From Escherichia phage ES12: a DNA stretch of 64,000 nucleotides. The notes below the pieces were generated by a model, which was not told where the DNA came from, did no database searches, and saw only the letters and a program-made list of their open reading frames with translations. How positions within the stretch are numbered: position 1 is the stretch's first letter; every line of letters starts with the position of its first letter. Shown here in pieces: positions 1 to 64,000 of the stretch. The stretch lies in the sequence record MN508614.1; one strand, 5' to 3'. The translations under genes were made by a program, and so were the position numbers.

Positions 1-185
1 CCTTCAATTTTAACTGTAGGTTGTGTTTCAATTTCAATTTCACGGGCATGCAAACCGTAGAAAATTTCCGGGTCTACAAAAGAGTCCTCTTTAAAGGTTT
101 TAGAGACAATAATTCGTGCTTGAATACCATCTTCAAAATAAATAGTACCTTTATGTGTGCCTTCAAGAATTTGATATGCTTTCAT
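1..185 (-). CDS. Hypothetical protein, 5' part only (gene continues past window start); N-terminus MKAYQILEG resembles a gp21-cleavable leader (I-L-E)
   Basis: ATG at 185 with GAGG Shine-Dalgarno 5 nt upstream; open frame runs to window edge; hand translation [29 protein letters not shown]... Confidence 0.45.
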
Positions 186-519
186 ATAAACCTCAATTAG
201 AAAATAAATTTATCCAAGATTGTTCTTTAATTAAAAATGGCTCAGAATCATATGCCATTAAACTTTGGGTGATTAGTCCTTTAAAAGGTCCATCAATAAA
301 TTCCATGGTAAAATATGGAATTTTATTCATTAGCCGTGCATTAGGAGCAGTGCACAAAACTCTGCATCCTTTGAATACGCCTTTTTGTAATTTGTATTGC
401 TTGGGATAAAATTCGCTCAAAATGTTATTATTTGCCAAAATTTCAAAATGATTCACCAATTTATTTTTAATAGTTTTTTGGCGAAAAATAAAGATATTCG
501 AAAAGCTGTGTGTCTGTCA

Positions 520-1110
520 TCATTGCATTCCAATCACAAAAAATTGAGGACGAACTGTTTCACCTGTTTCAGCATTATAGCTTCGACAACAGTGTTGTAC
601 CGTTTTAATATGGATATTGTAAATCTTATCCATATCAGGAGCTTTAATAGGTTCGTCAATTATGTACAAGATACGAGAAAGCGATAACCCACGGAATTTA
701 TGACCTTCATTACCGATAAAACTACGGACAGAGTCAGTAAATAAACGAAAACGTATATCATCATTAGAATAACGCGAAAATTCCTTTTTAATGTTATTTG
801 CAGAAATTTTAGCGTAAGCTGAAGTATTAGAAAGAACAATAACTGTTCCGCCATCATACAGCCAATTAGCAGCAAAGTTAGTCACAGCAATTGATTTACC
901 GGATTGACGTCCACCATCTATACGAAGTGTGCAGTACTGTTTGAGCACATCTTCCATTGGTGGAAGATAATCATTCTTACAAATTTCTTCTACTCTAGCA
1001 TCAGAATGGTGTGTAAAAGCATTCATCAGGGATAGATAAGGACCAGTTAAAAATGTTCTCATTTTATTCTCTCTAAGTTTGGGCCATTCCGTGGCGCATG
1101 AATTGTCCAT
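520..1110 (-). CDS. Standalone P-loop NTPase with terminase-large-subunit-like ATPase core (Walker A GGRQSGKS, Walker B ILYIIDEP)
   Basis: 196-aa ORF; motifs RQSGKS and FRGLSLSRILYIIDEP parallel gp17 motifs RQLGKT and [16 protein letters not shown] seen in this same window; alternative start at Met17 (1062). Confidence 0.6.
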   Translation of the reverse strand: MDNSCATEWPKLRENKMRTFLTGPYLSLMNAFTHHSDARVEEICKNDYLPPMEDVLKQYCTLRIDGGRQSGKSIAVTNFAANWLYDGGTVIVLSNTSAYAKISANNIKKEFSRYSNDDIRFRLFTDSVRSFIGNEGHKFRGLSLSRILYIIDEPIKAPDMDKIYNIHIKTVQHCCRSYNAETGETVRPQFFVIGMQ

Positions 1111-1203
1111 TTCTGTATTTACCCATTACCGCACTTGGGCTCGACCTTAACACAGGTTGGCGGGAATCCCTCACAGAATCATGAGGTCCAGGTTGTTCCC
1201 ATA

Positions 1204-1677
1204 TTATTTGAACGATTTAACGTACTGAATAGAACCCTTGCTATTCACAAAGGCAATTTTACCATTTTTATTATACATGGTAGCAGTACGCTGATAACCA
1301 TAGGTTTGTTTACCAGATTGATAACCAACTAATGCAAAATTATCTTCACCCATTTTATTCTGTTTAGCGCGAATGCGTTCATGACCATGTGCCATAAGAA
1401 CCTTAGCATCACCAGTTGCAATGGATCGACGAGTTTTTTCATCTTCAACTGCATTAACAAAGTCGTCAAATGAATCAAATTTAGCATGAGATTTATTATA
1501 CAATTTTCCATCTACTGCATAATTATATCCCTGTACATCCATCTCAACTTCTGTACCATCATCCAATACAGCAGTAATTTTTTGACCTTTTTTAAATTTC
1601 AAAAGATCAGTAAAAGATTCAGCAATAATTTGAGAATTAATAGCTGCTTCAGTGATAAATTCTTGATATGTTTTCAT
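1204..1677 (-). CDS. Internal-protein-like head-packaged protein with N-terminal capsid targeting sequence MKTYQEFITEA
   Basis: 157-aa ORF, AGGA RBS before ATG at 1677; N-terminal decapeptide matches T4 internal protein CTS consensus MKTYQEFIAE (recalled). Confidence 0.7.
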   Translation of the reverse strand: MKTYQEFITEAAINSQIIAESFTDLLKFKKGQKITAVLDDGTEVEMDVQGYNYAVDGKLYNKSHAKFDSFDDFVNAVEDEKTRRSIATGDAKVLMAHGHERIRAKQNKMGEDNFALVGYQSGKQTYGYQRTATMYNKNGKIAFVNSKGSIQYVKSFK

Positions 1678-1686
1678 GGGTTTCCT

Positions 1687-2103
1687 TTAAATGTAAATAT
1701 TTTTACCGTAATACTTATACCAATGTGGTTTCATTAAAATTTTTTCATCAAGTCGTTGTTGACTCAATTTAATAGCTGATTTGCATGGATTATAATCATT
1801 TTTCCATTCTATTGGAATATCGCTGATGTCAGGAACTTCAGTATCTTTTATACTGAACCCGCGTTTTAAGCATTCCGTTATAATGTCTAATTGACGCTTT
1901 CGCAAAAATTCTAACTTATCGTAAAAGAACGTAACATGACCAGAACCTAAAATAAACTCGGAAGATATTTTAAAATCTTTAACGCGCTTACCGTTTGCCA
2001 CATGCTTACGAACTATACCAAAAACACGCGGCAATTCACGGTATTCTGCGATTAAATGTTGATCAGCAAGTTCAGATACTAAAGTCAAATTAATACGAGT
2101 CAT
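1687..2103 (-). CDS. denV: Endonuclease V, pyrimidine dimer DNA glycosylase/AP lyase
   Basis: 138-aa ORF beginning [29 protein letters not shown], matching T4 endo V size and sequence from memory. Confidence 0.95.
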
Positions 2104-2162
2104 TTTATCCCTCCAAGTAACTGTGAATATACTATCACAATTCTAGGAGAAAGTAAACAACT

Positions 2163-3131
<969 letters not shown>

Positions 3132-3150
<19 letters not shown>

Positions 3151-3620
3151 TCAGTGATAAAGTTATTTAAATTTTGAGTATATTTCTTTTCATCAAAAAT
3201 CTTTTGTTGTCTGCGTAGCCGCCATGGCATTTCAATGAACGTATACCATATCCCAGATAATATTGATGCAGTAAAAATATTAACAAGTATGGTTAAAAGA
3301 ATCCAATCTCCTATTCTGTCCATTGGATTTTTTATAAAAAAGTAAAATACGAATAATGTCACAGGAAGACTAATAATATACCACAGAATCATAATTTTAT
3401 CTGTGAACCAATCAGCGTTCGTTAACTTAGCGCGACCATTATGAATACACACGAATTTATCATCTGTTATAATAGATGGCTTAGCTGCTTGATATCCCAT
3501 TCTAAACTCCCTAATCAACAAATTTTTCATATCTTCGGAACAACCATTCCAGTCAACTCTATCAACTGAAATGCCATCATCCCCATCATCTAAATCATAC
3601 CAGCGAGTTTTTAAAATCAT
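3132..3620 (-). CDS. Small membrane protein (two predicted TM helices), translationally coupled
   Basis: 162-aa ORF, hydrophobic segments ILWYIISLPVTLFVFYFFI and ILLTILVNIFTASILSGIWYTF; stop overlaps nudE start. Confidence 0.6.
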
Positions 3621-3991
3621 TTAATTTTCCTACAATCACTCACAAACTCTTCCATTGATTCTTTTTCAATATAAGACATGTAGCTATTATATTCCTTTAA
3701 TTGTATTTTGTAATCTTTTTTTCTTTGCCAATTTATTTTAAAATTATCATAATGAAAATATAACATGGTACCAAAGAATGAAAATAATGAAATCGCTATA
3801 GTATAATGAAGTTCACTCCAAACTTCTATTATATCTATTATACCGCTGACGTTACTACGGATGTTTAAAATAAGACAGTCAATTAACAATCCAAAAAGAC
3901 TACCCGCAAGAGCTGCAGCCAACGCTACAGCAAAAATTAAAAATGACTCATGAAGAGAATATTTGACTTTATTTAGTTTTGGCTTTTGCAT
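3617..3991 (-). CDS. Small membrane protein (two predicted TM helices), translationally coupled
   Basis: 124-aa ORF, ATG at 3991; stop TGA overlaps next start as ATGA; hydrophobic segments. Confidence 0.6.
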   Translation of the reverse strand: MQKPKLNKVKYSLHESFLIFAVALAAALAGSLFGLLIDCLILNIRSNVSGIIDIIEVWSELHYTIAISLFSFFGTMLYFHYDNFKINWQRKKDYKIQLKEYNSYMSYIEKESMEEFVSDCRKIK

Positions 3992-4365
3992 CGTGATTCC
4001 TTAACAAATTTCATAATTTCATCAAATTCATGCGCAGCAAGTTTAAGCTGATGTTCCTTTTTAATCTTTTTACACTGAGCTTTCCAATCACGTACACGTT
4101 TACGATAGTGTCTTCCTTGATACCAATATCCTATCCAATTTATAGGTACTAATAAAAGCGGAACTACCAACGGAAGAATTAGTGTTGCTCCAAATATTGC
4201 ACCAGATTCAATATCAGTCATAACGTCTATAACCATTCCAGCAATCACCAGAATCACAAATGATACAACTACCACAGGACCTATTAACACATCAGTAGAA
4301 ATTATCTGACGCTTTAATTCATACTTCAACGGTTTACTTGGAAGGTATAGTGATGGTTTTGACAT
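3973..4365 (-). CDS. Small membrane protein; start moved to first ATG (ORF-track start at 4386 is TTG)
   Basis: Hand check: codon at 4386 is TTG, first ATG at 4365; hydrophobic core ILVIAGMVIDV...ILPLVVPLLLVPI. Confidence 0.55.
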   Translation of the reverse strand: MSKPSLYLPSKPLKYELKRQIISTDVLIGPVVVVSFVILVIAGMVIDVMTDIESGAIFGATLILPLVVPLLLVPINWIGYWYQGRHYRKRVRDWKAQCKKIKKEHQLKLAAHEFDEIMKFVKESRCKSQN

Positions 4366-4942
4366 ATTCTCTACATTCCTTAACAAATTTTTCTAATAAT
4401 AAATCGCTTTCAAAATTGGGATTTTCTACGAATTTATCAAAAAGATCATCGACAATAGTTAAGATATTCTTTTTACTAAGAATACGTTTATTTTCATATT
4501 TTGTTTCAGAGTCAACTATAAGAGTAAAGAAATATTTCTTGCCCTGAAATTTTACAGTAGTATCAATATAGAATAAATTTGACTTTTGTAAATTACGTTT
4601 AAACCATGCATCACTTAAACTATAAACGCCAAGATAATCATAATCGTCGTTTAAATAACAGACCGTCCATTCAGGAGAAACAAAATCAGTAAATTCAACG
4701 TCAAAATCGCATGTTAATAAATGAATTGATTCAATACTGTTAATAAGTATTCCAGGACGTATTAAAGACTTTTTACCTCTAGAAAATCTTCCAGAAAGAC
4801 TTTCAACAGTTTCATATGAAGAACCCCAATAATAATTACGTCCTTCTGCCATACGTTTAAGAGCATTTAATAATTGGTCTGGAACATCAACCTGTCTTTG
4901 GAACTCTTCAAACATTGAATTGAAATCACTTTGCATTTTCAT
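4334..4942 (-). CDS. Hypothetical protein
   Basis: 202-aa ORF with ATG; likely real start at Met3 (4936) with AGGAA RBS. Confidence 0.6.
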   Translation of the reverse strand: MKMQSDFNSMFEEFQRQVDVPDQLLNALKRMAEGRNYYWGSSYETVESLSGRFSRGKKSLIRPGILINSIESIHLLTCDFDVEFTDFVSPEWTVCYLNDDYDYLGVYSLSDAWFKRNLQKSNLFYIDTTVKFQGKKYFFTLIVDSETKYENKRILSKKNILTIVDDLFDKFVENPNFESDLLLEKFVKECREYVKTITIPSK

Positions 4943-4962
4943 TCCTACTTACTCCAAGTAAT

Positions 4963-4978
4963 AGGGGCCGAAGCCCCT
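4963..4978 (-). terminator. GC hairpin with UUCG loop on minus strand, after the 4984..5577 gene
   Basis: aggggccgaagcccct perfect inverted repeat directly after the stop codon. Confidence 0.5.
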
Positions 4979-4983
4979 TATCA

Positions 4984-5577
4984 TTATTTCAGAGAATTAA
5001 TATATTCCTGAACATCGGCAGAGGTAGTTTCAACCCCAGAAATATTACCATTAAAGGTTTCAACTCGAGCAAGAGTATCTTCAATATCAACCTTAGTCAG
5101 TGCTGCAATTTCAACTACATCATCAGCAGTACTAATTCCAAGGGCATTCGCGGCGCGAGTTTCACGGATATATTCCAATTTAACTGCAAGTTCTTGGCGA
5201 GCATCATCTAACTCAACTACTTTCTTGGCGATTTCAATTCGCATTTCAGCATAACCATCAGCTTTAGTAGTCAACTGCTCAGCTGTTCGACGATATAGTA
5301 AACCAAGTTTAGCATGCATTGTTACATCTTGACCTTCCGAAAGGAGCTTGCGAATTTCACGCTCTTTTGATTCGGCCTGCTTATTCTTTTCGACAATAAG
5401 TTCACGAATACGCTTTTCTTCATTAATAGATTTAACAGAAGCAGTTTTTAGATCTTTAATCTTATCAAGTAGTTTTGCTGCCGCAGCAGTATACTGTTCT
5501 TCAACAGATAGATTTTTAGCCATAGCAGAACCAAGTTTAGTGCGAATAAACTCAACAATTTTCTTCAGTGTGTTCAT
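4984..5577 (-). CDS. Coiled-coil protein, possibly PspA/IM30-like
   Basis: 197-aa ORF, AGGAAA RBS, own early promoter; heptad-rich sequence with DTLARV segment. Confidence 0.7.
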
Positions 5578-5621
5578 AACATTTCCTTTAGTTAATTAAG
5601 GGTTTTATAATCCGTGGGAGT

Positions 5622-5651
5622 ATTATACTCTACTCCCAAGAGTTTGTAAAC
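5622..5651 (-). promoter_or_regulatory. T4-type early promoter (-35 GTTTAC, 18-nt spacer, -10 TATAAT) within a stem-loop (PeSL-like)
   Basis: Minus strand reads GTTTAC-aaactcttgggagtagag-TATAAT; inverted repeat gggagta/tactccc brackets the -10. Confidence 0.55.
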
Positions 5652-5984
5652 TTATTCTTCGTCCAATTCATCAATAAATTTATCGATACTATTATTAATA
5701 GACTCATCGATGATTAACAAAGCATCATCATCCATAATATTAATATTTTCTAAAGCATCAATATAAGCTTGATTGACTATAGACCATGCCCTTTGAAAAT
5801 ATGGGACTTCATCATCAGGACTGAACCAACGTACACCTTCAAAGATACGTTTGGCATAATCTAACACCCATTGTACAGGCATGTTTTGAGAACGTTCGTT
5901 AAACTCTTTAAAGTCCTTAGATTCAAAAAGCTCTTCAGGATAATAATTTCTATTACAAAAATCTTTACTAAAGTTACGTTTCAT
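5652..5984 (-). CDS. Hypothetical protein with acidic C-terminus
   Basis: 110-aa ORF preceded by early promoter. Confidence 0.6.
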   Translation of the reverse strand: MKRNFSKDFCNRNYYPEELFESKDFKEFNERSQNMPVQWVLDYAKRIFEGVRWFSPDDEVPYFQRAWSIVNQAYIDALENINIMDDDALLIIDESINNSIDKFIDELDEE

Positions 5985-6010
5985 AATGTTCTCCTCAAAG
6001 TTATAGGCTC

Positions 6011-6040
6011 ATAATATCTCAATCATGAGCCTGTGTAAAC
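6011..6040 (-). promoter_or_regulatory. T4-type early promoter within stem-loop (PeSL-like)
   Basis: Minus strand GTTTAC-18 nt-TATTAT; inverted repeat aggctcat/atgagcct. Confidence 0.55.
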
Positions 6041-6316
6041 TTATTTCATATTATTGAAATATTCTTCTGCGATTTCGTCGTTATCATGGTAAACTTTAGA
6101 AGACAGTTTAACATAACCTTCAGCAGTGAACATGTTAATCACAACCTTTACAGTATACCACTGACCGTCTTCATTACCCATTACTGCATAAGTTTCAAAC
6201 ATCGGATGGTCAGGACCGATAACTTTAATATCATTCACCGTACGACCAAAATCTTCTGAAACACATTTCATAAAGAAGTTGAACAGTTCACCGTAATTAT
6301 CCATTTCATTCTCCAA
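6041..6316 (-). CDS. Hypothetical protein
   Basis: 91-aa ORF preceded by early promoter. Confidence 0.6.
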   Translation of the reverse strand: MENEMDNYGELFNFFMKCVSEDFGRTVNDIKVIGPDHPMFETYAVMGNEDGQWYTVKVVINMFTAEGYVKLSSKVYHDNDEIAEEYFNNMK

Positions 6317-6347
6317 GTTGTTTTCTATATCAGTAGTTGATAGTTGT

Positions 6348-6377
6348 ATAGTACCATAGAAGAACAGTCTTGTAAAC
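6348..6377 (-). promoter_or_regulatory. T4-type early promoter
   Basis: Minus strand GTTTAC-18 nt-TACTAT, preceded by TTTCACAAAACT upstream element shared with other copies. Confidence 0.55.
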
Positions 6378-6514
6378 AGTTTTGTGAAAAAATTTTTAAA
6401 AAGTTTTGGGGAATTCTAGGGCAGGGAGTGGAAATCAAAGGATAGGATAATATATTATAAAGGATAGAAACTAAATGATGCCTAGAGAGGCCCGGAAAGG
6501 CCTAGATACCAAAA

Positions 6515-6538
6515 AGCCCCGACCAAAAGGTTGGGGCT
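6515..6538 (-). terminator. Rho-independent terminator (minus strand)
   Basis: agccccaacc-uuuu-ggucggggcu hairpin followed by UUUUUGG on the minus strand, just after the stop at 6546. Confidence 0.6.
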
Positions 6539-6545
6539 AAGAATG

Positions 6546-7019
6546 TTATTTGATTTGTTTAGCAGACCAAATGCGGTCTTTAATAATTTTTTGGATGTCT
6601 TCAACATACTCTAGGTCATGAGCATGTGGATTATCTTTGAAACTATAAGCACGGGCTAACTTTTGGCCTTCGGTTTTGATTACTAAAAGCTCTTTAAGGA
6701 TAGCTTCATATTTAGCGATAATTCCTTTAACGATATTTTTTTCTTGTGCCGCTTTAGGATCTGCTTTAGGAGCAGGTTTACCAGAAGCCTTTGCAAAAGC
6801 AGCGCCAGTAGCAACTAAACTTTTCCAGGCCATACTAACTGCATTTCCCGTAAATCCTTCCGCTTTCATGTCGCGTGCAAACTGGAATCGTGATTCATCA
6901 GAAGCATCTTTATAGGAATATTTACCCGCGGCAATGGCAGCTTTTGCAACAGCTTGAATTTCGGTGCTAGATGCTTCATTTAACACCGCTTCATTTAAAA
7001 ATTGAGTATATGATTTCAT
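6546..7019 (-). CDS. Internal-protein-like protein with CTS-like N-terminus MKSYTQFLNEA; Ala/Lys-rich
   Basis: Internal ATG at 7019 with AGGAAA RBS; the ORF-track N-terminal extension to 7196 crosses a terminator and structured RNA region and is rejected. Confidence 0.65.
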   Translation of the reverse strand: MKSYTQFLNEAVLNEASSTEIQAVAKAAIAAGKYSYKDASDESRFQFARDMKAEGFTGNAVSMAWKSLVATGAAFAKASGKPAPKADPKAAQEKNIVKGIIAKYEAILKELLVIKTEGQKLARAYSFKDNPHAHDLEYVEDIQKIIKDRIWSAKQIK

Positions 7020-7057
7020 CTTATTTCCTGTTTTAATTTGTAGATTTAATATACTAA

Positions 7058-7065
7058 TATTTATA
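7058..7065 (-). promoter_or_regulatory. T4-type late promoter box TATAAATA upstream of the 6546..7019 gene
   Basis: Reverse complement of plus tatttata, about 39 nt upstream of the ATG. Confidence 0.45.
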
Positions 7066-7071
7066 CCAAAA

Positions 7072-7095
7072 AGCCCCAACCTTTCGGTCGGGGCT
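7072..7095 (-). terminator. Rho-independent terminator (minus strand); inverted copy of the 6515..6538 hairpin
   Basis: agccccgacc-gaaa-gguuggggcu followed by UUUUUGG on minus strand. Confidence 0.6.
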
Positions 7096-7099
7096 AAGC

Positions 7100-7401
7100 C
7101 TTGCGGCAACCTTGTCGGGGTTCCACCTGCTAAGGCAAGTGTTTGTACGAAACGCCGGGATTCGAACCCGGTTATTAAGTAGTTGACGCTACTCAATATT
7201 TTTAAAAGGCCATATCTCGACCATATCCGAACGTTCCGTCAAAAACGCTACTCGGCTTACGGCAAAGATATTTCCTCGAATCGATAATTCGGTGCGCCGT
7301 TTCAGCTGTGATAGTAAAGAACCAGAACATAGTAAAACTGTGGGAGGAACTATACTCCAGGGAACATCAGTCCGACGACTTACCGGTAGCGACCCGGTTT
7401 C
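7100..7401 (-). ncRNA. Candidate stable structured RNA(s) downstream of the tRNA cluster, with a tRNA-like T-arm
   Basis: No credible ORF; T-arm-like ccgggttcgaatcccgg plus a 7-bp acceptor-like pairing; sits between tRNA cluster and a terminator. Confidence 0.3.
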
Positions 7402-7752
7402 TTAATATTCTTTTAAAGCATCAATCTGTTCACGGCGTTTACGCCATAAATCAATTGCTTCATACGCAGATTCAGCATTTCGAATTGGACGGCATTTATA
7501 TAAAGACTTGTGATTTTGATATTGCGTAGATAACGGAATTTTATCTAAAAGGTCTTTATGTTCAAAGTATTCATAACCATCTAAGCCAAATGAACGATTT
7601 TTAAGAAATTGCCAATGACCGTATTCGTTTTCGACATAAACATAATCTGCGTGCTGATAAAGCAAATTAATTACACGTTCAGAAATAACAGTGTCATTAT
7701 GATTAAAATAGAATGTTAAATCATGAACTACTAAATAAACATTACCTTTCAT
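7402..7752 (-). CDS. Hypothetical protein
   Basis: 116-aa ORF, GAGGAA RBS, start 17 nt downstream of tRNA-Arg 3' end. Confidence 0.55.
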   Translation of the reverse strand: MKGNVYLVVHDLTFYFNHNDTVISERVINLLYQHADYVYVENEYGHWQFLKNRSFGLDGYEYFEHKDLLDKIPLSTQYQNHKSLYKCRPIRNAESAYEAIDLWRKRREQIDALKEY

Positions 7753-7768
7753 ATTTTCCTCACTTAAT

Positions 7769-7844
7769 TGGTCGAGGCAGTAGGGATCGAACCTACGACC
7801 TAGGACTTAGAAGGTCCTTGCTCTTCCTTCTGAGCTATGCCTCG
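7769..7844 (-). tRNA. tRNA-Arg (anticodon UCU)
   Basis: Hand-folded cloverleaf: acceptor CGAGGCA/UGCCUCG, anticodon loop CUUCUAA, T-loop GGTTCGATCC, CCA encoded. Confidence 0.85.
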
Positions 7845-7848
7845 GATT

Positions 7849-7923
7849 TGGCGGACGTGATAGGATTCGAACCTATAACCAATCGCTTAACAGGCGATCG
7901 CTCTGCCATTGAGCTACACATCC
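7849..7923 (-). tRNA. tRNA-Asn (anticodon GUU)
   Basis: Acceptor GGATGTG/CACGTCC, anticodon stem ATCGC/GCGAT, loop CTGTTAA, T-loop TTCGAAT, discriminator G, CCA encoded. Confidence 0.8.
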
Positions 7924-7927
7924 AAAT

Positions 7928-8014
7928 TGGTGGGGAGTGATGGAGTCGAACCACCCGAGTCGCAATGACAATGGATTTACAGTCCACACCGCTACCTCTA
8001 CGGGATAACTCCCC
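7928..8014 (-). tRNA. tRNA-Tyr (anticodon GUA), long variable arm
   Basis: Acceptor GGGGAGT/ACTCCCC, anticodon loop CTGTAAA, 15-nt variable arm, T-loop TTCGACT, CCA encoded. Confidence 0.8.
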
Positions 8015-8023
8015 AAATTAATT

Positions 8024-8098
8024 TGGTGGCCCTGGGTGGAATTGAACCACCATCTGGCGATTATGAGTCGCTTGCTTGAACCTTCCAGCTACAGGGCC
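8024..8098 (-). tRNA. tRNA with CAU anticodon (Ile2 or Met; Ile expected by analogy with T4)
   Basis: Acceptor GGCCCTG/CAGGGCC, anticodon loop CTCATAA, T-loop TTCAATT, CCA encoded. Confidence 0.75.
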
Positions 8099-8099
8099 T

Positions 8100-8175
8100 T
8101 GGTGCTGATTGACGGAATCGAACCGCCGACCTTCTCATTACAAGTGAGTTGCTCTACCTACTGAGCTAAATCAGC
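8100..8175 (-). tRNA. tRNA-Thr (anticodon UGU)
   Basis: Acceptor GCTGATT/AATCAGC, D-arm GCTCAGTAGGTAGAGC, anticodon loop CTTGTAA, T-loop TTCGATT, CCA encoded. Confidence 0.85.
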
Positions 8176-8180
8176 AAAAC

Positions 8181-8270
8181 TGGCGGAGGCGATAGGATTT
8201 GAACCTATGAGTCGCCGGAGCGACTGCCGGTTTTCAAGACCGGTGCATTAAACCACTCTGCCACGCCTCC
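8181..8270 (-). tRNA. tRNA-Ser (anticodon UGA), type II
   Basis: Acceptor GGAGGCG/CGCCTCC, anticodon stem CCGGT/ACCGG, loop CTTGAAA, long variable arm, CCA encoded. Confidence 0.85.
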
Positions 8271-8272
8271 AG

Positions 8273-8346
8273 TCTCCATACAAGGATTTGAACCTTGGAC
8301 CTCCTGATCCCAAATCAGGCGCTCTACCAAACTGAGCTACACGGAG
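8273..8346 (-). tRNA. tRNA-Pro (anticodon UGG), CCA not encoded
   Basis: Acceptor CTCCGTG/TATGGAG (two G-U pairs), anticodon loop TTTGGGA, T-loop TTCAAAT; 3' end followed by CTG not CCA. Confidence 0.8.
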
Positions 8347-8356
8347 TAAATTAAAT

Positions 8357-8430
<74 letters not shown>

Positions 8431-8435
8431 AAATT

Positions 8436-8522
8436 TGGTGCGAGAAGTGGGACTCGAACCCACAAGGAAATCATTCCGCAGCATTTTAAGTGCTGTGCCT
8501 TTACCAATTTGACCATTCTCGC
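8436..8522 (-). tRNA. tRNA-Leu (anticodon UAA), type II
   Basis: Acceptor GCGAGAA/TTCTCGC, anticodon stem CAGCA/TGCTG, loop CTTAAAA, long variable arm, T-loop TTCGAGT, CCA encoded. Confidence 0.85.
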
Positions 8523-8528
8523 GCTATA

Positions 8529-9137
8529 TTATTTATTACGTGAAAAAGAATGTTCTATCAATTCTGGACACTTTCGTTCTATCCATTTTCTAGCTTTTTG
8601 TGGGCTTATACCTATTATTTTAGCAGCTTTACTAACCCATCCAAATTTAGAATAATCGATTTTAACTAATTCTTCGTAAATTTCATCAGTTAAAATCTTT
8701 TCATTAATATTTACCAGTAAATGATATAATTTATTATCATTAGCAATTTTAATGAATCTTTTATAGTTTCCGCCTTTACTTAAACCTAATGAAGTAATTG
8801 CAGATGATATAGTAGTCGAATTTAATAGTGCGTTTAAAATTTCTTCATCACTAACATTATAACGCTTTCTATTATTTTTAATATTTTTACCAGCAAAAGT
8901 ATCAGTTTGCGAATGGCAATTTGGACATAATAATCTTAAATTTGATTTAAGATGATTTTTGTTATTTCCATCAATATGGTCTAATTGTAGAACAATATGC
9001 TTATTTTGCCATTTTGAAATTTTACAAATTGCACACTCATATGGAAAAATATTTTCTTTTATTATTTTGTCTTTTAGCTTTCCTGTACTAAAATTTGGGT
9101 GTTTTCCTTCAAAAATTTCAGCTAATTTAGTATCCAT
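8529..9137 (-). CDS. HNH-family homing-endonuclease-like protein
   Basis: HNH motif CAICK...LQLDHIDGNNKNHLKSNLRLLCPNCHSQTD; ORF-track start at 9161 is TTG, first ATG at 9137; stop 7 nt from tRNA-Leu 5' end. Confidence 0.8.
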   Translation of the reverse strand: MDTKLAEIFEGKHPNFSTGKLKDKIIKENIFPYECAICKISKWQNKHIVLQLDHIDGNNKNHLKSNLRLLCPNCHSQTDTFAGKNIKNNRKRYNVSDEEILNALLNSTTISSAITSLGLSKGGNYKRFIKIANDNKLYHLLVNINEKILTDEIYEELVKIDYSKFGWVSKAAKIIGISPQKARKWIERKCPELIEHSFSRNK

Positions 9138-9236
9138 AATATGATTCCCAATTATTAACAAAGGCTCTTAAGCAAGAACCCTTGATGATAGAGGGTATTA
9201 ATCAGTGCGATATGAGTTAATAATAACAAATAATTC

Positions 9237-9752
9237 TTAAAGCAAATTAAACATTTTAACGGTCGGCAAAACAATTTCTTCTTCTATATAAGAGTATTTA
9301 ACACTCTCAACTACACGCAAAAAATCATAATCATAATACTCAGAAGCATTACCTAAAATATTAATAAGTCCTTCAAGCACTTTATTACCATTCACAAAAA
9401 ATAAGTCAAATACACGTTCTTCATCTTCTTCAGATTTATTACCAAGATCAACTTCTATGCGAAAGACCTTTTTAATGAATTCTGGATAAATCTGGTCTGA
9501 GAACAGTCCTTCAACCAAGTATTCATAAATAAAAAGAGATTGCTCGCTGAACAAACCATTACCGCAATAGCGCTCAATTTTAGTACTAGAATATCTGCTT
9601 TTAAATTTCTTTAAAAGATACTGAAATTGTAAGATTTCATGCTCTTCTACGCCAAACAGTGTTTTAGTTTTATAGTTGTCACCATCATTTTCCCAGGTAG
9701 TGACATCAATTACGTAGCCCTGCGGAATTGTAGTACCTAAACAAATATTCAT
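9237..9752 (-). CDS. Hypothetical protein
   Basis: 171-aa ORF with ATG start, tightly packed with neighbours. Confidence 0.55.
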   Translation of the reverse strand: MNICLGTTIPQGYVIDVTTWENDGDNYKTKTLFGVEEHEILQFQYLLKKFKSRYSSTKIERYCGNGLFSEQSLFIYEYLVEGLFSDQIYPEFIKKVFRIEVDLGNKSEEDEERVFDLFFVNGNKVLEGLINILGNASEYYDYDFLRVVESVKYSYIEEEIVLPTVKMFNLL

Positions 9753-9755
9753 TTT

Positions 9756-10052
9756 TCACCATGCTGCGTTAATGTAAGTATATTTAATACATTCAAGACC
9801 CAAAGGATTCTTGAAAATATCATATTCAAGAAGACCTTTTTCTGTTTCAATAAAGAAATCAAAATTTACTGTATTAAATTTACGGTCTTCCTTCACTAAT
9901 TTAACTTGTGAAGATGAACGGTCAATGTAAACCTTTTCAACTTCAAAACATGTTAAAATGCCATAATCATCAATCAAGGCTTTAGCTGCTTCTTGATCAT
10001 ATTTATATCCATTTTCAATGGATGATACTTTAGCATAAAGAATCATTATCAA
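9756..10052 (-). CDS. Hypothetical protein
   Basis: 98-aa ORF; start overlaps upstream stop (ATGA). Confidence 0.5.
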   Translation of the reverse strand: MIMILYAKVSSIENGYKYDQEAAKALIDDYGILTCFEVEKVYIDRSSSQVKLVKEDRKFNTVNFDFFIETEKGLLEYDIFKNPLGLECIKYTYINAAW

Positions 10053-10447
10053 CCTTCATCAACAACAGTATGCGTATTAGCATTTACGATTTGCCACCAA
10101 TCAAAGCGATTAGAATCCATCGGTTTGTTTTCATTTTCTTTGATAATGTCACGGAGTTCATCTTCAGAGAATGCTTTAGCGATTAAATCGGTATACCCAC
10201 CACGTGGATAATAATTATCACCTGCAAACAAAAGGAAATTTACCTTCCCGGAAGGAACATACGCTTCCTTAGGATACTTGTTTCCTGCGTGGTCAACCAC
10301 TTCAATATAACGGTAAGGAATATCGGTTCTTTCAACCCATTGCCATGCCGCTGCAGGGGAATCGAAAGCATCTACACCTAAACGATTATCTTCATCTTTA
10401 GACGGATTATTTTCGTAATCCGCATATACATAATATTCAACGTTCAT
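10049..10447 (-). CDS. Hypothetical protein
   Basis: 132-aa ORF; start overlaps upstream stop (TAATG). Confidence 0.55.
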   Translation of the reverse strand: MNVEYYVYADYENNPSKDEDNRLGVDAFDSPAAAWQWVERTDIPYRYIEVVDHAGNKYPKEAYVPSGKVNFLLFAGDNYYPRGGYTDLIAKAFSEDELRDIIKENENKPMDSNRFDWWQIVNANTHTVVDEG

Positions 10448-10632
10448 TATTCACCTTTAGAAATTTTATCCATAACAATAGCAATTAAACCAATTAAAAA
10501 TGCTACTACAAGTGAAAACACATTTTCTGCTGTAGTCAATAATCCACATATAAATCCAACAAACATTGAAAAACTAAAAGCGGAAGCAGAAATTGCAATA
10601 GCAACATTTCGAATTAATTCACAACGTTTCAT
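10447..10632 (-). CDS. Small hydrophobic membrane protein
   Basis: 61-aa ORF, GAGGAG RBS, own early promoter; two hydrophobic segments. Confidence 0.5.
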   Translation of the reverse strand: MKRCELIRNVAIAISASAFSFSMFVGFICGLLTTAENVFSLVVAFLIGLIAIVMDKISKGE

Positions 10633-10654
10633 TTTATTCTCCTCAGTAGTAGAT

Positions 10655-10692
10655 AGGGTAATAGTATCACTACCCTATCTAAAAGTAAACTT
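10655..10692 (-). promoter_or_regulatory. PeSL-like early promoter plus stem-loop module
   Basis: Minus strand GTTTAC-18 nt-TACTAT; inverted repeat gatagggta/taccctatc around conserved core aatagtatcac. Confidence 0.55.
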
Positions 10693-10924
10693 ATTTTTTA
10701 CGAAAAATTGATTTATTTTCTGCTGCCCATTTTTCAATAACTGCAGCAGGACCAGTAACAACAATTTTATCACCGTAATCTTCTGCGGCGAGTTGACCGA
10801 AATTATCTAATGCATCACGAAGAACTCCATGAGGCATTTCACCCATTTTATCTTTCTTGCCAGTGTAAATAAACTCAACTTTTACATCAGCAGTTTCAGC
10901 AATAAATTCTTGGTAAGTTTTCAT
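10691..10924 (-). CDS. Small internal-protein-like protein with exact CTS MKTYQEFIAE
   Basis: Start set at Met5 of the ORF-track ORF (GGAAA RBS); 77 aa; N-terminus MKTYQEFIAETADVK. Confidence 0.65.
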   Translation of the reverse strand: MKTYQEFIAETADVKVEFIYTGKKDKMGEMPHGVLRDALDNFGQLAAEDYGDKIVVTGPAAVIEKWAAENKSIFRKK

Positions 10925-10952
10925 TTTGATTTCCATTTGGTTTTGTTTTGAT

Positions 10953-10990
10953 AGGGTAATAGTATCACAACTAAAACCCTATGTAAACAA
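10953..10990 (-). promoter_or_regulatory. PeSL-like early promoter plus stem-loop module
   Basis: Minus strand GTTTAC-18 nt-TACTAT with inverted repeat atagggt/accctat; core aatagtatcac. Confidence 0.55.
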
Positions 10991-11000
10991 CTTTGTGAAA

Positions 11001-11258
11001 TTATTTTAAATCTTCTAATCGTTTCTTCATCTTAGAACCGTTCTTAGCGATTTCGCCTGCATCAGAGCATAATGCTAAAAGCGCTTTAACTTTAGTTTGG
11101 TCTCCTTTAAAAGATGAAGGATCAACAGCAGCAGCAAGTTCTTTAATACGAGAGAAAAGACGCTCAGCTTCAGCTAAAGCCATTCCAAGCTTTACTTCCA
11201 TACCATGAGAAGATTCAGTAATAGTAGTTTTTGTAGCAAACTCTTTGAAAGTTTTCAT
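11001..11258 (-). CDS. Small protein with CTS-like N-terminus MKTFKEFATK (I-T-E site at residues 13-15)
   Basis: 85-aa ORF, AGGAAA RBS, own early promoter. Confidence 0.55.
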   Translation of the reverse strand: MKTFKEFATKTTITESSHGMEVKLGMALAEAERLFSRIKELAAAVDPSSFKGDQTKVKALLALCSDAGEIAKNGSKMKKRLEDLK

Positions 11259-11282
11259 TTTTATTTTCCTAATTAATTTTGA

Positions 11283-11320
11283 TGAGGTAATAGTATCACT
11301 ACCTCATCAGTATGTAAACA
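11283..11320 (-). promoter_or_regulatory. PeSL-like early promoter plus stem-loop module
   Basis: Minus strand GTTTAC-18 nt-TACTAT; inverted repeat gatgaggta/tacctcatc; core aatagtatcac. Confidence 0.55.
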
Positions 11321-11331
11321 ACTTTGTGAAA

Positions 11332-12028
<697 letters not shown>

Positions 12029-12029
<1 letters not shown>

Positions 12030-12754
12030 TATAGTACCTTTAGTGTATTTTTAATTTTAGAAAAAAGTTCTTCAAGAGAACCATCGTTTGTAATTACTAA
12101 ATCGCCATCACGAATTGGCAATCCAGCTTCTGTAATATGTGTATCATTGGATTTTTGACCAGGACGAACTACATGAATTACTGTAGCACCCATCGCCCTA
12201 GCCGCATCCATTTCATGATCTTGACGGGTATCAGGAACGATATAATAATCATAACCTGAGTTAAATTTATCAAGATAATCTAAAGCAAATAATTTTACCC
12301 AGTACATGCGGTCGAAGTTATTAACAATCAAATCCGTACCTAGGGCTTGCATCAGACGACGGACTGACCATTGATCTTCAATATTATTTATAACGTCAGT
12401 AATTTTGTTAAATGCTACGAAATTAACTGATTCTTTTCCTTCGTCGTCAAAAACAAACACGCCTTTAATCGGGCTTTTACTATTAAGATAGCAAAATGCT
12501 TGTTCCATAATCATAATTACTTCTAATTTAGTCAAATTCAAATTAGTCTCACGATCATAGTCAATTCCTTCAAACTCTTTACGAGTTAAGCAAGGATAAT
12601 CATTGTTTGCAGCAAATACACCCCATGCATAAGCCAATGCATCCTTAATAGGACCAGCAAGTTGATATTTAACTGCAGAATAATTATTCATGATAAAATC
12701 TGCAGTAGTATCTTTTCCACTACGCTTTACACCACTTAAAAAGATTAGTTTCAT
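12029..12754 (-). CDS. 1: Deoxynucleoside monophosphate kinase (gene 1)
   Basis: 241-aa ORF with P-loop GVKRSGKDT; T4 synteny and size. Confidence 0.95.
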
Positions 12755-12779
12755 GTGTTTCTCCTCAAATTTAGTTAAG

Positions 12780-12806
12780 ATTATAACACATGAAACTGAA
12801 GCATTA
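12780..12806 (-). promoter_or_regulatory. Candidate T4 middle promoter (MotA box plus -10) upstream of gene 1
   Basis: Minus strand TAATGCTTCA then 13 nt then TATAAT preceded by TG. Confidence 0.45.
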
Positions 12807-13334
12807 AACTTCTGCTATAATTTTGCCATCTTTTTCTACTTGAAAATACGTATAAGGAATCGTTGCTGTGCATACTAAAGCCGGGTCTGAATCTTCCGTG
12901 TAGCTAAATTCTACTTCAGACAGGTCAGAAACCCAGGGCTTATAAAAATTTATTGACATCACGATTTCAGTTTTACTATTATCTAAAATGTAAAGCGTAA
13001 TGTATTCAGGACCTGTTTTTTGGGCAGTATTTTCGCCTGTAAGATAGTTACTAGTTCCTAACATCCATTCATACATTCCTATCCACGACTTAAGTTCTTC
13101 ATCAACTATAAATCTCACAATGAGTGGATCATACTCAAATGTAACACCTGGACGTTGTGCTCGACCCAGGCCAAATGGCCCAGTCACGGTATCAGTAACA
13201 GGTATCCTAATTCCTGGAATAGGAACTGACTGAGCATTTAAAGTAAAAGCAGATGTAGTATTACTATGCGGTATTGATACTACAAAGTTAGTTGTATTTG
13301 CTTGGTTAAAAATTTGTTGCAGTGCTTGCGACAT
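12804..13334 (-). CDS. 3: gp3 tail tube terminator / sheath stabiliser
   Basis: ORF-track start at 13415 is TTG; first ATG at 13334 has GAGGAA RBS and gives 176 aa, matching T4 gp3. Confidence 0.85.
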   Translation of the reverse strand: MSQALQQIFNQANTTNFVVSIPHSNTTSAFTLNAQSVPIPGIRIPVTDTVTGPFGLGRAQRPGVTFEYDPLIVRFIVDEELKSWIGMYEWMLGTSNYLTGENTAQKTGPEYITLYILDNSKTEIVMSINFYKPWVSDLSEVEFSYTEDSDPALVCTATIPYTYFQVEKDGKIIAEV

Positions 13335-13440
13335 ATATTCCTCATAATGCTTTATAAATGTTGGTGGTATAATGGGTCTAAGTCCCTTCCATTCAATTCC
13401 AATTAGAACAAACAATAGAAAAGAATGGAAGATAATAGAA

Positions 13441-14265
13441 TTAGATATTTGACCAGACTTTGTTTGCAGAGAAACGTTTTCCTTTTGAAACGAACTGCTG
13501 AAGTGGCATCAACACAACGTTCGCCCAGTCTTTCGGGGCGATTTCAACAAGGCTACCCATAATATTACCAGGTATATATGCCTTAATCATTTGGTCTGCA
13601 CCCCTAAATCCTTTCACTTGACTCCAATCAATTTTTAATTTCGTTTTATTAGTAATAGTAGGTGTATTTGAGTATTGCTTTAAAAGCTCTTCTAGAAACT
13701 GTTGACGAGCTTTAGGTGGAATATAGTGCAAGTTTAATCCATACATTAAATTATGCTTACCTAAACCAAGGTAAATTATTAAAGGAAATTTATCCCAGTA
13801 AGGAAGAGTTTCCTTGTGTTTAGCATCATAAGCAAAAGCATATATTCGTCCCGGCTGCGGGCGAACAACTTTATGTCCTTTTACTTGCTTAATAGTTTCA
13901 GCAAACCACTTTCTGGTTTTATTATTAATTGCTGCACCTTCATTACGAATTTTATCACGCAATGTTTGTCTGAATGAATTTATCATAAGCAGTTGTCTTT
14001 CTTGCTTATTGAGTTTATTCATTGGTTTTGATTCAAGCTTTTGAATCTTTTCAGCCGTTTTAATTCCTGAAGCATATTTTGACATTGCCGAAGTAAACGT
14101 AGAGTATTTAATTCCTCTTTCTTCAGCAAATTGCTTTCCTGACATTCCTTTTGCTTTGGCCTTTTTATATTCAAGACCTATTTGAATCCATTTCTTTTCG
14201 TTTAATGATTGCTTAACCTTTGGAACTTGGGGAGTGCTTTCATTAATTATTTGAAAAATAGCCAT
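13441..14265 (-). CDS. 2: gp2 DNA end-protector protein
   Basis: 274-aa ORF, T4 synteny and size. Confidence 0.9.
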
Positions 14266-14717
14266 TATGCCCCCTTAAAGCCAAGAGCTCGTAATCCATC
14301 TTCTGTTAGAATTCTAAATTTTATTCCACGCTTTTCAGCTAAAGATTGCGCTGCTTTCCATTTGTCAGTATTAACGGAATATGTATAAATTTCATTCATA
14401 AATCTTTTCTTCGCTGCAGTTGTTAGATGTGCTGGTTTAACTGGTGGTTGTGTTTCTTTTTTAGGTTTTATTTCAATAAAAAATTCTTGTCCAGAAGAAT
14501 CTTTCATCCAAATATCCATGAAGTATCTACGTTTTTTCCCTTCTGCATTACAAAAATAAGGAATTACTGCTGTTTCACTACCCCATGCAATAATTTCTGG
14601 ATTTTTATCTAACCATTCAAAAAAGAATTTTTCCCAATTTGATCTATACGTAATTTTTTTAGGGTCACCTCTATACTTTGATATATTTTTAGGAACCCAT
14701 TTTCCAGAATATGCCAT
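14265..14717 (-). CDS. 4: gp4 head completion protein
   Basis: 150-aa ORF, T4 synteny and size. Confidence 0.9.
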
Positions 14718-14728
14718 TGGATTCTCCT

Positions 14729-14736
14729 TATAAATA
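14729..14736 (+). promoter_or_regulatory. T4 late promoter TATAAATA upstream of gene 53
   Basis: Exact TATAAATA about 30 nt upstream of the ATG at 14765. Confidence 0.5.
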
Positions 14737-14764
14737 GATAATATATTTATAAACAGGAGGGCCC

Positions 14765-15355
14765 ATGCTCTTTACATTTTTTGATCCGATTGAATATGCG
14801 GCCAAAACGGTGAATAAAAACGCGCCGACTATTCCTATGACAGATATTTTTAGAAACTATAAAGACTATTTTAAACGCGCTCTTGCGGGATACCGCTTAC
14901 GTACTTATTATATCAAAGGTTCACCACGCCCGGAAGAATTAGCAAATACTATATATGGAAATCCACAGTTGTATTGGGTTTTATTGATGTGTAATGATAA
15001 TTATGACCCGTATTATGGATGGATTACTTCACAAGAAGCAGCTTATCAAGCATCTATACAAAAATACAAAAATGTAGGTGGAGACCAAATAGTATATCAT
15101 GTGAATGAGAACGGTGAAAAATTTTATAATTTAATATCATACGATGATAATCCATATGTTTGGTATGATAAAGGTGATAAAGCTAGAAAATATCCTCAAT
15201 ATGAAGGAGCACTTGCTGCTGTTAATACGTATGAAGATGCTGTTCTTGAAAATGAAAAACTTCGTCAAATAAAAATAATAGCAAAATCAGACATTAATTC
15301 ATTTATGAACGACCTTATACGTATAATGGAGAAATCTTATGGAAATGATAAGTAA
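14765..15355 (+). CDS. 53: gp53 baseplate wedge protein
   Basis: 196-aa ORF, T4 synteny and size. Confidence 0.9.
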   Translation: MLFTFFDPIEYAAKTVNKNAPTIPMTDIFRNYKDYFKRALAGYRLRTYYIKGSPRPEELANTIYGNPQLYWVLLMCNDNYDPYYGWITSQEAAYQASIQKYKNVGGDQIVYHVNENGEKFYNLISYDDNPYVWYDKGDKARKYPQYEGALAAVNTYEDAVLENEKLRQIKIIAKSDINSFMNDLIRIMEKSYGNDK

Positions 15356-17066
15356 TAACCTTAATTGGTTTGTTGGTGTTGTTGAAGATAGAATGGACCC
15401 ATTAAAATTAGGTCGTGTTCGTGTTCGTGTGGTTGGTCTGCATCCACCTCAAAGAGCACAAGGCGATGTAATGGGTATTCCAACTGAAAAATTACCATGG
15501 ATGTCAGTTATTCAACCTATAACTTCTGCAGCAATGTCTGGAATTGGAGGTTCTGTTACTGGACCGGTAGAAGGAACTAGAGTTTATGGTCATTTTTTAG
15601 ACAAATGGAAAACTAACGGAATTGTCCTTGGCACGTATGGTGGAATAGTTCGCGAAAAACCGAATAGACTTGAAGGATTTTCTGACCCAACTGGGCAATA
15701 TCCTAGACGTCTAGGAAATGATACTAACGTATTAAACCAAGGCGGAGAAGTAGGATATGATTCGTCTTCTAATATTATCCAAGATAGCAATCTAGACACT
15801 GCAATAAATCCCGATGATAGACCACTATCAGAGATTCCAACCGATGATAATCCAAATATGTCAATGGCTGAAATGCTTCGCCGTGATGAAGGATTAAGAT
15901 TAAAAGTTTATTGGGATACCGAAGGATATCCGACAATTGGTATTGGTCATCTTATCATGAAGCAACCAGTTCGTGATATGGCTCAAATTAATAAAGTTTT
16001 ATCGAAACAAGTTGGTCGTGAAATTACTGGAAACCCAGGTTCTATTACAATGGAAGAAGCGACGACTTTATTTGAACGTGATTTGGCTGATATGCAAAGG
16101 GATATTAAATCACATTCTAAAGTAGGACCAGTCTGGCAAGCTGTCAACCGTTCTCGTCAAATGGCATTAGAAAATATGGCGTTTCAGATGGGTGTTGGCG
16201 GTGTAGCTAAATTTAACACAATGTTAACTGCTATGTTAGCAGGAGATTGGGAAAAAGCATATAAAGCCGGTCGTGATTCATTGTGGTATCAACAAACAAA
16301 AGGCCGTGCATCCCGTGTTACCATGATTATTCTTACGGGGAATTTGGAATCATATGGTGTTGAAGTGAAAACCCCAGCTAGGTCTCTATCAGCAATGGCT
16401 GCTACTGTAGCTAAATCTTCTGACCCGGCTGACCCTCCTATTCCAAATGACTCGAGAATTTTATTCAAAGAACCAGTTTCTTCATATAAAGGTGAATATC
16501 CTTATGTGCATACAATGGAAACTGAAAGCGGACATATTCAGGAATTTGATGATACTCCTGGGCAAGAACGATACAGATTAGTTCATCCGACTGGAACTTA
16601 TGAAGAAGTATCACCGTCAGGAAGAAGAACAAGAAAAACTGTCGATAATTTGTATGATATAACCAACGCTGATGGTAATTTTTTGGTAGCCGGTGATAAA
16701 AAGACTAACGTCGGTGGATCAGAAATTTATTACAACATGGATAATCGTCTTCACCAAATAGATGGAAGCAATACAATATTTGTACGTGGCGATGAAACTA
16801 AGACAGTTGAAGGCAATGGAACTATCCTAGTTAAAGGTAATGTTACTATTGTAGTTGAAGGTAATGCTGACATTACAGTTAAAGGAGATGCTACTACTTT
16901 AGTTGAAGGAAATCAAACTAACACAGTAAATGGAAATCTTTCTTGGAAAGTTGCTGGGACAGTTGATTGGGACGTTGGTGGTGATTGGACAGAAAAAATG
17001 GCATCTATGAGTTCTATTTCATCTGGTCAATACACAATTGATGGATCGAGGATTGACATTGGCTAA
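15339..17066 (+). CDS. 5: gp5 baseplate hub and tail lysozyme (cell-puncturing device)
   Basis: 575 aa; N-terminus MEMISNNLNWFVGVVEDRMDPLKLGRVRVRVVGLH; lysozyme domain; C-terminal VxGxxxxx beta-helix repeats. Confidence 0.97.
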   Translation: MEMISNNLNWFVGVVEDRMDPLKLGRVRVRVVGLHPPQRAQGDVMGIPTEKLPWMSVIQPITSAAMSGIGGSVTGPVEGTRVYGHFLDKWKTNGIVLGTYGGIVREKPNRLEGFSDPTGQYPRRLGNDTNVLNQGGEVGYDSSSNIIQDSNLDTAINPDDRPLSEIPTDDNPNMSMAEMLRRDEGLRLKVYWDTEGYPTIGIGHLIMKQPVRDMAQINKVLSKQVGREITGNPGSITMEEATTLFERDLADMQRDIKSHSKVGPVWQAVNRSRQMALENMAFQMGVGGVAKFNTMLTAMLAGDWEKAYKAGRDSLWYQQTKGRASRVTMIILTGNLESYGVEVKTPARSLSAMAATVAKSSDPADPPIPNDSRILFKEPVSSYKGEYPYVHTMETESGHIQEFDDTPGQERYRLVHPTGTYEEVSPSGRRTRKTVDNLYDITNADGNFLVAGDKKTNVGGSEIYYNMDNRLHQIDGSNTIFVRGDETKTVEGNGTILVKGNVTIVVEGNADITVKGDATTLVEGNQTNTVNGNLSWKVAGTVDWDVGGDWTEKMASMSSISSGQYTIDGSRIDIG

Positions 17067-17595
17067 TATACTTCCAATGAGCGCTGATTTAGGAGAATCC
17101 ATGGAAGGTTCTTCTATCGACGTCACCTTTACCGCTCAATTAGAAACAGGTGAAACGTTAGTATCTATAAATATAACTAGTTACGAAGAAACTCCTGGGG
17201 TTTTAGTAGAAGAAAATCGCTTATACGGAACATATGAATCTGTGTTTGGATTTGGAAATGACGCGTTGAAATATCGTTTAGGCGATGAATTTAAAACTGC
17301 TGCTTCATGGGAAGAACTTCCTACTGATTCTGATACTCAGTTGTATTTGTGGAAAGCTCCTCAGAACCTCCAGAAGACATTCACTTACGAAGTAACATTA
17401 ATATATGACTACCAAGAACAAAGTGAATCTGGAGGTTCTGGCAGTAATTCTAGGTCATCCTCTGATACTACTGAACCGACGGATCCTCCTGCTCCAGTAA
17501 GAAAAACTCTAGTTAAAAATTACACAAAAACTATAGTTGGAAATTGGAGTCGTTGGGCTAATAAATTAAGAAGCTATGTATATGAGAGGTCATAA
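17038..17595 (+). CDS. 5.1: gp5.1-like protein (start uncertain)
   Basis: ORF between gp5 and gp5.4 in T4 synteny. Confidence 0.6.
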
Positions 17596-17889
17596 ATGTC
17601 AGGATTGAGTTATGATAAGTGTGTTACTGCTGGCCATGAAGCGTGGCCTCCAACAGTTGTGAATGCTACGCAAAGTAAAGTATTCACTGGAGGAATTGCT
17701 GTTCTAGTAGCAGGCGATCCAATTACAGAACATACAGAAATTAAAAAGCCATATGAAACACATGGCGGAGTGACACAACCTAGAACTTCTAAGGTATATG
17801 TCACTGGAAAGAAAGCTGTTCAAATGGCTGATCCAATATCATGCGGTGATACTGTGGCTCAGGCATCATCTAAAGTATTCATTAAATAG
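17596..17889 (+). CDS. 5.4: gp5.4 PAAR-repeat spike tip protein
   Basis: 97-aa ORF in T4 gp5.4 position. Confidence 0.85.
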
Positions 17890-17897
17890 GATTTAAA

Positions 17898-19880
17898 ATG
17901 ACAAATACCCCTGTAAATTATCAATTAACAAGAACAGCAAATGCTATTCCCGAGATATTCGTCGGGGGTACGTTTGCTGAAATAAAACAAAACCTCATTG
18001 AATGGCTTAATGGCCAAAATGAATTTTTGGATTATGATTTTGAAGGCTCAAGATTAAACGTTCTGTGTGACCTTTTAGCTTATAATACATTGTACATTCA
18101 ACAGTTTGGTAATGCTGCTGTGTATGAAAGCTTTATGCGTACTGCTAACTTACGAAGTTCAGTTGTTCAAGCTGCACAAGATAACGGATATTTACCTACT
18201 TCAAAATCCGCTGCGCAGACCGAAATTATGTTAACATGCACCGACGCATTGAATAGGAATTACATTACTATTCCTCGCGGAACTCGCTTTTTAGCATATG
18301 CAAAAGATACTTCTGTTAATCCATATAACTTCGTTTCTACCGAAGACGTTATTGCTATTCGTGATAAAAATAACCAATATTTTCCGCGTTTAAAATTGGC
18401 CCAGGGACGTATAGTAAGAACTGAAATCATTTATGATAAATTAACACCTATTATCATTTATGATAAAAATATTGATAGAAACCAGGTTAAATTATATGTT
18501 GATGGAGCGGAATGGATTAACTGGACGAGAAAGTCAATGGTTCATGCTGGTTCAACATCAACGATTTACTATATGCGTGAAACTATTGATGGAAACACTG
18601 AATTCTATTTTGGTGAAGGTGAAATTTCTGTTAATGCTTCTGAAGGAGCTTTAACTGCCAATTATATCGGAGGTCTTAAACCTACTCAGAACTCTACGAT
18701 TGTTATTGAGTACATCAGTACTAATGGTGCTGACGCGAACGGAGCAGTCGGATTTTCATACGCAGATACATTAACAAATATAACTGTTATCAATATTAAT
18801 GAAAATCCAAACGATGACCCAGATTTTGTTGGGGCAGATGGAGGCGGTGATCCAGAAGATATTGAGCGTATTCGCGAATTGGGTACTATTAAACGCGAAA
18901 CCCAGCAACGATGCGTAACTGCGACTGATTATGATACATTCGTTTCAGAGAGATTCGGTTCTATTATTCAGGCGGTTCAGACTTTCACTGATTCTACTAA
19001 ACCTGGGTATGCATTTATTGCTGCTAAACCTAAATCAGGTCTGTATTTAACTACCGTACAGCGTGAAGATATTAAAAATTATCTCAAAGACTATAATTTA
19101 GCTCCTATTACGCCATCAATTATTTCTCCTAATTATCTTTTTATTAAGACTAATTTAAAAGTCACATATGCTTTAAATAAACTGCAAGAATCCGAACAGT
19201 GGCTTGAAGGTCAAATAATTGATAAAATTGATCGCTATTATACCGAAGATGTAGAAATTTTTAACTCATCTTTCGCTAAATCTAAGATGTTAACTTATGT
19301 AGATGATGCAGATCATTCTGTCATCGGTTCATCGGCGACTATTCAAATGGTTCGTGAAGTACAAAACTTCTATAAAACACCTGAAGCAGGTATTAAATAC
19401 AATAATCAAATAAAAGATCGTTCTATGGAATCTAATACGTTTTCATTTAATTCTGGACGAAAGGTTGTAAATCCTGATACTGGTTTAGAAGAAGATGTAT
19501 TATATGATGTTCGTATAGTATCAACAGACCGAGATTCTAAAGGAATTGGTAAAGTTATTATTGGTCCATTTGCTTCTGGCGATGTTACTGAAAATGAAAA
19601 CATTCAGCCGTATACGGGCAACGATTTTAACAAATTAGCAAATTCTGATGGACGCGACAAATACTATGTTATCGGTGAAATAAATTATCCAGCTGACATG
19701 ATTTATTGGAATATCGCTAAAATTAATTTAACATCTGAAAAATTTGAAGTTCAGACTATTGAATTATATTCTGACCCAACCGATGATGTTATCTTTACTC
19801 GCGATGGTTCACTGATTGTATTTGAAAATGACTTACGTCCACAATACTTAACTATCGATTTGGAGCCTATATCACAATGA
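17898..19880 (+). CDS. 6: gp6 baseplate wedge protein
   Basis: 660 aa, T4 synteny and size. Confidence 0.95.
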   Translation: MTNTPVNYQLTRTANAIPEIFVGGTFAEIKQNLIEWLNGQNEFLDYDFEGSRLNVLCDLLAYNTLYIQQFGNAAVYESFMRTANLRSSVVQAAQDNGYLPTSKSAAQTEIMLTCTDALNRNYITIPRGTRFLAYAKDTSVNPYNFVSTEDVIAIRDKNNQYFPRLKLAQGRIVRTEIIYDKLTPIIIYDKNIDRNQVKLYVDGAEWINWTRKSMVHAGSTSTIYYMRETIDGNTEFYFGEGEISVNASEGALTANYIGGLKPTQNSTIVIEYISTNGADANGAVGFSYADTLTNITVININENPNDDPDFVGADGGGDPEDIERIRELGTIKRETQQRCVTATDYDTFVSERFGSIIQAVQTFTDSTKPGYAFIAAKPKSGLYLTTVQREDIKNYLKDYNLAPITPSIISPNYLFIKTNLKVTYALNKLQESEQWLEGQIIDKIDRYYTEDVEIFNSSFAKSKMLTYVDDADHSVIGSSATIQMVREVQNFYKTPEAGIKYNNQIKDRSMESNTFSFNSGRKVVNPDTGLEEDVLYDVRIVSTDRDSKGIGKVIIGPFASGDVTENENIQPYTGNDFNKLANSDGRDKYYVIGEINYPADMIYWNIAKINLTSEKFEVQTIELYSDPTDDVIFTRDGSLIVFENDLRPQYLTIDLEPISQ

Positions 19881-22800
19881 CAGTAAAAGCACCTTCAGTC
19901 ACTAGTCTCAGAATTTCCAAGTTATCCGCTAATCAGGTGCAAGTACGCTGGGATGACGTTGGTGCTAATTTCTACTATTTTGTAGAAATCGCTGAGACAA
20001 AAACAAACTCGGGGGAAAATCTCCCGAGTAATCAATACAGATGGATTAACTTAGGATATACTGCAAATAACAGCTTCTTTTTTGATAATGCTAATCCATT
20101 GACATCGTACATTATCAGAGTAGCTACAGCTGCGCAAGATTTTGAGCAGTCTGATTGGATTTATACCGAAGAGTTTGAAACTTTTGCTACAAATGCTTAT
20201 ACATTTCAAAACATGATTGAAATGCAATTAGCCAATAAATTCATTCAGGAAAAATTTACTCTTAATAATTCTGATTATGTTAATTTTAATAATGACACAA
20301 TAATGGCTGCGTTGATGAATGAATCATTTCAGTTCAGCCCATCGTATGCTGATGTCTCATCAATTAGTAATTTTATTATTGGTGAAAACGAGTATCATGA
20401 AATACAAGGTTCTATTCAGCAAGTATGTAAGGATATTAACCGAGTTTATTTGATGGAATCAGAAGGGATTCTATATCTTTTTGAGCGTTATCAACCCGTA
20501 GTTAAAGTATCAAATGATAAAGGACAAACTTGGAAAGCTGTAAAGCTCTTCAATGACCGTGTAGGATATCCTTTATCTAAGACTGTATATTACCAATCTG
20601 CAAACACAACATACGTTCTAGGATACGATAAGATTTTCTATGGCCGTAAATCGACTGACGTTAGATGGTCAGCAGATGATGTCAGATTCAGTTCGCAGGA
20701 TATAACATTTGCTAAATTAGGAGACCAACTTCATTTAGGATTCGATGTTGAAATCTTCGCTACTTATGCGACTTTACCAGCGAATGTATATCGTATAGCT
20801 GAAGCCATTACTTGTACGGATGATTATATCTATGTTGTTGCCAGAGATAAAGTTAGATATATAAAAACGAGTAATGCACCTATAGATTCTGACCCGTTAT
20901 CACCAACATACTCGGAAAGACTTTTTGAATCTGATACAATGACTATAACTGGAAATCCTAAAGCTGTATGCTATAAAATGGATTCTATTGGTGATAAAGT
21001 TTTTGCTCTTATTATTGGTGAAGTTGAAACATTAAATGCCAATCCGAGAACTTCAAAAATAATTGATTCCGCTGATAAAGGAATATATGTTTTAAATCAT
21101 GACACAAAAACGTGGAAAAGAGTTTTTGGCAACACTGAAGAAGAAAGAAGACGTATTCAACCTGGGTATGCGAATATGTCAACTGATGGTAAATTAGTTT
21201 CTCTATCTTCGAGTAATTTTAAATTTTTAAATGATAACGTTGTTAATGACCCTGAAACTGTAGCAAAATATCAGTTAATCGGTGCCGTTAAATATGAATT
21301 TCCTCGTGAATGGTTAGCTGATAAGCATTATCATATGATGGCATTTATAGCAGATGAAAAGTCTGATTGGGAAACTTTTACGCCTCAGCCAATGAAATAC
21401 TATGCAGAACCATTCTTTAACTGGTCTAAAAAGTCTAATACACGGTGCTGGATAAACAACTCTAATAGGGCTGTGGTAGTTTATGCAGATTTAAAATATA
21501 CTAAAGTTATTGAAAATTTTCCAGAAACATCGCCAGATAGATTAGTTCATGAATACTGGGATGACGGCGATTGCACTATAGTAATGCCAAACGTTAAATT
21601 CACGGGATTTAAAAAATATGCGTCTGGGATGCTTTTTTATAAATCCTCTGGTGAAATAATTTCTTATTATGATTTTAACTATCGAGTGAGAGACACGGTT
21701 GAAATAATTTGGAAGCCAACTGGAATATTTTTAAAAGCATTTTTACAAAACCAAGAGCATGAAACTCCTTGGGCACCAGAAGAAGAGCACGGATTAGCTG
21801 ACCCTGATTTAAGACCATTGATTGGCACAATGATGCCTGATTCTTATTTGTTACAGGATTCGAATTTTGAGGCATTTTGCGAAGCATATATTCAATATCT
21901 TTCTGATGGATATGGAACTCAGTATAACAATTTACGAAATTTAATTCGTAACCAATATCCACGAGAAGAGCATGCGTGGGAATATTTATGGTCAGAAATA
22001 TATAAAAGAAACATTTATTTAAATGCTGACAAACGTGATGCTGTTGCAAGATTTTTTGAATCACGTAGTTATGATTTTTATTCTACTAAAGGAATTGAAG
22101 CATCATACAAATTTCTTTTTAAAGTTCTTTATAATGAAGAAGTTGAAATTGAAATTGAATCTGGAGCTGGTACTGAATATGATATAATCGTTCAATCTGA
22201 TTCTTTGACTGAGGATTTAGTAGGACAAACGATTTATACAGCTACAGGAAGATGTAATGTTACTTATATAGAAAGAAGTTATTCTAATGGTAAATTGCAA
22301 TGGACCGTGACTATACATAATCTTTTGGGGCGTTTAATAGCAGGGCAAGAAGTTAAAGCAGAAAGACTTCCTAGTTTTGAAGGCGAAATTATTCGTGGGG
22401 TTAAAGGAAAGGATTTGCTTCAAAATAATATAGACTATATTAATAGAAGTCGATCATATTATGTAATGAAAATTAAATCCAATTTACCTTCTTCTCGTTG
22501 GAAATCTGACGTTATTCGTTTTGTTCATCCAGTAGGATTTGGATTTATAGCAATCACGCTTTTAACTATGTTTATTAATGTCGGTTTAACTCTTAAACAC
22601 ACAGAGACAATAATTAATAAATATAAAAACTACAAATGGGATTCTGGATTACCTACTGAATACGCAGACCGTGTAGCTAAATTGACTCCGACTGGTGAAA
22701 TTGTGCATGATTCAGTAACAGGCGAAGCAATTTATGAGCCTGGCCCAATGGCTGGTGTAGAATATCCTCTTCCTGATGACTATAATGCTGAAAATAACAA

Positions 22801-22975
22801 TTCAATATTTCAAGGTCAATTGCCGTCTGAACGACGTAAATTAATGAGTCCTTTATTTGATGCATCTGGAACAACATTTGCGCAATTTAGAGATTTAGTT
22901 AATAAACGTCTAAAAGATAATATAGGAAATCCAAGAGACCCTGAAAATCCAACACAGGTTAAAATAGATGAATGA
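19877..22975 (+). CDS. 7: gp7 baseplate wedge protein
   Basis: 1032 aa, T4 synteny and size; ATGA overlap with gene 6. Confidence 0.95.
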   Translation: MTVKAPSVTSLRISKLSANQVQVRWDDVGANFYYFVEIAETKTNSGENLPSNQYRWINLGYTANNSFFFDNANPLTSYIIRVATAAQDFEQSDWIYTEEFETFATNAYTFQNMIEMQLANKFIQEKFTLNNSDYVNFNNDTIMAALMNESFQFSPSYADVSSISNFIIGENEYHEIQGSIQQVCKDINRVYLMESEGILYLFERYQPVVKVSNDKGQTWKAVKLFNDRVGYPLSKTVYYQSANTTYVLGYDKIFYGRKSTDVRWSADDVRFSSQDITFAKLGDQLHLGFDVEIFATYATLPANVYRIAEAITCTDDYIYVVARDKVRYIKTSNAPIDSDPLSPTYSERLFESDTMTITGNPKAVCYKMDSIGDKVFALIIGEVETLNANPRTSKIIDSADKGIYVLNHDTKTWKRVFGNTEEERRRIQPGYANMSTDGKLVSLSSSNFKFLNDNVVNDPETVAKYQLIGAVKYEFPREWLADKHYHMMAFIADEKSDWETFTPQPMKYYAEPFFNWSKKSNTRCWINNSNRAVVVYADLKYTKVIENFPETSPDRLVHEYWDDGDCTIVMPNVKFTGFKKYASGMLFYKSSGEIISYYDFNYRVRDTVEIIWKPTGIFLKAFLQNQEHETPWAPEEEHGLADPDLRPLIGTMMPDSYLLQDSNFEAFCEAYIQYLSDGYGTQYNNLRNLIRNQYPREEHAWEYLWSEIYKRNIYLNADKRDAVARFFESRSYDFYSTKGIEASYKFLFKVLYNEEVEIEIESGAGTEYDIIVQSDSLTEDLVGQTIYTATGRCNVTYIERSYSNGKLQWTVTIHNLLGRLIAGQEVKAERLPSFEGEIIRGVKGKDLLQNNIDYINRSRSYYVMKIKSNLPSSRWKSDVIRFVHPVGFGFIAITLLTMFINVGLTLKHTETIINKYKNYKWDSGLPTEYADRVAKLTPTGEIVHDSVTGEAIYEPGPMAGVEYPLPDDYNAENNNSIFQGQLPSERRKLMSPLFDASGTTFAQFRDLVNKRLKDNIGNPRDPENPTQVKIDE

Positions 22976-23972
22976 TTCAAGTGTTATCTATCGTGCGATA
23001 GTTACTTCAAAATTTAGAACAGAAAAAATGTTGAATTTTTATAATTCAATTGGAAGTGGTCCGGATAAAAACACTATCTTTATCACATTTGGAAGATCAG
23101 AACCGTGGTCATCAAATGAAAATGAGGTGGGCTTTGCCCCACCTTATCCTACCGATTCTGTATTAGGTGTAACTGACATGTGGACTCATATGATGGGAAC
23201 AGTAAAAGTTCTTCCATCAATGCTTGATGCTGTTATTCCTCGCAGAGATTGGGGAGATACTAGATATCCGGATCCATACACATTTAGAATTAACGATATT
23301 GTAGTGTGTAACTCAGCTCCTTACAACGCTACTGAATCAGGCGCAGGCTGGTTAGTATATCGTTGTTTAGATGTTCCTGATACCGGAATGTGTTCAATAG
23401 CATCTTTAACTAATAAGGATGAATGCCTCAAATTAGGCGGAAAATGGACTCCTTCTGTTAGGTCAATGACTCCTCCTGAAGGTCGAGGAGATGCGGAAGG
23501 AACAATCGAACCTGGAGACGGATATGTTTGGGAATATCTTTTTGAGATTCCGCCCGATGTATCTATAAATAGATGCACAAATGAATATATCGTAGTTCCT
23601 TGGCCTGAGGAATTAAAAGAAGATCCAACTAGATGGGGGTATGAAGATAATCTCACTTGGCAACAAGATGATTTTGGATTAATTTACCGGGTTAAGGCAA
23701 ATACTATCCGTTTTAAAGCATATTTAGATTCAGTTTACTTTCCTGATGCTGCATTGCCAGGAAATAAAGGATTTAGACAAATATCAATAATCACAAATCC
23801 TCTTGAAGCTAAAGCTCATCCAAATGACCCAAATGTTAAAGCTGAAAAGGATTATTATGATCCAGAAGATTTAATGAGGCATTCGGGCGAAATGATTTAT
23901 ATGGAAAATAGGCCACCTATTATCATGGCAATGGATCAGACAGAAGAAATCAATATTCTGTTTACATTTTAA
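22968..23972 (+). CDS. 8: gp8 baseplate wedge protein
   Basis: 334 aa, T4 synteny and size. Confidence 0.95.
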   Translation: MNDSSVIYRAIVTSKFRTEKMLNFYNSIGSGPDKNTIFITFGRSEPWSSNENEVGFAPPYPTDSVLGVTDMWTHMMGTVKVLPSMLDAVIPRRDWGDTRYPDPYTFRINDIVVCNSAPYNATESGAGWLVYRCLDVPDTGMCSIASLTNKDECLKLGGKWTPSVRSMTPPEGRGDAEGTIEPGDGYVWEYLFEIPPDVSINRCTNEYIVVPWPEELKEDPTRWGYEDNLTWQQDDFGLIYRVKANTIRFKAYLDSVYFPDAALPGNKGFRQISIITNPLEAKAHPNDPNVKAEKDYYDPEDLMRHSGEMIYMENRPPIIMAMDQTEEINILFTF

Positions 23973-23977
23973 ATTAA

Positions 23978-24000
23978 GGGAGCCCATGGGCTCCCTTTTT
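23978..24000 (+). terminator. Rho-independent terminator after gene 8
   Basis: gggagccc-atg-ggctccc hairpin followed by TTTTT. Confidence 0.65.
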
Positions 24001-24003
24001 CTT

Positions 24004-24011
24004 TATAAATA
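24004..24011 (+). promoter_or_regulatory. T4 late promoter TATAAATA upstream of gene 9
   Basis: Exact TATAAATA 25 nt upstream of the ATG at 24036. Confidence 0.55.
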
Positions 24012-24035
24012 CTATAAACTCATAAGGAAACCGCT

Positions 24036-24902
24036 ATGTTCATTCAAGAACCAAAGAAATTGATTGATACCGGCGAAATTGGTAACGCTTCTACTGGTGA
24101 TATCTTATTCGACGGTGGTAATAAAATTAATAGTGATTTTAACGCAATTTATAACGCGTTTGGCGATCAACGTAAAATGGCAGTAGCAAATGGCACTGGA
24201 GCTGATGGTCAAATTATCCATGCTACTGGATATTATCAAAAACACTCTATCGCGGAGTACGCAACTCCAGTAAAAGTTGGCACTAGACATGATATTGATA
24301 CTTCTACCGTAGGTGTTAAAGTTATCATTGAAAGAGGCGAACTTGGCGACTGCGTTGAATTTATTAACTCGAATGGATCAATATCAGTTACTAATCCTTT
24401 AACGATTCAAGCTATTGATTCAATTAAAGGCGTTTCAGGTAATTTAGTAGTAACTAGTCCATATAGTAAAGTTACTTTACGTTGTATTTCATCTGATAAT
24501 TCTACGTCGGTTTGGAATTATTCTATTGAAAGTATGTTTGGGCAAAAGGAATCACCAGCTGAAGGTACATGGAATATTTCTACATCTGGATCAGTTGACA
24601 TTCCACTATTTCATCGCACTGAATACAATATGGCTAAATTGCTAGTTACGTGCCAATCAGTAGATGGAAGAAAAATTAAAACAGCAGAAATAAATATTCT
24701 TGTGGATACTGTTAATTCAGAGGTCATTTCTTCTGAATATGCTGTCATGCGAGTTGGGAATGAAACCGAAGAAGACGAAATCGCTAATATTGCATTTAGT
24801 ATTAAAGAAAATTACGTAACGGCGACTATAAGTTCTTCAACTGTCGGTATGAGAGCAGCAGTTAAAGTTATCGCTACGCAGAAAATCGGGGTGGCTCAAT
24901 AA
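24036..24902 (+). CDS. 9: gp9 baseplate protein (long tail fiber attachment)
   Basis: 288 aa, T4 synteny and size. Confidence 0.95.
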   Translation: MFIQEPKKLIDTGEIGNASTGDILFDGGNKINSDFNAIYNAFGDQRKMAVANGTGADGQIIHATGYYQKHSIAEYATPVKVGTRHDIDTSTVGVKVIIERGELGDCVEFINSNGSISVTNPLTIQAIDSIKGVSGNLVVTSPYSKVTLRCISSDNSTSVWNYSIESMFGQKESPAEGTWNISTSGSVDIPLFHRTEYNMAKLLVTCQSVDGRKIKTAEINILVDTVNSEVISSEYAVMRVGNETEEDEIANIAFSIKENYVTATISSSTVGMRAAVKVIATQKIGVAQ

Positions 24903-26707
24903 TGAAACAAAATATTAATATCGGTAATGTTGTAGATGATGGTACCGGTGACTACCTGCGTAAAGGTGGTATAAAAATAAATGAAAACTTTGATGAGCTT
25001 TATTATGAACTCGGTGATGGTAATGTTCCATATTCAGCCGGTGCTTGGAAAACTTATAATGCTTCATCTGGTCAAACATTAAAAGCTAAGTGGGGAAAAT
25101 CATACGCTATTAATACCTCTTCTGGAAGAGTAACTTTACAACTTCCTAAAGGAACTGTTAATGATTATAATAAAGTAATTAGAGCTAGGGATGTATTTGC
25201 AACATGGAACATTAATCCAGTTACTTTAGTAGCTGCTTCTGGAGATACAATTAAAGGGTCGTCATCATCGGTTGAAATTAATACTCAATTTAGTGATTTA
25301 GAGCTCGTTTATTGCGCTCCAGGACGTTGGGAGTATGTCAAAAACAAACAAATTGACAAAATTATTAGTTCAGATATTAGTAATGTAGCACGTAAAGAAT
25401 TTTTAGTCGAAGTTCAAGGACAAACGGACTTTTTAGATGTTTTCCGTGGAACTAGCTATAATGTTAATAACATCCGAGTAAAACATCGTGGTAACGAATT
25501 ATATTACGGCGATGTATTTAGTGAAAACAGTGACTTTGGCTCTCCAGGGGAAAATGAAGGAGAATTGATTCCTCTTGATGGATTTAATATTAGGTTAAGA
25601 CAGCCTTGTAATATTGGCGACACTGTTCAAATTGAAACGTTTATGGATGGTGTATCACAATGGAGAAGTTCATATACAAGACGCCAAATAAAAGTGCTAG
25701 ATTCAAAACTAACATCAAAGACTTCTTTAGAAGGAAGCATTTATGTTACTGATTTATCGGCGATGAAATCAATTCCATTTTCAGCTTTTGGATTAATTCC
25801 TGGCGAACCCATTAATCCTAATTCTCTTGAGGTTCGTTTTAATGGAATTTTACAGCAACAGGCTGGAACAGCTGGGTATCCTCTGTTTTTGTGCGAAGGC
25901 GCTAATTCAGATACGCAAGAAGGATGTATATCTCTTGGTGGCGAATGGAAAGAATCAAACACAGATTATTCTATAGAATATGAAGATGGAAAACCTACCA
26001 GTCTTTTATTTGATAGAAAATTTGAATCAGGCGATATAATCGTTATAACGTGGTTCAATAATGATTTAGGAACTCTTTTAGAAAAAGATGACATCATTGA
26101 ATTAACGGATGACCGTTATGTTAGTAAAGGATCATCTACCGAAGTTACTGGTGATGTAGCCTTAACAGATTTTGATAAAATCGGTTGGCCAAATGTTGAA
26201 AAAGTTGATTCTTATACTAGAACGTATAATTCAATATCATCTATTTTCGATAGCATTTATCCTGTAGGTTCAATTTATGAAAATGCTATAAATCCAAATA
26301 ATCCGGTGACTTATATGGGATTTGGTTCATGGAAATTATTTGGTAAAGGACAAGTTTTAGTAGGATGGAATGATGATGTTACGGATCCAAACTTTGCTTT
26401 AAACAATAATGATTTAGATTCTAGCGGAAATCCTTCACACACTGCCGGTGGAACAGTTGGAACAACAACAGTGACACTTGAGAATGCAAATCTTCCTGCA
26501 ACTAAAACCGACGAAAGAGTTTTAATTGAAGACGAAAACGGGTCAGTTATTATTGGAGGTTGCCAATATGACCCAGATGAAACTGGTCCTATATATACAA
26601 AATATCGTGAAGACTATGCAACAACAAACTCTTCACATACTCCTCCTGCTAATATTAGTAATATTCAACCGTCTATTACTGTATACCGTTGGATAAGGAT
26701 TGCATAA
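24902..26707 (+). CDS. 10: gp10 baseplate wedge protein
   Basis: 601 aa, T4 synteny and size. Confidence 0.95.
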
Positions 26708-27366
26708 TGAGTTTACTTAATAATAAAGCGGGAGTTATTTCCCGCTTAGCAGATTTTCTTGGTTTTAGAACTAAGAAAAATGATATTTCGGTTATGAATA
26801 ATCAGCCAGTAGGCGCTGTAACAATTTCACAAATAGCAAAAGGTTTTTATGACCCGAATGTAGAATCTGCTATCAATGATGTTAGAAATATGGCAGAGCA
26901 ACAGGTTGGAGCTGTATTAGTTAATATAAGCGGCGTATCTCCTACTGGCGTGCAACAAACAGACTATTGGTCATTTGAAGGAACCGTTACTGATACTTCA
27001 GCCAAACCAGGTGATCCAGTTATTGTTAACATGTTTGGTATTCCAGTTAAAGCTACTAATGGAATGACTTCAATCGAATTCACTAGTGCCGTTAGAATAG
27101 CTCTACAGGAAATGGTTGTAAAATTTATTGCAATTGATTCGTTTGAAGACCATCCTACCATAGGAAATAAAATACAAGTTAAGTATTTAGATAACCAAGA
27201 ACATATCTTAGAACAATACTCTGATAAAGGAATTACTTTCAAACAGGAAATAATTTCTCCTTCTAAACCTGGGTACGGAACGTGGCAATTATTAGGTGCG
27301 CAAACTGTCACGCTAGATAGTCACACACAACCTACAGTATTTTATTATTTTGAGAGAATAGCATGA
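26707..27366 (+). CDS. 11: gp11 baseplate wedge protein (short tail fiber connector)
   Basis: ATG at 26707 overlaps gene 10 stop (TAATG) and gives 219 aa; ORF-track start at 26689 lies inside gene 10. Confidence 0.9.
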
Positions 27367-28913
27367 GTAACAATACATATCAGCACGTATCAAATGAATC
27401 AAAATATGTTAAATTCGATCCTACTGGATCGAATTTTCCTGACACTGTTACGACAGTGCAGTCTGCATTATCAAAAATAAGTAATATCGGCGTAAATGGT
27501 ATTCCTGATGCAACTATGGAAGTTAAAGGAATAGCAATGATTGCGTCAGAACAAGAGGTTTTAGATGGAACTAATAATTCTAAAATCGTTACGCCAGCTA
27601 CATTAGCAACAAGGTTATTATATCCAAATGCTACTGAAACTAAGTATGGTTTAACGCGCTATTCAACAAATGAAGAAACATTAGAAGGCTCAGATAATAA
27701 TTCATCAATAACGCCACAAAAACTGAAATACCATACTGACGATGTGTTCCAAAATAGATATTCGTCTGAGTCATCAAACGGGGTTATTAAAATATCATCA
27801 ACACCTGCAGCTTTGGCTGGTGTTGATGATACTACGGCGATGACTCCGCTAAAAACCCAAAAACTCGCAATAAAATTAATTTCACAAATAGCTCCTTCCG
27901 AAGATACTGCATCAGAATCTGTGAGAGGTGTGGTTCAGTTATCAACTGTCGCTCAAACTCGTCAAGGAACTCTCCGCGAAGGATATGCAATTTCTCCGTA
28001 TACCTTTATGAATTCTGTTGCAACACAAGAATATAAGGGTGTTATACGTTTAGGAACACAATCGGAAATTAACAGTAATTTAGGAGATGTTGCAGTAACA
28101 GGTGAAACACTAAATGGTCGAGGAGCTACTGGTTCTATGCGTGGAGTAGTTAAATTAACGACGCAAGCCGGTATTGCCCCTGAAGGTGATAGTTCTGGAG
28201 CATTAGCGTGGAACGCAGATGTAATTAATACGCGTGGTGGACAAACTATTAATGGTTCTTTAAATTTAGACCATCTTACAGCAAACGGAATTTGGTCGCG
28301 CGGCGGAATGTGGAAAAATGGCGATCAACCTGTTGCCACTGAAAGATATGCGTCCGAACGAGTTCCTGTTGGAACTATTATGATGTTTGCGGGTGATTCA
28401 GCACCTCCAGGTTGGATTATGTGTCATGGTGGAACCGTGTCAGGTGACCAATTTCCTGATTATAGAAACGTAGTTGGAACAAGATTTGGTGGCGATTGGA
28501 ATAATCCTGGCGTTCCTGATATGCGGGGTCTTTTCGTCAGAGGAGCTGGCACAGGCGGTCATATTTTAAATCAACGAGGACAAGATGGTTATGGAAAGGA
28601 TAGACTTGGCGTAGGATGTGACGGAATGCATGTTGGTGGTGTTCAAGCACAACAAATGTCATACCATAAACACGCCGGTGGTTGGGGGGAATATAACAGA
28701 AGTGAAGGCCCATTTGGCGCGTCTGTTTATCAAGGATATCTTGGAACTAGAAAATATGCCGACTGGGATAATGCTTCATACTTCACTAATGATGGATTTG
28801 AATTAGGCGGACCGAGAGATGCCCTTGGTACACTTAATCGTGAAGGATTAATTGGTTATGAAACTAGACCATGGAATATATCATTAAACTATATTATTAA
28901 AGTTCATTACTAA
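27363..28913 (+). CDS. 12: gp12 short tail fiber
   Basis: 516 aa, T4 synteny; ATGA overlap with gene 11. Confidence 0.93.
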
Positions 28914-28922
28914 GGATTACAA

Positions 28923-30380
28923 ATGATTGAATTAAAAGATTTACCTTTTGTTGATAGCGTTCCTGATGAAGGTCAGGAACGTATTTCATGGATTAAAAAT
29001 GGTGAAGAAATACTAGGAGCTAGCACTAAGTATGGAAACGATGGATCAATGAATAGACCAATTGTTTCCGTGTTTAAAAATGTTGAGGTTCTTGACGAAA
29101 ATATAGGAATTCTTAAAACTGCCATTGAAACATCGCAGAAAGATATTAAAACAATTCAAGGAGTTTTAGATGTATCAGGAGATATAGAAGCACTATCGCA
29201 GATCAGTGTTAATAAAAATGACATATCAAATTTAAAGACACTTACTAATGAACACACTGATATATTAACTGGAACTAATAATACAGTTGACAAAATTATT
29301 GCTGATATAGGTCCATTTAATGATGAAGAAAACTCTGTTTATAGAACAATTAGAAATGATTTATTGTGGATTAAACAGGAATTAGGACAATATTCTGGCC
29401 AAGACATTAACGGTCTTCCTGTTGTTGGTAATGCTAGCACAGGAATGAAACACAGAATAATAACAAATAGTACATTATTATCTTCACAGGGCATTCGTTT
29501 AAGCGAATTAGAAAATAAATTTACTGAATCTGACGTAGGATCATTAACTGTTGAAGTTGGTAAATTACGTGATGAACTTGGTAATAAACCGGTAGATTTT
29601 GGACCAAATATTTATAATAGATTAAACACTATAGATGATAAACAAACTTTAATAAATTCTGATATAGCAGAAATTAAATCTTCTATTGGATACCCAGAAA
29701 ATGTTTCTATAATAACAGAAATTAATAATAACAAAAGTAGCATTGAATCTATTAATAATGAATTAAATCAGAGTGAAGGTGTTAAACAGCGCTTAACAGC
29801 TATTGAAACTTCTATAGGTTCAGATGATATTCCTTCTAGTATTAAAGGAAAAATTAAAAATCACACAACTTCTATTGAGTCTTTAAACGGAATTGTTGGT
29901 GAAAACACTTCGTCTGGTTTAAGAGCGAATGTTTCGTGGTTAAATCAAATTGTTGGAACTGACTCCAGCGGAGGACAACCGTCTCCTTCTGGGTCTCTAT
30001 TAAATAAAGTTTCAGTGCTTGAAGGAGAAGTTTCAGTTTTAAACAATAATGTTCAAAATATACAAGTTGAAATAGGAAATAATAGAACAGGAATTAAAGG
30101 TCAAGTTATTGAACTTACTTCACTTATAAATGGAAATAATCCTGACGGATCAACTGTTGAAGAACGAGGATTAACTAATTCTATAAAAACGAATGAAACT
30201 AACATTGCGGCAGTCACGCATGAAGTAAATACAGCTAAAGACAATATATCCTCTTTACAGAGCAGCGTTCAAGCTCTACAAGAAGCGGGTTATATTCCTG
30301 AAGCTCCAAAAGATGGCCAAGCTTACGTTCGTAAAGACGGCGAATGGGTACTACTTTCTACCTTTTTATCACCAGCATAA
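28923..30380 (+). CDS. wac: Fibritin (whisker antigen control) with C-terminal foldon
   Basis: 485 aa; C-terminus [27 protein letters not shown] matches the T4 foldon. Confidence 0.95.
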
Positions 30381-30411
30381 CATGGGGCCGCAAGGCCCCA
30401 AAGGATTTTAA

Positions 30412-32113
<1,702 letters not shown>

Positions 32114-32154
32114 TAAATATTATAAACTAATTAAAGCCCAGATTAGGAGAAATC

Positions 32155-35292
<3,138 letters not shown>

Positions 35293-35323
35293 ATATATTA
35301 AAGCATATTAAAGAGGATTAAAA

Positions 35324-37303
35324 ATGACTTTATTATCTCCGGGCATTGAGCTCAAAGAAACTACGGTTCAAAGCACCGTGGTTAATAACTCTACTGGTAC
35401 AGCAGCTTTGGCCGGTAAATTCCAGTGGGGTCCTGCTTTTCAGATTAAACAGGTTACAAATGAAGTAGATTTAGTTAATACTTTTGGTCAACCAACCGCT
35501 GAAACTGCTGACTATTTTATGTCTGCGATGAATTTCTTGCAGTACGGAAATGACTTACGAGTAGTTCGTGCTGTTGATAGAGATACCGCTAAAAACTCAT
35601 CTCCGATTGCCGGTAATATTGAATACACTATTTCTACCCCAGGTAGTAACTACGCGGTTGGAGATAAAATCACGGTTAAGTATGTTTCAGATGATATTGA
35701 AACTGAAGGTAAAATTACCGAAGTAGACGCAGATGGAAAAATTAAGAAAATTAATATTCCTACTGCAAAAATTATCGCTAAAGCGAAAGAAGTCGGTGAA
35801 TATCCAGCACTAGGTTCTAACTGGACTGCCGAAATTTCTTCGTCTTCCTCTGGTTTAGCTGCAGTAATAACTCTTGGAAAAATTATTACTGATTCTGGTA
35901 TTTTATTAGCTGAAATTGAAAATGCTGAAGCTGCTATGACAGCGGTTGACTTTCAAGCAAATCTCGAAAAATACGGAATTCCAGGAGTAGTAGCGCTTTA
36001 TCCAGGCGAGTTGGGCGATAAAATTGAAATTGAAATCGTATCTAAAGCTGACTATGCAAAAGGAGCTTCTGCATTACTCCCAATTTATCCAGGTGGTGGT
36101 ACTCGTGCATCTACTGCCAAAGCAGTGTTTGGATATGGACCACAAACTGATTCACAGTACGCTATTATAGTTCGTCGTAATGATGCTATTGTTCAAAGCG
36201 TTGTTCTTTCAACTAAGCGTGGTGAAAAAGATATTTACGATAGTAACATCTATATCGATGACTTTTTCGCAAAAGGTGGTTCAGAATATATTTTTGCAAC
36301 TGCACAAAACTGGCCAGAAGGCTTCTCTGGAATTTTAACTCTGTCTGGTGGATTATCATCAAATGCTGAAGTAACAGCAGGAGATTTGATGGAAGCTTGG
36401 GACTTCTTTGCTGACCGCGAATCTGTTGACGTTCAACTGTTTATTGCGGGTTCTTGTGCCGGTGAATCTTTAGAAACAGCATCTACTGTCCAAAAACACG
36501 TCGTTTCAATTGGGGATGCTCGTCAAGATTGCTTAGTATTGTGCTCACCACCACGTGAAACTGTAGTTGGAATTCCTGTAACTCGTGCTGTTGATAACTT
36601 AGTCAATTGGAGAACTGCAGCAGGTTCATACACTGATAATAACTTTAATATCAGTTCAACCTATGCAGCAATCGATGGCAACTACAAATATCAGTATGAC
36701 AAATATAATGATGTGAATCGTTGGGTTCCATTAGCAGCTGATATTGCTGGTTTATGCGCAAGAACTGATAACGTATCTCAGACTTGGATGTCTCCAGCTG
36801 GTTATAATCGTGGCCAGATTCTTAACGTTATTAAACTTGCTATTGAAACTCGCCAGGCTCAGCGCGACCGTTTATACCAAGAAGCTATCAACCCGGTAAC
36901 TGGTACAGGCGGTGATGGTTACGTATTGTATGGTGATAAAACAGCTACTTCTGTTCCTTCTCCATTTGATCGTATTAACGTTCGTCGTCTGTTTAATATG
37001 TTGAAAACGAATATCGGACGTAGTTCAAAATATCGTTTGTTCGAATTAAACAATGCGTTTACTCGTTCATCATTCCGCACAGAAACTGCCCAGTACTTAC
37101 AGGGAATTAAAGCTCTCGGTGGAATTTATGAATATCGTGTAGTTTGCGATACAACAAATAACACTCCGTCAGTAATTGATAGAAATGAGTTTGTTGCAAC
37201 ATTCTACATCCAACCGGCTAGAAGCATTAACTACATTACCTTAAACTTCGTAGCAACTGCTACTGGTGCAGACTTCGATGAGTTAACTGGTCTTGCAGGT
37301 TAA
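35324..37303 (+). CDS. 18: gp18 contractile tail sheath protein
   Basis: 659 aa, T4 synteny and size. Confidence 0.97.
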   Translation: MTLLSPGIELKETTVQSTVVNNSTGTAALAGKFQWGPAFQIKQVTNEVDLVNTFGQPTAETADYFMSAMNFLQYGNDLRVVRAVDRDTAKNSSPIAGNIEYTISTPGSNYAVGDKITVKYVSDDIETEGKITEVDADGKIKKINIPTAKIIAKAKEVGEYPALGSNWTAEISSSSSGLAAVITLGKIITDSGILLAEIENAEAAMTAVDFQANLEKYGIPGVVALYPGELGDKIEIEIVSKADYAKGASALLPIYPGGGTRASTAKAVFGYGPQTDSQYAIIVRRNDAIVQSVVLSTKRGEKDIYDSNIYIDDFFAKGGSEYIFATAQNWPEGFSGILTLSGGLSSNAEVTAGDLMEAWDFFADRESVDVQLFIAGSCAGESLETASTVQKHVVSIGDARQDCLVLCSPPRETVVGIPVTRAVDNLVNWRTAAGSYTDNNFNISSTYAAIDGNYKYQYDKYNDVNRWVPLAADIAGLCARTDNVSQTWMSPAGYNRGQILNVIKLAIETRQAQRDRLYQEAINPVTGTGGDGYVLYGDKTATSVPSPFDRINVRRLFNMLKTNIGRSSKYRLFELNNAFTRSSFRTETAQYLQGIKALGGIYEYRVVCDTTNNTPSVIDRNEFVATFYIQPARSINYITLNFVATATGADFDELTGLAG

Positions 37304-37338
37304 TACGGTGCATTCTAAAGGCCTGTTTCGGCAGGCCA

Positions 37339-37346
37339 TATAAATA
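37339..37346 (+). promoter_or_regulatory. T4 late promoter TATAAATA (distal) upstream of gene 19
   Basis: Exact TATAAATA just after a hairpin at 37320..37337. Confidence 0.5.
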
Positions 37347-37397
37347 CACTATATCCTTAATTCTTTAATTCTATATGCCCTAGGTTAAACATAGGGA

Positions 37398-37405
37398 TAT
37401 AAATA
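37398..37405 (+). promoter_or_regulatory. T4 late promoter TATAAATA (proximal) upstream of gene 19
   Basis: Exact TATAAATA 15 nt upstream of the ATG at 37420. Confidence 0.55.
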
Positions 37406-37419
37406 CTACAGAGGCTAAT

Positions 37420-37911
37420 ATGTTTGTAGATGATGTAACACGAGCGTTTGAATCTGGTGATTTTGCTCGACCTAACTTATTCCAAGTAGAAATTTCTTAT
37501 CTTGGACAAAATTTTACGTTTCAATGTAAAGCCACTGCTTTACCAGCTGGTATTGTAGAAAAAATTCCAGTCGGTTTTATGAACCGTAAAATTAACGTAG
37601 CAGGCGATCGTACATTCGATGACTGGACTGTTACAGTAATGAACGATGAGGCACATGATGCTCGTCAGAAGTTTGTTGATTGGCAAAGCATTGCTGCTGG
37701 GCAAGGGAACGAAATTACTGGTGGAAAACCAGCAGAGTATAAAAAGAGCGCTGTTGTTCGCCAATATGCTCGTGACGCTAAAACTGTAACAAAAGAAGTT
37801 GAAATTAAAGGCCTGTGGCCTACTAACGTGGGTGAACTTCAATTAGATTGGGATTCAAACAATGAAATCCAAACCTTTGAAGTAACTCTCGCTCTCGATT
37901 ATTGGGAATAA
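37420..37911 (+). CDS. 19: gp19 tail tube protein
   Basis: 163 aa, T4 synteny and size. Confidence 0.97.
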   Translation: MFVDDVTRAFESGDFARPNLFQVEISYLGQNFTFQCKATALPAGIVEKIPVGFMNRKINVAGDRTFDDWTVTVMNDEAHDARQKFVDWQSIAAGQGNEITGGKPAEYKKSAVVRQYARDAKTVTKEVEIKGLWPTNVGELQLDWDSNNEIQTFEVTLALDYWE

Positions 37912-37943
37912 AATGAATGGGGAGAAATCCCCATCCTGCTTAA

Positions 37944-39568
<1,625 letters not shown>

Positions 39569-39569
<1 letters not shown>

Positions 39570-39814
39570 TGGAAGGTTTAATTGAAGCTATTAAATCAAA
39601 CGACCTCGTAGCCGCTCGTAAATTATTTGCTGAAGCCATGGCTGCAAGAACGATTGATTTAATTAAAGAAGAAAAAATCGCTATCGCTCGTAATTTCTTA
39701 ATCGAAGGTGAAGAACCTGAAGACGAGGATGAAGATGAAGATGATGACGAAGATAGCGATGATAAAGACGACAAAAAAGACAAAGACTCTGACGAAGACG
39801 AGGATGATGAATAA
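39569..39814 (+). CDS. 67: gp67 prohead core protein with acidic C-terminal tail
   Basis: 81 aa with [29 protein letters not shown] tail, T4 synteny. Confidence 0.9.
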
Positions 39815-40239
39815 TGCTTCTGATCCCTGAAACTCATGAATTAGTTCTCGAGAATGTCGAAGCACTTATTCCTGAAGCACAGGGTCGCTTTGACGAATTG
39901 TCTTCTGCTTTAAATAAAGACGATATAAATACAATTGTCGAGAATATGCTTGATGATGAAACTGATTTAGCGGTTGCATTAGCTTCTATTAATGAAAATA
40001 TGCCGTTAAATGAATTCATCGTTAAACATGTTTCCGCTCGTGGTGAAATTACTCGCACTAAAGACCGCAAAACGCGTGAACGTAATGCATTTCAAACCAC
40101 TGGGCTGTCTAAAGCAAAACGTAGACAAATTGCTCGTAAAGCTACCAAAACGAAGATTGCCAATCCAGCAGGTCAATCTCGTGCTCAGCGTAAGCGTAAA
40201 AAAGCTCTTAAACGCCGTAAAGCATTAGGATTAAGCTAA
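39814..40239 (+). CDS. 68: gp68 prohead core protein
   Basis: 141 aa, basic C-terminus, T4 synteny. Confidence 0.9.
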
Positions 40240-40877
40240 TGAATGAACCCCAATTACTAATTGAAACTTGGGGTCAACCTGGCGAAATTATTGATGGCGT
40301 ACCAATGCTTGAATCTCATGATGGAAAAGACTTAGGTTTAAAACCGGGTTTATACATCGAAGGAATATTCATGCAAGCGGAAGTCGTCAATAGAAATAAA
40401 CGTCTTTATCCAAAACGTATATTAGAAAAAGCGGTAAAAGACTATATTAATGAGCAAGTTTTAACTAAACAAGCTCTCGGAGAATTAAATCATCCTCCAC
40501 GCGCTAATGTTGACCCGATGCAAGCCGCTATCATTATAGAAGATATGTGGTGGAAAGGAAATGACGTATACGGACGAGCTCGTGTTATTGAAGGTGACCA
40601 TGGTCCTGGAGATAAATTAGCAGCTAATATTCGTGCCGGATGGATTCCAGGAGTTTCTTCTCGTGGATTAGGTTCATTGACTGACACAAATAAAGGTTAT
40701 CGTATCGTAAATGAAGGATTCAAATTAACTGTAGGTGTTGATGCAGTATGGGGTCCAAGTGCTCCAGATGCATGGGTAACTCCTAAGGAAATTACCGAAT
40801 CACAGACGGCGGAAGCCGATACAAGTGCCGATGACGCCTATATGGCTCTCGCAGAGGCCATGAAAAAAGCGTTATAA
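40239..40877 (+). CDS. 21: gp21 prohead protease
   Basis: 212 aa, T4 synteny and size. Confidence 0.95.
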   Translation: MNEPQLLIETWGQPGEIIDGVPMLESHDGKDLGLKPGLYIEGIFMQAEVVNRNKRLYPKRILEKAVKDYINEQVLTKQALGELNHPPRANVDPMQAAIIIEDMWWKGNDVYGRARVIEGDHGPGDKLAANIRAGWIPGVSSRGLGSLTDTNKGYRIVNEGFKLTVGVDAVWGPSAPDAWVTPKEITESQTAEADTSADDAYMALAEAMKKAL

Positions 40878-40907
40878 ATATTATTATCTAAACAACAGGA
40901 CTACAAA

Positions 40908-41717
40908 ATGCTTAAAGAACAACTGATTGCTGAAGCGCAAAAAATTGATGCTTCCGTTGCTCTTGATAGTATTTTCGAATCAGTTAATATTTCTCCGGAA
41001 GCAAAAGAAACTTTCGGCACTGTATTCGAAGCTACCGTCAAGCAGCATGCCGTTAAATTAGCTGAATCTCATATCGCTAAAATTGCTGAAAAAGCAGAAG
41101 AAGAAGTAGAAAAAAATAAAGAAGAAGCCGAAGAAAAAGCTGAGAAGAAAATCGCTGAGCAAGCTTCTAAATTCATCGACCATCTTGCGAAAGAATGGCT
41201 CGCCGAAAATAAATTAGCAGTTGATAAAGGCATCAAAGCCGAACTGTTTGAATCCATGCTTGGTGGATTAAAAGAGCTCTTTGTTGAACACAACGTTGTT
41301 GTTCCAGAAGAATCAGTTGATGTTGTAGCTGAAATGGAAGAAGAGCTGCAAGAACATAAAGAAGAATCAGCTCGTCTGTTCGAAGAACTCAATATGCGCG
41401 ACGCATATATCAATTATGTGCAGCGTGAAGTGGCATTGAGCGAAAGTACTAAAGATCTGACTGAGTCTCAAAAAGAAAAAGTCTCTGCTCTGGTCGAAGG
41501 TATGGATTATTCAGATGCATTCTCAAGTAAATTGAGTGCCATCGTAGAAATGGTGAAGAAGTCTAATAAAGATGAAAGCACTATTACTGAGAGTATAAAT
41601 ACTCCTGATACTGAAGCAGCCGGACTGAATTTCGTCACTGAAGCTGTAGAAGATAAAACTGCACCTGGTGCAGAAGATATTGTAAGTGTATATGCGAAAG
41701 TCGCATCTCGTTTCTAA
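40908..41717 (+). CDS. 22: gp22 prohead scaffolding core protein
   Basis: 269 aa, acidic coiled-coil, T4 synteny. Confidence 0.95.
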   Translation: MLKEQLIAEAQKIDASVALDSIFESVNISPEAKETFGTVFEATVKQHAVKLAESHIAKIAEKAEEEVEKNKEEAEEKAEKKIAEQASKFIDHLAKEWLAENKLAVDKGIKAELFESMLGGLKELFVEHNVVVPEESVDVVAEMEEELQEHKEESARLFEELNMRDAYINYVQREVALSESTKDLTESQKEKVSALVEGMDYSDAFSSKLSAIVEMVKKSNKDESTITESINTPDTEAAGLNFVTEAVEDKTAPGAEDIVSVYAKVASRF

Positions 41718-41735
41718 TTTTAAAGGTTAACACAA

Positions 41736-43301
41736 ATGACTATCAAAACTAAAGCTGAACTTTTGAACAAATGGAAGCCATTACTGGAAGGTGAAGGTTT
41801 ACCGGAAATTGCTAATAGCAAACAAGCGATTATCGCTAAAATCTTTGAAAACCAGGAAAAAGATTTCCAGACAGCTCCAGAGTACAAAGACGAAAAAATC
41901 GCCCAGGCATTTGGTTCTTTCTTAACAGAAGCTGAAATCGGTGGTGACCACGGTTACAACGCTACTAACATCGCTGCTGGTCAGACTTCTGGCGCAGTAA
42001 CTCAGATTGGCCCAGCTGTTATGGGTATGGTACGTCGTGCTATTCCTAACCTGATTGCTTTCGATATTTGTGGTGTTCAGCCGATGAACAGCCCGACTGG
42101 CCAGGTATTCGCACTGCGCGCAGTATATGGTAAAGACCCAATCGCTTCCGGTGCTAAAGAAGCATTCCACCCAATGTATGGTCCAGATGCAATGTTCTCT
42201 GGTCAGGGTGCTGCTAAGAAATTCCCAGCTCTGGCTGCTAATACTACTACAGTTGTAGGTGACATCTATTCTCACTTCTTCCAGGAAACTGGCACTGTAT
42301 ATCTGCAAGCTTCTGCTGTCGTAACACTTGATTCTAGTGCGACTGATGCTGCTAAATTAGATGCCGAAGTTAAGAAACAAATGGAAGCTGGTGCACTTGT
42401 AGAAATCGCTGAAGGCATGGCAACTTCTATCGCTGAACTTCAGGAAGGTTTCAATGGTTCTACCGATAACCCATGGAATGAAATGGGCTTCCGTATCGAT
42501 AAACAAGTTATCGAAGCTAAATCTCGTCAGCTGAAAGCTGCTTACTCTATCGAATTAGCACAAGACCTCCGCGCTGTTCACGGTATGGATGCTGATGCTG
42601 AACTGTCTGGTATTCTGGCTACAGAAATTATGCTGGAAATCAACCGTGAAGTTGTTGATTGGATTAACTACTCAGCTCAGGTTGGTAAATCTGGTATGAC
42701 CCTGACTCCGGGTTCTAAAGCTGGTGTATTTGACTTCCAGGACCCAATCGATATTCGTGGTGCTCGCTGGGCAGGTGAATCCTTTAAAGCTCTGTTGTTC
42801 CAGATTGACAAAGAAGCAGTTGAAATTGCTCGTCAGACTGGTCGTGGTGAAGGTAATTTCATTATCGCTTCCCGTAACGTAGTTAACGTTCTGGCTTCAG
42901 TTGATACCGGCATTTCTTATGCTGCACAGGGTCTGGCTACTGGCTTTAACACCGATACTACCAAGTCAGTATTTGCTGGTGTTCTGGGTGGTAAATACCG
43001 TGTATATATCGACCAGTATGCTAAACAGGATTATTTCACTGTAGGTTATAAAGGTCCGAACGAAATGGATGCTGGTATTTACTACGCTCCATATGTAGCT
43101 CTGACTCCACTGCGTGGTTCTGATCCGAAGAACTTCCAACCAGTAATGGGATTCAAAACTCGTTACGGTATCGGTATCAACCCATTTGCAGAATCCGCTG
43201 CTCAGGCTCCGGCTTCTCGCATTCAGAGTGGTATGCCTTCTATCCTGAACAGCCTTGGTAAGAACGCTTACTTCCGCCGTGTATATGTTAAAGGTATCTA
43301 A
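41736..43301 (+). CDS. 23: gp23 major capsid protein
   Basis: 521 aa, N-terminus MTIKTKAELLNKWKPLLEGEGLPEIANSK. Confidence 0.98.
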   Translation: MTIKTKAELLNKWKPLLEGEGLPEIANSKQAIIAKIFENQEKDFQTAPEYKDEKIAQAFGSFLTEAEIGGDHGYNATNIAAGQTSGAVTQIGPAVMGMVRRAIPNLIAFDICGVQPMNSPTGQVFALRAVYGKDPIASGAKEAFHPMYGPDAMFSGQGAAKKFPALAANTTTVVGDIYSHFFQETGTVYLQASAVVTLDSSATDAAKLDAEVKKQMEAGALVEIAEGMATSIAELQEGFNGSTDNPWNEMGFRIDKQVIEAKSRQLKAAYSIELAQDLRAVHGMDADAELSGILATEIMLEINREVVDWINYSAQVGKSGMTLTPGSKAGVFDFQDPIDIRGARWAGESFKALLFQIDKEAVEIARQTGRGEGNFIIASRNVVNVLASVDTGISYAAQGLATGFNTDTTKSVFAGVLGGKYRVYIDQYAKQDYFTVGYKGPNEMDAGIYYAPYVALTPLRGSDPKNFQPVMGFKTRYGIGINPFAESAAQAPASRIQSGMPSILNSLGKNAYFRRVYVKGI

Positions 43302-43314
43302 TCTTTGACGATTT

Positions 43315-43337
43315 AAGGGACCTTCGGGTCCCTTTAG
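43315..43337 (+). terminator. Rho-independent terminator after gene 23
   Basis: agggacc-uucg-ggucccu hairpin followed by T-rich run. Confidence 0.7.
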
Positions 43338-43349
43338 TTGTTTTTATGG

Positions 43350-43357
43350 TATAAATA
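43350..43357 (+). promoter_or_regulatory. T4 late promoter TATAAATA upstream of gene 24
   Basis: Exact TATAAATA 28 nt upstream of the ATG at 43385. Confidence 0.55.
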
Positions 43358-43384
43358 AATCATATAAACCAAAAGGAAAGCGCA

Positions 43385-44668
43385 ATGGCTAAAATCAACG
43401 AACTTCTGCGCGAATCAACCACAACGAATAGCAACTCAATCGGTCGCCCAAATCTCGTTGCTTTGACTCGCGCTACCACTAAATTAATATATTCTGACAT
43501 TGTAGCAACGCAAAGAACTAATCAACCTGTTGCTGCTTTTTATGGTATCAAATACCTTAACCCAGATAACGAATTTACATTTAAAACTGGTGCTACTTAC
43601 GCTGGCGAAGCTGGATACGTAGACCGAGAACAAATCACAGAATTAACAGAAGAGTCTAAATTAACTCTCAATAAAGGCGATTTATTCAAATATAATAATA
43701 TCGTTTATAAAGTATTAGAAGATACACCATTTGCTGATATTGAAGAAAGCGATTTAGAATTGGCTCTTCAGATTGCAATTGTTCTTTTAAAGGTTCGTCT
43801 ATTTTCTGACGCAGCGTCAACAAGCAAATTTGAAAGCTCTGATAGTGAAATTGCGGATGCTAGATTCCAGATTAATAAATGGCAAACCGCAGTTAAATCT
43901 CGCAAACTTAAAACTGGTATCACAGTTGAATTAGCACAAGATTTAGAAGCAAATGGATTCGATGCTCCTAATTTCTTGGAAGATTTGCTTGCAACTGAAA
44001 TGGCAGATGAAATCAATAAAGATATTCTGCAGTCTTTGATTACAGTGTCAAAACGCTATAAAGTTACAGGAATTACTGATACTGGATTCATCGATTTGAG
44101 TTATGCATCTGCTCCTGAAGCTGGTCGTTCATTATACCGAATGGTATGTGAAATGGTTTCGCATATCCAAAAAGAATCAACTTATACAGCAACGTTCTGT
44201 GTTGCTTCTGCTCGTGCCGCTGCGATTCTTGCTGCATCAGGTTGGTTAAAACATAAACCAGAAGATGACAAATATCTTTCACAAAATGCCTACGGGTTCT
44301 TAGCTAATGGTTTACCGCTTTATTGCGATACTAACAGCCCATTAGATTATGTAATCGTTGGCGTAGTAGAAAATATCGGTGAAAAAGAAATTGTTGGATC
44401 AATTTTCTATGCTCCGTATACAGAAGGTCTTGACTTAGATGACCCTGAACATGTAGGTGCATTTAAAGTTGTTGTTGATCCAGAAAGCTTACAACCGTCT
44501 ATCGGTTTATTAGTTAGATATGCTTTATCAGCAAATCCTTATACCGTAGCAAAAGATGAAAAAGAAGCAAGAATAATTGACGGTGGAGACATGGATAAAA
44601 TGGCGGGTCGTTCAGATTTGTCTGTTTTATTAGGTGTTAAATTACCAAAAATTATTATTGATGAATAA
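43385..44668 (+). CDS. 24: gp24 capsid vertex protein
   Basis: 427 aa, gp23 paralog, T4 synteny; no gene lies between 23 and 24. Confidence 0.97.
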   Translation: MAKINELLRESTTTNSNSIGRPNLVALTRATTKLIYSDIVATQRTNQPVAAFYGIKYLNPDNEFTFKTGATYAGEAGYVDREQITELTEESKLTLNKGDLFKYNNIVYKVLEDTPFADIEESDLELALQIAIVLLKVRLFSDAASTSKFESSDSEIADARFQINKWQTAVKSRKLKTGITVELAQDLEANGFDAPNFLEDLLATEMADEINKDILQSLITVSKRYKVTGITDTGFIDLSYASAPEAGRSLYRMVCEMVSHIQKESTYTATFCVASARAAAILAASGWLKHKPEDDKYLSQNAYGFLANGLPLYCDTNSPLDYVIVGVVENIGEKEIVGSIFYAPYTEGLDLDDPEHVGAFKVVVDPESLQPSIGLLVRYALSANPYTVAKDEKEARIIDGGDMDKMAGRSDLSVLLGVKLPKIIIDE

Positions 44669-44673
44669 AACAA

Positions 44674-44697
44674 AGGGACCGAAAGGTCCCTTTTTAT
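44674..44697. terminator. Bidirectional rho-independent terminator between convergent genes 24 and rnlB
   Basis: agggaccgaaaggtccct hairpin flanked by T-runs on both strands. Confidence 0.65.
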
Positions 44698-45705
44698 TTA
44701 GCTCACCAACTCAATCCAAGCTGGACGAAGTACATCTTGTACCATTTTAACTAATTCCTTTTTAATCAAAGAAGGATTATCTGCTTGAGTTAGAGTAATA
44801 CCTTCACGAGAAGTTTCTTCCAAAATATCTTGAACAGTTAGCCCCATCACCTTTCCAAAATCCTTTGGACCAATTTCGCCAATTTTAGAAATAACGTTAT
44901 TTACGCGGTTTAGTGTAACGTAACAAGCTAAAATTCCAACCAATTTGTTATCAGCTTCTGATAGCTCAACTTTAGCTTTAATAGGCTTATCAGACTTTTT
45001 CTTTTCACTAAATTTAGAGTTCTTGCATTTAATCGCTACACGAGCACCGTTTGGCAGCCATTTAGGGAAACAAGGCTTCAGAACATAACCTTCTGCAGTA
45101 TTATCACCAATAACATTAGCATCAAATACACAATTATTTGCTTCGACAAGGTCTTCCGATGCCGTAACGTTATAAGCGGCTAAGACGGAATCAAGGTCGT
45201 TTGGAATCATGATAAGAGCATCAAATGTTCCACGTCCAAGCATTGGTGCCATTTTAAAACCAAACGTATTACAGAAATCTTGCATTTCGTAATCACTCAT
45301 GTAATAAGTATCACCGCTTTCCGTGTTTATGATGATATCGAATACATAGAAATCTTTTTCACCGTAGTCAACACCTTTCTGAATTCCACCACCAGCGAAT
45401 TCACCAAAGACTTGATATGTCACCGGCACTGAAGTTGAAATACTGTCCATGACTTCTTGAACGCCTTTAATAGCTTTATCATACTTTTTGAGTACTATTT
45501 CATAGCCATAAAAATCTTCTACTGGAAGAATAGGGCCAGTACGTTTAGCGCAAGTTACTTTATCACGCTCAATAATCAATGAGAAATTTGTACCATGAAT
45601 CTTTTCACGAGCTACCCACTCCCCACCAGTCAATCCCAAGCTATAAAGTTTTTCAATAAATTTAGAGTTATAATGATTTTCAAGACTGCTATACTTTTTA
45701 AACAT
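44698..45705 (-). CDS. rnlB: RNA ligase 2
   Basis: 335 aa, nucleotidyltransferase lysine motif KIHGTN near N-terminus, T4 synteny. Confidence 0.92.
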
Positions 45706-45714
45706 AATTAATCC

Positions 45715-45993
45715 TCAAAATGTAATTTCTAACCAATCACCATCACGCTGATCACTATTAACTTTAAAGCTGAATCCTTCTTTTCTCAGCCAATCACCAA
45801 TTTCTTCAGTAATCAATTTATCGCGAGCAGTACAATAATAACTAAAATATGTTTTACCTTGTTCAGCTGCTTTATTAGCAAGTTCTGAAAAATCTTTAAT
45901 AAAACACTCTAACTTAAACTGTTTACTTTTTAATGCTTTTTCGCGTAATTGATTAGCAAAAGATTCATTTTCATAAAGATCATACTGTTCCAT
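45715..45993 (-). CDS. Hypothetical protein (24.3 position)
   Basis: 92-aa ORF between rnlB and hoc. Confidence 0.6.
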   Translation of the reverse strand: MEQYDLYENESFANQLREKALKSKQFKLECFIKDFSELANKAAEQGKTYFSYYCTARDKLITEEIGDWLRKEGFSFKVNSDQRDGDWLEITF

Positions 45994-46195
45994 TTTTCAC
46001 CTTTTTATTGATATGTCTTTTTCTATAGACAACTTTTTCTCGAGTTTCAAATTTATTCTTAGCAGTCATAGCTCGAGCCCATAATACAGCAACTTCTTTT
46101 GCCTGTAAGTTTAATTCACGAGCAATTTCAATGAATGACTTTCCAGACTCATGAAGAGTAAACACCACAACCTCAGTTCTCATAATCAATCTCAT
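45980..46195 (-). CDS. Small basic protein with helix-turn-helix-like segment (24.2 position)
   Basis: 71-aa ORF, ATG verified at 46195; segment SGKSFIEIARELNLQAKEV. Confidence 0.55.
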   Translation of the reverse strand: MRLIMRTEVVVFTLHESGKSFIEIARELNLQAKEVAVLWARAMTAKNKFETREKVVYRKRHINKKVKNGTV

Positions 46196-46263
46196 GTTAT
46201 CGAGTTGTTGCCATTATATACATCATTTTCTGATTGTGTTTTGTGTGCTTTCAAAATGAAGAA

Positions 46264-46279
46264 AGGGGCCGAAGCCCCT
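46264..46279 (-). terminator. GC hairpin with UUCG loop downstream of hoc (minus strand)
   Basis: aggggccgaagcccct, identical to the hairpin at 4963..4978. Confidence 0.5.
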
Positions 46280-46284
46280 TATGA

Positions 46285-47421
46285 TTATGGATAGGTATAG
46301 ATGATACCAGTTTCTAAAGCAGTTTTATGAATGATGTATCCATTACGTGATTCTTGGACATCAACTTCTGGATAGTCTTTCATCATCTTCTGAAGAGTGT
46401 AACGATGCAGGTAGTATTTACTATCTGGGTCTTCAGTTTTCCAATCTTTACCTTCTTCAGTCATTTTTTGAATTTCATCCATAACCCACCAACCGCACCA
46501 GATGTAAGCTGAGCTACGGTGTGGAAGAGGATGAACATAAGGTAATTCACCTTCTGGTTCTGGAGCAACTTTATCAGTTACCTGAACTTGACCTTCTGCC
46601 GTAATAGTTTTGCTATCATAATCAGCAGCAGTAACAGTTGCAGTAACTTCAATAGTTTGACTTCCAATAGATGAGGTATCAACGGTGTATACATTAGTTG
46701 ACCCTTCTACAGGAGAAGAATCTTTCTTCCATGAATACTCAATTTGCGCTTCTTCTGGAGCATCAGTGACATTAGCGGTAAATGTAGCCGAAGCATCTTG
46801 CTGCACGTTAATAGAAGGAGGAGTCAATGTAACCTGTGGATTCATTGTCTTCTTATTAACCGTTAATGATACTTCATTGGAAGTAACTTCCTTTTCATTG
46901 TAATTTTCTGCAGTTACTTGCGCTACACATTTAATTCTTTTTACTCCACTTGTAGTTGGAGTATAGTTAAATGTAGAGTTAGTTTCTCCACCAATTTGAG
47001 AATCATCTACATACCACTTATATGTAGCAGACGCTCCATCAGGTTGAGAAGCTAAGGCAGCGGTAAATTGAACTGGAGTTCCAATTACTCCAGCTGAAGG
47101 ACTATTAGGAGTTACTGTTATTGTAGTAGTCTGTGTCTTATTTTGAACTGTGATAGTTGTCGTAGCTTCTGCTGTTTCAGGTTCAGATTCAGATTCTGGA
47201 ACTGTATTTGTTGCAACGACTTTAATAGTCTTTTGACCGGCAGGTCCTTTTAGTACATAACTAAAAGTTGCTTCAGCTCCATCCTGTGGAACATTATCTA
47301 CACTCCAAGCATAGGTAATAGTTCCACCTTCAGTTTGACCACTGGGTGCAGCAGTAAACTGCTTGGTTTCATCAATAACTCCTGTTGGGGTTTTAGGAGT
47401 TATATCAACTGTAAAAGTCAT
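46285..47421 (-). CDS. hoc: Hoc, highly immunogenic outer capsid protein (Ig-like domains)
   Basis: 378 aa, repeated Ig-like T/V-rich modules, T4 synteny. Confidence 0.92.
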   Translation of the reverse strand: MTFTVDITPKTPTGVIDETKQFTAAPSGQTEGGTITYAWSVDNVPQDGAEATFSYVLKGPAGQKTIKVVATNTVPESESEPETAEATTTITVQNKTQTTTITVTPNSPSAGVIGTPVQFTAALASQPDGASATYKWYVDDSQIGGETNSTFNYTPTTSGVKRIKCVAQVTAENYNEKEVTSNEVSLTVNKKTMNPQVTLTPPSINVQQDASATFTANVTDAPEEAQIEYSWKKDSSPVEGSTNVYTVDTSSIGSQTIEVTATVTAADYDSKTITAEGQVQVTDKVAPEPEGELPYVHPLPHRSSAYIWCGWWVMDEIQKMTEEGKDWKTEDPDSKYYLHRYTLQKMMKDYPEVDVQESRNGYIIHKTALETGIIYTYP

Positions 47422-47430
47422 AAGTTATCC

Positions 47431-48111
47431 TTATTTTAATGTTACGAAAGAAGAATTACGTGTTTCACGAATTAGAACTGATCCGTCACGATTAATGTAG
47501 TAAATTAAGCTAAATAAAGTTTGGTGTGCCGACGCATGTTCAAAACTAGTTGGGTGAGATTTCCAATCTGGGGTTTCAGCAATCCATTGATAAATCCACC
47601 AAGGAACAGTGCAGAATCCTGGATTTTTTCCAATCAGCTGAAGATTCGGGCTAAAGTTTTCCGGAAGAGTAAATACAGACGGCTTTTCAGATTCAATAAT
47701 CTTATCTACAGCTTGTTCAAACTTTTCTTCAACAAAAGGAGTGTCTTCAATCAAAACATCAGTATTTTCAGGAATTTTATCCGTTTCTACCACTTCAATT
47801 TTAATATCAGATTTAACTGGAGAATCAATCAGAAGTGCTGCTTCTGGATTAACTTCTTCATCGTCATATTTTAATCCCTCTGCAGCATCAGCAGCATCAA
47901 TTAAGTCTTTAATAGATAACCCATCAGTCTCTGGCATAGGTTCACTAGCGAGCTTCTGGAGGGCTTCTTCAATATCAACAACGATATTATCAAAAGATTT
48001 GTTCTTTTTGACCTTTATACCAAACTGCTCAGCATATTCAGCTAATTTAGCTTTAGCTTCTTTATTATCATCAAGAGCCTTTAACTCTGCAATATAATCT
48101 TTATCTATCAT
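47431..48111 (-). CDS. inh: Inh, inhibitor of prohead protease
   Basis: 226 aa, T4 synteny and size. Confidence 0.85.
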   Translation of the reverse strand: MIDKDYIAELKALDDNKEAKAKLAEYAEQFGIKVKKNKSFDNIVVDIEEALQKLASEPMPETDGLSIKDLIDAADAAEGLKYDDEEVNPEAALLIDSPVKSDIKIEVVETDKIPENTDVLIEDTPFVEEKFEQAVDKIIESEKPSVFTLPENFSPNLQLIGKNPGFCTVPWWIYQWIAETPDWKSHPTSFEHASAHQTLFSLIYYINRDGSVLIRETRNSSFVTLK

Positions 48112-48124
48112 AATATTTCCTCAG

Positions 48125-48132
48125 TATAAATA
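48125..48132 (+). promoter_or_regulatory. T4 late promoter TATAAATA upstream of segE
   Basis: Exact TATAAATA 29 nt upstream of the ATG at 48161. Confidence 0.5.
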
Positions 48133-48160
48133 TAGATATATTTATTACTCGGAAAATAGT

Positions 48161-48778
48161 ATGTACCACTTTGTATATGAAACAACAAATCTAATAAATG
48201 GTAAAAAGTATATAGGAAAACACTCTACTGATGACTTGAATGATGGTTACCTTGGTTCCGGTAAGGCAATTCAGCAGGCTATAAAGAAATATGGTGAAAA
48301 CAATTTCTCTAGAACAATACTAAAAGAGTTTAAAACTTCCGAAGAAGCGTACATGTATGAAGAAGAAATTATAACTCCTGAAATAATAAAAAGCAAAAAT
48401 TATTATAATATGAAACCCGGTGGAATTGGTGGAATTGTTATGACTACAGAGGTTATAGCAAAGATGAAAGAATCTTCCGCTAAGAGATTTGAAAACTCAC
48501 CGGGCACGGTATTAGGTACAACTTGTTACACTAATGGAACTAAAAATATTTTTATTAAACCTGGAGAACTTGTTCCAGAAGGATTTGTAAAAGGGATGGT
48601 TCATCCTAATAGAAAGTCCAGAAAAGGATGTAAAGTCAAACCGACTACCACAGGAACTTTTTGGGTCAATAATGGTGCAATAAATAAATTAATACAGCCA
48701 GACGGTATTATTCCCGACGGATTTATTAAAGGTCGTCTCATGAAAAGAGATTCTAAAGGCAAATTTAGTAAGGCATAA
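48161..48778 (+). CDS. segE: GIY-YIG homing endonuclease
   Basis: 205 aa, N-terminal GIY-YIG-like VYETTNLINGKKYIGKH; between inh and uvsW. Confidence 0.88.
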   Translation: MYHFVYETTNLINGKKYIGKHSTDDLNDGYLGSGKAIQQAIKKYGENNFSRTILKEFKTSEEAYMYEEEIITPEIIKSKNYYNMKPGGIGGIVMTTEVIAKMKESSAKRFENSPGTVLGTTCYTNGTKNIFIKPGELVPEGFVKGMVHPNRKSRKGCKVKPTTTGTFWVNNGAINKLIQPDGIIPDGFIKGRLMKRDSKGKFSKA

Positions 48779-48780
48779 TT

Positions 48781-50289
48781 ATGGATATTAAAGTACATTT
48801 TCACGACTTCAGTCATGTACGCATCGATTGTGAAGAGAGCACGTTCCACGAATTAAGAGATTTCTTTTCGTTTGAGGCCGATGGATATAGATTTAACCCT
48901 CGCTTCAGATATGGCAACTGGGATGGACGAATTCGTCTTTTAGATTATAATCGCCTTCTTCCATTCGGTTTAGTCGGGCAAATTAAAAAGTTCTGTGATA
49001 ACTTTGGCTATAAAGCCTGGATTGACCCACAAATTAACGAAAAAGAAGAATTATCAAGAAAAGATTTTGATGAATGGCTTTCTAAATTAGAAATCTATTC
49101 AGGAAATAAAAGAATTGAACCACACTGGTATCAAAAAGATGCAGTGTTCGAAGGATTAGTTAATCGTCGTAGAATTCTTAATCTTCCAACATCCGCTGGT
49201 AAATCTTTAATTCAGGCTCTGCTCGCTCGGTATTATTTGGAAAATTACGAAGGTAAAATTCTTATCATTGTTCCAACAACTGCTCTAACAACTCAGATGG
49301 CTGATGACTTCGTTGACTATCGTTTATTCAGTCATGCAATGATAAAGAAAATTGGTGGCGGAGCATCAAAAGATGATAAATATAAAAATGATGCACCAGT
49401 CGTTGTTGGTACATGGCAAACTGTAGTTAAACAACCAAAAGAATGGTTCTCACAGTTTGGAATGATGATGAATGATGAATGTCATCTTGCTACAGGAAAA
49501 AGTATTTCATCTATCATATCAGGTTTAAATAACTGCATGTTCAAATTTGGTCTATCTGGTTCATTACGTGATGGCAAAGCCAATATCATGCAGTATGTTG
49601 GAATGTTTGGTGAAATATTTAAGCCAGTAACGACTTCTAAGTTAATGGAAGATGGACAAGTAACTGAGCTAAAAATTAATAGTATTTTTCTTCGCTATCC
49701 CGATGAGTTCACTACTAAATTAAAGGGAAAAACTTATCAAGAAGAAATAAAAATTATTACGGGGCTTAGTAAAAGAAATAAATGGATCGCTAAATTAGCT
49801 ATTAAGCTTGCGCAAAAAGATGAAAACGCTTTTGTCATGTTTAAACATGTATCACATGGTAAAGCTATTTTCGATTTAATTAAAAATGAATACGATAAAG
49901 TTTATTACGTATCAGGGGAAGTTGATACCGAAACCCGCAATATAATGAAAACCTTAGCTGAAAATGGTAAAGGAATAATTATAGTAGCTAGTTATGGTGT
50001 ATTTTCTACTGGTATTTCAGTTAAAAATCTGCATCACGTTGTTTTAGCGCACGGTGTTAAATCAAAAATCATTGTATTACAAACAATCGGTCGTGTATTA
50101 CGTAAGCATGGTTCTAAGACAATAGCAACAGTCTGGGACCTCATAGATGATTGTGGTGTTAAGCCAAAATCTGCTAATACGAAAAAGAAATATGTTCATT
50201 TGAACTATCTTTTAAAACACGGCATTGATCGTATTCAGCGCTACGCAGATGAAAAATTTAATTACGTAATGAAAACAGTTAATTTATAA
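48781..50289 (+). CDS. uvsW: UvsW DNA/RNA helicase
   Basis: 502 aa; Walker A LPTSAGKS and DECH box. Confidence 0.95.
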   Translation: MDIKVHFHDFSHVRIDCEESTFHELRDFFSFEADGYRFNPRFRYGNWDGRIRLLDYNRLLPFGLVGQIKKFCDNFGYKAWIDPQINEKEELSRKDFDEWLSKLEIYSGNKRIEPHWYQKDAVFEGLVNRRRILNLPTSAGKSLIQALLARYYLENYEGKILIIVPTTALTTQMADDFVDYRLFSHAMIKKIGGGASKDDKYKNDAPVVVGTWQTVVKQPKEWFSQFGMMMNDECHLATGKSISSIISGLNNCMFKFGLSGSLRDGKANIMQYVGMFGEIFKPVTTSKLMEDGQVTELKINSIFLRYPDEFTTKLKGKTYQEEIKIITGLSKRNKWIAKLAIKLAQKDENAFVMFKHVSHGKAIFDLIKNEYDKVYYVSGEVDTETRNIMKTLAENGKGIIIVASYGVFSTGISVKNLHHVVLAHGVKSKIIVLQTIGRVLRKHGSKTIATVWDLIDDCGVKPKSANTKKKYVHLNYLLKHGIDRIQRYADEKFNYVMKTVNL

Positions 50290-50302
50290 GGGCTTCGGCC
50301 CT

Positions 50303-50545
50303 TTGGAGAAAAAGATGTTACTAGAATTTAAACAATTTCTTTATGAAGCTTCTATTGATGAATTTATGGGTAAAATTGCCTCTTGTCAAACATTAGAAGG
50401 TTTAGAAGAGCTTGAAGCTTATTATAAGAAAAGAGTTAAAGAAACTGAATTAAAAGATACTGATGACATCTCAGTCAGAGATGCTTTGGCAGGAAAAAGA
50501 GCTGAATTAGAAGATTCAGACGATGAAGTAGAAGAAAGCTTTTAA
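50303..50545 (+). CDS. uvsW.1: UvsW.1-like small acidic protein
   Basis: 80-aa ORF immediately after uvsW. Confidence 0.8.
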   Translation: MEKKMLLEFKQFLYEASIDEFMGKIASCQTLEGLEELEAYYKKRVKETELKDTDDISVRDALAGKRAELEDSDDEVEESF

Positions 50546-50600
50546 ATTAAAAAAGGCCCAACCAAAAAGGAAGGGCCAAAACTATAGACTAAAGGTCACA

Positions 50601-50768
50601 CTATAGCAAAAGTTGCGTTTCATTTAATTGTTCTTCCGAACTTTCTGAAACTGGTAGTTCTTTAATGTAATTATAGCAAGGCCCAGGATGTACAGGACCT
50701 TTGTCTGTTTCAACAACCAATGCAGAATCGATTGGAGTTTTACAGACAACACAAATCTTATCTGACAT
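50601..50768 (-). CDS. Small Cys-rich protein (CxxC ... C), not in the supplied ORF track
   Basis: Hand translation MSDKICVVCKTPIDSALVVETDKGPVHPGPCYNYIKELPVSESSEEQLNETQLLL; GGAG RBS 6 nt upstream of ATG. Confidence 0.5.
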   Translation of the reverse strand: MSDKICVVCKTPIDSALVVETDKGPVHPGPCYNYIKELPVSESSEEQLNETQLLL

Positions 50769-50796
50769 GATTGTCTCCTCTGAATTATATATCTAT

Positions 50797-51021
50797 TTAT
50801 ACAACTCTCATATGCATATCAATGCCCATATCTTTAGAATAAAAATATTCATCAAGATATCCGGCAAATTTTCCTTTAATATAAAGAACATCTTCACCGC
50901 ACGGGTGGTCGGCCAGGATACGAATATCCTGACGCTTAAGATTATGCTTTTTCATTAAGAATTGAATTTCCGTTTCAAATTCTTCTTCATAATTAAAAGC
51001 ATCATCAATGTTATATCTCAT
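50797..51021 (-). CDS. Hypothetical protein (uvsY.-1 position)
   Basis: 74-aa ORF directly downstream of uvsY. Confidence 0.65.
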   Translation of the reverse strand: MRYNIDDAFNYEEEFETEIQFLMKKHNLKRQDIRILADHPCGEDVLYIKGKFAGYLDEYFYSKDMGIDMHMRVV

Positions 51022-51434
51022 TATTTTCCAGCCTCAAATGCCCGCATGTCTTGAATATGCTTAATAGCAAATCCGCGTGATTTGATAGCATCAAGAGCTC
51101 CGCTACAGAAATCTAATAAAATTCCCCAATATTGTAATGAAGTATCAACCTTTAAAACATCCTTATCAGCTGATAGAACTGTTTTCATTTCTGATTTCTC
51201 GTAACGATCCATACTAAATTCATCACCATCTCCTCGTCCCGAGTAGTAGTCTAATTTAGCTTTAAGAGCAACTTTTTTCTGTGCTTCAATTCTAAGCATT
51301 TCCTTTTTAATACTTGAATGCTTATTAAGCCATTTACTATATAACATCACATTATTAGCTGCTTCATACTGTAATTTAGTCGAATCTATAAACACATCTT
51401 TCTTCAATTCTTCTTGAAGATCTTCTAATCTCAT
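51021..51434 (-). CDS. uvsY: UvsY recombination mediator protein
   Basis: 137 aa, T4 synteny and size. Confidence 0.93.
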   Translation of the reverse strand: MRLEDLQEELKKDVFIDSTKLQYEAANNVMLYSKWLNKHSSIKKEMLRIEAQKKVALKAKLDYYSGRGDGDEFSMDRYEKSEMKTVLSADKDVLKVDTSLQYWGILLDFCSGALDAIKSRGFAIKHIQDMRAFEAGK

Positions 51435-51474
51435 ATTGTTCTCTATTCAATTGTTATTGGATGGACTTAGATTC

Positions 51475-51503
51475 ATTATACCACGTTTATACGTGAAGCA
51501 TTA
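51475..51503 (-). promoter_or_regulatory. Candidate T4 middle promoter (MotA box plus -10) upstream of uvsY
   Basis: Minus strand TAATGCTTCA then 13 nt then TATAAT. Confidence 0.5.
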
Positions 51504-51899
51504 TACTCTATTACTGGAAGCCAGTTGTAGTTTTATCTGCTCAATATCATCAGGGTTATCGATGACTGAAAAGCGTATTTCTACTATCAGAGTATAATCA
51601 TCATAAACTGGTATCACATTAACTGCTAATTTATCAATACGTGGCTCATAGTTTCTTACTGCGCTTTCGATATTGCGCTCAACTGTGTCAGCAGTAAGAG
51701 GAGTCATATTTTCAAAAAGCTGGTCTGATAAATCACATCCAAATTCAGGGTCAAACGGTCTTGAACCTTTTCTTGTTGTAATAATTCCCAAAAGACTGTT
51801 TTTAATTGACCTTAATCCAAGCGATCTGGAAACATCTTTGTTCCAATCCATTTTCATTTCTGGGTCAATGTCAGAATAAAGCTTATTAATATTTGCCAT
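51501..51899 (-). CDS. 25: gp25 baseplate wedge protein
   Basis: 132 aa, T4 synteny and size. Confidence 0.95.
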   Translation of the reverse strand: MANINKLYSDIDPEMKMDWNKDVSRSLGLRSIKNSLLGIITTRKGSRPFDPEFGCDLSDQLFENMTPLTADTVERNIESAVRNYEPRIDKLAVNVIPVYDDYTLIVEIRFSVIDNPDDIEQIKLQLASSNRV

Positions 51900-52525
51900 T
51901 ATAGTAACTCAAAGAACTCTTTGAGGCCTCTTATTACATGAGCATGGGTTTTTCCACACTCTGGACACTTAATTGGAACAGCCAAATAAACGGTAGGTTT
52001 TAAAAGCATATCTTTTATAGCTACAATATCTGACTCTGTGATGATAGAATATAAATCTTCTAGTTCCTTTTCATTTAAGTCTTCAACTGGAATGCTTTCC
52101 CCGTTAGCATGAATCGTTTCTATGCATGATACTATCATGTGGGCTATATTTTTATCATCAAAAATTTTAGGGTATTGGAATTTAATTTTAATGTCACCCA
52201 GTGTATACCAGAGGTCTTCTGGTGCATCTATTTGTGTATGTAATAGATTTATATGGGTTGGTATTTCAGTTCCACAGGTGCACTTCCAAGAGTTTTCGTG
52301 ATTAACTTCACCAAGAGAATGCGCCCATAAATGAATCAACAATAGTTCTGATTCTTGGCGATTTAAATCTTTTGCATTTGTGCAGTCTTTGATTAGCTTT
52401 TTAACAATTACTTCTACAGAACCATTATTTTTGGCAGTAATAAGTTCTAGATATTCTTTAAGAGTAAATGCGCGACAGTTGATTATTTTAGAACCAACTC
52501 TCACATCAAATTTGTATTCATACAT
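51899..52525 (-). CDS. 26: gp26 baseplate hub protein
   Basis: 208 aa, T4 synteny and size. Confidence 0.93.
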
Positions 52526-52546
52526 ATTTAGCTCCTTTATTTATCA

Positions 52547-52558
52547 TATTTATAAATA
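52547..52558. promoter_or_regulatory. Palindromic pair of overlapping late promoters between divergent genes 26 and 51
   Basis: TATTTATAAATA contains TATAAATA on both strands. Confidence 0.5.
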
Positions 52559-52575
52559 GAATAAAAGGAGCATCT

Positions 52576-53325
52576 ATGGCAAACATTATTCGTTGTAAAT
52601 TACCAGATGGTGTTCATCGTTTTAAACCATTTACGGTAGAAGATTATCGAGATTTTTTGTTAGTTCGAAACGATATAGAGCATCGGTCACCACAAGAACA
52701 AAAAGAAATAATTACTGATTTAATTGATGATTATTTTGGAGACTATCCGAAGACTTGGCAACCATTTATATTTTTGCAGGTATTTGTAGGGTCAATAGGT
52801 AAAACTAAAGTACCGGTCACATTTGTATGTCCAAAATGTAAAAAAGAAAAGACAGTTCCATTTGAAATATACCAAAAAGAATTAAAGGAACCTGTTTTTG
52901 ATGTAGCTAATGTTAAAATTAAATTAAAGTTTCCTTCTGAGTTTTATGAAAATAAAGCAAAGATGATTACTGAAAATATTCATTCTGTCCAAGTAGATGA
53001 AATATGGTATGATTGGAAGGAAATTAGCGAGTCCAGTCAAATAGAACTTGTTGACGCCATCGAGATAGAAACATTAGAAAAAATTCTCGATGCAATGAAT
53101 CCTATTAATTTAACTCTACATATGTCATGCTGTAATAAGTATGTAAAAAAATACACTGATATAGTAGATGTGTTTAAGCTATTAGTTAATCCAGATGAGA
53201 TATTTACTTTTTATCAAATTAATCACACGCTTGTAAAAAGTAATTATAGCTTAAATTCAATAATGAAAATGATTCCTGCTGAGCGCGGATTCGTATTAAA
53301 ACTGATTGAGAAGGATAAACAATAA
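52576..53325 (+). CDS. 51: gp51 baseplate hub assembly protein
   Basis: 249 aa, T4 synteny and size. Confidence 0.93.
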
Positions 53326-54497
53326 TGAGTATGTTGCAACGCCCCGGATATCCAAATCTCAGCGTTAAATTATTTGAGAGTTATGACGCTTGGAGTAATA
53401 ATAGATTTGTTGAATTAGCTGCTACTATTACCACATTAACTATGCGGGATTCTCTTTATGGTCGAAATGAAGGAATGCTACAATTTTATGATTCTAAAAA
53501 TATCCATACAAAAATGGATGGAAATGAAATAATTCAGATTTCTGTAGCTAATGCAAACGATATTAATAATGTTAAAACAAGAATTTATGGATGTAAGCAT
53601 TTTTCTGTATCTGTAGATTCAAAAGGTGATAACATCATTGCTATTGAATTGGGAACTATTCATTCTATAGAAAATCTTAAATTTGGTAGACCATTTTTCC
53701 CTGATGCCGGTGAATCTATAAAGGAAATGCTTGGCGTAATTTATCAAGATCGTACATTATTAACTCCAGCGATAAATGCTATTAATGCTTATGTTCCTGA
53801 TATTCCATGGACTAGCACATTTGAAAACTATTTGTCATATGTAAGAGAAGTTGCTCTAGCGGTAGGAAGCGATAAGTTCGTATTTGTATGGCAAGACATC
53901 ATGGGAGTTAACATGATGGACTATGATATGATGATAAATCAAGAACCATATCCAATGATTGTAGGTGAGCCAACTTTAATAGGTCAATTCGTCCAAGAAT
54001 TGAAATATCCATTAGCATATGATTTTGTTTGGTTGACTAAATCAAACCCGCATAAACGTGATCCAATGAAAAATGCTACTATCTATGCTCATTCATTTTT
54101 AGATTCTTCATTACCAATGATTACTACAGGAAAGGGTGAAAACTCTATTGTAGTGTCAAGGTCAGGTGCTTATTCTGAAATGACTTATAGAAATGGATAT
54201 GAAGAAGCTATTCGTCTTCAGACTATGGCGCAATATGACGGCTATGCTAAATGTTCTACTGTCGGTAATTTTAACTTGACTCCTGGCGTTAAAATTATTT
54301 TTAATGATAGTAAAAACCAATTTAAAACAGAATTTTACGTTGATGAAGTTATTCACGAATTATCAAATAATAATTCCGTAACTCATCTATATATGTTCAC
54401 TAATGCAACGAAACTGGAAACAATCGACCCAGTTAAGGTTAAAAATGAATTTAAAACTGATACTACCACTGAAGAAAGTAGTTCTTCCGATAAGTAA
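53325..54497 (+). CDS. 27: gp27 baseplate hub protein
   Basis: 390 aa, T4 synteny and size. Confidence 0.95.
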
Positions 54498-54978
54498 TAA
54501 AGAAGTTTCTATTCCTAAGATGGGTCTTAAACATTATAACATTTTAAAAGATGTTAAAGGTCCTGATGAAAATTTAAAGCTTCTTATTGATTCTATTTGT
54601 CCAAATTTATCACCGGCAGAAGTTGATTTCGTTTCCATTCATTTATTGGAATTTAATGGAAAGATTAAATCTCGTAAAGAAATAGATGGTTATACTTATG
54701 ACATTAATGATGTTTATGTGTGCCAAAGATTAGAATTTCAATACCAAGGAAATACATTTTATTTTAGACCTCCTGGAAAATTTGAACAATTTTTAACGGT
54801 GAGCGATATGTTATCCAAATGCTTGCTTAAGGTCAATGATGAAGTTAAAGAAATTAATTTTCTTGAGATGCCAGCATTCGTTTTAAAATGGGCAAATGAT
54901 ATTTTTACAACTTTAGCAATTCCTGGCCCTAATGGTCCAATAACCGGAATTGGCAATATTATTGGATTATTTGAATGA
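54445..54978 (+). CDS. 28: gp28 baseplate hub distal protein
   Basis: Start set at internal Met ([11 protein letters not shown]) giving 177 aa, the T4 gp28 length as recalled; overlaps 3' end of gene 27. Confidence 0.85.
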
Positions 54979-56747
54979 AAAAGCCACAAGAAATGCAAAC
55001 GATGCGTAGAAAAGTTATTTCAGATAATAAACCAACACAGGAAGCGGCTAAATCCGCTTCTAACACTTTATCTGGACTTAACGATATATCTACGAAATTG
55101 GATGATGCTCAAGCTGCTTCTGAATTAATTGCTCAAACTGTTGAAGAAAAATCGAATGAAATAATTGGAGCAATTGACAATGTAGAAAGCGCAGTGAGTG
55201 ATACTACTGCTGGTTCTGAGTTAATTGCTGAAACTGTCGAAATTGGCAATAATATTAATAAAGAAATCGGTGAATCGCTCGGAAGTAAATTAGATAAATT
55301 AACGAGTTTACTCGAGCAAAAAATCCAGACAGCCGGAATTCAACAAACAGGAACTAGTTTAGCTACGGTTGAAAGCGCTATTCCTGTTAAAGTTGTTGAG
55401 GACGATACAGCTGAATCCGTGGGTCCTTTATTACCAGCTCCTGAAGCAGTTAATAATGATCCTGATGCTGATTTTTTCCCTACCCCTCAGCCAGTTGAAC
55501 CTAAACAAGAATCGCCAGAAGAAAAACAGAAAAAAGAAGCATTTAACTTAAAATTATCTCAAGCTTTAGATAAATTAACAAAGACTGTTGATTTTGGATT
55601 TAAGAAATCTATTTCAATTAGTGATAAAATATCAAGCATGTTATTTAAGTATACCGTTAGTGCTGCTATTGAAGCTGCTAAAATGACTGCAATGATATTG
55701 GCTGTTGTTGTTGGAATAGATCTGTTGATGGTTCACTTCAAATATTGGTCAGATAAATTTTCGCAGGCATGGGATTTGTTTAGTACAAACTTTACCAAAT
55801 TCTCTAGCGAAACCGGAACGTGGGGTCCTTTATTACAGAGCATCTTTGGTTCTATTGATAAAATTAAGAAGCTGTGGGAAGCTGGAGACTGGGGCGGATT
55901 GACAGTAGCTATTGTCGAAGGACTTGGAAAGGTTCTTTTTAATTTAGGAGAGCTTATTCAACTTGGAATGGCTAAATTATCTGCGGCAATTCTTCGAGTT
56001 ATTCCTGGTATGAAGGATACTGCTGATGAAGTAGAAGGAAGAGCACTAGAAAATTTCCAAAATACTACAAATGCTTCTCTTAGCAAAGAAGACCAAGAAA
56101 AAGTTGCAAATTATCAATATAAAAGAATGAATGACGATCTTGGTCCAATAGCAAAAGGGCTAGACAAAATTGCGAACTGGAAAACTCGTGCATCTAACTG
56201 GATTCGTGGTGTTGATAATAAAGAAGCACTAACGACTGATGAAGAGAGAGCAGAGGAAGAAGAAAAATTAAAGCAACTTTCTCCGGAGGAAGCTAAAATT
56301 GCTTTAATGAAAGCTAATGAAGCTCGTGCTGCTATGAATCGTTTTGATGAATACGCTAATTCAGCTGATATGAGTAAAGACTCAACGGTTAAATCAGTTG
56401 AAGCTGCCTATGAAGACCTTAAAAAACGAATGGATGACCCGGATTTAAATAATTCACCGGCAGTTAAAAAAGAACTTGCTGCTAGATTTTCTAAAATTGA
56501 TGCTACTTATCAAGAGCTCAAGAAAAATCAGCCTAATGCCAAACCTCAAACTTCTGCTAAATCGCCAGAAGCAAAACAAGTCCAGGTAATAGAAAAGAAC
56601 AAAGCACAGCAAGCTCCTATTCAACAAGCATCTCCTTCAATCAATAATACTAATAATGTTATTAAGAAAAATACTGTCGTTCATAATATGACACCCGTAA
56701 CGAGCACGACTGCTCCTGGTGTATTTGATGCGACTGGAGTTAATTAA
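54975..56747 (+). CDS. 29: gp29 tail tape measure / baseplate hub protein
   Basis: 590 aa, T4 synteny and size. Confidence 0.95.
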   Translation: MKKPQEMQTMRRKVISDNKPTQEAAKSASNTLSGLNDISTKLDDAQAASELIAQTVEEKSNEIIGAIDNVESAVSDTTAGSELIAETVEIGNNINKEIGESLGSKLDKLTSLLEQKIQTAGIQQTGTSLATVESAIPVKVVEDDTAESVGPLLPAPEAVNNDPDADFFPTPQPVEPKQESPEEKQKKEAFNLKLSQALDKLTKTVDFGFKKSISISDKISSMLFKYTVSAAIEAAKMTAMILAVVVGIDLLMVHFKYWSDKFSQAWDLFSTNFTKFSSETGTWGPLLQSIFGSIDKIKKLWEAGDWGGLTVAIVEGLGKVLFNLGELIQLGMAKLSAAILRVIPGMKDTADEVEGRALENFQNTTNASLSKEDQEKVANYQYKRMNDDLGPIAKGLDKIANWKTRASNWIRGVDNKEALTTDEERAEEEEKLKQLSPEEAKIALMKANEARAAMNRFDEYANSADMSKDSTVKSVEAAYEDLKKRMDDPDLNNSPAVKKELAARFSKIDATYQELKKNQPNAKPQTSAKSPEAKQVQVIEKNKAQQAPIQQASPSINNTNNVIKKNTVVHNMTPVTSTTAPGVFDATGVN

Positions 56748-56755
56748 GGAATAAT

Positions 56756-57850
56756 ATGGCAATTGTTAAAGAAATAACTGCTGATTTAATTAAAAAGTCC
56801 GGTGAGAAAATTTCAGCCGGACAGAGTACTAAATCAGAAGTAGCAACTAAAACATACACTGCCCAGTTTCCAACTGGGCGTGCTAGTGGTAATGACACTA
56901 CAGGGGACTTCCAGGTAACAGATCTATATAAGAATGGATTATTATTTACTGCATACAATATGTCATCTAGGGATTCTGGAAGTCTTAGAACGATGAGATC
57001 TAACTACTCTTCTTCATCTTCGAGTATTTTACGTACAGCCAGAAACACTATCAGTAATACAGTATCAAAACTATCAAATGGACTAATATCAGATAATAAT
57101 TCAGGAACAATAAGTAAAGTTCCTGTTGCAAATATTCTTTTACCTAGATCTAAATCTGACGTCGATACGTCATCACATAGATTTAATGATGTTCAAGATA
57201 GTCTTATTACAAAAGGTGGAGGTACTGCTACTGGTGTGCTAAGCAATATGGCTTCAACCGCAGTATTTGGAGCGCTGGAAAGTATAACACAAGGTATAAT
57301 GGCTGATAATAATGAACAGATTTATACGACAGCCAGAAGCATGTACGGCGGTGCTGAAAATAGAACTAAAGTGTTCACTTGGGATTTGACTCCGCGCTCA
57401 ACAGAAGATTTAATGGCTATTATTAATATCTATCAGTATTTTAACTATTTTTCTTACGGTGAAACTGGTAAATCTCAATATGCTGCTGAAATAAAAGGAT
57501 ATTTAGATGAGTGGTACCGTTCTACTTTTATTGAGCCGTTAACTCCAGAAGATGCAGTTAAAAATAAGACGTTATTTGAGAAAATGACATCGAGTTTAAC
57601 TAACGTTCTTGTAGTTTCAAACCCGACAATTTGGATGGTGAAAAACTTTGGTGCAACATCTAAGTTTGATGGAAAAACGGAAATATTCGGTCCATGTCAA
57701 ATCCAGAGTATCAGATTTGACAAAACACCTAATGGTAACTTTAACGGATTAGCTATTGCTCCAAACCTCCCTAGTACATTTACTCTCGAGATTACTATGA
57801 GAGAAATTATCACGTTAAACCGTGCTTCTTTATATGCGGGGACTTTTTAA
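56756..57850 (+). CDS. 48: gp48 baseplate tail tube cap protein
   Basis: 364 aa, T4 synteny and size. Confidence 0.95.
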   Translation: MAIVKEITADLIKKSGEKISAGQSTKSEVATKTYTAQFPTGRASGNDTTGDFQVTDLYKNGLLFTAYNMSSRDSGSLRTMRSNYSSSSSSILRTARNTISNTVSKLSNGLISDNNSGTISKVPVANILLPRSKSDVDTSSHRFNDVQDSLITKGGGTATGVLSNMASTAVFGALESITQGIMADNNEQIYTTARSMYGGAENRTKVFTWDLTPRSTEDLMAIINIYQYFNYFSYGETGKSQYAAEIKGYLDEWYRSTFIEPLTPEDAVKNKTLFEKMTSSLTNVLVVSNPTIWMVKNFGATSKFDGKTEIFGPCQIQSIRFDKTPNGNFNGLAIAPNLPSTFTLEITMREIITLNRASLYAGTF

Positions 57851-58815
57851 TGTATTCTTTAGAGGAATTTAATAATCAAGCAATAAACGCAGATTTCCAA
57901 CGTAATAATATGTTTAGCTGCGTTTTTGCTACAACTCCATCAACTAAAAGCTCTTCGTTGATAAGTTCAATTAGCAACTTTTCTTATAATAACTTGGGCC
58001 TAAATTCAGATTGGTTAGGATTAACTCAAGGCGATATTAATCAGGGAATTACTACGCTAATTACAGCTGGCACACAAAAACTGATAAGAAAATCAGGAGT
58101 TAGTAAATATCTTATTGGTGCCATGAGTCAACGTACAGTTCAAAGTTTATTAGGCTCATTTACAGTTGGTACATATTTAATTGACTTCTTTAACGTGGCA
58201 TATAACTCATCTGGATTGATGATATACTCTGTAAAAATGCCAGAGAATAGATTATCCTATGAAACTGACTGGAACTATAATTCTCCTAATATTCGTATAA
58301 CTGGGAGAGAATTAGACCCTTTGGTTATTTCATTCAGAATGGATTCAGAAGCTTGTAACTATCGTGCAATGCAAGACTGGGTTAACGCTGTTCAAGACCC
58401 AGTAACTGGATTGCGTGCTTTGCCGCAAGATGTCGAGGCTGATATTCAGGTTAATCTTCATTCTCGCAATGGATTACCACATACTGCGGTGATGTTCACT
58501 GGATGCATTCCAGTGTCCGTAAGCGCTCCTGAGTTATCATATGATGGAGATAACCAAATAACTACATTTGATGTTACTTTTGCGTATAGAGTCATGCAGG
58601 CTGGAGCAGTTGATAGACAAGCTGCGCTTGAATGGCTTGAATCTGCTGCTATAAATGGTATTCAAAGCGTTCTCGGAAATAGTGGAGGTGTTACTGGACT
58701 ATCTAATTCGCTTTCACGACTCAGTAGATTAGGGGGAACTGCAGGAAGCATTTCAAACATTAATACTATGACAGGAATTGTCAATTCGCAAAGTAAAATA
58801 TTAGGAGCAATATAA
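57850..58815 (+). CDS. 54: gp54 baseplate tail tube initiator
   Basis: 321 aa, T4 synteny and size. Confidence 0.95.
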   Translation: MYSLEEFNNQAINADFQRNNMFSCVFATTPSTKSSSLISSISNFSYNNLGLNSDWLGLTQGDINQGITTLITAGTQKLIRKSGVSKYLIGAMSQRTVQSLLGSFTVGTYLIDFFNVAYNSSGLMIYSVKMPENRLSYETDWNYNSPNIRITGRELDPLVISFRMDSEACNYRAMQDWVNAVQDPVTGLRALPQDVEADIQVNLHSRNGLPHTAVMFTGCIPVSVSAPELSYDGDNQITTFDVTFAYRVMQAGAVDRQAALEWLESAAINGIQSVLGNSGGVTGLSNSLSRLSRLGGTAGSISNINTMTGIVNSQSKILGAI

Positions 58816-58819
58816 CAAT

Positions 58820-58845
58820 GGGGACCTTTCGGTCCCCATATTTTT
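58820..58845 (+). terminator. Rho-independent terminator after gene 54
   Basis: ggggacc-tttc-ggtcccc hairpin followed by atattttta. Confidence 0.65.
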
Positions 58846-59134
58846 ATTTACGGAATGAAATGAAAGCAGCAACTGAAGCAACTAAACTGTCTTCAATATA
58901 AACTTCAATTTTTACCGGAGCTTCTGACTCAAATTTACCTGTTACTACACCCTGAAAAATACTTTCAGTCTGTTCTGGCTTTGAAAAATTTTCAGAAGGA
59001 AAAATTCCGAACTTTTTATCTGTTCCAAAAATTTTGATAAATTCATCGTAAACTGCTTCATTAAAAGCATTATCAGCAGGAATAACGCCTTCAACTACAA
59101 GTTCTTGACCTAAAAAGCGCAAAGAAGATTTCAT
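58844..59134 (-). CDS. Hypothetical protein downstream of the Alt paralogs, with own early promoter
   Basis: 96-aa ORF, ATG at 59134 with GAGGAA RBS. Confidence 0.6.
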   Translation of the reverse strand: MKSSLRFLGQELVVEGVIPADNAFNEAVYDEFIKIFGTDKKFGIFPSENFSKPEQTESIFQGVVTGKFESEAPVKIEVYIEDSLVASVAAFISFRK

Positions 59135-59165
59135 TTTGTGTTCCTCATGTTATGTCAGTAAGACT

Positions 59166-59195
59166 ACTATAACACAACACGAGGGACTTGTAAAC
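59166..59195 (-). promoter_or_regulatory. T4-type early promoter (GTTTAC, 18-nt spacer, TATAGT)
   Basis: -35 overlaps the stop codon of the upstream Alt paralog. Confidence 0.5.
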
Positions 59196-61252
59196 TACAT
59201 CTTGAACTTTTTAGACATTCCGTTGATGTTAACCAAAGAAGCTAAGATTTGAGAAACTTCATTTTCCTCTTCTTTTGATTCTTCTACAAGGAATTGATTA
59301 AATCCAGCCATTGGACGAACTTCACCAGTTTCCATTAGATGGTCTCCATCATATACTGATTCTTCTAATTGTTCAGAAGGAGGAACGATTGTACCTTCGA
59401 TTAGATACTTGTTATAAGCAGTTTCTTTCATAAAGTACGTACTTACTTTATTAATCTTCAGTAAAATTCCACGTGGTAGAATAACTTCAGCTTCTGATGG
59501 AAATCCTGATAAATGACCTGGAACGATAACTTTGATTCGCTCAGCTCCTTTAATTACCATACCCACGCTAGTTTCAGCATCTTCATTAGCATATGTAGAA
59601 TGACTACCCATATGCATCAAATCTTCTGCATCAACGGAACCTTCTCCTTCGCCAGAAAATACTGCGCCAGAATCATCTAGAGCCATATAGTTTTTACCAT
59701 GCTCACCGAAGATATTTGGTTTAAGCGATGTGGATACGAAGTTCTTGAAATAGAACATTTTGTTTTCAATGTTATGACGCAAAGTTTTAAAGGTAACTTC
59801 TTGTCCACGATAAAGCGTAGTTCCTGGAGGAAGAACTGAACCTTTAGCGAATGCAGAATCCAACGTCTCGATGTGCTTAATAGCTCGTTCCATATATTCT
59901 TCACGGGTAGAATCTGGTTTACCCAAAAGGAACGAGTTCATTTCAACATATGAATCTGCACAATAATCTTCAATTACATCAGACTCAGCCTGAGTTAATC
60001 CTTTTGGAGTTACTTCGGTGCTTGCGTATTCATATGCCTGAGCAGCAGATTCATTAATCAATTTATAAATGCCATTCATGACAAATTGAATAATAGCTAC
60101 CTTTTCGTCTGGTGTGGCTTTAGAACCTTTAACCAAATCATTGATAATTTTCTTAATAACATCAAAGCTATTAGAAATATTAATATCAGCGAGATCGCTT
60201 AAAATTTTATCAGTCTTATAATCAAAGAATTCTTTATTCTTTAAATATTCTTGAGAACCTTGATATGTTATATCGCTCTGTAACTTGATAGATGGATCAC
60301 GTAAACGTGCATGGGCTAATGCAATATGATTTCGGAAGCTTTCGAGTTCATAATCACTAGATTTAAAACGAGAAGCGCTTCTCATACCGCCTATAGCTCC
60401 TTTGCTGAAGTTTGAACCAATTTGAATAACGCCAGAGTTCATTGGTCCTTCTGCTTTATACACCGGAACTTTAGATTCAAACTCTTGATATTTCTTAGCA
60501 GCGAAGCTATCACCCTGAAGTGAAGCATCAACAGTAGAATATTGAGCTTGTGCTGCTAATCGACGACTAATTTTAGTTTTCTGAATAACAGCTTGGTCCG
60601 TGCGCTTATCATTTTCTAAAGCAATAGAAGCAGCAACAGCAACAGCTTTAGGAACAGCATTTCCTGTTTTAACGTCTACATAAACATCACCGACCTTTGA
60701 TTCAACTTTTGTGAATAACTCAGTTGAAATAGGAGGTACACCTGTAATGTCTTCTAAATTGGCATTTTTACGGTAAACCATAATATATGCATATTTCTTA
60801 TCATAGTCCCAGATTTCCTTTAAAAGAACATATCGACCTGCTCCTTTAGTACGTACTAAACGGTCAGCAATAACTTGCATTTGACGAGCTGCGCCATTTG
60901 TTTTACTTTTTATTACGCGGAATAGGCATGCGTCGATTTTATACTGTTTCATTGTTTGAAGAGCAGTATCAAAAACGGCATTAATGACACCAATTGGATT
61001 TCCACCCAAGTTTTTAAGCTTAACTAATGATAGTTTCTCATTAACACCTATCATTACGATATGCATCATTTTATCGCCTGGCTTAACGTTTTTATTCGTA
61101 TCACCACCAGAGGTATATGTACAAAATCTAAATCCAGGAAGCACGCTTTCTTCGCCGGCTTGAATAGCAAAAATTTGTGGTATTTTATGCTTAGGATTTA
61201 AGTTAACAACCGGCGCCGAAGCGCCGTCAAATAATTCTGTAATAAGTTCCAT
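59195..61252 (-). CDS. Alt-like ADP-ribosyltransferase, divergent tandem paralog
   Basis: 685 aa; N-terminus MELITELFD shared with Alt; ART motifs present (LYRGQ, FVSTSL, EAEVILPRG); central region diverged. Confidence 0.85.
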   Translation of the reverse strand: MELITELFDGASAPVVNLNPKHKIPQIFAIQAGEESVLPGFRFCTYTSGGDTNKNVKPGDKMMHIVMIGVNEKLSLVKLKNLGGNPIGVINAVFDTALQTMKQYKIDACLFRVIKSKTNGAARQMQVIADRLVRTKGAGRYVLLKEIWDYDKKYAYIMVYRKNANLEDITGVPPISTELFTKVESKVGDVYVDVKTGNAVPKAVAVAASIALENDKRTDQAVIQKTKISRRLAAQAQYSTVDASLQGDSFAAKKYQEFESKVPVYKAEGPMNSGVIQIGSNFSKGAIGGMRSASRFKSSDYELESFRNHIALAHARLRDPSIKLQSDITYQGSQEYLKNKEFFDYKTDKILSDLADINISNSFDVIKKIINDLVKGSKATPDEKVAIIQFVMNGIYKLINESAAQAYEYASTEVTPKGLTQAESDVIEDYCADSYVEMNSFLLGKPDSTREEYMERAIKHIETLDSAFAKGSVLPPGTTLYRGQEVTFKTLRHNIENKMFYFKNFVSTSLKPNIFGEHGKNYMALDDSGAVFSGEGEGSVDAEDLMHMGSHSTYANEDAETSVGMVIKGAERIKVIVPGHLSGFPSEAEVILPRGILLKINKVSTYFMKETAYNKYLIEGTIVPPSEQLEESVYDGDHLMETGEVRPMAGFNQFLVEESKEEENEVSQILASLVNINGMSKKFKM

Positions 61253-61255
61253 GAT

Positions 61256-63313
61256 TTATCCTTGAACGAACTTGTAAGGCATGTTTGCAATATCTATACA
61301 AGACGCAATAATTCCAAGAGATGATTCTACTTTCTGTTTAACGTTTGATGAAACAAATGATGCAAAGTCAACTCTGTCTTCTATTTCAATATCACCTGTC
61401 ATTGCAACTACTTCGCCGGTTTCCATTAGACGGTCACCGTCATAAATTACCGATTCGGTGAGTTCTTCTGTGGTCATAACTTCAGCTTGAATAAGCTTGT
61501 TGTTAGTTTTAACTGTTCCATCATTGTAAGATGCATCGGTTATTTTATTAACTTTGACCATTAATCCACGTGGCAAAATGACTTCCATTTCATTTGAAGG
61601 TGCTAAACTTCCACCTGGTAAAACAACATTGACTTTATCAGCCCCAGTAATAACCCATCCAATTCCAACTAAATTATCGCTAGAATTTACTAGTCCTTCA
61701 TCAGTTTTATCAATAGAAACACTTAAACGCTTTTCGTCTGGTAAAACACCCACAGATGAATCAGTCATCCAGGTACCAAAAATGTTTGGATATAATGATG
61801 TTGACACAAAATTTCTAAAATAAAAAACTCGATTTTTTACCAGTGCTTCATATATTGAAGGTAACATTCGTTGTGAACGATACAAAGTAATACCTTTTGG
61901 TAATCGTTCACCATTTTTAAAGGCAGAATCTAAATTATCAATAGCTTTTTCTATATCAGATGCTGTCAAAATACTTGTACGCTCATCTGGATTATATAAT
62001 CCCAAAAGAGCGTTATTTATGTCTACATATCCTGAACTTACGTATTCACGAATTCCACGTTTTTGTGCCGGTGTGTATTTAGATGAATCTTTATTTTCGA
62101 CTATAGGATGTAGTGACCATCCAGCGGTAAGAGCATATCCACGCAATTCTCTTCGAATAATCTTTGTTTTTATTGCATTCCAAGAATTTTGTACTAACTC
62201 ATTCGCAGCATCTTGATTTAAATGCGAATGCTTGTTAATGTTTCTTTCTAACCAAGCACCTTTATATTTTTCTAAAGTATCATCAACTATAGAAGCAATA
62301 GTTTCTAAAGTTTTTATTGAAGTAATAGATTCTTTTCGTAATCTTTCTAAAGCTTTATTTTTTATTTCTGCATTAACATCAGATTCTTTATCTTCAGGAA
62401 TTATAGAAGCTTCTCTGAATGCCATTCCAGCTGTAACACTACTAAGAGCATTCTCTAATGCAAATCCTGAAGTAGAAATAACAGTTAATTCATTAGCGTC
62501 AGAAATTAAAGGAGCGTCAGCAGGTTTATTTAATTCTGCTGCTGAAGCCTCAAATTTTTGAAACATCGGCGTTTCAAATCTAGAAGATTCCAATGATTGA
62601 CTTTGCGCAATTGCTCTACGGGAAATTTTAACTTTAACGATTACAGCTTGGTCAGAACGTTTATCATTTTCTTGCGCAATAGATGCTGCAATTGCCTCAT
62701 TTTTAGTTACTTGAGCTCCAGTATCTTTATTGATATAAACATCACCGACCTTCGATTCAACTTTAGTAAAGAGCTCAGTACTAATTTCCGGAACTCCCGG
62801 AATGTCTTCTAGTGATACATTTTTGCGATGTATAAGAATATATGCATACTTTTTATCGTAATCCCAGAGTTCCTTAAGAAGGACGTATCTGCCACCTGAA
62901 CGACTACGGATAAGTCTATCAGCAATAACTTGAATTTGTCGAGCTTGACCAGCGGTTTTAGACTTAAGAATACGAAGCATACAGGCATCAATTTTATACT
63001 GACGCATTGTTTGCATCGCAACAGTAAAAACTGAATTGATATAATTAATTGGGCTTGGACCAAGACCTTTTAATTTAGCAATTGAACCTTTAGCAGTTAA
63101 TGTAAAAGGAACAATATGCATCATTTTATCGCCCATCTTTAAATCGCGATTAGTATCACCTCCAGATGTATAGGTACATAAACGAAAGCCTGGTTGTTCA
63201 ATTGCATCATCAACATGAACTGAAAAAATTTGCGGTATTTTCTTCTTTGGATTTAAGTTTGTAATCGGAAGAGTAGTATCTTCGTCAAATAATTCTGTAA
63301 TAAGTTCCATCAT
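61256..63313 (-). CDS. alt: Alt ADP-ribosyltransferase (head-packaged)
   Basis: 685 aa; MMELITELFDEDTTLPITNL; ART motifs LYRSQ, FVSTSL, EMEVILPRG. Confidence 0.93.
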   Translation of the reverse strand: MMELITELFDEDTTLPITNLNPKKKIPQIFSVHVDDAIEQPGFRLCTYTSGGDTNRDLKMGDKMMHIVPFTLTAKGSIAKLKGLGPSPINYINSVFTVAMQTMRQYKIDACMLRILKSKTAGQARQIQVIADRLIRSRSGGRYVLLKELWDYDKKYAYILIHRKNVSLEDIPGVPEISTELFTKVESKVGDVYINKDTGAQVTKNEAIAASIAQENDKRSDQAVIVKVKISRRAIAQSQSLESSRFETPMFQKFEASAAELNKPADAPLISDANELTVISTSGFALENALSSVTAGMAFREASIIPEDKESDVNAEIKNKALERLRKESITSIKTLETIASIVDDTLEKYKGAWLERNINKHSHLNQDAANELVQNSWNAIKTKIIRRELRGYALTAGWSLHPIVENKDSSKYTPAQKRGIREYVSSGYVDINNALLGLYNPDERTSILTASDIEKAIDNLDSAFKNGERLPKGITLYRSQRMLPSIYEALVKNRVFYFRNFVSTSLYPNIFGTWMTDSSVGVLPDEKRLSVSIDKTDEGLVNSSDNLVGIGWVITGADKVNVVLPGGSLAPSNEMEVILPRGLMVKVNKITDASYNDGTVKTNNKLIQAEVMTTEELTESVIYDGDRLMETGEVVAMTGDIEIEDRVDFASFVSSNVKQKVESSLGIIASCIDIANMPYKFVQG

Positions 63314-63333
63314 AGCCTCTCTAGTGTTTATTC

Positions 63334-63341
63334 TATTTATA
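63334..63341 (-). promoter_or_regulatory. T4 late promoter TATAAATA upstream of alt
   Basis: Minus strand TATAAATA about 20 nt upstream of the alt ATG. Confidence 0.5.
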
Positions 63342-63346
63342 AAATT

Positions 63347-63364
63347 AAAGGCCCGAAGGCCTTT
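63347..63364 (-). terminator. Hairpin with UUCG loop between the 63363..63551 gene and alt
   Basis: aaaggcc-cgaa-ggccttt inverted repeat. Confidence 0.45.
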
Positions 63365-63551
63365 AGTAATCTAGTGGTAAGAGAGTACGATATATTTCAA
63401 ACTTTGGTCCTTTTTCATAGGCATCAAATGTTTCTGTAAATTTATTATAAGCGTATGCATCTACAAATTCGAGAATGACTTGTGATACAGAAGTAGAAAC
63501 ATCTCCACCTTCTTTTTGAGCAATGACAATTGTTTCTAAGTAAGCTTTCAT
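63363..63551 (-). CDS. Hypothetical small protein between ligase and alt
   Basis: 62-aa ORF; ATG overlaps ligase stop as ATGA. Confidence 0.6.
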   Translation of the reverse strand: MKAYLETIVIAQKEGGDVSTSVSQVILEFVDAYAYNKFTETFDAYEKGPKFEIYRTLLPLDY

Positions 63552-64000
63552 AAACCAGTTACCTCATGAAAATCACCAAATACATCCTCGAATGTATTAG
63601 CTTTAGTTTTATCTTCACGTAAACGAATCGCAATCGGAAGAAATAATTTAACGTAATCAGTGCGGCCATCAGATTTTAACCAACCGTTGCATTCGCACTC
63701 TAGAATTTTTCCAATATAATAATTTTGGTTTTCCATAATGCGAGTACGGTCAAGTTCATGTGATTTTACGCCGGCTTTGTCTTTTAAGCCTGAACCAGCA
63801 TTTACCTTAATTTTTCCACACTCTGACTCAAGAATAAATCCACCTGCTTTAGTAGGGTCTTTACGGTGAGGATAAATTCCTACAATTTTTAAATCAACAT
63901 CAATTACTTCTTTAAATTTATAGAGATTTTTTGAACGAGCATTTTCCCATAATCCATCGATATTTTTGAGAATAATACCTTCAAGACCTTGGTCAATATA
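63548..64000 (-). CDS. 30: DNA ligase (gene 30), 3' portion only; gene continues past window end
   Basis: Frame reads ...KSHELDRTRIMENQNYYIGKILECECNGWLKSDGRTDYVKLFLPIAIRLREDKTKANTFEDVFGDFHEVTGL; ORF-track entry 63548..63736 is only the part after an internal Met. Confidence 0.9.
   Translation of the reverse strand, partial: YIDQGLEGIILKNIDGLWENARSKNLYKFKEVIDVDLKIVGIYPHRKDPTKAGGFILESECGKIKVNAGSGLKDKAGVKSHELDRTRIMENQNYYIGKILECECNGWLKSDGRTDYVKLFLPIAIRLREDKTKANTFEDVFGDFHEVTGL

Follow-up and report, generated by a model that had tools for sequence, protein, structure and literature searches.

The DNA analyzed here, referred to as the window, is a stretch of 64,000 nucleotides of Escherichia phage ES12 (MN508614.1). 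All genes in the neighborhood of the cassette described below are located on the minus strand (Table 1). Downstream of the rnaC homologue, the order in the direction of transcription is a hairpin (H1), a T4-type late promoter box of the sequence TATAAATA, a gene for a 157-aa protein, a second hairpin (H2), and then the early promoter of the e.8 homologue. The cassette has a size of 557 bp, is positioned just past the tRNA and rnaC genes, and is absent from T4. The region is 100% identical to that of Escherichia phage ES26 (MN508618), a Tequatrovirus, and shows 99% identity to phage vB_EcoM_C2-3. A search of positions 5500 to 11500 for RNA families with Rfam at permissive thresholds returned only tRNAs and chance matches; the two hairpins and the rnaC and rnaD homologues were unmatched.

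Table 1. Positions of the cassette, its surroundings, and further genes of the window mentioned in the text
Feature	Position	Strand	Remarks
Nine tRNA genes	8522..7769	-	First in transcription order
116-aa open reading frame	7752..7402	-	After the tRNA genes
rnaD and rnaC homologues	~7400..7125	-	Near-identical to T4
36-nt direct repeat, upstream copy (TTAGCCCC..GGGGCTTTTTGGTAT)	7063..7098	-	Brackets the cassette
Hairpin H1, AGCCCCGACC-GAAA-GGTTGGGGCT	7072..7095	-	T-run at 7068-7071; left cassette boundary
T4-type late promoter box TATAAATA	7058..7065	-	38 nt upstream of the ATG, intergenic
Shine-Dalgarno sequence AGGAAA	7024..7029	-	Upstream of the ATG
CDS, 157 aa, candidate internal (injected) protein, PHROG 2280	6546..7019 (stop included)	-	ATG at 7019, stop at 6546
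Leader, codons 1-15, MKSYTQFLNE|AVLNE|A	6975..7019	-	Two L-x-E sites of the prohead-protease type
Hairpin H2, AGCCCCAACC-TTTT-GGTCGGGGCT	6515..6538	-	T-run next to it; predicted terminator of the gene itself; flipped stem-loop
36-nt direct repeat, downstream copy	6506..6541	-	Right boundary of the 557-bp indel
e.8 homologue, CDS	6316..6041	-	Own early promoter; e.7 and e.6 homologues next
IpIV-type gene, 157-aa protein	1204..1677		Classical Ip locus; 99% identical to PST IpIV
77-aa protein gene	10691..10924		ipI locus; leader motif
gp67	39569..39814		GP67
Prohead core serine protease, gp21 homologue	40239..40877	+	Peptidase_S77, E 1.5e-111; predicted leader-removing enzyme
Scaffold gp22	40908..41717		T4_CASP

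The original prediction had placed a gene starting with MKSYTQFLNEA at the cassette, and start codon, stop codon, and translation agree with it on the minus strand. The encoded protein is rich in alanine (17.8%) and lysine (13.4%) and has a pI of 9.4. Its reading frame is nested in a 216-aa open frame that begins with a TTG codon at 7196, and this longer ORF had been named as the possible true product, which would then possess no N-terminal leader. The frame is indeed open from 7196 in the window phage and ES26 and in some close relatives; however, the extension crosses H1 and the late promoter as well as the rnaC homologue, and in nine related loci the upstream frame is shut after 3 to 16 codons, with the ATG and the Shine-Dalgarno sequence kept. 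The latter is near-invariant (AGGAAA, once AGGAAC) in most of the Escherichia/Shigella-type homologous loci shown, one locus being different. T4 carries the same upstream sequence without the gene. Comparison with eight relatives gave a dN/dS of 0.05 to 0.16 for the 157-aa frame (dS up to 1.2), from which the frame is judged to be under purifying selection. Taken together, the closed upstream frames, the T4 sequence, and the dN/dS values identify the 157-aa product as the gene, and the 216-aa alternative was rejected as having practically no probability.

Genes for the 157-aa protein were found by tblastn in 511 phage records, and the family is named "hypothetical" in all database names and listed records inspected. 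Some phages carry truncated alleles, e.g., one of 97 aa in T4_ev240. Pfam, NCBIfam, and PDB sequence profiles yielded no family for the protein, and within PHROGs only phrog_2280, of unknown function, was matched. A profile search of 1.84 billion representatives recovered only 13 proteins, and those traced to their source belonged to T4-like phages; as judged from these searches, the family is small and, among the traced members, confined to T4-like phages. BLASTP against IPII and IPIII of T4 gave chance-level matches only, and the mature part of the protein showed no similarity to IPI, IPII, or IPIII of T4. The fold model, with a moderate pLDDT of 74, comprises three parts: the poorly defined leader; a three-helix N-domain (residues 18 to 71) with an invariant GKYSYK motif; and a C-terminal helical hairpin, joined to the N-domain through a Pro/Ala/Lys linker. 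Fold searches with this model returned generic helical matches only. Consequently, given the moderate model and the generic matches, the cargo fold offers no clue to a target.

According to a review of Black's work, which summarizes Mullaney and Black, packaging requires no more than the first 10 residues of IPIII, with residues 4 and 7 mainly responsible for targeting and residues 8 and 10 for processing. In MKSYTQFLNE, Y4 and F7 occupy the positions mapped for targeting, and L8-N9-E10, followed by Ala, presents the (I/L) at position 8 and the Glu at position 10 of the processing site; a second such site, L13-N14-E15, is likewise followed by Ala. At positions 3, 5, 6, and 9, the leader deviates from MKTYQEFIAE, the consensus of T4. 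The description of this segment as a variant of the internal-protein targeting leader holds for Y4, F7, L8, and E10, all of which are kept. Cleavage at the two sites would leave a mature protein of 15.5 to 16 kDa with a pI of 9.4 to 9.5, starting with AVLNEASSTEIQAVAK from Ala11 or with ASSTEIQAVAK from Ala16. In the six-frame translation of the 64-kb window, the leader motif occurs three times, compared to 0.013 expected occurrences, and the other two copies belong to recognized Ip-type genes, i.e., the IpIV-type gene and, at the ipI locus, the 77-aa gene. In phages of other genera, homologues of the 157-aa family begin with MKFKEFLAE|A, MLEYSEFLKELFCE|A, MLKFNEFLAE|G, or MKSFSSFLNE|G, and those of Klebsiella and Yersinia phages keep the pattern M-x-x-(Y/F)-x-x-F-L-x-E with different codons. 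As the pattern is kept in these distant homologues while the codons have changed, the leader is under selection as protein. The same leader also precedes unrelated bodies at the same site, namely, the 187-aa protein of phage DalCa, the 205-aa gp135 of phage JS98, and a 189-aa protein of Yersinia phage fHe-Yen9-01; MKTYNEFLNESVLNEA is found on JS98 gp135 and the near-identical MKTYNEFLNESVLTEA on a member of the 157-aa family. Since nonhomologous proteins share it, the leader behaves as a portable functional module.

Independent information on the protein comes from Yersinia phage fD1 (phiD1), whose g140 product is 98.1% identical to the protein of the window and was flagged as particle associated after LC-MS/MS of purified virions; the fD1 virion data are public as PXD026812. 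This flag is unspecific, covering 113 to 137 of 277 proteins, and among genes g110 to g141 it was assigned to 11 of 32, including those for DenV, lysozyme, NudE, and an HNH endonuclease. Because of this lack of specificity, the flag of g140 shows translation and copurification but is no proof of encapsidation. The paper on fPS-2/65/90 contains no proteome. The many nonstructural proteins in the fD1 list would also suit a different explanation, according to which the product is made late, stays in the cytoplasm, and is not taken up into the head, and the leader likeness reflects a recombination or translation initiation module shared by shuffled cassette 5′ ends, and such ends are clearly shuffled between genes. 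A module of this kind would not, however, account for a leader that is conserved at the amino acid level across genera despite synonymous codon differences, for the retention of exactly the four functionally mapped residues, or for the confinement of the other copies in the window to Ip genes; we regard this explanation as very unlikely. Packaging of the 157-aa protein is likely.

The two hairpins delimiting the gene had been predicted as mutually inverted copies with U-runs on the coding strand, and the repeat search agrees. H1 consists of 10 base pairs with an RNA ΔG of -20.3 kcal/mol, H2 has a ΔG of -16.2 and one A·C mismatch on the coding strand, and each is followed by T5. Both show the G+C-rich stem-loop and U-run of an intrinsic terminator; the terminator scan reported H1 and not H2, which lies below the rule of the simple scanner. 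The 24-nt cores of H1 and H2 are inverted copies with 96% complementarity. Direct orientation, by contrast, is seen for the flanks TTAGCCCC...GGGGCTTTTTGGTAT and for the two T-runs, and the search also reported a 36-nt direct repeat with 83% identity between its copies and a spacing of 557. For the H1 28-mer with up to 3 mismatches, the expected number in shuffled sequences was 0.00, and neither the hairpins nor the leader motif can be put down to chance. H1 is present once and in identical form in T4, downstream of rnaC, and its position suggests that it terminates the tRNA/rnaD/rnaC unit. The corresponding T4 hairpin, downstream of rnaC (species 1 RNA) at the end of the tRNA region, is one that we take to be the operon terminator. 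In the KAW1E185 record, H1 is annotated as a putative terminator, and the DalCa record has terminators annotated only downstream of each cassette gene. The view of the gene as an insulated unit of its own needs correction in that H1 is not a private insulator; T4 possesses H1 without the gene.

The opposite orientation of the two cores is confined to few phages. In vB_EcoM_C2-3, H2 reads AGCCCCGACC-AAAA-GGTTGGGGCT and, between identical flanks, is exactly reverse complementary to the H2 of the window and of ES26; in seven sampled relatives, H2 repeats H1 in direct orientation, the loop being GAAA or AAAA. Of 50,697 phage records, 4 contained the exact flipped form, namely, those of ES26 and T4_ev240 and two of BCH953P4, and a search of IMG/VR for the flipped hairpin gave 0 matches. 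Related flips with a TTTC loop occur in a48 and KAW1E185; as these derive from GAAA-loop variants, the flip arose more than once. No T-run accompanies the hairpin on the opposite strand, and consequently the element is not a bidirectional terminator. Inverted cores with 96% complementarity around a 557-bp indel could also point to a small mobile element with terminal inverted repeats or to a bidirectional insulator by design; against this stand the direct orientation in the sampled relatives, the rarity of the exact flip, the restriction of the inversion to the stem-loop between direct flanks and T-runs, the missing T-run on the other strand, and the lack of a transposase, and the probability of either is minute. 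From the comparison of relatives, the inverted relation is a rare derived flip, incidental and not a matter of design. The H2 inversion represents a secondary flip of a quasi-palindromic stem-loop, presumably brought about by strand switching within the quasi-palindrome. Its consequences are modest: a G·U pair becomes an A·C mismatch on the mRNA at a cost of about 3 kcal/mol, and the longest unbroken identity between the repeats is cut from 22 to 15 bp (manual count).

Whether the hairpins mark the edges of an indel, a question raised by the original prediction, can be answered from T4. The rnaC-e.8 interval of T4 contains exactly one hairpin, ...TTAGCCCCGACCGAAAGGTTGGGGCTTTTTGGTAT|CTAAGCC..., whose left flank is that of H1 and whose right flank is that of H2 in the window. 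From these flank matches it follows that the window has an additional 557 bases with the repeat at either end, and relatives with zero, one, or two cassettes confirm that the hairpins coincide with the indel edges. Specifically, a query with the empty site of T4, from which 60 records were sampled evenly down the ranking, revealed about 6 empty sites (T4, RB7, Lv5cm, SHFML-11, and W143), about 25 sites with one cassette, and about 13 with two; the site of PST is also empty. In DalCa and many other phages, the second cassette lies downstream of the first and contains the 187-aa gene, starting with MKTYAEFLTEAAK; it ends with a different hairpin, after which the same ...GGGCTTTTTGGTATCTAGG junction follows. 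This gene was found in 165 phage records by tblastn, with the designation "hypothetical" in all names inspected. At the same site, JS98 carries genes for a 184-aa membrane protein and for the 205-aa gp135, both preceded by GGCCCTTCC-GAAA-GGTTGGGCC, a T-run, and TATAAATA. In Klebsiella phage KP01, the homologue is also situated past the tRNA cluster and is preceded by a hairpin, a T-run, and TATAAATA. Yersinia phage fHe-Yen9-01 has tandem leader-bearing genes past the tRNA genes and behind TATAAATA, and the pair ends in a terminator hairpin. As suggested by this comparative evidence, homologous recombination between the terminator repeats of approximately 36 bp may account for gain and loss of the cassette.

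The late promoter box had been predicted at its position in Table 1, where it was found, and it is conserved in most homologous loci. TATAAATA occurs 23 times in the window, compared to 10.3 expected copies, and 0 of 100 shuffled sequences reached 23. With about 10 chance copies per window, any single box could be fortuitous and is by itself a weak predictor of a promoter. In most homologous loci, an exact TATAAATA is located 26 to 40 nt 5′ of the ATG; the loci without one have near-matches or concern a gene that comes second in a tandem pair. On the minus strand, the search between 7020 and 7100 yielded no sigma-70-like site.

Outside the cassette, the window encodes the gp21 homologue as a trans-acting partner. 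This prohead protease and the scaffolding core (gp22 and gp67) are thus encoded by the same phage, and gp23 is also encoded in the window.

The original proposal of a late, head-packaged protein with a capsid-targeting-type sequence at a place where T4 has no Ip gene agrees with the leader residues, with the sharing of the leader, with the detection of the orthologue in fD1 virion preparations, with the empty site of T4, with the indel edges at the hairpins, and with the rejection of the 216-aa ORF, and is supported by these independent lines of evidence. Like known internal proteins, the 157-aa protein is small, basic, nonessential, and polymorphic, as indicated by its size and pI, its absence from T4, PST, and RB7, and its truncated alleles. 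The locus is best described as a self-contained Ip cassette that was inserted where the tRNA/rnaD/rnaC unit is terminated and whose protein is packaged, injected, and directed against a host defense, an interpretation that we consider probable. Transcription from the upstream RNA genes would stop at H1, a step that can be read from the DNA itself, and the late promoter motif directly past the T-run would restart it late, during prohead building. The basic 157-aa protein would enter the scaffolding core via its N-terminal capsid-targeting leader, the gp21 prohead protease would cut after Glu10 and/or Glu15, and the mature protein of about 15.5 to 16 kDa would stay in the head with the DNA, as partly supported by the proteomics of the orthologue, and be injected with it. 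By analogy to Ip1, Ip2, and Ip3 of T4, its target would most plausibly be a first-line host defense, e.g., a modification-dependent type IV restriction enzyme of the GmrSD-like kind.

An anti-restriction function of the 157-aa protein is suggested by this analogy to the T4 proteins. It is established that Ip genes are polymorphic and carry a conserved leader, that their products are injected together with the DNA, and that IPI acts against restriction; the concept dates from 1994. Ip1 to Ip3 each inhibit a distinct GmrSD enzyme, as shown for Ip2 and Ip3 in 2025 by authors who name two Ip loci, and an ipI-locus gene of Bas37 counters the type IV restriction of E. coli K-12. The protein might instead be packaged via its leader and serve as a bulk structural or DNA-associated protein, acting in charge neutralization, DNA condensation, or ejection, without inhibiting any defense. 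However, specific anti-restriction targets are known for each of the three Ips of T4, among them the abundant and basic IPII and IPIII, and the dispensability and patchy distribution of the gene, with empty sites and truncated alleles, fit an accessory gene of an arms race better than a structural need; such a bulk role is accordingly rated as unlikely, albeit less so than a cytoplasmic one.

The preferred reading, a packaged and injected anti-defense protein, can be set against known Ip systems. With the T4 Ips, the protein of the window shares the N-terminal leader of about 10 residues, the aromatic positions 4 and 7, and the (I/L)-x-E cleavage site, together with small size, basic character, dispensability, a polymorphic region, and the coencoded gp21 protease and scaffold core. 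It differs in having no sequence similarity beyond the leader, in the location of its gene in the rnaC-e.8 interval, which is empty in T4, in a bipartite leader with LNE at positions 8 to 10 and 13 to 15, and in a late box as the only promoter-like element upstream of the gene. Some Ips at the classical loci have a bipartite leader as well, e.g., MKTYQEFIAESILNE. The Ip genes of other T-even phages (IpIV to IpVI of PST) are similarly cassette-like, with a conserved leader and with number and identity varying between phages, but reside at the ipI and ipII/ipIII loci; as cited by others, Repoila et al. (1994) place the Ip genes of other T-even phages at these two classical loci. A literature search for Ip4 to Ip7 returned only inositol-phosphate matches, and the HIDEN-SEQ preprint contains nothing on the gene of the window. 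By its sequence features, the gene qualifies as an Ip gene, and its cassette would add a third polymorphic locus, vacant in T4 and PST and not normally listed with the Ip loci; the family may appear under another name in Repoila et al. (1994).

The cassette boundaries recall the promoter-early stem-loop elements (PeSLs) of Arbiol et al. (2010) and Comeau et al. (2014), in which short, conserved motifs of a promoter and a stem-loop terminator bracket accessory ORFs in hyperplastic regions and which have been proposed to mediate insertion, deletion, and replacement via recombination between repeats. In the window, too, repeats flank an accessory ORF and coincide with indel boundaries. PeSLs, however, contain strong sigma-70-type early promoters, whereas the repeat unit of the window, which possesses no such promoter with its stem-loop, consists of a stem-loop, a T-run, and the late box. 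Elements of the PeSL type, with early promoters and stem-loops, flank the ipI-locus gene of the window, in contrast to the terminator and late promoter of the 157-aa gene. The term "late promoter" is absent from the 2010 PeSL paper. Because the promoter is late and not early, the brackets of the cassette are PeSL-like in their working and are not PeSLs. H1, together with the approximately 330 nt preceding it, is near-identical to the T4 sequence; in T4, the e.8 promoter region follows directly on the hairpin, whereas in the window a late promoter, the gene, and the second hairpin copy intervene.

A more far-reaching view can be offered only tentatively, and we rate it somewhat below an even chance. 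The rnaC-e.8 site may be a third, unlisted Ip hotspot, conserved in phages from Escherichia to Klebsiella and Yersinia, where three or more unrelated cargo families with the leader (157, 187, and 205 aa) would be shuffled by the terminator/late-promoter repeat, a late-gene counterpart of PeSLs; the cargoes would be injected inhibitors of host defenses (e.g., of GmrSD-type enzymes) with targets distinct from those of Ip1 to Ip3. The locus would be missed by T4-centered studies because the site is empty in T4. The Ip concept itself is unchanged by the cassette; what is gained is a short list of injected-protein candidates and a defined natural insertion site, composed of hairpin, T-run, and late promoter, for cargo genes. 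Since each T4 Ip disables one specific GmrSD-type enzyme, every further Ip is a candidate anti-defense activity, and further Ips are candidate host range determinants of therapeutic T4-like phages.

A gene for a protein with an N-terminal capsid-targeting-type leader, distinct from the candidate internal protein gene at 6546..7019, is located immediately downstream of denV (see table). Its product shares 99% identity with IpIV of Yersinia phage PST, and the family comprising both is represented in Pfam as DUF7412. Homologues of ipII and ipIII are absent between e and denV in ES12, so that the gene order differs from that of T4. The leader-bearing gene at the ipI locus is flanked on either side by motifs of the promoter-early stem-loop (PeSL) type (10650..10990, minus strand), in which GTTTACA..TACTAT overlaps TAGGGT/ACCCTA stems; these early-promoter brackets differ from the late-promoter brackets of the cassette at 6546..7019. 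Within the latter gene, the 12-nt tandem duplication codes for a repeated PKA motif in the Pro/Ala/Lys linker of the protein.

Features of the ES12 window discussed in the text
Feature	Position	Strand	Remarks
Leader-bearing gene, 157 aa	1204..1677	-	Starts MKTYQEFITEAA
12-nt tandem duplication	6751..6774		GCTTTAGGATCT / GCTTTAGGAGCA, read on + strand
rnaD and rnaC homologues (T4 stable RNAs)	~7125..7400	-	Nearly identical to T4
ORF, 116 aa	7402..7752	-	Between tRNA-Arg and rnaD homologue
ORF, 210 aa, HNH-like Cys/His motifs	8529..9161	-	Counterpart in Yersinia phage fD1 annotated as HNH endonuclease
Leader-bearing gene, 77 aa, ipI locus	10691..10924	-	Starts MKTYQEFIAETA

As tRNA-Arg adjoins rnaD directly in T4, the 116-aa ORF represents another small insertion relative to that phage; it is also present in phages vB_EcoM_C2-3 (C2-3) and DalCa and in the related phage locus L004. 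The rnaD and rnaC homologues include a tRNA-like T-arm, GGTTCGAATCCCGG, and a search of Rfam at permissive thresholds returned no family matching them. The window contains 9 tRNAs versus 11 in C2-3, whose tRNA-Gln and tRNA-His had no match across the whole window; directly upstream of tRNA-Leu, where C2-3 has tRNA-Gln, the HNH-like ORF is located.

In other genera, the locus of the candidate internal protein gene is occupied by different cassettes. JS98 (L011, 2590..3880) carries genes for a 184-aa membrane protein without leader and the 205-aa leader-bearing gp135, and fHe-Yen9-01 (L023, 1880..3040) encodes, in tandem, a 189-aa relative of gp135 and a 178-aa relative of the ES12 protein, both genes being preceded by a single TATAAATA. 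A TPDLY-containing C-terminal domain is common to these families.

Truncated alleles of the candidate internal protein gene (93 to 97 aa) occur in several phages (T4_ev240, L016 281..574; cluster members P0026, P0040, and P0042), among them a laboratory-evolved T4-like recombinant, and in OE5505 the gene for the 187-aa neighbor, the second cassette gene in DalCa and other phages, is split. These broken alleles are consistent with dispensability on laboratory hosts.

Follow-up and report, generated by a model that had tools for sequence, protein, structure and literature searches.

What is encoded by the roughly 300 nucleotides at positions 7100-7401 of the window (the whole stretch of 64,000 nucleotides from Escherichia phage ES12 that was analysed) is the question raised by this locus. 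An initial annotation, made from the letters of the DNA, had described them as one structured region without a credible open reading frame (ORF), lying downstream of a tRNA-Arg gene, between the gene at 7402..7752 and a terminator, and had offered two explanations: a stable small RNA like the species 1 and 2 RNAs of phage T4, or a degenerate tRNA. Comparison with T4 and with homologues from related phages points to two RNA genes, which are most probably the orthologues of T4 rnaD and rnaC, and yields a structural model for the latter.

The tRNA operon and its neighbourhood

The source of the window is a T2/T4-like phage. Positions 7040-7460 showed 100% identity to Escherichia phage ES26, and 809 phage records, nearly all of them T-even-like, matched. 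ARAGORN and Rfam placed nine tRNA genes on the minus strand, from 8522 to 7769, in the order Leu, Gly, Pro, Ser, Thr, Met, Tyr, Asn and Arg. This set, with Asn and Tyr and without segB, resembles the arrangement given for T2L and RB3 (PMC2330249). 3' of tRNA-Arg, the minus strand carries, in this order, a 116-aa ORF, rnaD, rnaC, a trailer, a terminator and a 158-aa ORF:

7844..7769, minus strand: tRNA-Arg (ARAGORN)
7752..7402, minus strand: 116-aa ORF (phrog_3355), inserted exactly between tRNA-Arg and rnaD
7291..7406, minus strand: very probable orthologue of rnaD (species 2 RNA), 116 nt, from alignment to T4 rnaD, ends transferred from the T4 annotation
7146..7284, minus strand: very probable orthologue of rnaC (species 1 RNA), 139 nt, from alignment to T4 rnaC, ends transferred from the T4 annotation
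7100..7145, minus strand: 3' trailer of about 45 nt with three small hairpins, conserved with T4
7072..7095, minus strand: intrinsic terminator (10-bp stem, GAAA loop, U tract), which would end the tRNA/rnaD/rnaC unit
7065..7058, minus strand: late-promoter-like motif TATAAATA, preceding the 158-aa ORF
7022..6546, minus strand: 158-aa ORF (phrog_2280), starting at ATG 7022; T4 has no such ORF

The three landmarks by which the interval had been placed, i.e. the upstream tRNA-Arg, the neighbouring gene and the terminator, were thus all recovered at these positions. The region 7060..7150 folds with a z-score of -4.09, and the trailer is presumably removed during maturation.

The same arrangement, with an ORF between tRNA-Arg and rnaD, occurs in Lutter and WFbE185. 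Judged by size and position, similar ORFs follow tRNA-Arg in Lutter, TG1 and WFbE185, and in a Karamvirus locus (L004) a gene annotated as phrog_3355 borders the tRNA array. For the 116-aa and 158-aa ORFs, only PHROG families of unknown function were found, with no match in Pfam or NCBIfam and no significant match in the PDB (the sole PDB match, of the 158-aa ORF, had E = 0.38). The 158-aa ORF is flanked by two copies of a 36-nt terminator hairpin (6506-6541 and 7063-7098), which are 83% identical and whose stem changes are compensated. The region of this ORF has the look of a cassette, flanked by promoter and terminator, that was inserted downstream of the tRNA operon.

Orthology with the T4 species 1 and species 2 RNA genes

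In the T4 reference (NC_000866), rnaD (71053..71171) and rnaC (70908..71046) are annotated directly 3' of tRNA-Arg. The alignment with the T4 stable RNA genes, which the initial annotation had proposed as a check, showed that the minus strand of the window can be aligned with this segment base for base, and rnaC differs from T4 rnaC by one mismatch in 139 nt over its whole length. When each RNA was used alone in BLAST searches, about 745 records were obtained for each (747 phage records for rnaC), some of them annotated as rnaC or rnaD; these labels are carried by T4, RB3, RB55, RB68 and ATK47. The site agrees as well: rnaC forms the distal part of the tRNA operon, shares its strand and has the operon terminator behind it. 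Like T4 rnaC (species 1 RNA, T4s001), it follows rnaD and precedes the trailer and terminator, and it shows no material difference from it, its ends being transferred from T4 and its stability being predicted from there.

The best explanation of these observations, with a probability of about 0.9, is that 7406..7291 is the orthologue of T4 rnaD and 7284..7146 that of T4 rnaC, both on the minus strand. Since the interval would then correspond directly to both T4 genes, the first explanation of the initial annotation is correct in its strongest sense. An RNA region had been recognised rightly; it consists of two RNAs instead of one, and it extends from 7143 to 7406, slightly past 7401. The feature is therefore an already known one, namely the species 1 and 2 RNA genes, and ordinary for a T-even phage. 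These genes have been known in T4 since the 1970s.

Homologues of rnaC and rnaD are often annotated as a CDS for a 'hypothetical protein', including a ribosome-binding site, such as CPT_Marfa_145 of Klebsiella phage Marfa (positions 599-742 of locus L030), and odd tRNA labels on rnaC homologues also occur, as tRNA-OTHER in the genome G9062. The comparison corrects this common mis-annotation of the interval as a 'hypothetical protein' or pseudo-tRNA.

Secondary structure of rnaC

The window rnaC has a minimum free energy of -50.2 kcal/mol (z = -4.56). For comparison, 23 distinct homologues from about eight Tevenvirinae-like genera were used, and an earlier set comprised 18 distinct sequences. 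RNAalifold predicted 42 pairs from the 18 sequences, 23 of them with compensatory change. The consensus fold was scored on two alignments:

MAFFT alignment, 18 sequences: 97.2% of cells paired; 23 of 46 pairs compensatory; 0 of 500 shuffles as good; slid controls 37-48%
Covariance-model alignment, 23 sequences: 97.6% of cells paired; 28 of 46 pairs compensatory; 0 of 500 shuffles as good; slid controls 37-48%

The covariance model (R1) gave a single match in the window, at 7143..7285 with 170 bits, and one strong match per locus across the loci, while genuine tRNAs reached only 12-22 bits. A covariance-model search had likewise been suggested by the initial annotation; Rfam contributed no family at gathering score. 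The covariation shows rnaC to be a tRNA-shaped RNA, in which an acceptor-like stem, a T arm, a 10-bp hairpin and a long arm meet in a four-way junction:

7277..7283, minus strand: 5' strand of the acceptor-like stem (CGAUUCG), pairing with 7154..7148, with a tandem U.U interior
7148..7154, minus strand: 3' strand of the acceptor-like stem (CGUUUCG), pairing with 7283..7277
7210..7273, minus strand: irregular long arm of 64 nt in the position of the D arm, closed by an AGG/CCU helix and ending in the hexaloop UUGACG
7237..7242, minus strand: hexaloop 1 (UUGACG), complementary to hexaloop 2
7173..7198, minus strand: 10-bp hairpin in the position of the anticodon/variable arm; 8 of 10 pairs with compensatory change
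7183..7188, minus strand: hexaloop 2 (CGUCAA), the apex of the 10-bp hairpin
7155..7171, minus strand: T arm (CCGGG stem strand, UUCGAAU loop, CCCGG stem strand); 100% paired, 2 of 5 pairs covarying (G-C in 12, U-A in 9)
7143..7147, minus strand: conserved tail U-A-C-A-A (U-N-CAA in all homologues)

In the acceptor-like stem, conservation of the flanking pairs is 100%, one pair alternates between A-U (12 of the 23 homologues) and G-C (11), and the U.U/U.U interior is replaced by U-A/C-G in Yersinia phage TG1. The stem runs without a spacer into the 3-bp AGG/CCU helix (7276..7274 with 7209..7207). Helices 3-6 of the long arm show compensatory change in 16 of 18 pairs. 3' of this arm follow a conserved A/U-rich linker, the 10-bp hairpin, one A and the T arm, which is contiguous with the 3' strand of the acceptor-like stem and confirms the canonical T arm noticed earlier. 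An invariant unpaired GG lies 5' of the CCU strand, where the GG of a D loop would be expected.

The acceptor pairing that the initial annotation had considered, cggaacg (7238..7232) with cgtttcg (7154..7148), can be formed in this phage and is rejected by the comparison: compensatory changes are absent, 9 of the 23 sequences mispair at one position, and on these homologues 500 of 500 shuffles scored as well. The true partner of the cgtttcg strand is the 5'-terminal CGAUUCG, and cggaacg forms the 3' side of the hairpin at the apex of the long arm. A second alternative, a 7-nt complementarity between GAUUCGA in the 5' strand (7277-7283) and UCGAAUC in the T loop (7160-7166), was set aside because TG1 loses it while its acceptor stem becomes fully Watson-Crick.

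The 3' tail reads UACAA here, UCCAA in Marfa and UUCAA in TG1. Such a U-N-CAA tail is one base off the N-CCA of tRNAs, and the T4 annotation lets the mature RNA stop just 5' of the CAA. It was also observed that the T arm (7155-7171) holds GGTTCGAATCC, which fits GGTTCRANTCC, the reported core of the sites of the homing endonuclease SegB in tRNA genes of T-even phages (PMC2330249).

Proposed pairing of the two hexaloops

Hexaloops 1 and 2 are perfectly complementary in all 23 rnaC sequences. The sole substitutions in these loops are compensated in both cases, UUGAUG/CAUCAA in TG1 and UUGGCG/CGCCAA in Marfa, and represent two independent double changes; the pair closing hexaloop 1 also covaries (U.G, U-A, A-U and G-C). 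The alignment was unbiased towards a loop-loop helix because the covariance model did not include that helix. The two compensatory events are suggestive of a kissing interaction of the hexaloops, which might be formed within one molecule or between two molecules as a head-to-tail dimer. Against an intramolecular contact speaks the length of the long arm (about 27 stacked layers), which could touch the 10-bp hairpin only by bending sharply.

HIV TAR-TAR* and ColE1 RNA I-RNA II form fully paired hexaloop kissing complexes, and the hexaloops of rnaC are likewise a fully complementary pair of hairpin loops. The difference is that in rnaC both loops reside in one RNA species and that the complex is predicted from the sequence.

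Comparison of rnaC with tRNA and tRNA-like RNAs

ARAGORN called no tRNA or tmRNA in the interval. Rfam found no family at gathering score there, and a permissive E-value gave chance-level matches only for 6900..7800; within the tRNA clan, the best match on rnaC was tRNA-Sec with 17 bits in comparison to a threshold of 47. These results agree with the earlier statement that a standard anticodon arm is missing. In place of an anticodon arm of 5 bp and 7 nt, rnaC has the 10-bp hairpin, whose 6-nt loop CGUCAA is paired with the other hexaloop in the proposed fold. It also encodes no CCA (the tail being U-A-CAA), and U-C-CAA is encoded only by Marfa.

With canonical tRNA (RF00005), rnaC shares a terminal stem of seven layers continued directly by a T stem of 5 bp whose loop is UUCGAAU, an unpaired GG beside a D-stem-like helix, and a gene embedded in tRNA arrays. 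The T arm, with 5 bp and a 7-nt UUCRANY loop contiguous with the 3' strand of the acceptor, is that of a tRNA. rnaC differs from tRNA in its length of 139-146 nt, in the tandem U.U in the acceptor stem and in the 64-nt arm that replaces the D arm.

Other RNAs combine such elements as well. tmRNA and the bacterial Y RNA YrlA carry tRNA-like domains or modules, and like rnaC they join an acceptor/T-arm mimic to non-tRNA helices and are non-decoding. In contrast to tmRNA, rnaC has no tag ORF, pseudoknot ring, G3.U70 or CCA, and no tmRNA is called by ARAGORN or Rfam; in contrast to YrlA, its acceptor stem is built from the 5' and 3' ends of the RNA itself. No sequence relation of rnaC to tmRNA or Y RNAs was detected in the Rfam search.

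Distribution of rnaC

rnaC occurs as one conserved unit of 142-146 nt in about eight Tevenvirinae-like genera. Divergent copies with 60-90% identity were found in Karamvirus, Kagamiyamavirus (EcS1), Moonvirus (KM16, NM4.3), Tegunavirus (TG1), Gelderlandvirus (CF-SP2), Marfavirus (Marfa), Mosigvirus and uncultivated contigs. Outside of Tequatrovirus and Mosigvirus, where rnaC ends the operon, most copies stand within a tRNA array or next to one, with no rnaD. In Karamvirus, Moonvirus, Gelderlandvirus and Kagamiyamavirus it has a tRNA gene on either side, each only a few nucleotides away, and such array-internal copies are typically found 5-6 nt 3' of tRNA-Trp and a few nucleotides 5' of tRNA-Gly. 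In TG1, a CDS is located 5' of rnaC and a tRNA directly 3', and in Marfa and contig L015 no tRNA directly adjoins it. rnaC, and not rnaD, is therefore the widely conserved unit.

An rnaC pattern run against 185,579 bacterial and archaeal genomes matched nowhere, i.e. no host copy was found. Two IMG/VR candidates (L034, L039) that appeared with a looser pattern of kissing loops and T arm were discarded as chance matches, having neither a covariance-model match nor a tRNA.

Properties of rnaD

In the set of homologues, rnaD was found only in loci of Tequatrovirus and Mosigvirus. About 50 nt at its 5' end and about 25 nt at its 3' end are near-invariant, and the middle splits into at least four types; the central 55 nt or so of the window rnaD belong to another sequence type than those of T4 rnaD and are flanked by covarying stem pairs. 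The consensus fold begins with a hairpin of 5 bp and a 7-nt loop, closed by A-U or G-C. In the long irregular stem that comes next, the conserved 5' segment is joined to the 3' one, and the stem closes the variable apical hairpin. In this fold, 97.9% of cells are paired, covariation is limited to 4 pairs and the basal stems do not vary; the folding energy of the window rnaD was no better than that of shuffles (z = +0.21). It is plausible that rnaD would fold as a separate rod-like RNA with a 5' hairpin and a long stem. The best duplex between rnaD and rnaC was likewise no better than shuffles.

T4 rnaD (species 2 RNA, T4s002) shares with the window rnaD the conserved 5' and 3' segments and the site directly upstream of rnaC. 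T4 rnaD abuts tRNA-Arg, whereas in the window the 116-aa ORF lies between the two, so that the 5' end of rnaD would have to be formed otherwise than by 3' processing of tRNA-Arg as in T4. Since the T4-defined start overlaps the TAA stop codon (7404..7402) of this ORF, the 5' end of rnaD is uncertain here. The abutment of tRNA-Arg and rnaD belongs to the T4 locus and is no trait of the RNA itself. The 3' ends differ too, being CACCA in T4 and CACCG in the window.

A convergent SNP in rnaD was reported for a T4-like phage adapting to the semi-permissive host ECOR34 (PMC12685909), which is a suggestive hint that the locus affects host-specific fitness.

Processing and possible function

In T4, the tRNA cluster is transcribed as a precursor of about 1.75 kb with eight tRNAs and both species RNAs (I and II), and the transcript ends 3' of the species I gene (PMC2330249). 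T4 RNAC, a discrete stable RNA of about 140 nt that accumulates late, was detected by northern blot (PMC9697503). The homology together with this literature shows that in the window, too, rnaD and rnaC should be co-transcribed with the nine upstream tRNA genes in a unit ending at 7095..7072, and that both should be cut from the tRNA precursor as stable RNAs. The minihelix of acceptor-like stem and T arm would make rnaC a substrate of the tRNA-processing machinery. RNase P would cut its 5' end, and the 3' end might be formed by endo- or exonucleolytic trimming at the conserved U-N-CAA tail, two steps that partly follow what the literature of the 1970s-80s reportedly described for RNase P and the 3' processing of the species RNAs. 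The closed fold could account for the stability of rnaC.

The roles of the T4 species RNAs are stated to be unknown (PMC3014915, PMC9697503, PMC12685909), and a literature search for a function or a published comparative structure of rnaC or rnaD yielded only such statements. Since rnaC has no CCA and no free anticodon-like loop, and since its conserved loops are occupied, the role that suggests itself most readily is that of a non-chargeable tRNA mimic. As such, it is predicted, tentatively, to bind or titrate a tRNA-recognising protein, which might be an enzyme of processing or modification or a defence nuclease directed at tRNAs.

Four other explanations were weighed. That rnaC and rnaD are cis-acting parts of the tRNA precursor, which guide ordered processing or shield its 3' end and accumulate as by-products, seems unlikely. 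Their position in Tequatrovirus, at the 3' end of the operon and just 5' of the trailer hairpins and terminator, would agree with it, as would the direct neighbourhood of rnaC to tRNAs in other genera. In most other genera, however, rnaC is array-internal or has tRNA genes 3' of it and therefore gives no 3'-end protection there; rnaD is missing from those arrays, and a 140-nt fold with invariant, mutually pairing loops goes far beyond the needs of a spacer.

A function of rnaC, rnaD or both as trans-acting regulators that base-pair with phage or host transcripts is slightly more doubtful still. These RNAs are abundant late in infection (PMC9697503), rnaD resembles some sRNAs in having a variable middle between conserved ends, rnaC offers a conserved single-stranded linker rich in A/U, and the convergent rnaD SNP arose during host adaptation (PMC12685909). 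On the other hand, the conserved loops of rnaC are complementary and covary, so that little free conserved sequence remains for targets, and rnaD and rnaC form no duplex better than shuffles. No target is known, and according to reviews no trans-acting sRNA has been characterised in T4 (PMC3014915). A base-pairing role for rnaC is thus less likely than that of a tRNA mimic.

It is very improbable that rnaC is a decayed tRNA pseudogene, i.e. a functionless relic in the tRNA cluster. The canonical T arm and the acceptor-like stem would fit such an origin, as would the weak tRNA-Sec match and the pseudo-tRNA calls of 95-96 nt inside some homologues (tRNA-OTHER in G9062; tRNA-Met(cat) or tRNA-Phe(gaa) in L019 and L033). 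In these homologues, ARAGORN-type software builds a pseudo-cloverleaf of the cggaacg/cgtttcg type, and the anticodons assigned differ between them. A length kept at 142-146 nt over about eight genera does not agree with decay, nor do the 28 of 46 compensatory pairs, many of them in parts without a tRNA counterpart, the invariant junction and loop sequences, and the accumulation of T4 rnaC as a stable RNA (PMC9697503). Because the non-tRNA parts covary across genera and the assigned anticodons differ, the degenerate tRNA that the initial annotation had offered as its second explanation is not supported.

A protein-coding interval can practically be dismissed: the earlier statement that no credible ORF is present was borne out, with only ORFs of 24-42 aa inside the interval, and although such ORFs exist mechanically and many GenBank records place a 'hypothetical protein' over the homologous stretch, the 216-aa ORF (7196..6546) has its TTG start within rnaC and continues across the trailer and terminator into the 158-aa gene, the ATG 7022 form of which is covered by the phrog_2280 alignment from its residue 2 onwards, the RNA region is present in T4 without this gene, and rnaC homologues differ by paired, compensatory substitutions and by indels of 1-4 nt, not in multiples of three.

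For the tRNA mimic, a broader picture may be drawn, and it is offered with even more reserve than the mimicry itself. rnaC would stand for a conserved family: T-even-like phages of enterobacteria would carry compact tRNA mimics within their tRNA arrays, each locked by the kissing loops and acting as a decoy for, or titrating, a host factor that recognises tRNAs, which may aid host range; rnaD would be a lineage-specific companion that affects host-specific fitness. The function of the species 1 and 2 RNAs has been an open question for about fifty years, and the covarying hexaloops of rnaC and its conservation across tRNA arrays are useful for addressing it. The comparative model of rnaC, with its helices, invariant junction and covarying loops and with TG1 and Marfa as natural variants, provides handles for experiments.

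Follow-up and report, generated by a model that had tools for sequence, protein, structure and literature searches.

What kind of gene stands at the head of the tRNA operon in Escherichia phage ES12, and how did it come to be there? Among T-even phages, homing endonuclease genes are a driving force of mosaicism and of marker exclusion, and the initial annotation of the window, by which we mean the whole stretch of 64,000 nucleotides that was analysed, had noted an open reading frame (ORF) with an HNH motif abutting the tRNA cluster. Our analysis indicates that this ORF (8529..9137, minus strand) is probably a free-standing HNH homing-endonuclease gene of the F-TflIV type, which came once into Tequatrovirus as a 621-nt cassette taking the place of tRNA-Gln at the end of the tRNA operon nearest the promoter, and which later moved between phage backgrounds.

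The window comes from an ES26-like Tequatrovirus and has the gene order of T4 from ~63.7 to 126 kb. Over positions 1-47115 it shares 100% identity with Escherichia phage ES26 (MN508618.1, an unannotated record labelled 'UNVERIFIED'; record positions 64-47178), and the remainder is 99.64% identical, with 60 mismatches over 17 kb. At hoc (46847-47115) the window has one 288-bp tandem repeat, equivalent to one Hoc Ig-like domain, fewer than ES26. Elsewhere, T4 ipII and ipIII (1094 bp) are absent at the T4 position (window 2108-2113), a gene for a 157-aa internal virion protein (1204-1677; DUF7412, phrog_3155) lies between denV and vs.8, and two full-length 685-aa alt-like ORFs stand in tandem (59195-61252 and 61256-63313), the T4 counterpart being one alt gene with the short remnants alt.-1 and alt.-2.

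The HNH gene and the tRNA-Gln slot

The HNH ORF spans 609 nt and encodes 202 aa from an ATG start; a TTG 24 nt upstream is a possible alternative start, and homologues begin at the ATG. A full-length match to phrog_14736, 'HNH endonuclease' (E=5e-123), and 5507 homologues at E≤1e-5 in a search of 5.8 billion proteins argue that this is not a chance ORF, and a second PHROG HNH family was matched at E=2.6e-29. Pfam PF01844 scored 17.3 bits (E=0.0053), under its curated cut-off of 21.4, and a precomputed PF01844 match is present in the close homologues P0003 and P0004. The PADLOC profile PDLC03673, 'HEase', matched at E=3e-19 over the same coordinates as the F-TflIV-like domain. Within the ORF we located C35xxC38, D53-H54, N66 and C71-P-N-C74-H75, and in an alignment of 40 diverse homologues C35, C38, H54, N66, C71, P72, N73, C74 and H75 were invariant and D53 nearly so. 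The ORF carries the complete CxxC...DH...N...CPNCH zinc-HNH signature. The HNH reading was thus not refuted by this check, in which the catalytic residues and the zinc ligands were all found to be present.

An AlphaFold2 model built from the 40-homologue alignment (pLDDT 90.7) predicted an N-terminal beta-beta-alpha core of the HNH / His-Me finger fold, followed by a low-confidence linker at ~aa 80-95, and the predicted fold agrees with HNH domains. Alignment and model together place a zinc-stabilised HNH domain at ~aa 1-90 and helix-turn-helix (HTH)-like three-helix modules at ~aa 97-134 and 151-189, an architecture of one HNH domain plus two helical, putatively DNA-binding modules in a protein that would be active as a nuclease. 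Foldseek returned no significant match to the protein and a PDB sequence search no meaningful one. Homologues at 57-68% identity are full length with the same motifs, and the codons that vary among eight carrier phages comprise 13 synonymous and 3 non-synonymous ones, which points to purifying selection on the protein. No intron was detected at the locus with Rfam, and the gene is a stand-alone ORF replacing a conserved gene. Judged by its sequence, then, it is an intact gene for an HNH-plus-HTH protein with predicted nuclease activity. Many GenBank records already list it as an HNH or homing endonuclease; the searchable literature yielded nothing on the protein or its replacement of tRNA-Gln, including cleavage or co-infection data.

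The neighbouring tRNA cluster (7769..8522, minus strand; ARAGORN and Rfam) comprises nine genes, which in the order of transcription are Leu(UAA), Gly, Pro, Ser, Thr, Met/Ile(CAU), Tyr, Asn and Arg, with neither tRNA-Gln nor segB. The first of these, tRNA-Leu, occupies 8436-8522 on the minus strand (ARAGORN), and its 5′ end is 6 nt from the HNH stop codon (8529-8531). Both the motif DH...N...CPNCH and the adjacency to the cluster noted in the initial annotation were thus borne out, but the placement needed correction: the ORF does more than abut the cluster and fills the slot of tRNA-Gln, which BW-1 and T4 carry at the exact position of the cassette. Comparison with these two phages delimits a 621-nt cassette (8523..9143, minus strand) made up of 6 nt (CATATT), the 609-nt ORF and 6 nt (TATAGC), the last 2 nt of TATAGC being the spacer between tRNA-Gln and tRNA-Leu. 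It takes the place of 67 nt in T4 and BW-1, namely nt 8-72 of tRNA-Gln and the 2-nt spacer. Read on the sense strand, the empty allele of BW-1 and T4 runs ...TTAATAAT/TGGGAAT/TAGCC... through tRNA-Gln to ...TTCCCA/GC/GCGAGAA, where tRNA-Leu begins, and the HNH allele of the window and ES26 runs ...TTAATAAT/TGGGAAT/CATATT-ATG...TAA-TATA/GC/GCGAGAA. The first 7 nt of tRNA-Gln, TGGGAAT, which form the 5′ strand of its acceptor stem, survive at 9144..9150 (minus strand). This remnant precedes the HNH start codon by 6 nt and may supply a GGGA ribosome-binding site for the gene. ARAGORN found no tRNA-Gln in six HNH-positive loci, and none is annotated in a51. There is also none elsewhere in the 64-kb window, and none in the 166.8-kb ES26 record, which has the nine cluster tRNAs only.

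Upstream of the gene, a possible MotA-type middle promoter was read by eye at 9220..9244 on the minus strand (TGCTTTA, 12 nt, TATTAT), and this TGCTTTA-N12-TATTAT arrangement is shared by the upstream regions of the HNH and tRNA-Gln alleles. A scan for sigma-70 consensus promoters and terminators around the ORF gave nothing decisive, and the leader RNA contains a conserved hairpin with a fold energy like that of shuffled sequences (z=-0.6). The tRNA-Gln genes of BW-1 (L001 2326-2397) and T4 (L003 6459-6531) themselves differ in the whole of their 5-bp anticodon stem, with compensatory changes (CTGGA/TCCAG in BW-1, TAGCA/TGCTA in T4) around the same UUG anticodon, and two distinct tRNA-Gln alleles are in circulation.

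Distribution of the cassette among Tequatrovirus phages

In a collection of 50,697 phage records, the full-length HNH protein was found at 95% identity or more in 63. Among the ~519-531 records with this tRNA-Leu, the HNH/tRNA-Leu junction occurs in 63 and the tRNA-Gln/tRNA-Leu junction in 448. HNH and tRNA-Gln are alternative alleles, with HNH at ~12%. To follow the cassette across backgrounds we compared eight HNH-positive phages (ES26, a51, BP32, slur03, Killian, JEP6, pSe_SNUABM_01 and CM8). The distance between the flank anchors is 621 nt in all eight, as opposed to 67 nt in BW-1 and T4, and cassette length and junctions are identical in 8/8 carriers, with sequence identities of 98.1-99.8%. 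This uniformity points to a single origin of the cassette.

The surroundings of the cassette are far less uniform. For example, the 600 nt upstream fall into two unrelated classes with ~48% identity, one containing a 171-aa phrog_2290 ORF and the other T4-type trna.2, and the tRNA and segB content downstream also varies between carriers. BP32, an HNH carrier, shares 97% identity with HNH-less T4 in the upstream flank. Similarly, ES26 matches HNH-less BW-1 without a difference over 1346 bp on the tRNA side of the cassette and over 518 bp on the other side, and beyond these flanks the two diverge by 2-3.4%; a treatment of ES26 and BW-1 as a near-isogenic pair was rejected for this difference outside the ~2.5-kb patch. 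The presence/absence polymorphism thus lies at one locus among close relatives and is discordant with flanking sequence. A single cassette found in differing flanks has either moved between backgrounds or been lost from them, and its occurrence in unrelated flank backgrounds is what is expected of a mobile element, in line with the mobility that the initial annotation had ascribed to free-standing endonucleases in T4-like phages.

Around the cassette, no HNH-linked single-nucleotide differences of the kind left by co-conversion were seen in the 110 nt upstream or the 340 nt downstream. Over the 340 nt from the start of tRNA-Leu the HNH-positive genome is 100% identical to BW-1 and slur03 and 99.7% identical to T4. 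The lack of a co-conversion tract in these natural sequences is a weakness for a homing model. Two further features count against homing: the allele is a replacement that deletes 65 nt with no clean insertion, and a frequency of ~12% is modest for an efficient drive element.

SegE and the absent seg genes

The initial annotation had set the HNH gene beside two other endonuclease sites, a segE gene between inh and uvsW and an uninterrupted junction of genes 23 and 24, and the comparison bears out both. segE (48161..48778, plus strand) encodes a GIY-YIG homing endonuclease that is identical to T4 SegE at 202/205 aa and exceeds the cut-off of Pfam PF19835, SegE_GIY-YIG (37.6 bits, cut-off 25); it lies between inh (47431-48111, minus strand) and uvsW (starting at 48781) with the same neighbour spacing as in T4. 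Between the end of gene 23 (43301) and the start of gene 24 (43385) lies a spacer of 83 bp (43302..43384), within which are a hairpin (GGGACC-TTCG-GGTCCC, 43317-43332), a Shine-Dalgarno sequence and a late-promoter-like TATAAATA (43350-43357). T4 does have segD here, as the initial annotation stated, within a 789-bp stretch (106522-107310) that corresponds to only 60 unaligned bp in the window. The same loci in relatives proved to be presence/absence polymorphisms in all three cases, HNH as counted above, segE in ~166 of ~500-516 records, and segD in ~55 as against 587 with the uninterrupted 23-24 junction. Lack of segD is thus the majority state and no peculiarity of this phage.

The absence of segB and segC extends the initial annotation. 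T4 segC and 5.3 (557 bp, T4 80218-80774) are absent at 17592..17598 in the alignment to T4, and no counterpart of segB, segC or segD exists in the window at the T4 positions (tRNA-Arg/tRNA-Ile, 5.1-5.3 and 23-24, respectively). In fact, phmmer queries with T4 SegB, SegC and SegD matched only the SegE ORF in the window, and phmmer and hmmsearch over all ORFs of at least 50 aa recovered only SegE and HNH; of the types tested, the whole ES26 record contains only SegE, SegG and HNH. The ES26-specific ORFs at 1204-1677, 6546-7016, 7402-7752, 9237-9752 and 17038-17595 were considered as endonucleases and rejected, as they match the DUF7412 internal virion protein or PHROGs of unknown function. BW-1 has a 660-nt gene annotated as a 'homing DNA endonuclease' between genes 3 and 2 (L101 2197-2856), which resembles SegE weakly (E=5.8e-8) and is absent at window 13444-13452 (668 bp as against 9 bp). 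Genes of this kind are usually patchy in their distribution, which accounts for the lack of segB, segC and segD. SegE is a known T4 element at a known site, and the presence of SegE without the other three is ordinary, already-annotated variation between such phages.

The 5′ end of uvsW (48781-49400) is at least 95% identical to the window in 157 records and 90-95% identical in the other 343, and segE (48161-48778) reaches at least 95% identity in 158 records. These near-equal totals look like a segE-linked uvsW haplotype, a co-conversion signature. The uvsW ORF itself (48781-50520 region) stops after 502 aa (stop codon at 50287-50289), directly followed by a GGGC-TTCG-GCCC hairpin, and the UvsW.1 portion is encoded further on in the +1 frame. 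In T4 (NC_000866.4) the two parts are fused in a single ORF of 587 aa, from which the window differs by a 1-nt deletion and a 2-nt insertion. BW-1 too is annotated with two coding sequences here, and the split is therefore apparently genuine variation, not an error made in sequencing one record.

Proposed homing, its rivals and known systems

Is residence at a tRNA operon peculiar to this cassette? HNH homologues at 68% and 57-58% identity occupy the same syntenic spot in metagenomic T4-like contigs, with the shared order gene 1, 57A, 57B, small ORFs, HNH and tRNAs. In one such contig (L011) the 68%-identical homologue lies 14 nt after an intact tRNA-Gln, and tRNA-Leu is missing; between this homologue and the next tRNA the contig has ~400 nt of G+C-rich non-coding sequence (3604-4009) with no Rfam match at the gathering threshold. 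To widen the view we surveyed the best 80 viral-contig loci (IMG/VR) encoding HNH relatives, where a tRNA occurs within 10 kb of the gene in 79/80, within 500 bp in 64/80 and within 100 bp in 36/80. The density of tRNA genes in these 80 loci is highest at the HNH gene, at 2.5/kb just downstream as compared with 0.2-0.3/kb at 9-10 kb. The stop codon lies no more than 10 nt from a same-strand tRNA in 24/80 loci, and a tRNA no more than 10 nt upstream of the start was seen in only 1/80. The association with tRNA operons is thus seen across the lineage as a whole.

After dereplication at 70% identity the abutting cases represent 21 lineages, in which the tRNA next to the stop codon is Leu in 11/21 and Tyr in 4/21, the background frequencies being 11.3% for Leu and 21% for class II. 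The binomial p-values (4.6e-6 for Leu, 1e-6 for class II) are indicative only, as the 21 lineages are not phylogenetically independent. We tentatively propose that the F-TflIV-like HNH clade could consist of widespread homing endonucleases specialised on phage tRNA operons, which would insert directly 5′ of tRNAs with a preference for class II tRNA-Leu and tRNA-Tyr, the stop codon abutting the tRNA so that RNase P sets the 3′ end of the mRNA, and which would displace neighbouring tRNAs and thereby remodel tRNA repertoires. The clade pattern suggests that tRNA genes serve such elements as landing sites in general and so help to shape the tRNA content of phages.

How would the cassette behave in an infected cell? 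The HNH gene would presumably head the transcript of the tRNA operon, and by analogy with segB and tRNA-Arg, the message would be cut by RNase P at tRNA-Leu, 6 nt beyond the HNH stop codon; formation of mRNA 3′ ends by RNase P at a tRNA has been discussed for segB (PMC2330249). When a carrier and a cassette-less phage infect the same cell, the enzyme would cut or nick the tRNA-Gln/tRNA-Leu region in the latter, and recombinational repair from the HNH-positive genome would copy the cassette in, deleting tRNA-Gln. Homing of this kind, with cleavage and marker exclusion, is what we infer for the gene. The predicted target site is tRNA-Gln, which is deleted in carriers, or tRNA-Leu, which the adjacency to Leu and Tyr suggests. 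The HNH-positive genome has lost most of tRNA-Gln, and a site in tRNA-Gln would give it immunity.

It is possible, if doubtful, that homing operates but that the enzyme recognises the 5′ part of tRNA-Leu, and of class II tRNA genes in general, the loss of tRNA-Gln having been collateral to the original insertion. The excess of Leu and Tyr among the abutting lineages is what such a site would produce, and the L011 homologue, which has an intact tRNA-Gln before it and no tRNA-Leu, fits as well. However, the lineages are not fully independent and the enrichment could equally reflect a co-inherited module of HNH and tRNA-Leu, and the HNH-positive genome keeps an unchanged tRNA-Leu and would have to tolerate or evade self-cleavage.

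An unlikely explanation is that the protein is an active nuclease with no role in homing, a domesticated or accessory enzyme acting, for example, on host or competitor DNA or in exclusion, and that the cassette spreads by homologous recombination between conserved flanks. The missing co-conversion signature and the low frequency of ~12% would follow naturally, and the HNH domain does resemble the defence nucleases ZorE and IscB, with scores far below their cut-offs. Against this, the best PADLOC and PHROG matches are homing-endonuclease families, a nuclease joined to HTH modules is the usual design of homing enzymes, the cassette and a conserved gene are strict alleles of each other, tRNA clusters house the whole clade, and the closest named relative, F-TflIV, is reported (PMC2330249, citing Akulenko 2004) to be a site-specific endonuclease encoded in a tRNA region. 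It is highly improbable that an earlier invasion left the ORF behind as an inactive gene in decay. T4 does carry defective elements such as mobA and I-TevIII, and the ORF scores under the Pfam threshold, but it is of full length in 63 records with protein identities of at least 95%, retains all its catalytic residues, has changed mostly at synonymous positions (13 to 3), and has homologues at 57-68% identity that are still full length with the same motifs.

With homing as the preferred reading, the cassette offers a clean natural example of a selfish nuclease gene gained at the cost of a tRNA gene, with occupied and empty alleles that are well defined among 63 and 448 genomes, respectively.

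Among characterised enzymes the nearest is F-TflIV of T5/BF23 (hegA; ORF070 of AY587007). Its catalytic domain is homologous to that of the HNH ORF (48% over 77 aa, E=8e-22 by BLASTP), the profile of 40 HNH homologues matches it at E=8e-36 (hmmsearch), and both proteins have the same CxxC...DH...N...CPNCH pattern. The F-TflIV gene directly follows tRNA-Ser and tRNA-Met on the same strand, the HNH ORF likewise lying in a tRNA region, and some GenBank records label the ES26-type ORF 'H-N-H endonuclease F-TflIV'. The C-terminal HTH gave a marginal 2.8-bit match between SKFGWVSKAAKIIGIS in the HNH protein and SKYSWI-RASKELGLS in T5 F-TflIV. The two differ in that F-TflIV has ~70 extra N-terminal residues, belongs to Demerecviridae and not to Straboviridae, and has a 3′ end that, unlike that of the HNH ORF, does not abut a tRNA. 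F-TflIV is described (PMC2330249, citing Akulenko 2004) as one of several site-specific HNH endonucleases with genes in the T5 tRNA cluster.

T4 SegB is the closest parallel in location, being a free-standing endonuclease of the same tRNA operon in the same phage genus that likewise shows presence/absence polymorphism with changes in tRNA content. The segB ORF ends 5 nt before tRNA-Arg, much as the HNH ORF ends 6 nt before tRNA-Leu, but the fold of SegB is GIY-YIG, the two proteins have no sequence similarity, and the segB slot, between tRNA-Arg and tRNA-Ile, is not that of tRNA-Gln. SegB is a homing endonuclease with cleavage sites inside tRNA genes, and it promotes inheritance of the region (PMC2330249); it provides the working model for HNH. 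Shigella phage CM8, which also carries HNH, has a 609-nt SegB-like GIY-YIG gene (L010 1303-1911) in the tRNA-Pro slot, between tRNA-Gly and tRNA-Ser, that stops 6 nt before tRNA-Ser and constitutes a second replacement of a tRNA by an endonuclease gene in the same operon. The tight stop-to-tRNA architecture of T4 segB and the CM8 gene therefore recurs with an unrelated nuclease fold, and the equal 5-6 nt spacing of SegB-type genes suggests convergence on one insertion and expression logic.

T4 MobA-E and I-TevIII are similarly free-standing genes between conserved genes of T-even phages, share the His-Me finger with HNH and are grouped with F-TflIV in a review (PMC5714182). Their loci differ from the HNH locus, none of them was found in the ES26 record, and as relatives they were rejected together with endonuclease VII (gp49), at E 0.07-0.75 by phmmer and profile searches of an eight-sequence database. 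Sequence comparison thus makes HNH an enzyme of the T5 F-TflIV type and not one of the Mob proteins of T4. HNH genes in phage tRNA clusters have been remarked on before (PMC6409571; PMC2330249), and the present case therefore extends known biology and adds no new category: endonuclease genes in phage tRNA clusters are of a known kind, and the new details are the precise replacement of tRNA-Gln and the clade-wide adjacency of the stop codon to tRNA-Leu or tRNA-Tyr.

Follow-up and report, generated by a model that had tools for sequence, protein, structure and literature searches.

Here, we identify the 55-codon open reading frame at 50601-50768 on the minus strand of the window (the whole 64,000-nucleotide stretch of Escherichia phage ES12 DNA that was analysed) as the T4 gene uvsY.-2, a member of the Pfam family DUF2685, and we regard both this identity and its being a real, expressed gene as virtually certain. 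Conservation across T4-like phages and published T4 data show uvsY.-2 to be a translated, conserved, late and fitness-relevant gene. As to its role, we favour, with some reserve, a late zinc-finger adaptor, modulator or competitor that docks on a partner protein.

uvsY.-2 is not a new or overlooked gene: T4 annotation has carried it for decades, it has a Pfam family to itself, and its name, family, expression and fitness data are all public. Reading its product as a CCHC treble-clef finger followed by a tail with conserved motifs is a modest refinement of a known gene. As biology its value is likewise modest, this being an orphan gene that is abundant late and has a measurable, complementable fitness effect.

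Identity of the reading frame

The frame runs from an ATG at 50768-50766 to a TAG stop at 50603-50601 on the minus strand, which in this region reads ...gttgTATAAATAgatatataattcaGAGGAGacaatcATGtcagataag..., and its product is a 55-residue protein, MSDKICVVCKTPIDSALVVETDKGPVHPGPCYNYIKELPVSESSEEQLNETQLLL. A sequence-only reading of this DNA had described the frame exactly as we find it in the sequence and the ORF list, as a 55-codon minus-strand ORF with a GGAG Shine-Dalgarno, and was also right about its CxxC pair and third Cys (Cys6-x2-Cys9 and Cys31) and about its neighbours, uvsW.1 on one side and, on the other, the gene downstream of uvsY, which is uvsY.-1. The same reading called the ORF missed, which holds for the supplied ORF track, where a product of 55 aa falls below the 60-aa default (the sole reason for its absence), but not for public annotation: uvsY.-2 is annotated in T4 RefSeq (NC_000866.4, locus T4p185, 114496-114663), in Pfam as DUF2685, and in hundreds of phage records. 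Its pointer to T4 ORFs of the uvsY.-2 type was well aimed, the frame being uvsY.-2 itself.

The product matches PF10886 (DUF2685) at 119 bits against a gathering cutoff of 25 (E 9.3e-35), with residues 3-55 covering positions 1-55 of the 55-position model, and phrog_1043 (PHROG 1043) at E 3.9e-31. It is 100% identical in amino acid sequence to T4 uvsY.-2 (NP_049797.1; UniProt Q00778, Y11A_BPT4) and is encoded at the same place, between uvsY.-1 and uvsW(.1). With no difference at the protein level, the window and T4 RefSeq differ in DNA only, by four substitutions over 50546-51021 (the region compared, which holds the uvsY.-2 and uvsY.-1 genes and their flanking spacers) and by 2 extra nt in the window within the promoter-to-Shine-Dalgarno spacer of uvsY.-2. 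Over a 1.3-kb region the window matches Escherichia phage ES26 at 100% identity and 74 phage records at 99% or more; it comes from a Tequatrovirus all but identical to ES26. Searches of NCBIfam and PADLOC with uvsY.-2 returned no match, a literature search found no functional paper on DUF2685, Y11A_BPT4 or Q00778, and the supplements of Sullivan 2010 make no mention of uvsY.-2.

Short frames are common in this DNA (36 ORFs of at least 30 aa in the surrounding 5.5 kb), so that size alone is weak evidence of a gene and a chance ORF in non-coding sequence has to be considered. The Pfam match, the tblastn matches in 1251 phage records and the median dN/dS of 0.18 described below lift uvsY.-2 well above chance, and with detection by mass spectrometry and complementation in trans they leave the chance-ORF explanation with a probability close to nil.

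Expression and fitness in T4

In the time-resolved T4 proteome of Wolfram-Schauerte et al., the LFQ value of Q00778 is zero in all replicates at 0, 1, 3 and 5 min, stands at ~3e7 in 2 of 3 replicates at 8 min (supplement), and then rises to 1.5-2.7e8 at 12 min, 7-8e8 at 20 min and 0.8-1.2e9 at 30 min, the authors classing the gene as “middle RNA, late protein” (PMC9697503). Proteomics, which the sequence-only reading had offered as a check, supports the frame, the T4 protein being detected from 8 min (PMC9697503). The “middle” RNA class agrees with read-through from the uvsY promoter; oriF(uvsY) is marked at the start of uvsY in RefSeq.

A contribution to fitness comes from the CRISPRi-ART screen of Adler et al., in which translation is blocked by dCas13d and uvsY.-2 was scored “Semi-Fit” (median 1.12, three guides at 2.1-2.3), with uvsY, uvsY.-1 and uvsW “Not Fit” in the same screen (PMC11879866). 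Single-guide knock-down of uvsY.-2 gave smaller plaques with near-normal plating (5e9 vs 0.5-1e10), and the small-plaque phenotype was rescued by complementation in trans (PMC11879866).

Genomic context and expression signals

uvsY.-2 lies downstream of the co-oriented minus-strand genes uvsY (51021-51434) and uvsY.-1 (50797-51021), with genes 25, 26 and 51 beyond them, and converges on the plus-strand genes uvsW (48781-50289) and uvsW.1 (50303/50315-50545). Its Shine-Dalgarno sequence, GAGGAG at 50775..50780 on the minus strand, is separated from the ATG by a 6-nt spacer, and a GGAG or AGGAG element occupies the equivalent place in almost all of the related loci listed.

On the same strand at 50794..50801, overlapping the uvsY.-1 stop codon and 25 nt from the uvsY.-2 ATG, stands the octamer TATAAATA, the T4 late-promoter consensus, which occurs 23 times in the window against 10.3 expected. 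Of the 53 related loci, 38 have its ATAAATA core at -50..-15 of uvsY.-2, against an expectation of 0.012 per locus, and 17 have the full octamer; the core is kept regardless of the upstream gene. uvsY.-2 thus shows both marks of a T4 late gene, the octamer upstream and a late build-up of protein that peaks at 20-30 min, and from sequence, conservation and published timing a late promoter is predicted directly upstream of it. A sigma-70-like match at 50811-50784 was disregarded, such matches being fewer than in shuffled sequence, and no MotA box was seen upstream.

The space between uvsY.-2 and the convergent uvsW.1 holds, at 50549..50577 on the minus strand, a hairpin resembling an intrinsic terminator (GGCCC..CC-UUUUU-GG..GGGCC followed by UUUUUU). 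A 61-nt segment here has a folding energy of -16.6 kcal/mol (z -2.98), and the hairpin escaped the consensus terminator scan because of its internal loop. This putative terminator would end a leftward 26-25-uvsY-uvsY.-1-uvsY.-2 unit, and uvsY.-2 is the last gene of this late 26-25-uvsY unit, with a predicted internal late promoter of its own.

Several other features of the neighbourhood deserve record. Between gene 26 (minus strand) and gene 51 (plus strand), two overlapping TATAAATA octamers on opposite strands form a compact divergent pair of late-promoter consensus sequences at 52547-52558. The translations of the two flanking genes show paired Cys motifs by eye, CTCG...CPEC in gp26 (51899-52525, minus strand) and CPKC...CC in gp51 (52576-53325, plus strand), which suggest that these baseplate-hub assembly proteins may carry zinc ribbons. 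On the other side of the locus, a segE-type GIY-YIG homing-endonuclease gene (48161-48778, plus strand) is situated between inh and uvsW and is preceded by TATAAATA at 48125-48132; this gene, segE in T4, is missing or replaced in many related loci.

At the end of uvsW in the window, the TAA stop (50287-50289) is followed by a GGGCTTCGGCCC hairpin with a UUCG tetraloop (50290-50301), a GGAG and the start of uvsW.1. T4 RefSeq NC_000866.4 has 1 nt less at the end of uvsW and hence a fused uvsW of 587 aa, in a record that itself notes sequence discrepancies. Kerr and colleagues reportedly found in 2007 a sequencing error at the uvsW 3' end that brought to light a separate UvsW.1 ORF; on that account the two-ORF state of the window, uvsW plus uvsW.1, is probably the correct one.

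Conservation of uvsY.-2

A tblastn search with uvsY.-2 found homologs in 1251 phage records, of which 495 reach at least 99% identity. The family resolves into ~100 clusters at 90% identity, nearly all of 51-60 aa and all DUF2685, from T4-like phages of Enterobacteria, Acinetobacter, Aeromonas, Vibrio and Pseudomonas; cyanophages appear in none of the homolog lists for uvsY.-2. Selection on the gene is purifying, as judged from sequence comparison: dN/dS has a median of 0.18 (pairwise Nei-Gojobori, 424 pairs) and lies at 0.06-0.35 against the window copy.

Synteny was compared over 53 loci, from a sample of 46 IMG/VR loci and the genomes of Aeromonas phage 31, Krischvirus Phi1, Acinetobacter phage Maestro and Vibrio phage VS1. 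In all 53, as in the window, uvsY.-2 shares its strand with genes 26 and 25, lies downstream of gp25/uvsY and converges on uvsW. The genes in between vary, uvsY.-1 being frequently missing and seg-like endonuclease genes sometimes inserted, so that uvsY.-2 is kept where uvsY.-1 is absent. Acinetobacter phages have uvsY.-2 directly after gp25, with uvsY not at this place, and Aeromonas phage 31 has another gene in the place of uvsY and retains uvsY.-2. Conservation in relatives, raised with the frame by the sequence-only reading, is thus amply borne out by the 1251 records, the unbroken synteny and the low dN/dS. uvsY.-2 is among the few T4 orphan genes kept in all of the major proteobacterial T4-like phage groups examined.

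A predicted zinc finger

Residues 1-37 (50658..50768, minus strand) make up a predicted CCHC zinc finger, with a Cys6-x2-Cys9 knuckle, a beta-hairpin at 19-21/24-26, and His27-x3-Cys31 leading into a helix at 30-37. Two conservation sets, 21 close homologs and 39 representatives of 50%-identity clusters, show Cys6, Cys9, Gly29, Cys31 and Glu42 to be invariant in the family, and Lys10, Gly24 and His27 to be conserved in at least 90%. The residues kept family-wide (CxxCK, G..VHxGxC, the E of PVSES and a C-terminal LxExQLL) are all present in the window protein.

An AlphaFold2 model built on a diverse alignment (pLDDT 79.7) has the CxxC knuckle, strands at 19-21 and 24-26, and a helix at 30-37 with His27 and Cys31 at its start; the three elements of a treble clef (knuckle, hairpin and ligand-bearing helix start) are therefore all found, as a prediction, in the model. 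Very probably, then, residues 1-37 form a finger like a treble clef or half a LIM domain, predicted to hold a single Zn2+ through Cys6, Cys9, His27 and Cys31. The structural neighbours of the modelled fold are all zinc fingers. Foldseek against the PDB gave nothing below E 0.47, with LIM domains as the top matches, and the BFVD structure search returned uvsY.-2 family members only. Among solved structures, a single-sequence search gave only spurious matches (lysostaphin repeats and Mlc), and a family-profile search a marginal match only, to the Vps39 CCHC finger (PDB 6ze9, E 0.0035).

The sequence-only reading had thought of a small zinc-binding regulator. Zinc binding is plausible, given the invariant Cys6, Cys9 and Cys31, the treble-clef-like model and the near-invariant His27, a probable fourth ligand absent from that reading; the role of regulator is unproven, and the acidity of the protein argues against a regulator of the nucleic-acid-binding kind.

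An acidic, probably flexible tail

Residues 38-55 (50604..50657, minus strand) form an acidic tail with two motifs, LPVSES, which contains the invariant Glu42, and the C-terminal LNETQLLL; the C-terminal peptide reads SEEQLNETQLLL. The tail is without secondary structure in the AlphaFold2 model, where the block-mean pLDDT is 57 for residues 41-50 and 70 for residues 51-55. Its terminal pattern, L-x-[ED]-x-[QE]-L-[LI]-[LMIV] and sometimes an additional NG, is kept across the 39 representatives.

The whole protein (6.1 kDa, pI 4.4) has a net charge of -5.4, with -1.4 on the finger alone and -4.2 on the tail, and all 39 representatives of the family have a pI of 4.05-5.46. This uniform acidity makes nucleic-acid binding unlikely and protein-protein contact most likely. 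Outside the finger, conservation is highest in the two short tail motifs, so that the protein most likely acts by docking on another protein.

Proposed role and its alternatives

In light of these properties, how might uvsY.-2 act? Residues 1-37 would fold as a finger around one structural Zn2+, and the flexible acidic tail (residues 38-55) would dock onto a partner through PVSES and LxE[TV][QE]LL[LIM]. The protein would act in the late phase, in late DNA transactions, late transcription or assembly, on a partner expected to be shared by T4-like phages or by their gamma-proteobacterial hosts. A fixed position and kept motifs across very different hosts point to such a conserved partner, either a core phage protein or a universal host protein, and away from a strain-specific defence. 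We hold the parts of this proposal with different strength: for docking by way of the tail, the chances seem to us about evenly balanced, and naming any one partner would be at best an unlikely guess. The model is nonetheless concrete, comprising a CCHC finger of Cys6/Cys9/His27/Cys31 and a docking tail with PVSES and LxETQLL-COOH, and it is open to point-mutant and pull-down work.

One specific form of docking would make the tail a motif for the gp45 sliding clamp, by which uvsY.-2 might either be a competitor of gp33, gp55 or gp43 at clamps loaded on DNA or serve to tether something to such clamps. The family's end, [TVI][QE]L[LI][LMIV], shares with those three proteins a pattern of a hydrophobic, a polar and three hydrophobic residues with acidic residues before it, and the late timing of the protein suits clamp-dependent late transcription. 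However, uvsY.-2 has Thr/Val in place of the first Leu of LDF and Leu in place of its aromatic residue, and the tail end ETQLLL does not match the gp45-binding consensus [ST]L[DE]FL[LFY]; the likeness spans 5 residues only, is possibly generic, and has no support in the literature. A clamp-binding motif in the tail is therefore improbable in our estimate, and we think equally little of the broader idea that the tail is a degenerate clamp-interaction motif or else a docking peptide for another core replication or recombination protein. Were either the clamp or such a core protein the partner, uvsY.-2 would, at late times of infection, adjust the balance at DNA-loaded gp45 clamps between replication, recombination and late transcription. 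An almost universal orphan of proteobacterial T4-like phages would thereby gain a function, and the small plaques of the knock-down an explanation.

The other accounts place uvsY.-2 in different processes. As a small, acidic protein without known function it might be an accessory anti-host or anti-defence factor, inhibiting a host protein or defence system, and it is among the hypothetical Semi-Fit genes that were proposed as possible inroads to defence inhibition (PMC11879866); small zinc-finger inhibitors with tails (YacG, CsfB/Gin) are also among the fold matches. Anti-defence cargo, however, is usually early, variable and located in plastic regions, and uvsY.-2 is atypical on each count, with a late and not an early protein, strong purifying selection and family-wide motifs, and a fixed syntenic place in at least five T4-like groups on Escherichia, Acinetobacter, Aeromonas and Vibrio; PADLOC, too, gave no match. 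We consider this account unlikely. Somewhat less can be said for a helper of baseplate hub or wedge morphogenesis, co-expressed with genes 26, 25 and 51. It would suit a late protein encoded by the last gene in the late 26-25-...-uvsY.-2 unit, with late-promoter consensus sequences at 52547-52558, and a gene that follows gp25 without uvsY in Acinetobacter phages and stays when uvsY is replaced in Aeromonas phage 31. Yet the protein has no similarity to virion or assembly proteins, T4-like gene order mixes functions (uvsY itself is in the unit), and small plaques with near-normal plating are not specific to assembly, and we rate such a helper as quite improbable.

We give very little credence to a regulator that acts on transcription or translation by binding nucleic acid, or to a protein that targets recombination proteins by imitating the C-terminal tail of gp32. 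The charge of -5.4 (-1.4 for the finger), the family pI of 4.05-5.46 and the lack of a basic surface oppose the regulator. When mimicry of gp32 was considered, the likeness of the tails proved to be generic, acidic and Leu-rich: the hydrophobic residues of DLDxLLxxL fall in another register, and the gp32 and uvsY.-2 tails do not co-vary in 20 paired genomes (15 distinct tail pairs). The knock-downs of uvsY and uvsW, moreover, were “Not Fit” where that of uvsY.-2 scored (PMC11879866). The late adaptor, modulator or competitor that docks on a conserved partner protein is thus the reading that we retain.

Stubs and variant forms

Two Logan contigs, SRR13674843_1 (60.8 kb; locus L056, 2900-4630) and SRR26665427_1070 (36 kb; locus L057), carry remnants of this locus in a siphovirus context that is not T4-like (lambda-type GpJ tail tip, Peptidase_M15_3). 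Each has a 3' stub of uvsY, a truncated uvsY.-2 of 30 aa (MTCICAVCKQPIEMALAVKIENHVVHPQNN*), a terminator hairpin and a convergent gene for a UvsW-like helicase. In DNA the stubs match Krischvirus Phi1 at 92% identity over 259 nt; for the helicase the identity is ~70%. By sequence comparison, this looks like a horizontal capture of the uvsW block with dead flanking stubs. Similar uvsY.-2 stubs of 26-30 aa (P0118-P0125) were called on other long contigs.

Longer forms were also seen. In OL964745.1, from the evolved mutant T4 clone T4_7t1 (locus L002, 2318-2668), small indels join the frames of uvsY.-1 and uvsY.-2, which are annotated as one 116-aa “DUF2685 domain-containing protein”. Logan contig SRR24752792_27035 (locus L053, 487-867) has a 126-aa form (P0028, phrog_26998) with an N-terminal extension of 73 aa and a 4-nt overlap with the end of uvsY. 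As a Rosetta-stone fusion the 126-aa form was set aside as uninformative: its N-terminal part is unrelated to uvsY.-1, an internal Met stands just before the finger, and it follows directly after uvsY. The true start of this form is uncertain.

Comparison with known systems

The first finger of LIM domains and the C-terminal finger of Vps39, both of them protein-interaction modules, have the same CCHC ligand set as uvsY.-2 and a similar spacing. LIM ligands are spaced C-x2-C-x16-23-H-x2-C, and those of uvsY.-2 C-x2-C-x17-H-x3-C. Unlike LIM and Vps39, which are eukaryotic families, uvsY.-2 has one finger only and H-x3-C in place of H-x2-C, and the scores are non-significant for homology; the likeness is best seen as convergent or as generic treble-clef geometry. 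The TRASH-like N-terminal zinc finger of eL24/Rlp24 is another fold match, but eL24 is a basic, rRNA-binding protein, in contrast to the acidic uvsY.-2, and with 5-14% identity there is no relationship at the sequence level.

The tail invites comparison with the C-termini of the gp45 binders gp33 (...TNTLDFLL, conserved as TNTL[DE]FLL), gp43 (...ASLDFLFG) and gp55 (...SPSLDFLYEAND, with SLDFLYEAND). Like them, uvsY.-2 has a hydrophobic residue, an acidic or amide residue and three hydrophobic residues after an acidic stretch; unlike them, it has Thr/Val for Leu and Leu for Phe in [ST]L[DE]FL[LFY].

Homology to YacG, the gyrase inhibitor of E. coli (PDB 4tma chain I), was rejected, as hhalign gave a probability of 3.1% with only the CxxC knuckle aligned; YacG is a C4 and uvsY.-2 a CCHC protein, and their tail motifs are unrelated. 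As an organisation, a single finger with a docking tail that modulates a larger machine is nevertheless known from YacG on gyrase and from CsfB/Gin on sigma-G, both of which are among the fold matches of uvsY.-2.

Follow-up and report, generated by a model that had tools for sequence, protein, structure and literature searches.

The 50-bp spacer between genes 26 and 51 of Escherichia phage ES12 (MN508614.1) holds a perfect 12-bp palindrome, TATTTATAAATA, which is very probably the core common to two overlapping, oppositely oriented late promoters of the T4 type. The window analysed is a 64,000-nucleotide stretch of this genome, and the features of the site are given in Table 1. Read directly, TATTTATAAATA equals its own reverse complement, as a preliminary description made from the letters alone had stated. 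The same description placed a late-promoter box on both strands with a 4-nt offset, and this too was borne out, as exact copies of TATAAATA occur on the plus and minus strands and have the central TATA (52551-52554) in common. The flanking divergent genes had been named 26 and 51, and these names are confirmed by the hub-protein assignments of both products and by the identity of the region with T4.

Table 1. Features of the 26|51 junction in the ES12 window. Positions count from the first base of the window; minus-strand boxes are written 5' to 3' where the order is reversed.
Feature	Position	Strand	Basis
Gene 26, baseplate hub protein (PF12322)	51899..52525	-	PHROGs and Pfam, T4 identity
Extended imperfect dyad centred on the palindrome; 24-nt arms, 71% complementary, no spacer; perfect 8-nt pair GCTCCTTT / AAAGGAGC	52529..52576		dyad analysis and folds
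Shine-Dalgarno (SD) AAGGAG of gene 26 (CTCCTT on the plus strand)	52532..52537	-	sequence
One-mismatch box GATAAATA, 12 nt from the gene 26 ATG and overlapping the gene 26 leader	52538..52545	-	sequence
Predicted +1 for late transcription of gene 26 (A on the minus strand; T4 116444)	52541	-	inferred from box at -13..-6 (PMC1524935)
Palindrome TATTTATAAATA, core common to the two overlapping late promoters (very probable)	52547..52558		sequence and conservation
Late-promoter box TATAAATA (-13..-6), gene 26 and downstream gene 25	52554..52547	-	exact match; annotated in LR215724.1 and OL960580.1
Late-promoter box TATAAATA (-13..-6), gene 51 and downstream 27-28-29-48-54 unit	52551..52558	+	exact match; annotated in LR215724.1 and OL960580.1
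Predicted +1 for late transcription of gene 51 (A; T4 116467)	52564	+	inferred from box at -13..-6 (PMC1524935)
SD AAGGAG of gene 51	52565..52570	+	sequence
Gene 51, baseplate hub assembly catalyst (PF12322)	52576..53325	+	PHROGs and Pfam, T4 identity

The 101 bp centred on the palindrome are 100% identical to positions 116403-116503 of T4 (AF158101), between genes 26 (minus strand) and 51 (plus strand), and what is known of this site in T4 therefore holds for the window. It is the same element as the T4 26/51 late promoters, with nothing different in sequence. Escherichia phage ES26 (MN508618) has the same region with 100% identity, about 500 Tequatrovirus records have it with 97-99% identity, and in 491 of 497 Tequatrovirus records the 44-bp core from SD to SD is conserved at 99% identity or better. 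Scarlato, Storlazzi, Gargano and Cascino reportedly mapped, in 1989 (Virology 171:475), overlapping promoters that drive divergent transcription of a T4 base plate gene cluster, and a 1991 paper by Gruidl et al. (Virology 184:359) is reported to deal with the transcription units of T4 genes 25, 26 and uvsY. We take the overlapping arrangement at 26|51 to have been known in work on T4 from about 1989 on. Yersinia phage fPS-65 (LR215724.1) carries a 'predicted late promoter' on each strand at the identical sequence, and both octamers are annotated as late promoters in Escherichia phage SA21RB (OL960580.1), with reference to Miller et al. 2003. No promoter features are given in the curated T4 record AF158101, and the ES26 record carries no annotation. 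Since it is identical to its T4 counterpart and already annotated in public records, as well as presumably described in the T4 literature, the palindromic two-way late promoter at 26|51 is a known and ordinary element with no discovery value in itself.

The number of boxes carries little information. TATAAATA has 23 copies in the window where shuffled sequence has 10.3 +/- 3.2, and none of 100 shuffles reached 23, but over the whole T4 genome there are 32 copies against 27 expected, which is barely an enrichment. The signal thus lies in where boxes are placed, not in how many there are, and the presence of a TATAAATA box is by itself weak evidence. The count of 32 perfect octamers in T4 agrees with a review of T4 late transcription, which lists 50 late sites, 32 of them perfect and not all proven active in vivo (PMC2988020). 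Within the window, 16 of the 23 exact boxes, the 26|51 pair included, end 14-38 nt before an SD-preceded ATG that opens a long ORF. The palindrome itself exceeds chance expectation: the expected number of copies of TATTTATAAATA is between 0.055 (Markov-1) and 0.077 (iid) for the 64-kb window and about 3e-5 for the 26|51 spacer alone, and the whole T4 genome has one copy against 0.15 expected.

At the junction, the plus-strand box ends 17 nt before the gene 51 ATG and the minus-strand box 21 nt before the gene 26 ATG, with an SD between box and start codon in each case. Late boxes occupy -13 to -6 relative to the start of transcription (PMC1524935), and from this box geometry alone the divergent starts are predicted to be 23 bp apart. 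The plus-strand start predicted at 52564, an A immediately before the SD, would give a leader of 12 nt, and the minus-strand start predicted at 52541 one of 16 nt. The five bases that follow the box are GAATA on the plus strand and TGATA on the minus strand, A/T at four of five positions in each. The site thus shows what is characteristic of a T4-type late promoter, namely the octamer, an A/T-rich segment from box to start, no -35 element, and a position before a late virion gene and its SD. No sigma-70-type promoter (-35/-10 pair) and no intrinsic terminator were found overlapping the palindrome. A preprint on T4 dRNA-seq reports 150 phage start sites (10.1101/2024.04.04.588121; GSE255091), and its main text does not mention genes 26 or 51; a paper on DksA and T4 RNA-seq contains nothing on either gene.

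There is no further exact box on the minus strand from the palindrome to 63334, and none on the plus strand from 48125 to the palindrome, and to judge from the sequence the two palindrome boxes are the sole consensus late promoters available to either transcription unit. The one-mismatch box GATAAATA on the minus strand is probably not a productive promoter, because a transcript begun there would have no SD.

We took the 26|51 junctions of 13 further Straboviridae genomes, picked to span the range of gp51 identity. Exact TATTTATAAATA is present in ten lineages when the Tequatrovirus of the window is counted: Tequatrovirus, Mosigvirus, Karamvirus, Jiaodavirus, Gaprivervirus, Dhakavirus, Winklervirus, Hadassahvirus, Serratia phage 4S and Bragavirus. 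When these are aligned on the 12-mer, all 12 of its positions are invariant and none of 60 flanking columns is, the 30 nt on each side being only about 50% identical. The gap from box to ATG among the relatives is 16-23 nt on the plus strand and 17-30 nt on the minus strand. A survey of IMG/VR was seeded with a gp51 profile, so that the motif was not selected for, and gave 60 loci, 51 of them with a divergent upstream ORF. The exact 12-mer is found at 44 of these 51 divergent 26|51 junctions and stands there in 28 different contexts. The remaining seven comprise three Krischvirus-like junctions with the plus-strand box only, three Biquartavirus-like junctions with a 10-bp palindrome, TATTTAAATA, that has one mismatch per box, and one contig (L179) with facing boxes. 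This survey replaced an earlier motif-first scan of IMG/VR (CTCC...palindrome...GGAG), which was biased by design and returned at least 120 loci, mostly not 26|51.

These results dispose of the reading that the palindrome is a functionless product of chance in AT-rich DNA. It has in its favour a genome of 64% A+T and a window with five more AT-only 12-mer palindromes, but the very low expectation for the spacer, the contrast between 12 invariant positions and diverged flanks, and the recurrence in 28 contexts leave it almost no probability, and we rejected it as effectively refuted by conservation.

The conservation also bears on the direction of transcription. Bases 52547-52550 are used by the minus-strand box only and bases 52555-52558 by the plus-strand box only. 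Both outer tetranucleotides are invariant, which argues for selection on both boxes and hence for use of both directions. It could be supposed that one box alone works, the other being a by-product of the near-symmetry of TATAAATA, with its gene transcribed from elsewhere. The octamer is indeed nearly self-complementary, so that overlapping opposite copies need few extra constraints, some listed late sites are unproven in vivo (PMC2988020), and the Krischvirus-like phages keep only the plus-strand box at 26|51. Against this, the four outer bases on each side serve a single box and are nevertheless unchanged in the ten lineages and at 44 of 51 junctions, neither unit has another exact box upstream, and both boxes stand at a normal distance from SD and ATG. 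We regard a single working box as very unlikely. The preliminary proposal that one 12-bp palindrome could drive both transcription units is instead supported by the exact boxes, their usual SD and ATG distances, their invariance and their prior annotation.

Several departures from this arrangement were seen among the relatives. The facing boxes of L179 (IMGVR_UViG_2974770551_000001, approximately 1440-1500; gp51 44% identity) are a crossing exact pair, TATAAATA-8 nt-TATTTATA, with no overlapping palindrome. The divergent 26|51 junction and its palindrome are absent from a Pseudotevenvirus (Cronobacter phage leB) and a Slopekvirus (Klebsiella phage Matisse), in which the order 54-51-26-25 lies on one strand and 51 and 26 overlap; this single-strand order implies an inversion with a breakpoint at the 26|51 site in one lineage. 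Seven IMG/VR contigs (L030, L048, L056, L058, L066, L089 and L130) have the same 12-mer, with mirror-image SDs, between a gp14-like neck gene (phrog_211) and a 233-aa ORF that bears no annotation, which indicates that divergent junctions other than 26|51 also make use of the palindromic two-way late promoter. In Escherichia phage CJ20 (MT533174; locus 945-980) the annotated start of gene 26 extends through the promoter palindrome. This is likely a misannotation, the true start being probably the ATG 33 nt further downstream, which has an SD before it (plus-strand CAT at 945-947).

A further reading takes the palindrome to be mainly the site of a dimeric DNA-binding protein acting on both genes, such as DsbA or an unknown regulator, with its promoter-like appearance secondary. 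Perfect dyad symmetry is typical of the sites of dimeric regulators, and DsbA is reported on A/T-rich sites overlapping two late promoters; its affinity is low, however, and its gene is non-essential (PMC2988020). The conserved block coincides exactly with the two consensus boxes taken together and stops at their outer edges, and there are cases in which the dyad is lost while the boxes persist as separate or 'crossing' pairs, as in L179 and at the 4|53 junction of T4. A protein site of this kind has even less to recommend it than a single working box.

Two overlapping late promoters thus remain the preferred explanation, and their operation can be sketched from work on T4. The gp55-RNA polymerase melts DNA from -12 to +2, flipping the non-template bases at -12, -9 and -8 into pockets of gp55, and gp33 and gp45 lie at the complex's upstream end (PMC7892883). 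T4 late transcripts are made in either polarity, the orientation of the clamp setting the polarity of activation (PMC2988020). The genes for gp55, gp33 and gp45 are all present in T4 (AF158101), at positions outside the 64-kb window. In the late phase of infection, the host RNA polymerase, with gp55 as sigma factor and gp33 as co-activator and tethered to the gp45 sliding clamp, would read TATAAATA as non-template strand, and since the box is present on both strands of the 12-mer the polymerase should be able to bind in either orientation. One orientation would give a start near 52564 and a transcript of gene 51 with the hub and tail-tube genes behind it; the opposite orientation would give a start near 52541 and a transcript of genes 26 and 25. 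The melted regions, 52552-52565 and 52540-52553, would abut at the centre of the dyad, and the polymerase footprints would overlap almost wholly, so that the two directions would be expected to fire alternately and to be mutually exclusive. A loaded clamp faces one way and serves only promoters of matching polarity; either clamp orientation would thus find a usable promoter here, and the direction of firing would be chosen by the orientation of the clamp. We infer the exact start sites, the mutual exclusion and the clamp-based choice of direction from published rules combined with the sequence.

Bidirectional promoters are also known for sigma-70, where a symmetric -10 element gives starts 7-25 bp apart, most often 18, with 23 also enriched, and binding in one orientation excludes the other (10.1101/2020.01.31.928960; PMC12825309). 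The 26|51 site resembles the sigma-70 promoters of Warman et al. in having a symmetric core read on opposite strands and close divergent starts, which are predicted here. It differs in that its core is formed by the 8-bp gp55 box (-13 to -6) rather than by a TATAAT hexamer, that there is no -35 element, and that activation is by an oriented sliding clamp rather than by a site-bound activator. By analogy, the site can be regarded as the gp55 equivalent of these sigma-70 promoters, in a different class of sigma factor.

Of the five divergent junctions in T4, three (26|51, 4|53 and inh|segE) carry paired late boxes on opposite strands. At the T4-type 4|53 junction, between gene 4 (head closure, 14265-14717, minus strand) and gene 53 (baseplate wedge, 14765-15355, plus strand), exact boxes at 14729-14736 (plus) and 14751..14744 (minus) face each other across a 7-nt spacer, and the 5' ends predicted from these crossing boxes overlap by about 5 nt. 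At inh|segE an exact plus-strand box at 48125-48132 precedes segE and a one-mismatch minus-strand box, AATAAATA, at 48146..48139 precedes inh, with a spacer of 6 nt. These junctions are like 26|51 in having paired opposite boxes in a spacer of at most 50 bp between two divergent genes. They are 'crossing' junctions, with boxes that face each other 6-7 nt apart, whereas the boxes at 26|51 are back-to-back and have four bases in common.

The symmetry of the 26|51 spacer extends beyond the boxes into an imperfect dyad (Table 1). It is conceivable, although we consider it doubtful, that this dyad also acts in RNA, where a hairpin predicted for read-through transcripts would bury the downstream SD and AUG and leave only late-started transcripts to be translated. 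Read-through RNAs of 66 nt, when modelled, gave folding energies of -13.0 kcal/mol (z -3.9) and -14.3 kcal/mol (z -2.7), and both SD and AUG are paired in these folds; the late transcripts expected from the two boxes come out unstructured (-1.2 and -2.6 kcal/mol), and the 24-nt arms contain the 8-nt perfect core. The fold is more pronounced in Bragavirus PM2 (-24.5 kcal/mol, z -7.3), and there is precedent in T4 genes e and I-TevI (PMC3014915), whose leaders have what is predicted at 26|51, namely the SD and AUG pairing and a late start inside the hairpin that gives a late RNA without the 5' arm. Unlike those leaders, the 26|51 hairpin is a prediction that owes part of its pairing to trivial complementarity, since closely spaced divergent genes with strong SDs are bound to be complementary (CTCC/GGAG, CAT/ATG). 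Its significance is also inconsistent, as just four of the ten palindrome-bearing lineages have z values of -2.4 or below on both strands, the rest being near zero. Given this inconsistency the hairpin was kept as a minor rival reading and dropped as a conserved feature, since across lineages it does not consistently beat shuffled sequence. If the hairpin reading were true, both hub genes would be translated solely from late-initiated RNA.

The products of the two genes are themselves related. PF12322 is matched over its full length by both gp26 and gp51, which align by BLASTP with 20% identity (E = 1e-5), collinearly from residues 17/18. Genes 26 and 51 are arranged head-to-head with the palindrome on the axis, its centre 27 and 23 nt from the respective ATGs, and this layout suggests the geometry of an inverted duplication. 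In Proteus phage PM2 (Bragavirus; L012, 950-1000) the 45-bp 26|51 spacer together with both start codons forms a near-perfect 51-bp palindrome (CATAGTGTCTCC...GGAGACACTATG), which would fit an origin of the symmetry by inverted duplication or arm conversion. A combined interpretation, which we put forward as speculative and rather improbable, would make the 48 bp at 52529-52576 a dyad module on the axis of the paralogues, comprising a clamp-directed two-way promoter, a hairpin hiding SD and AUG on either strand, and a symmetry that arose from, or is kept by, inverted duplication or arm-to-arm conversion.

What the present analysis adds to a known element is a quantified conservation and direction-specific evidence of selection on both boxes, together with pointers to the dyad, the hairpin and the paralogue geometry. 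An 8-bp promoter sequence that is nearly self-complementary would allow two divergent assembly operons to be driven from 12 bp of DNA, and the 26|51 element may serve as a natural test case for how an activator that is an oriented sliding clamp chooses the direction of transcription.

Follow-up and report, generated by a model that had tools for sequence, protein, structure and literature searches.

A common tandem pair of Alt-family ADP-ribosyltransferase genes in T-even phages and its putative second injected enzyme

The window, that is, the whole 64,000-nt stretch of Escherichia phage ES12 (MN508614.1) under analysis, comes from a Tequatrovirus and carries two full-length paralogues of the Alt family of ADP-ribosyltransferases, alt (copy A) and alt2 (copy B), whose catalytic motifs are intact and whose central regions are unrelated (Table 1); an earlier note on this DNA had described such a pair, with divergent central regions. 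The two 685-aa open reading frames of that note were recovered at 61256-63313 and 59195-61252, both on the minus strand, which it had left unmentioned, and arranged head-to-tail 3 nt apart (TAA-ATC-ATG). Both begin with MELITELFD, which in the maximal frame of alt reads MMELITELFD. The true product of alt is probably the 684-aa form, since a spacing of only 2 nt separates its GAGAGG ribosome-binding site from the first ATG, against 5 nt for the second, which is the annotated start in T4 and Pinarejo; the predicted mass of mature Alt is 68.1 kDa, against a published 68.2 kDa. alt2 has its own ribosome-binding site, AAGGA, 6 nt upstream of its ATG. The upstream gene is itself dimorphic among these phages, with a T4-type and a T2/T6-type Alt, and the catalytic body of the T2 and T6 'Alt' is only 30-78% identical to that of T4.

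The late promoter motif TATAAATA is enriched across the window (23 found vs 10.3 expected) and occurs only once between 58.7 and 63.7 kb, and it is therefore presumed to be the promoter of a two-gene late operon; no terminator was found between alt and alt2. Downstream of the pair, a second promoter-like element is presumed to serve alt.-3, which occupies the equivalent position in T4, T2, T6, JS10, and L009, and the hairpin beyond it likely ends the alt-alt2(-alt.-3) transcripts.

Table 1. Features of the alt-alt2 locus, in window coordinates
Feature	Coordinates	Strand	Remarks
Intrinsic-terminator-like hairpin, TAAAGGCCTTCGGGCCTTTA then T-rich tail	63346..63365	-	Closes the alt.1/ligase transcript upstream, shortly ahead of the alt promoter; terminator annotated at the equivalent spot in phage G10400
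T4-type late promoter motif TATAAATA	63334..63341	-	~20 nt 5' of the alt start
alt (copy A), T4 Alt orthologue, 684 aa from second ATG	61256..63310	-	98.1% identity to T4 NP_049811; PF03496 E=5.6e-35; PHROG 802
Alt catalytic residues	R478 61877-61879; S503-T-S505 61796-61804; E574-M-E576 61583-61591	-	
Alt gp21 cleavage sites, ITE-6 and LTE-619	LTE-619 at 61454-61462	-	Sites from PMC5694885
alt2 (copy B), intact alt.-2, ancient alt paralogue, 685 aa + stop	59195..61252	-	Start 3 nt past the alt stop
Alt2 N-terminal module, residues 1-238, basic, conserved; PF26846 Tevenvirinae_ADPRT	60539..61252	-	pI 9.7
Alt2 ITE-6 cleavage motif	61235-61243	-	Within the N-terminal module
Alt2 central region, residues 239-420, all-helical	59993..60538	-	Helical in structure model
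Alt2 ADP-ribosyltransferase domain, residues 421-631	59360..59992	-	R482 59807-59809; S507-T-S509 59726-59734; E587-A-E589 59486-59494
Alt2 L629-E-E631, putative gp21 site	59360-59368	-	Ends the ADP-ribosyltransferase domain
Alt2 putative C-terminal propeptide, residues 632-685, conserved SVYDGDHLMETGEV block	59198..59359	-	Motif alignment; E631 invariant
1,699-bp segment absent from T4 and 90 other records	59215..60913		T4 DNA aligns on either side
Sigma-70/T4-early-like promoter, TTTACA-17-TATAGT with TG	59166..59194	-	Directly after the alt2 stop; 10/12 matches
alt.-3, 96 aa, DUF5498	58844..59134	-	PF17602 E=1.4e-64; conserved gene next downstream of the pair
Bidirectional terminator hairpin between alt.-3 and convergent gene 54	58818..58839		Annotated terminator in G10400

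When the two proteins are aligned pairwise they are 41% identical over their full length (E=1e-156), and the identity is distributed very unevenly, in line with the conserved N-terminus, divergent centre, and retained C-terminal motifs noted before. Residues 1-238 share 66% of their amino acids (67% at the DNA level), residues ~420-685 share 35%, and residues ~239-420 share 15%, with no profile-profile homology found between the two central regions (hhalign probability 0.6%). Both copies score well above the 23.4-bit Pfam gathering cut-off for PF03496 (ADPrib_exo_Tox), alt at 120.9 bits and alt2 at 71.6 bits. The catalytic Arg, STS, and (Q/E)-x-E follow in this order in both, and the YR and ExE motifs align with CdtA; an alignment of 26 sequences that includes both clades shows no variation at the Arg of LYR, at STS, or at the E-x-E of EVILPRG, nor at R482, S507, S509, E587, and E589 of Alt2. 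The region between STS and E-x-E is strongly diverged between Alt2 and Alt. A structure model of Alt2, of moderate confidence and poor at residues 517-555 and 629-662, contains the ADP-ribosyltransferase fold, resembles arginine-specific ADP-ribosyltransferase toxins, and gives the N-terminal module an alpha/beta fold. This module is proposed to act in head incorporation and delivery, and the central region is a candidate for substrate recognition or regulation.

The assignment of Alt2 to the Tevenvirinae Alt family agrees with its layout, an N-terminal Tevenvirinae_ADPRT module followed by the ADP-ribosyltransferase domain within about 680-710 aa, and with its conserved place under a late promoter, flanked by gene 30/alt.1 on one side and alt.-3/gene 54 on the other. 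PHROG 802 covers it over its full length (E=5e-255), and PF26846 is precomputed on P0001, which is 99% identical to it, and on all relatives. It is not the orthologue of T4 Alt; this assignment was rejected, as the two proteins share 41.6% identity and Alt2 belongs to the separate clade of downstream copies.

T4 Alt is a protein of the prohead core, present in about 40 copies per head, that the prohead protease gp21 cuts at ITE-6 and LTE-619 (PMC5694885; PMC9026906). Alt2 retains MELITE/LFD exactly (the slash marks the cleavage point) and has an L-x-E/S site at the aligned C-terminal position, with E6 and E631 invariant across both clades; such L-x-E or I-x-E motifs are short and occur 7-8 times per protein, and their presence alone is no proof of cleavage. 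Residues 632-685 are the counterpart of the T4 Alt propeptide that gp21 removes after LTE-619 (PMC5694885).

The T4 locus does contain a single full-length Alt, as the earlier note stated, but the second copy is not an unusual extra. alt2 is the intact form of the gene that normally lies next to alt in T4, and T4 alt.-1 and alt.-2 are its remnants, being 95-96% identical to residues 1-56 and 62-116 of Alt2 and only 56-62% identical to Alt. T4 lost the rest of the gene through a 1-nt deletion, and hence a frameshift, at about codon 54 and a 1,699-bp deletion, out of frame, which takes out roughly codons 114-680 and is flanked by an 8-bp microhomology, ACTTTTTA, at 59206-59213 and 60905-60912. 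Nor is the second copy rare. About 401 phage records contain the centre of alt2, with 90-99% nucleotide identity, and 91 contain the T4-type deletion junction; ~80% of related phage records carry the gene, T2 and T6 included, and it is full-length in T2, T6, and RB3. The same tandem arrangement between ligase and DUF5498/gp54 occurs in JS10 and in a metagenomic relative. In a neighbour-joining tree the copies group by position, the upstream ones in one clade and the downstream ones in another, and both clades include members from these phages; both copies have been kept side by side since before the split of Tequatrovirus and JS10. Phylogeny and outgroups indicate that the long form of alt2 is ancestral and the tandem pair common and ancestral. 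alt2 is dispensable: most of the gene is missing from T4 and from the 90 other records, the copy in Elenatom is frameshifted, and the protein collection holds ~55 truncated sequences vs ~780 full-length ones.

Recombination has also reshaped the pair. In the finished genomes of ECML-134 and PST and in metagenomic contigs, a single fusion gene joins the head of Alt to the body of Alt2, and these are three independent fusions with three different crossover points. The repeated 5' ends had been put forward as a near-identical recombination substrate; the repeat does recombine, but crossing over took place within the conserved N-terminal module, at nt ~300-550, and outside the first 28 nt, which is as far as near-identity extends, the DNA beyond being ~67% identical. 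Since natural fusions place the Alt N-terminal module on an Alt2 body with the gene intact, the N-terminal modules of the two proteins seem to be interchangeable. PST and ECML-134 have lost Alt's own catalytic body, which fits partial redundancy better than strictly distinct roles.

Where it is retained, alt2 is under strong purifying selection. Its overall dN/dS is 0.043, with 3,919 synonymous vs 682 non-synonymous pairwise differences, and by part the ratio is 0.010 in the N-terminal module, 0.081 in the centre, 0.038 in the ADP-ribosyltransferase domain, and 0.010 in the C-terminal propeptide. The gene is intact at exactly 685 codons in 11/11 sampled phages, and copies that share just 46-51% identity still agree at every catalytic and cleavage residue.

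As a gene, alt2 is already known, under the names 'Alt2', 'alt.-2', or 'Alt-like', in PF26846 and PHROG 802. The genes annotated as 'Alt2', 'alt.-2', or 'Alt-like RNA polymerase ADP-ribosyltransferase' in T2, T6, RB3, Bas38, and ~400 other Tequatrovirus records (PF26846 and PF03496; PHROG 802) are the same gene at 90-100% nucleotide identity and do not differ from it in structure; the GenBank record of ES26, the phage to which the window was assigned, carries no annotation. The closest characterized protein is T4 Alt (gpAlt, NP_049811), a head-packaged, injected NAD+:arginine mono-ADP-ribosyltransferase that Alt2 resembles in length, domain order, N-terminal module (66%), R-S-E motifs, both gp21 motifs, genomic position, and late promoter, and from which it differs in overall identity, clade, and a central region of ~180 residues without detectable homology. 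T4 Alt proper is the 'alteration' enzyme of RNA polymerase alpha Arg265. The T4 fragments alt.-1 and alt.-2 (NP_049810, NP_049809; PHROGs 23015 and 15247) share with alt2 the position between alt and alt.-3 and its sequence, but are products of the frameshift and the deletion, whereas alt2 is intact; in the T4 RefSeq note they are described as a (partial) duplication of alt, whereas the long form is called an 'insertion' in the annotation of T6. The C3-like and VIP2-like R-S-E mono-ADP-ribosyltransferase toxins (Vis, C3bot, iota/CDTa, Certhrax) are secreted and have their own delivery domains, whereas Alt2 has a phage-specific N-terminal module and propeptides proposed to serve the capsid route. 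T4 ModA and ModB belong to the same R-S-E clade and phage group (PMC5512222), but are small, early-expressed, unpackaged, and devoid of N-terminal module and propeptides, whereas Alt2 is Alt-type throughout.

The main reading, with a probability of about 0.65, is that the locus represents the usual, ancestral state of T-even phages, an alt-alt2 pair, and that Alt2 is a second head-packaged, injected ADP-ribosyltransferase with substrates of its own. In this mechanism, the one TATAAATA promoter that precedes alt would drive late transcription of both genes, with Alt2 translated from its own AAGGA site, 3 nt past the alt stop, and the basic N-terminal modules (residues 1-238) and terminal propeptides would bring both proteins into the prohead core. 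There, gp21 would cut Alt2 after ITE-6 and L629-E-E631 to yield a mature protein of ~69 kDa, which would be ejected together with the DNA, and in the new host its R-S-E site (R482, S507-T-S509, E587-x-E589) would ADP-ribosylate host proteins on arginine, with NAD+ as the donor. The non-homologous helical centre and the diverged ADP-ribosyltransferase domain could give Alt2 a substrate set unlike that of Alt. An injected enzyme with a different target, as proposed in the earlier note, is consistent with the cleavage motifs, the late operon, and the strong purifying selection; the non-homologous centres, ADP-ribosyltransferase domains of only 35% identity, and long co-retention were counted in favour of distinct substrates. 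We infer these steps from sequence: direct evidence that Alt2 is expressed, incorporated into virions, cleaved, or enzymatically active, or of what it modifies, was found for no phage, literature searches on 'Alt2' returned nothing, and the literature searched contained no virion proteome covering it.

Alternatively, Alt2 could be a redundant back-up that is packaged and injected in the same way, acts on essentially the same targets in the host (RNA polymerase alpha and the other Alt substrates), and provides dose or robustness. The arginine-type E-x-E and domain order common to both copies would suit such a role, as would the loss in nature of either catalytic body (that of Alt2 in T4-type phages and that of Alt in PST and ECML-134) and the reports that Alt is non-essential and has several substrates (PMC9026906; PMC5512222). 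However, the lack of detectable homology across the centre and the low identity of the catalytic domains speak against it, and strong purifying selection (dN/dS 0.04-0.08) has maintained both genes from a time before the genera diverged, which is rare under pure redundancy; this explanation is considered unlikely.

It is less probable still that Alt2 is an active ADP-ribosyltransferase that stays unpackaged and performs a late intracellular role, as a late counterpart of ModA/ModB, or takes part in virion assembly. Proteomic detection of Alt2 in virions was not found, and a late promoter would fit action inside the cell late in infection just as well, but the N-terminal module and C-terminal propeptide, unneeded for catalysis, are the most constrained parts of the protein and are common to packaged Alt, the counterparts of both experimentally mapped gp21 sites included, and the natural fusions suggest that the N-terminal modules of the two proteins are interchangeable. 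That Alt2 is a functionless duplicate in decay, with T4 further along the same path, is effectively refuted by the selection analysis: the deletion in T4-type phages, the Elenatom frameshift, and some truncated forms could be taken as signs of decay, but the low dN/dS, the excess of synonymous differences, the uniform length, the invariant catalytic and cleavage residues, and the orthologues kept in JS10-type phages oppose it.

Beyond the main reading, a broader proposal is advanced only tentatively and is held somewhat more doubtful than not. The alt locus may be a modular effector-delivery system, in which a constrained N-terminal head-targeting module and removable propeptides carry interchangeable catalytic 'bodies' (T4-type Alt, T2/T6-type Alt, and Alt2) reshuffled by unequal recombination. 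Alt2 would then be injected and act on targets distinct from those of Alt, possibly a host-defence or stress-response protein, and would have been overlooked since T4 deleted the gene.

As a sequence feature, the tandem alt-alt2 pair is ordinary, being the majority state in Tequatroviruses. It does expose a blind spot, since knowledge of injected phage ADP-ribosyltransferases comes nearly all from T4, which is in the minority of T-even phages without Alt2, while T2, T6, and ~80% of sequenced relatives retain an intact, strongly constrained second enzyme, as predicted here. Moreover, some phages annotated with 'Alt', such as PST, in fact carry an Alt-head/Alt2-body fusion. T2, T4, and T6 would differ in their repertoire of injected ADP-ribosyltransferases, which is relevant to comparisons of host defence and to host takeover by ADP-ribosylation.

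The window's phage (ES26) belongs to the T4 group, and its upstream alt gene (copy A) and the downstream paralogue (copy B) are separated only by the junction TAA-ATC-ATG. The earlier note had described two tandem 685-aa Alt-like ORFs that retain the ADP-ribosyltransferase (ART) motifs and differ in their central regions, and this description is correct: the ORF list gives exactly these two frames, both on the minus strand. The maximal ORF of copy A opens with MMELITELFD. The spacing from its ribosome-binding site, GAGAGG, is 2 nt for the first ATG and 5 nt for the second, and it is the second that T4 and Pinarejo have annotated as the start; the product of copy A is therefore probably the 684-aa form. 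Each protein scores above the Pfam threshold for PF03496 (ADPrib_exo_Tox), with the Arg, S-T-S, and E-x-E motifs located at R478, S503-505, and E574/576 in copy A and at R482, S507-509, and E587/589 in copy B. No NCBIfam model hits either copy, and there is no solved structure for Alt, the sole structural match being a marginal one of copy A to CdtA.

Over the whole protein, copy A and copy B are 41% identical (E=1e-156). Protein identity is 66% over residues 1-238 of copy B, hereafter the N-module (67% at the DNA level), 15% over residues ~239-420, and 35% over residues ~420-685, which comprise the ART domain and the C-terminus. Profile-profile comparison of the two central regions, based on small alignments, detected no homology (hhalign probability 0.6%); these regions would be either non-homologous or diverged beyond what alignments of this size can detect. 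The longest exact DNA word common to both genes is their first 28 nt, so the near-identity that had been attributed to the 5' ends holds for the first nine codons and not beyond.

Features of the alt region in the window and at compared loci
Feature	Location	Strand	Details
alt.-3	58844-59134	-	96 aa, DUF5498/PF17602, follows copy B
Promoter-like site of alt.-3	59166-59194	-	its own; sigma-70/early-type
Copy B	59195-61252	-	685 aa
Segment missing from T4	59215-60913		1,699 bp
Counterpart of T4 alt.-1 and alt.-2	60905-61252		T4 locus L001 5266-5451 / 5066-5269
Copy A (alt), maximal ORF	61256-63313	-	685 aa
Copy A, probable product	61256-63310	-	684 aa
Late-promoter motif	63334-63341		TATAAATA, directly upstream of copy A
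alt.1	63363-63551	-	62 aa, Pfam 'Phage_blade' PF24647, E=1.9e-29
Listed 62-aa ORF	63548-63736	-	within DNA ligase gene
DNA ligase gene (gene 30), 3' end	63548-64000		minus strand; runs off the window
Fusion gene, ECML-134	L022 1742-3802		finished genome; crossover ~nt 455-475
Fusion gene, Yersinia phage PST	L023 3222-5282		crossover ~nt 300
Fusion gene, metagenomic contig	L020 5001-7055		crossover ~nt 545
Fusion gene, metagenomic contig	L021 5001-7061
Split copy B, Elenatom	L008 2896-4939		544-aa and 140-aa ORFs
Copy B-like stretch, MG010123.1	32082-32172		terminal 91 nt, 93% identical

Among the neighbouring genes, alt.1 and the ligase gene overlap by 4 nt at the ligase stop. A broken DNA ligase, as the listed 62-aa ORF might suggest, is ruled out, because the frame is open up to the window end. 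Mutations that extend the C-terminus of T4 alt.-3 allow escape from the CmdTAC defence system (bioRxiv 10.1101/2024.02.24.581662), a study that concerns this neighbour and not copy B.

T4 Alt is 98.1% identical to copy A and 41.6% identical to copy B, which is a paralogue of T4 Alt and not its orthologue. In the T4 record, the small ORFs alt.-1 and alt.-2 sit between alt and alt.-3, and the curators state that they 'reflect an old duplication of the first part of gene alt'. However, these ORFs are 95-96% identical to residues 1-56 and 62-116 of copy B and just 56-62% identical to Alt itself and are, thus, remnants of copy B. The segment missing from T4, whose length is not a multiple of three, is flanked on either side by aligning T4 DNA, and the deletion junction is an 8-bp microhomology, ACTTTTTA; the split between alt.-1 and alt.-2 corresponds to the deletion of a single nucleotide from a run of A near codon 54, which changes AATAAAAAC to AATAAAAC. 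Together, these two deletions account for the T4 state. The same junction is contiguous in 91 records, including those of the natural isolates slur03, vB_EcoM_112, G8, and SG1.

An IMG/VR scan yielded just 5 loci, which could not support a census; prevalence was instead taken from the phage records in GenBank, 401 of which contain the centre of copy B (59400-60600) at 90-99% nucleotide identity. The full-length gene is present in T2 and in T6, where it is annotated as 'apparent insertion in alt.-2; also similar to alt', and it is labelled alt.-2 in RB3 and 'ADP-ribosyltransferase Alt2' in the BASEL phage Bas38. The gene that hundreds of records annotate as 'alt.-2/Alt2/Alt-like' is copy B, PHROG 802 and Pfam PF26846 ('Tevenvirinae_ADPRT') take in both paralogues, and the tandem pair is a common feature that was already known. 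Nolan et al. 2006 (PMC1524935) mention alt paralogues, among them one in phage 44RR that is full-length; literature searches on Alt2, alt.-1/alt.-2, Alt paralogues, and virion proteomics turned up no other mention of paralogues and nothing functional. A copy B stretch also occurs in MG010123.1 ('Staphylococcus phage SAJK-IND'), probably through contamination or chimeric assembly, and similar label oddities are 'Enterococcus faecalis' and 'Pseudomonas' on Alt-like sequences.

The tandem pair also occurs in JS10 and in a metagenomic relative, where it again lies between ligase and DUF5498/gp54. Moreover, a neighbour-joining tree separates the upstream and the downstream copies into two clades, each of which holds ES26/T4-type, L009 (another compared locus), and JS10 members. 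The duplication is therefore older than these lineages, with the intact pair as the ancestral condition. Thus, neither of the explanations found in the annotations holds: the T4 condition is a derived loss rather than a duplication of part of alt, and no insertion produced the long form of the gene.

A single gene of ~686 aa occupies the locus in the finished genomes of ECML-134 and vB_EcoM_SCS4, in Yersinia phage PST, and two metagenome-derived contigs (L020 and L021), and in every case its head derives from copy A and its body from copy B. In these phages Alt's own catalytic body is gone and that of Alt2 is kept, while the PST annotation reads plain 'Alt'. An artefact of short-read assembly is ruled out as the origin of the hybrids, since the finished ECML-134 and PST sequences carry them with different crossovers. 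The fusions represent three independent unequal exchanges within the conserved N-module. The repeat had been proposed as a recombination substrate, and the fusion genes bear this out, but with crossovers at nt ~300-545, outside the 28 nt of near-identity at the start.

Copy B is intact, with exactly 685 codons, in all 11 sampled orthologues, across which the Nei-Gojobori dN/dS is 0.043 for the whole gene, 0.010 for the N-terminal module, 0.081 for the central region, 0.038 for the ART domain, and 0.010 for the C-terminal tail; the values for copy A are similar (0.05-0.08). Even among clade members at 46-51% identity, the catalytic residues do not vary. Nevertheless, copy B is dispensable, as it is deleted in T4-type phages, frameshifted in Elenatom, and truncated in some proteins (~55 truncated vs ~780 full-length sequences in the protein collection). 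In Elenatom, three Alt-like genes are annotated; a third paralogue is ruled out, since copy B is split there into two ORFs that overlap in different frames, owing to a genuine frameshift or else to an error in sequencing.

In T4, Alt belongs to the prohead core, is present at ~40 copies per head, and is ejected with the DNA (PMC9026906), and the prohead protease gp21 cuts it after ITE-6 and LTE-619 to yield a 68.2-kDa mature protein (PMC5694885). Applied to copy A, these sites give 68.1 kDa, which validates the mapping. Copy B begins with MELITE/LFD, identical to the start of Alt, and its counterpart of LTE-619 in the alignment is L629-E-E631/S, after which comes the conserved block SVYDGDHLMETGEV; neither E6 nor E631 varies in either clade, and mature copy B is predicted to have 625 aa and 69.1 kDa. 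In both paralogues the N-module has a basic pI (9.5-9.7). This module and the C-terminal tail are where copy B is most constrained, as expected of parts whose partners are conserved components of the phage and not of the host. The late-promoter motif upstream of copy A is the only one of its kind in 58.7-63.7 kb, no terminator lies between copy A and copy B, and AAGGA lies 6 nt 5' of the copy B ATG. The cleavage motifs, the constraint, the single late promoter, and the lack of an internal terminator suggest that copy A and copy B probably form a late two-gene operon, and that both products would enter the prohead, be trimmed by gp21, and be ejected into the next host, where copy B would act as an arginine-directed mono-ADP-ribosyltransferase.

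By every feature amenable to testing, copy B belongs in both the R-S-E mono-ART clade and the Tevenvirinae Alt family, and the suggestion of the earlier note that it may be an injected ART with a different host target seems reasonable. A substrate range distinct from that of Alt is likelier than pure redundancy, given the non-homologous centres, the strong divergence between copy A and copy B from STS to E-x-E, and the long coexistence of both genes under purifying selection.

The upstream alt is itself dimorphic among close relatives (the window compared with loci L011-L014, L017, L018, and L019), with a 684-aa type in T4 and ES26 and a 697-aa type in T2, T6, RB3, and Bas38. The two types are 98-100% identical at the N-terminus and 92-98% at the C-terminus, whereas identity is just 30-44% in the centre and 40-78% in the ART domain. 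A search with residues 1-238 alone retrieved only five truncated Alt-like proteins, so the presence of the N-module on other cargo is unsupported. N-module-only or split Alt forms may exist in other T4-like groups, since P0122 (Salmonella phage Melville, 323 aa), P0121 (379 aa), and P0125 (371 aa) have the PF26846 N-module and no ART domain, and 'split' Alt genes are annotated in Acinetobacter phages. What makes copy B of interest is chiefly its absence as a full-length enzyme from the model phage T4. Because the upstream Alt is dimorphic, at least three catalytic bodies circulate on one delivery scaffold, and the 'Alt' of T2 and T6, which differs in the centre and the ART domain, is not equivalent to T4 Alt.
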